Positions 1-434 of a DNA stretch of 434 nucleotides are shown one piece after another. Under the pieces are notes generated by a model. It did not search any database. It worked only from the letters and a program-made list of their open reading frames with translations, and had not been told where the DNA came from. The stretch comes from a phage, in the sequence record MW984357.1; one strand, written 5' to 3'. The translations under genes and the position numbers were made by a program. The number at the start of each line of letters is the position of its first letter. Position 1 is the stretch's first letter.

Positions 1-434
1 CTCACGTGCTACAGCTTTTTCGCAAAATCTTTAGTGGTACCTTTCTATTCTCACTCTCAGAATAGTCCGATTCTTCAGTATTGGTTGGCGCGGGGTGGAG
101 GTTCGGCCGAAACTGTTGAAAGTTGTTTAGCAAAATCCCATACAGAAAATTCATTTACTAACGTCTGGAAAGACGACAAAACTTTAGATCGTTACGCTAA
201 CTATGAGGGCTGTCTGTGGAATGCTACAGGCGTTGTAGTTTGTACTGGTGACGAAACTCAGTGTTACGGTACATGGGTTCCTATTGGGCTTGCTATCCCT
301 GAAAATGAGGGTGGTGGCTCTGAGGGTGGCGGTTCTGAGGGTGGCGGTTCTGAGGGTGGCGGTACTAAACCTCCTGAGTACGGTGATACACCTATTCCGG
401 GCTATACTTATATCAACCTCTCGACGGAATACAC
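1..434 (+). CDS. gIII: Filamentous-phage gene III (minor coat protein pIII/g3p) with N-terminal displayed-peptide fusion; partial at both ends, frame 1
   Basis: Frame 1 is open across all 434 nt. Translation from position 31 gives LVVPFYSHS-QNSPILQYWLAR-GGGS-AETVESCLAKSHTENSFTNVWKDDKTLDRYANYEGCLWNATGVVVCTGDETQCYGTWVPIGLAIPENEGGGSEGGGSEGGGSEGGGTKPPEYGDTPIPGYTYIN..., which matches my memory of M13 pIII (signal peptide C-terminus, N1 domain, Gly-rich linker, start of N2). No in-frame start codon for the leader is present in the window. Positions 1-28 and 418-434 deviate from the canonical sequence. Confidence 0.9.
29..57 (+). other. C-terminal portion of pIII signal peptide (…LVVPFYSHS), ending at the leader peptidase cleavage site after HS
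   Basis: Codons tta gtg gta cct ttc tat tct cac tct at 31-57 match the M13KE leader, including the engineered gtg gta cc (KpnI) change from wild-type gtt gtt cc. Upstream of position 29 the sequence no longer matches the canonical leader (MKKLLFAIP). Confidence 0.85.
36..41. other. KpnI/Acc65I site (GGTACC), the engineered 5' cloning site of M13KE-type display vectors
   Basis: Exact GGTACC at 36-41 inside the signal-peptide coding region. Wild-type M13 has GTTGTTCC here, so the site indicates an engineered vector. Confidence 0.85.
58..93 (+). other. Randomized 12-codon library insert encoding displayed peptide QNSPILQYWLAR
   Basis: 36 nt lie exactly between the leader end (tct cac tct) and the ggt gga ggt tcg spacer. 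The codons are cag aat agt ccg att ctt cag tat tgg ttg gcg cgg, and all 12 end in G or T (NNK), as expected for a degenerate-oligonucleotide library. No in-frame amber codon. Confidence 0.9.
94..105 (+). other. GGGS flexible spacer (ggt gga ggt tcg) between displayed peptide and mature pIII
   Basis: The sequence ggtggaggttcg directly precedes gcc gaa act gtt (AETV, mature pIII N-terminus). This spacer is the standard one in Ph.D.-type vectors as I recall. Confidence 0.85.
104..109. other. EagI site (CGGCCG), the engineered 3' cloning site of the display cassette
   Basis: Exact CGGCCG at 104-109, spanning the spacer Ser codon and the Ala1/Glu2 codons of mature pIII. Confidence 0.85.
122..143 (-). 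other. Binding site of the standard -28 gIII sequencing primer (5'-GTATGGGATTTTGCTAAACAAC-3')
   Basis: The + strand gttgtttagcaaaatcccatac at 122-143 is the exact reverse complement of the primer as I recall it. Its 3' end lies 29 nt downstream of the insert end, consistent with the primer name. Confidence 0.75.
190..209 (-). other. Binding site of the standard -96 gIII sequencing primer (5'-CCCTCATAGTTAGCGTAACG-3')
   Basis: The + strand cgttacgctaactatgaggg at 190-209 is the exact reverse complement of the primer as I recall it. Its 3' end lies 97 nt downstream of the insert end, consistent with the primer name. Confidence 0.75.
307..366 (+). repeat. In-frame 15-nt tandem repeat (gag ggt ggY ggN tct; four units, the last ending act) encoding the pIII glycine-rich linker EGGGS-EGGGS-EGGGS-EGGGT between N1 and N2
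   Basis: Units at 307-321, 322-336, 337-351 and 352-366. Units 2 and 3 are identical (gagggtggcggttct), unit 1 differs at two wobble-like positions, and unit 4 ends act (Thr) instead of tct. Confidence 0.9.
367..434 (+). other. Start of pIII N2 domain (F-pilus-binding domain), truncated by the window end; the last ~17 nt deviate from canonical
   Basis: Translation KPPEYGDTPIPGYTYIN matches canonical pIII. After that the window reads ...LSTEY where I expect ...PLDGTY, consistent with one missing C in the CCC run near 417-418 plus substitutions in the last 7 nt. Confidence 0.7.

Follow-up and report, generated by a model that had tools for sequence, protein, structure and literature searches.

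A 434-base phage record is almost certainly a sequencing read of an engineered M13 peptide-display clone of the M13KE / Ph.D.-12 design

Background

The 434 nucleotides of phage sequence record MW984357.1 (hereafter the window, meaning the whole stretch of DNA that was analysed) hold the 5' part of gene III of a filamentous phage, interrupted by 48 extra nucleotides where the leader meets the mature pIII protein. The question raised by this locus is whether such an insertion is a product of natural variation or of the laboratory. An earlier note, made from the letters alone, had called the window an engineered phage-display segment and not a natural locus. To examine the question, the window was aligned base by base with two M13 genomes and fd, and then with wild-type M13 plus the published cassette; comparison with the display vector M13KE was made through wild-type M13 carrying the cassette and primer sequences printed in papers. 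M13KE is about 7.2 kb long, has M13mp19 as its parent and contains a lacZ-alpha insert, and these parts lie outside the 434-base window. Features described below lie on the plus strand unless the minus strand is named.

Results and discussion

The gene III backbone and its interruption

Megablast against 50,697 phage records aligned positions 103-427 of the window with gene III of the Ff phages M13, f1 and fd; identities ranged from 97 to 99%, with M13 'Rutgers' (JX412914) highest at 98.8% over 103-427. A more sensitive BLAST search placed positions 16-56 on the gene III leader (record positions 1591-1631, 85%), and the downstream match starts at record position 1630. The two halves abut at 1630/1631 in the natural phages, which places the additional 48 nt precisely where the leader meets the mature protein. 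Window positions 58-102 are covered by none of the matched natural Ff records in the phage collection. Frame 1 of the plus strand is open across all 144 translated codons, which read …LVVPFYSHS, then QNSPILQYWLAR, GGGS and AETVESCLAKSHTENSF…, followed by the glycine-rich repeat and …TKPPEYGDTPIPGYTYIN.

Base-by-base alignment reduces the differences from wild type over 29-417 to six: T36G, T39A, C57T, the 48-nt insertion at 58-105, T108C and C136T. When the published cassette is placed in wild-type M13, 388 of 389 positions are identical and C136T is the sole residual difference. The backbone at 106-417 is identical to the Rutgers M13 isolate (JX412914) at 310 of 312 bases, the exceptions being T108C and C136T, and at positions 138 and 237 it has the M13 base, not the fd base. 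Position 210 is C, as in M13 'Rutgers' and fd; RefSeq M13 (NC_003287) has T.

The window thus shares with wild-type Inovirus M13 gene III (JX412914, NC_003287) the gene itself, its reading frame, the N1 domain, the glycine linker and the start of N2. The wild type, by contrast, has neither the 48-nt insertion nor the two restriction sites (KpnI, EagI) nor C57T, and its codon 11 of mature pIII is CCC (Pro), against TCC (Ser) in the window. An uninterrupted leader-to-mature junction (…SHS followed directly by AETVES) without engineered sites is a trait of natural Ff phages that is not found in the window.

Engineered restriction sites and published vector flanks

The 3' part of the gene III signal peptide occupies positions 29-57 in its M13KE form (…L V V P F Y S H S), identical at 29 of 29 positions to the wild-type leader with the published M13KE changes. 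The wild type differs from the window here at 36, 39 and 57. Two of these changes, T36G and T39A, convert GTTGTTCC, the sequence of both wild-type M13 and fd at this place, to GTGGTACC and make the KpnI/Acc65I site GGTACC at 36-41, the single such site in the window; the third, C57T at the end of the leader, is silent (CACTCC to CACTCT). The engineered EagI site, CGGCCG at 104-109, is also single, and is created by the last codon of the spacer, TCG, together with T108C, which changes GCT to GCC in Ala1 of mature pIII (…TCG GCC GAA, compared with ...TCC GCT GAA in the wild type). The earlier note had placed KpnI within the gene III leader and EagI at the mature N-terminus, and alignment confirms both sites, at places where wild-type M13 and fd differ and where the wild type has no EagI site, respectively. 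The synthetic cassette is bounded by two engineered sites, KpnI in the gene III leader and EagI where mature pIII begins.

The surroundings of this cassette have been printed repeatedly. The M13KE flanks TAGTGGTACCTTTCTATTCTCACTCT and GGTGGAGGTTCGGCCGAAAC are given in PMC5925455, the latter inside mutagenic primers, and are found letter for letter at 32-57 and 94-113 of the window; the leader flank is also printed in PMC8510196. The M13KE cloning cassette GTACCTTTCTATTCTCACTCT(XXX)nGGTGGAGGTTC, in which seven XXX codons are followed by GGTGGAGGTTC, is given in PMC4871350, and its sequences are likewise present verbatim. Cloning into M13KE by KpnI and EagI has been described as 'adapted from Ph.D.-12' (PMC4412080).

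The randomised insert and its spacer

The 48-nt insertion at 58-105 falls exactly at the signal-peptidase site and consists of 12 NNK codons followed by GGTGGAGGTTCG (Gly-Gly-Gly-Ser). The randomised library insert (58-93) starts right after the leader …TCT CAC TCT and reads CAG AAT AGT CCG ATT CTT CAG TAT TGG TTG GCG CGG, encoding QNSPILQYWLAR. In this frame every one of the 12 codons has G or T as its third base, in agreement with the prior description of a 36-nt insert obeying NNK at every codon; the two alternative frames give 5/12 and 7/12. The probability of 12 such endings in 12 codons is 0.00024 at 50% G/T and 0.0036 at 62.5%, the third-position G/T frequency of the window's native gIII codons, among which the longest run of G/T-ending codons is 7. 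The NNK pattern alone is only moderately unlikely; the decisive point is that all the features co-occur. The NNK design of New England Biolabs' own library is taken here as background, with an indirect statement in PMC4412080, which mentions the 32 codons of NNK in N-terminal libraries.

The spacer GGTGGAGGTTCG, which joins the displayed peptide to pIII, can be read directly at 94-105 as part of the 48-nt insertion, just as the ggt gga ggt tcg spacer had been reported. A GGGS spacer is described for Ph.D.-12 in PMC5109716, and the spacer DNA is printed in PMC5925455 and PMC4871350.

A natural Ff variant (M13/f1/fd) in which gene III had gained 48 nt together with a few point mutations would explain the backbone, which is genuine Ff gene III at 97-99% identity. 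It would not readily explain why the substitutions give rise to exactly two 6-bp restriction sites, one on either side of the insertion, nor why the inserted DNA coincides exactly with the signal-peptidase site, follows the NNK rule and finishes with a published spacer; the engineered features, moreover, occur in none of the matched natural Ff records. We regard a natural origin as effectively refuted.

Derivation from another family of display vectors (fd-tet/fUSE5 type 3, Ph.D.-7, Ph.D.-C7C or a pIII phagemid) is very improbable, although all of these fuse inserts to the N-terminus of pIII. Vectors of the fUSE5 / fd-tet type 3 share N-terminal pIII display on filamentous phage, but theirs is an fd backbone with SfiI cloning sites, whereas the window has no SfiI site (GGCCNNNNNGGCC) and carries M13 bases, not fd bases, at 138 and 237. 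Ph.D.-7 and Ph.D.-C7C are built in the same vector and have identical flanks, spacer and primer sites, but they carry 7 random codons, flanked in C7C by Ala-Cys … Cys; the insert in the window has 12 codons, not 7, and there is no Cys in it or beside it. Against a phagemid stand the presence of the native gIII leader and the failure of the whole window to match the plasmid collection PLSDB by megablast, a result that says little, PLSDB being without cloning vectors.

The same architecture could also come from a non-commercial source, namely a home-made 12-mer NNK library or a defined peptide cloned in M13KE via the KpnI/EagI cassette. Home-made M13KE libraries and defined inserts carry identical flanks (PMC5109716, PMC4871350, PMC4412080), and the window has no feature that separates a manufacturer's library from a user's. 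A designed insert, however, normally uses preferred E. coli codons (PMC4871350, PMC3444042), whereas every codon here ends in G or T and the non-preferred AAT, AGT, CTT, TTG and CGG are among them, which fits the expectation for NNK randomisation and not for a designed, codon-optimised insert. We consider a non-commercial origin unlikely. The commercial 12-mer library is by far the commonest source of such clones.

In the phage collection the 36-mer insert has no natural homolog, its only hits being two 18-nt chance matches (E=1), and neither the peptide QNSPILQYWLAR nor three of its sub-strings was found in the searchable literature. It is conceivable, and we suggest it only tentatively, that QNSPILQYWLAR is an unpublished binder panned against some target; it might just as well be an unselected clone or one unrelated to any target, the window holding no information on a target.

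Domains of mature pIII and a single-base vector marker

Downstream of the cassette the window encodes an ordinary pIII. The N1 domain of the mature protein (residues 1-67, AETVES…AIPEN) lies at 106-306 and matches Pfam PF05357 (Phage_Coat_A) with E=2e-32, 1fgp likewise giving N1 as residues 1-67. It is followed at 306-363 by the natural glycine-rich linker G1, whose (E)GGGS repeats are detected by Tandem Repeats Finder as 3.9 copies of a 15-nt unit and are identical to the wild type. This repeat also gave a spurious weak match to the PDB chain 7y6k, which contains an scFv linker. Comparison with solved structures puts the beginning of the N2 domain at about residue 87, from window position 364 onward, and the N2 start (TKPPEYGDTPIPGYTYIN, 364-417) is identical to wild-type M13 and to residues 87-104 of 1g3p. 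Overall, the window's mature pIII is identical to the M13 pIII crystal structure (PDB 1g3p) at 104 of 104 residues, Ser11 included.

The serine at residue 11 results from C136T, which replaces Pro11 of mature pIII. All 32 matched natural Ff records lack T136. It is not noise: an exactly matching kit primer requires T136, and 1g3p also has Ser11. C136T is thus a handy single-base marker that distinguishes gene III of the laboratory M13 vector lineage from that of natural Ff isolates.

Sequencing-primer sites

On the minus strand, the gIII sequencing primer GTATGGGATTTTGCTAAACAAC has an exactly matching annealing site at 122-143, its 3' end 28 nt (94-121) from the insert, and the gIII sequencing primer CCCTCATAGTTAGCGTAACG has another exact match at 190-209, its 3' end 96 nt (94-189) from the insert. 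Wild-type M13 would mismatch GTATGGGATTTTGCTAAACAAC at position 136. These offsets agree with what we take to be the conventional names of the kit's primers, '-28' and '-96', and the expectation that both standard gIII primer sites would be found at their usual distances was borne out. The primer GTATGGGATTTTGCTAAACAAC has been used with M13KE and Ph.D. clones (PMC8510196, PMC13014060), inserts being amplified in PMC8510196 by TTAGTGGTACCTTTCTATTCTC together with GTATGGGATTTTGCTAAACAAC; CCCTCATAGTTAGCGTAACG occurs in 84 papers, among them PMC5109716, where it was used with the Ph.D. 12-mer kit. The 2024 protocol PMC13014060 calls GTATGGGATTTTGCTAAACAAC (GTATGGG…) '-96 gIII', against a measured offset of 28 nt; the label is apparently swapped, and we take it as a slip.

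Quality of the window ends

In the wild type, the stretch corresponding to positions 1-28 runs from just upstream of gene III through the GTG start into the first leader codons (...TCAACGTGAAAAAATTATTATTCGCAATTCC). Positions 1-28 appear to be a degraded version of it, following the wild-type leader colinearly with 19 of 28 positions identical and 3 gaps; taken literally, the frame set by the GTG at 6-8 is not that of the leader. A different upstream element was considered as the origin of this segment and rejected in view of the same 19/28 identity and its colinearity with the start of gIII (ACGTG…TTCGCAA…CTTTAG). At the other end, alignments indicate that positions 418-434 have lost one C from a CCC run and that the last bases are miscalled (wild type CCTCTCGACGGCACTTATCC); this deletion, taken literally, frameshifts pIII within N2.

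The pIII protein is required for infectivity, and a display clone must propagate by infection. Because literal frameshifts would strike an essential gene of a clone propagated in this way, the mismatches at 1-28 and 418-434 most likely reflect miscalled bases where a single read begins and ends, not mutations. The earlier choice of 29-57 and 94-417 as clean stretches of vector was accordingly a sound one, the degraded segments lying outside them. Neither kit primer could yield a read spanning 1-434, and therefore another primer or an amplicon was used. The error-rich ends, with indels and miscalls, flank a clean core of about 390 nt and give the window the look of an untrimmed single-pass read.

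Searches of assembled collections and the opposite strand

Laboratory DNA derived from M13 is a recognised kind of contaminant, which counts in favour of vector contamination in a genome or metagenome assembly, the contig being misattributed to an organism. Collections of viral, genome and metagenome contigs, however, contained zero exact matches to the GGGS/EagI junction and zero to the KpnI-bearing leader, and a clean core of about 390 nt between error-rich ends is what a raw single read would show, rather than an assembled consensus. We judge contamination of an assembly to be quite unlikely. Of the earlier wording, 'vector clone or vector contamination', the first part stands, in keeping with the raw-read look of the window; the second is less supported, the junction being absent from the assembled collections that were searched.

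A search of Rfam on both strands at a permissive threshold found no family. The minus strand contains two open reading frames antisense to gene III, at 2-154 (50 aa, ATG) and 75-179 (34 aa, TTG). Nothing supports these frames, and they are treated as chance; the frame at 2-154 spans the synthetic insert and therefore is not a conserved natural gene in such a form.

Proposed working of the construct

By the established biology of pIII, the leader would direct export and signal peptidase would cut after …SHS. After cleavage, each copy of pIII at the tip of the virion would begin with QNSPILQYWLAR as its free N-terminus, with GGGS presumably holding the 12-mer away from N1. The displayed peptide would be physically linked to the DNA that encodes it, which would permit affinity selection (panning) followed by sequencing across the insert.

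Conclusions

The 434-base window is almost certainly man-made, a sequencing read obtained in the laboratory from an M13 phage-display clone engineered to the M13KE / Ph.D.-12 design. With the same near certainty it is a single-pass read, or the deposit of one, and its clone comes from a 12-mer random-peptide library in M13KE (New England Biolabs Ph.D.-12 design). It shares with M13KE / Ph.D.-12 clones the KpnI leader, TCT CAC TCT, (NNK)12, GGTGGAGGTTCG, EagI at Ala1, Ser11 (T136) and both primer sites; it differs from them nowhere in the core at 29-417, M13KE being known here from printed cassette and primer sequences, and only QNSPILQYWLAR is specific to this clone, the ends at 1-28 and 418-434 deviating. 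No evidence contradicting an M13KE / Ph.D.-12-type clone was encountered.

The earlier view of the window as an engineered segment is upheld by the alignment with wild-type M13 and fd together with the M13KE / Ph.D.-12 edits. Its proposed comparison of the window with M13KE and the wild type, made here in the equivalent form of wild-type M13, f1 and fd plus printed M13KE sequences, gave differences at the predicted KpnI and EagI positions, and every element that it had listed is present, each at its implied place or within 1-2 bases of it. The assignment of the architecture to M13KE-based Ph.D.-12 agrees with the published flanks and cassette found verbatim in the window, with the proviso that Ph.D.-12 is a product name and that a home-made 12-mer NNK library in M13KE would look identical.

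The construct is already known, and the sole novel content of the window is the identity of one library peptide, QNSPILQYWLAR; no new biology follows from it, and its significance is one of data hygiene only. Similar reads could be filtered by searching for GGTACCTTTCTATTCTCACTCT, then (NNK)n, then GGTGGAGGTTCGGCCGAAACTGTTGAAAG, plus T at the Pro11/Ser11 codon. It is advisable to mask the window or to flag it as a synthetic construct or vector, so that its 'insertion in a phage attachment protein' is not read as natural variation, as a mechanism that generates diversity or as a new determinant of host range.

Follow-up and report, generated by a model that had tools for sequence, protein, structure and literature searches.

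The window, by which we mean the whole 434-nucleotide stretch of phage DNA analyzed here, carries part of a gene III in which 12 codons and a short spacer stand between the leader and the mature pIII protein (Table 1). Frame 1 is open over the full 434 nt and reads LVVPFYSHS-QNSPILQYWLAR-GGGS-AETVESCLAKSHTENSF...IPEN-(EGGGS)3EGGGT-KPPEYGDTPIPGYTYIN. The insert codons, CAG AAT AGT CCG ATT CTT CAG TAT TGG TTG GCG CGG, encode the peptide QNSPILQYWLAR in this frame, and the borders of the insert are exact, with TATTCTCACTCT ending at position 57 and GGTGGAGGTTCGGCCG beginning at position 94. The 36 nucleotides contain no stop codon and no Cys codon and leave the frame into pIII intact. Two minus-strand open reading frames, at 2-154 (50 aa) and 75-179 (34 aa), were rejected as genes, since they run antisense to the insert and to sequence confirmed as coding for pIII.

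Table 1. Features of the 434-nt window and the evidence for each
Feature	Position	Strand	Evidence
Garbled read start, spanning the start codon and the beginning of the pIII signal peptide	1..30	+	Alignment to L002/L003
C-terminal part of the pIII signal peptide, LVVPFYSHS	31..57	+	Identical to L002/L003; library oligonucleotide; NGS forward primer
Engineered KpnI/Acc65I site, GGTACC	36-41	+	Sequence
Randomized library insert, (NNK)12, for the displayed peptide QNSPILQYWLAR	58..93	+	12/12 third bases G/T; other clones; absence from Ff records
GGGS spacer of the library design (GGT GGA GGT TCG; GGTGGAGGTTCG)	94..105	+	Sequence; published oligonucleotides; L002/L003
EagI site, CGGCCG, across the junction to mature pIII	104-109	+	Sequence
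N1 domain of mature pIII (AETVESCLAKSHTENS...IPEN)	106..306	+	Pfam PF05357; PDB 1g3p
-28 gIII primer site	122-143	complementary	Primer sequence of the New England Biolabs (NEB) kit
-96 gIII primer site	190-209	complementary	Primer sequence from PMC5925455
Native glycine-rich linker between N1 and N2, (EGGGS)3-EGGGT	307..366	+	Translation; identical to wild-type M13 and 1g3p
Start of the pIII N2 domain (TKPPEYGDTPIPGYTYIN)	367..415	+	Translation; alignment to M13 and 1g3p
Degraded read end	416..434	+	Alignment to wild-type M13

The codon pattern of the insert is of the NNK type

The third bases of the insert codons are, in order, G, T, T, G, T, T, G, T, G, G, G and G, i.e., 12 of 12 are G or T. 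A first-pass annotation of this DNA had already noted that each of the 12 codons at positions 58-93 has G or T as its last base, and this description was correct. The chance figure of (1/2)^12 (0.00024) that it attached to the pattern was too optimistic, however: 59% of the other 132 in-frame codons of the window end in G or T, and at the window's own rate the chance of a 12/12 run is ~0.59^12, or 0.0018. In addition, frame 2 of the glycine-rich linker contains a run of 19 codons ending in G or T, which shows that runs of this kind can arise without a library. Given the 59% background and the frame 2 run, the NNK pattern by itself is suggestive, not decisive.

Both flanks of the insert match an M13KE library scaffold

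Our comparison of the scaffold is based on two contaminant contigs and on oligonucleotide sequences given in papers. Among the matches of a protein search, in addition to structures and fragments of pIII, were two contigs of 282 bp from a Salmonella enterica assembly (GCA_037480375.1), namely, JBBHBN010000064 (L002) and JBBHBN010000065 (L003). L002 encodes VVPFYSHS-SDGMGIRSTMKE-GGGSAETVES, and L003 encodes VVPFYSHS-ASASHFLPDSVR-GGGSAETVES. The DNA of both contigs is base-for-base that of the window at 31-57 and 94-205, which is the whole of the overlap. Each has its own 36-nt insert of 12/12 NNK codons at the same site as that of the window. Three independent clones thus share one scaffold and carry three unrelated, all-NNK 12-mers, which is the signature of a randomized library and not what a designed insert or a natural allele would show.

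The two contigs end inside the -96 primer site, after ...CGTTACGCTAACTATG, and continue into non-phage bases; both are annotated as "hypothetical protein, partial [Salmonella enterica]." They are evidently Ph.D.-12 amplicons that entered the Salmonella assembly by cross-contamination of a sequencing run. Two further public sequences look like vector-derived sequence in assemblies: a 191-aa protein (P0004) from a 4.6-kb Logan contig, in which part of the pIII N1 domain is fused straight to the C-terminal domain with N2 deleted, resembling an engineered or truncated gIII, and a garbled pIII N1 fragment (P0005) annotated in a 5.16-Mb contig of Klebsiella sp. LY.

The 5′ cloning scaffold in the window is complete, with the leader containing the KpnI/Acc65I site and ...TTTCTATTCTCACTCT directly before the insert. 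On the 3′ side, the GGGS spacer is joined via the EagI site to AETVES of mature pIII, with identity to L002 for 112 nt. The exact flanking sequences found were TTAGTGGTACCTTTCTATTCTCACTCT (5′) and GGTGGAGGTTCGGCCGAAACTG... (3′). The binding site of the -28 gIII sequencing primer was placed with the primer sequence of the NEB kit. A published M13KE library oligonucleotide for EagI and KpnI cloning in the NEB Ph.D. system has the design 5′-CCCGGGTACCTTTCTATTCTCACTCT...(NNK)n...GGTGGAGGTTCGGCCG (bioRxiv 10.1101/2025.05.12.648809), and the flanks in the window are those of this oligonucleotide. They also match the M13KE primers of another study (PMC5925455), including the NGS forward primer at 31-57; PMC3444042 deals mainly with T7. 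Since both flanks match the M13KE library scaffold exactly, the origin of the insert from an NNK library, as proposed in the first-pass annotation, can be regarded as settled: the scaffold is that of other Ph.D.-12 clones and of published M13KE oligonucleotides, and natural Ff phages lack the insert (see below).

M13KE also serves for the display of chosen peptides at these cloning sites, as with RVLAPALDSWGT, introduced by mutagenesis (PMC5925455). We consider it very unlikely that the 36 nt are a deliberately designed insert of this kind, since 12/12 codons ending in G or T would be rare under E. coli-preferred codon usage (~0.2%, a rough estimate based on codon usage tables), the uncommon codons CTT, TTG, CGG and AGT are present, and the peptide matches no published sequence.

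Natural Ff phages lack the insert and spacer

Downstream of the spacer, the encoded protein matched Pfam family PF05357 (Phage_Coat_A; E = 1.4e-31) and was 100% identical to residues 1-104 of PDB entry 1g3p. The match begins at the Ala right after GGGS; thus, the 12-mer and spacer lie directly N-terminal to residue 1 of mature pIII. The linker at 307-366 consists of four tandem 15-nt units.

A megablast search of the window against 50,697 phage records matched 33 Ff phages (M13, f1, fd and relatives), with identities of 96.6 to 98.8% for the best 30 of the 33, and only from window position 103 onward. In a sensitive search with window positions 31-125, the Ff match was confined to the first 26 bases (31-56). 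In a pairwise alignment with M13 (NC_003287), 48 nt are cleanly inserted after the leader codon TCC/TCT and before GCT/GCC GAA ACT. None of the 33 Ff records contained this 48-nt block of insert plus spacer.

The wild-type gene III of M13 (NC_003287), f1 and fd is 98 to 99% identical to the window at 106-415, and both encode pIII (G3P) with N1, the Gly-rich linker and N2. The wild-type genes, however, are without the 48-nt insert and spacer. In the segment that corresponds to 31-57, wild-type M13 has GTTGTTCC and TCC, and the silent changes that create the KpnI site (GTT GTT to GTG GTA) and the EagI site (GCT to GCC) are present in the window and absent from wild-type M13. Residue 11 of mature pIII is Pro in wild-type M13 and Ser in the window, owing to a C-to-T change at position 136 relative to NC_003287. 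Because the change at position 136 is common to L002, L003 and 1g3p, we assign it to the vector lineage rather than to this clone. A second difference from NC_003287, T to C at position 210, leaves the amino acid unchanged (GGT to GGC) and falls outside the reach of the comparator contigs.

A gene III that naturally contains the 36 nt, the finding that the first-pass annotation had named as a refutation, did not turn up in any of the 33 Ff records. We regard the idea that the 48-nt block is a natural variant from a filamentous phage as extremely improbable. We found nothing in its favor, the engineered KpnI and EagI sites on either side of the block are both missing from wild-type M13, and the block had no match in the viral, metagenome, genome, plasmid or E. 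coli collections. Within those collections, the exact 36-mer was absent from viral, metagenome and genome contigs, the same three yielded nothing for a general Ph.D.-12 scaffold pattern that leaves 36 N for the insert, and plasmids and complete E. coli genomes gave no megablast match to the window.

We conclude, with a probability of roughly 0.97, that the window is a single read of an M13KE-based pIII display clone of the NEB Ph.D.-12 design, with a synthetic NNK 12-mer insert.

Irregularities are confined to the ends of the read

One observation stands against reading the window as a display clone: as written, positions 1-30 contain no start codon in frame with the insert. According to L002 and L003, the M13KE sequence for this segment is TCAACGTGAAAAAATTATTATTCGCAATTCCT, relative to which the window shows mismatches and three single-base gaps; the GTG start of pIII, at 6-8, is as written out of frame with the insert. 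Because pIII would be lost if the leader were truly frameshifted, we attribute the gaps to read error, and the irregularities at 1-30 are almost certainly base-calling errors rather than a property of the clone. At the other end, in 416-434, one C is lost from a CCC run, ATCAACCCTCTC is read as ATCAACCTCTC, gaps follow, and the last ~7 bases are miscalled. The pIII frame is broken there, giving INLSTEY instead of INPLDGTYPP, from which we infer a read-end error in this segment also. The insert and its flanks sit in the clean part of the read.

The peptide has no counterpart in the literature searched

QNSPILQYWLAR and all seven of its 6-mers were absent from ~8 million full-text papers, a set that lies outside subscription journals, patents and BDB. 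Literature matches to its 5-mers, 15 papers in one search, occurred only in unrelated proteins. Together with the absence of the 36-mer from three contig collections, this agrees with the first-pass annotation, in which the peptide was not recognized as a published binder; no published binder or mimotope of this identity was encountered in the literature searched. In some isolates, HIV-1 gp41 has ILQYW (residues 5-9 of the peptide; window 70-84) in its cytoplasmic tail (...KYWWNILQYWSQEL...), a five-residue match that is consistent with chance. The per-clone probability of exactly QNSPILQYWLAR under NNK is 2.8e-16; hence, independent recurrence of the peptide is not expected.

One possible reading of the peptide, which we put forward tentatively, is that panning enriched it because it truly binds a specific target, which would make it an unpublished ligand or mimotope. 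If so, the ILQYWL core would be the binding determinant. Display clones that are sequenced individually are usually panning outputs, as far as we can judge, and the peptide bears no mark of an artifact (see below). Set against this are its absence, and that of its 6-mers, from the full texts, the lack of any target information, and the lack of sibling clones or a consensus motif. Moreover, its composition is that of random NNK output, and a single clone cannot show enrichment.

The composition of the peptide is typical of NNK output

QNSPILQYWLAR contains one Trp, one Tyr, one Arg and no Asp or Glu. Hydrophobic residues (I, L, Y, W and L) occupy five of the 12 positions, and its GRAVY value is -0.48, i.e., it is net hydrophilic. 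For random NNK 12-mers, the probability of at least two aromatic residues is 0.31, that of at least five hydrophobic residues is also 0.31, and that of no Asp or Glu is 0.46. The composition is thus typical of NNK output and provides no evidence for or against selection. Of the earlier description of the composition, the I, L, Y, W and L residues, the single Arg and the lack of acidic residues were correct; the hydrophobic character was overstated, given the GRAVY value and the NNK-typical content, and "Trp/Tyr-rich" does not suit a peptide with one residue of each, a number of aromatics that is reached or exceeded in 31% of random NNK 12-mers.

That every composition feature tested lies at NNK expectation favors a second possible reading, namely, that the clone is an unselected library member derived from quality control of a naive library, a background plaque or carry-over. 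The stray Ph.D.-12 amplicons in an unrelated bacterial assembly point the same way, since they indicate that such clones reach public data without a selection context. No direct evidence speaks against this reading, but long single-clone reads probably come more often from panning outputs.

The peptide matches no target-unrelated motif or peptide tabulated by Vodnik et al.

The first-pass annotation had hinted that the peptide resembles target-unrelated binders. We applied the motif and peptide tables of Vodnik et al. (2011; PMC6259164) to QNSPILQYWLAR by regular expression and local alignment. With or without the GGGS context, none of the 24 target-unrelated motifs in Table 1 and section 4 of that review was present in QNSPILQYWLAR. 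The absent motifs included those for plastic (WxxW, WHxW, WHW and FHxxW), streptavidin (HPQ, GD[FW]xF and PWxWL), biotin, metal, protein A and Fc, as well as K(L/V)WX(I/L/V)P, WxPPF[KR], His clusters, WT[IL]xxHR and SS[IL]. Nor was QNSPILQYWLAR similar to any of the 11 recurrent or target-unrelated peptides of Vodnik et al., which include HAIYPRH, SVSVGMKPSPRP, APWHLSSQYSRT and HGWLYPHPRYPV; the best local alignment score against the listed peptides was 2. These results do not bear out the hint. Several target-unrelated peptides in the catalogues of Vodnik et al. (2011) and SAROTUP TUPScan come from Ph.D.-12, the same type of library as that of QNSPILQYWLAR. The peptide contains aromatic residues, the general property linked to plastic binding, but not above NNK expectation, and matches no motif or sequence tabulated by Vodnik et al.

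We therefore consider it rather unlikely, and somewhat less probable than either of the preceding readings, that the clone is a target-unrelated one that binds plastic or a blocking agent via I, L, Y, W and L or that has a propagation advantage. In support of plastic binding, Tyr and Trp are adjacent in a short hydrophobic stretch, ILQYWL, and aromatic residues are known to drive binding to polystyrene, with peptides that lack the classical motifs still able to bind plastic (Vodnik et al. 2011; PMC6259164). Against it, the single Trp allows no W-x(1-3)-W, WHW or FHxxW, the other motifs are absent too, the GRAVY value is negative, two aromatics are expected in 31% of random NNK 12-mers, and there is no similarity to HAIYPRH or the other listed peptides. 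As to a propagation advantage, the known extrinsic mutation is a G-to-A change in the gene II Shine-Dalgarno sequence (PMC6259164), a locus outside the window. The weights that we give to the three readings (specific binder, target-unrelated clone and unselected member) were set by inference, and the remainder is unallocated.

Discussion

The window shares with NEB Ph.D.-12 clones (M13KE, pIII N-terminal display, (NNK)12-GGGS) an identical KpnI scaffold, the 36-nt insert length, the NNK codons, the GGGS spacer, the EagI junction and a gene III that includes Ser11; relative to the Ph.D.-12 clones L002 and L003, only the 12 random codons differ. M13KE is defined by its lacZ-alpha marker (M13mp19-derived backbone, blue plaques), which is outside the 434-nt window; the C-to-T change at 136 (Pro11Ser), shared with L002, L003 and 1g3p, supports this backbone only indirectly. 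With the rest of the vector, including lacZ-alpha, lying outside the window, the sequence does not distinguish a clone of the commercial Ph.D.-12 library from one of a custom NNK12 library in M13KE. Likewise, selection history and target cannot be told from the sequence of one clone.

In this display system, the pIII pre-protein is exported via the Sec pathway and cleaved by signal peptidase, and about five copies of pIII are present at the phage tip. In the NEB Ph.D. system, the cut falls after ...SHS, which here corresponds to base 57. The clone was most probably made by inserting a synthetic oligonucleotide, with 12 NNK codons followed by the GGGS spacer, between the engineered KpnI/Acc65I and EagI sites. 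By analogy with the established system, its pre-protein would pass through the Sec pathway and be cut after ...VPFYSHS, and Gln1 of QNSPILQYWLAR would then form a free N terminus on all of the approximately five pIII copies at the tip. On chemical grounds, such an N-terminal Gln can cyclize to pyroglutamate. The GGGS spacer would keep the peptide away from the N1 domain, and the peptide would be open to affinity selection (panning) with its coding DNA inside the same particle. On this account, the 12-mer itself is a random member of the library; it comes from no natural source, and any function it has is limited to whatever it binds by chance.

One random 12-mer is thus the sole non-templated information in the window, and the construct is a standard, commercial-type reagent. 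Even if QNSPILQYWLAR binds a target specifically, it would add a single hit to those already known from panning, of use to the holder of that target alone. The practical value of the analysis lies in recognizing windows such as this one as synthetic vector and library sequence, and their read-end errors as artifacts, rather than as biology.

Follow-up and report, generated by a model that had tools for sequence, protein, structure and literature searches.

The window, by which we mean the whole 434-nt stretch of DNA analyzed here, is the sense strand of a clone of the NEB Ph.D.-12 type in M13KE, which carries type 3 display on pIII. Between positions 103 and 427 it is 97.5-98.8% identical to gene III of the Ff phages (wild-type M13, JX412914 and NC_003287, as well as f1 and fd). 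Frame 1 is open throughout the window and reads LTCYSFFAKSLVVPFYSHS-QNSPILQYWLAR-GGGS-AETVESCLAKSHTENSF, followed by N1, the glycine-rich linker and the beginning of N2. We identify the clone as M13KE/Ph.D.-12 because the KpnI site, the Ser-His-Ser (SHS) end of the leader, 12 NNK codons, the GGGS spacer, the EagI site and both gIII sequencing-primer sites are all present (Table 1). The window also shares with such a clone the 3′ half of the leader in which the KpnI/Acc65I site lies, the AETVESC start of mature pIII and a T at position 136, and it departs from it only at its two ends, positions 1-28 and 417-434. Wild-type Ff gene III has leader codons that are in register with the window from base 16, but it contains neither the 36-nt insert nor the spacer nor the two engineered restriction sites, and its codon at the place of window 136-138 is CCC (Pro), against TCC (Ser) in the window. 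Aligned to wild-type M13, the window has 48 nt inserted behind the leader, and two substitutions within the leader create GGTACC.

The reference used for the alignment was composed of the upstream sequence of JX412914, the M13KE leader, the insert as it stands in the window, the spacer and gene III of JX412914, with the M13KE sequence taken from M13 and fd records and from published primers. The M13KE primer TTATTCGCAATTCCTTTAGTG gives the same leader flank (PMC6769167, PMC11348169, PMC6294585), and two further M13KE primers cover the leader flank (GTGGTACCTTTCTATTCTCACTCT) and the spacer/EagI flank (GGTGGAGGTTCGGCCGAAAC, a mutagenesis primer) (PMC5925455). The exact 28-nt vector-specific pattern at window positions 30-57 had no match in viral, genome or metagenome contigs, and the plasmid collection gave no match that could serve as an independent copy of M13KE.

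Table 1. Features of the 434-nt window, in window coordinates.
Feature	Position	Strand	Basis or remark
Uninterpretable stretch, probable read end, at the place of M13 1576-1593 (AAC GTG AAA AAA TTA TTA; start codon and Met-Lys-Lys-Leu-Leu)	1-18	+	5/18 ungapped identity to the canonical leader
GTG inside the palindrome CACGTG (3-8), out of the pIII frame	6-8	+	Frame 3
TTCGCAA, leader codons probably read correctly (Phe-Ala-Ile region)	19-25	+	7/7, in register with the downstream sequence
AAT in place of vector TTC, three consecutive probable miscalls	26-28	+	0/3, with perfect matches on both sides; canonical bases from M13 and fd records and primers
M13KE leader, intact 3′ half (..LVVPFYSHS)	29-57	+	29/29 identity to the expected M13KE sequence
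KpnI/Acc65I site GGTACC engineered in the leader (GTG GTA CCT TTC TAT TCT CAC TCT)	36-41	+	Matches published primer GTGGTACCTTTCTATTCTCACTCT (PMC5925455)
Signal-peptidase cleavage	after codon 55-57	+
Random 12-codon library insert, peptide QNSPILQYWLAR	58-93	+	Directly after Ser-His-Ser; missing from wild-type M13
GGGS spacer (94-105); the whole reads GGTGGAGGTTCGGCCG, then AETVESCLAKSH	94-109	+
Engineered EagI site CGGCCG, overlapping the first codon of mature pIII	104-109	+	GGTGGAGGTTCGGCCGAAAC in an M13KE mutagenesis primer (PMC5925455)
Mature pIII (AETVESC...)	106-416	+	Identical to JX412914 except T136
pIII domains: N1; glycine-rich linker; N2	106-306; 307-360; from 361	+	Limits per PMC8310372
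gIII sequencing-primer sites, ~28 and ~96 nt downstream of the insert	122-143 and 190-209		Exact matches
Probable degraded 3′ read end: CC for CCC at 417/418 (one-base frame shift); AATACAC at 428-434 for CACTTAT	417-434	+	Alignments

Between positions 29 and 416 the sequence is clean. The c-region of the signal peptide and its cleavage site are present, with VVPFYSHS intact at 34-57 and the mature end following. The sole difference from the reference in this core is T136, which replaces Pro with Ser at mature pIII residue 11 and which differs from every wild-type Ff record that we compared. Judged from the sequence comparison, T136 is a base of the vector lineage, since 122-143 is an exact match to the published primer GTATGGGATTTTGCTAAACAAC. 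This primer is named the "-96 gIII sequencing primer" in a protocol paper (PMC13014060); its site begins 29 nt after the insert, making it the -28 primer, and the -96 site is the one at 190-209. At position 210 the window has C, as does JX412914, where NC_003287 has T. Three tandem 15-nt repeats (GAGGGTGGCGGTTCT, EGGGS) at 306-365 correspond to the glycine-rich linker that normally joins N1 to N2.

The standard sequencing read for this kit is antisense, is obtained from virion DNA and starts at the -96 primer. The present read gives the sense strand and continues for 225 nt past the -96 primer site, and is therefore not a standard kit read. The best fit is a forward primer that anneals shortly before gene III, in the gene VIII/III intergenic region, with double-stranded DNA as template. 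We favor the forward direction because the pattern at the 5′ end resembles the first bases after a primer and the pattern at the 3′ end resembles a fading read, and the opposite read direction could also apply.

The window opens with ctcacgtgctacagctttttcgcaaaatctttagtgg, which does not read as a gene III leader. The first-pass annotation had reported this divergence against the canonical leader, ...CAAC GTG AAA AAA TTA TTA TTC GCA ATT CCT TTA GT..., and the alignment bears it out with 16 mismatches in the first 28 nt, compared with 0 unexplained differences in the next 388 nt. The divergence at the 5′ end is far beyond chance. The canonical leader itself is present in JX412914 and in fd J02451, but its GTG start is not true of all public M13 records. 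The gene III start is ATG in V00604.2 and NC_003287.2 (position 1579) and GTG in JX412914 and fd, and it is annotated as "valine start" in f1 V00606. The annotation had also held that the window matches only at 19-25 and from 29 onward; this stands for 19-25 and for 29-416, but further downstream one C is missing at 417/418 and the letters at 428-434 are garbled. The alignment to M13KE for which it had asked places all differences in 1-28 and 417-434, apart from the vector-specific T136.

Within the first 28 nt the ungapped identity to the canonical leader is uneven (Table 1), and BLAST picks the same ungapped register, pairing window 16-56 with M13 1591-1631. Bases 1-18 resemble the leader only at chance level, and the score of their local alignment to it was reached by 10195/20000 shuffles. 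We searched the M13 genome for these 18 bases and found no match at ≤3 mismatches, the best having 6 mismatches, and a search of phage and plasmid records with bases 1-32 returned only matches with E-values of 0.3 or worse. By contrast, a 7/7 in-register run such as that at 19-25 is expected by chance about once in 1000 (an estimate from 22 positions × 4^-7). Since this run lies in register with the intact leader downstream, we take the stretch to be misread leader and not foreign DNA.

Foreign DNA would nonetheless be one way to account for the first ~18 bases, which could be a primer tail (an oligonucleotide with CTCACGTGCTACAGC), an adapter, a cloning-vector remnant or one side of a chimeric junction near 18/19. 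Leader identity at chance level in 1-18 agrees with such an origin, and the palindrome CACGTG at 3-8 is a PmlI site, which could suggest a designed tail, although a 6-base palindrome is unremarkable among 28 noisy bases. There is no match for the tail in M13, and its matches in phage and plasmid records are at chance level. In addition, a junction would leave both the mismatches at 26-28 and the damage at the 3′ end unexplained, so that miscalls would be needed anyway. We therefore regard a foreign tail as improbable.

We considered what the opening would encode if it were read as it stands. The pIII frame begins with LTCYSFFAKSLVVPFYSHS, and here the earlier claim that it contains neither a usable start nor a Met-Lys-Lys is confirmed. 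The first start-type codon (ATG, GTG or TTG) of frame 1 before the insert is GTG 34-36, the Val codon of LVV, and a start there would leave no signal peptide, so the statement that no usable start exists stands. As the window reads, it thus contains no in-frame start codon for the signal peptide, and the ribosome-binding site lies upstream of the window. Nor is there a Met-Lys-Lys n-region with an uninterrupted hydrophobic core, since LTCYSFFAKSLVV replaces (M)KKLLFAIPLVV. The GTG at 6-8 had been placed in frame 3 with a TAG stop at 63-65, and translation bears this out, with frame 3 reading HVLQLFRKIFSGTFLFSLSE up to the stop. This GTG could be the genuine start codon, moved out of place by a miscount of bases, or could match by chance; a gapped alignment sets ACGTG at 4-8 on the canonical ACGTG, but the match is not significant, since 2061/20000 shuffles of bases 1-8 score equally.

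Taken as real, the opening would be a mutated gene III leader that uses an upstream in-frame start and exports pIII by way of an N-terminus that lacks the Lys-Lys n-region. Frame 1 is open from base 1, and M13 has an in-frame TTG that precedes the normal start by 12 nt without an intervening stop, both of which are compatible with an alternative start. However, ~16 changes in 28 nt would then sit beside 388 unchanged bases, and the resulting N-terminus would not only lack Lys-Lys but would have a Lys interrupting the hydrophobic core. The signal sequence of G3p is 18 residues long and makes contact with SecY, and in display constructs the insert lies between this signal peptide and mature G3p (PMC8310372). 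G3p needs its signal sequence, and the earlier argument that a real change of this kind would abolish pIII export accords with published work (PMC8310372). No relative with such a leader appeared in any collection searched, and the frameshift at the 3′ end would also have to be real, or else be an artefact of separate origin. A genuine variant leader is thus scarcely credible.

The defect at the 3′ end bears directly on the interpretation of the 5′ end. If the missing C at 417/418 were real, pIII would go out of frame in N2 and would end at a stop at codon 183, counted in the window frame. M13KE carries only one gene III. At face value, two independent lethal lesions would therefore sit exactly at the two ends of the read in a vector with a single gene III, and for this reason we favor an artefact of reading. 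The clone was propagated and sequenced, and its leader must therefore have been functional and its N2 undamaged, as G3p needs its signal for the Sec pathway (PMC8310372).

We conclude that the record is very probably a single read of Sanger type, left untrimmed, that covers the 5′ part of gene III in a Ph.D.-12 clone and in which the base-caller misread bases 1-28 at the read end. In such a read, positions 1-28 would correspond to the start of gene III with the 5′ half of the signal-peptide coding region. The errors would run from pure noise at 1-18 through a correct call of 19-25 and three miscalls at 26-28 to clean sequence from 29, and 417-434 would decay likewise. The actual clone would then almost certainly have a normal leader, GTG AAA AAA TTA TTA TTC GCA ATT CCT... 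(MKKLLFAIP...), with GTGAAAAAATTATTATTCGCAATTCC as the expected leader sequence. It is from the error pattern that we infer base-calling as the cause. The errors are gathered at the termini around an error-free core (388 nt, 29-416, no unexplained difference), and the garbled part lies in its true register (7/7 at 19-25) with no other source for it found in the M13, phage and plasmid searches. The first-pass annotation had preferred a low-quality read end, and this preference is supported by the confinement of errors to the termini, the in-register 7/7 match, the second defect at the 3′ end and the lack of another source for 1-28.

The ends of raw Sanger reads show noise, stray correct bases, homopolymer undercalls and garbling. 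The window is like typical read ends of this type in its terminal errors, miscounted bases, homopolymer undercall and sharp switch to perfect sequence, but it differs in that decay at the far end sets in at ~420 nt, earlier than usual. On a modern capillary instrument, a read of 434 nt normally stays clean to its far end. A read-end artefact thus needs an extra circumstance to be assumed, for example a template that was short or poor, an instrument of an older type or trimming that was only partial.

Two other accounts would place the fault in the record or in the sequencing reaction. The first is that the letters were changed once sequencing was complete, through editing by hand, a corrupted file or a deliberate change to the record. 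The restriction of the changes to short terminal stretches would agree with this, but the succession of noise, a correct 7-mer, three errors and clean sequence, with a homopolymer undercall and then garbling at the opposite end, is that of raw read ends and has no evident purpose as an edit. For deliberate alteration in particular, which the first-pass annotation had named beside a poor read end, we found no positive support, and we consider alteration of any of these kinds unlikely.

The second account is mixed signal at the start of the read, arising from secondary priming or primer-dimer at the -28 primer site. A repeat finder pairs 13-29 with 121-137 (14/17), the latter overlapping the -28 primer site, and the 13/16 identity for 13-28 was equalled by only 12/2000 plain shuffles. 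However, the canonical leader already shares 8 of the matched bases, and when the erroneous bases alone were randomized, 1677/3000 simulations explained as many errors (6/7) at some offset. The match of the whole of 1-28 is ordinary (416/2000), and mixed signal would in any case still be an artefact. We give this origin almost no weight. The internal look-alikes 13-29/121-137 and 7-14/222-229 (8/8) were accordingly rejected as traces of mixed signal and are attributed to chance, at 1677/3000 with the correct bases held fixed. The miscalls AAT at 26-28 recreate GCAAAATC as it occurs at 130-137, which is within chance by the same count (1677/3000).

The oddity at the 5′ end is thus almost certainly an artefact of base-calling and not a real change of the signal peptide, and as such it would be neither novel nor of biological meaning. 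Its consequence is one of data hygiene only, in that bases 1-28 and the final 18 bases need to be trimmed off or masked ahead of annotation or translation; left untrimmed, the record would be called a pIII fusion without a start codon and with a frameshift. A true change in the leader would bear on the tolerance of pIII export to signal-peptide changes, for which there is no support here. The useful content of the record is the displayed peptide QNSPILQYWLAR, which is cleanly read. A search of 8 million papers for this peptide gave no match, which suggests that it is neither an obvious binder from the literature nor one of the well-known target-unrelated peptides. All 12 of its 12 codons have G or T in the third position, the NNK pattern, for which the chance expectation is ~1 in 4096.
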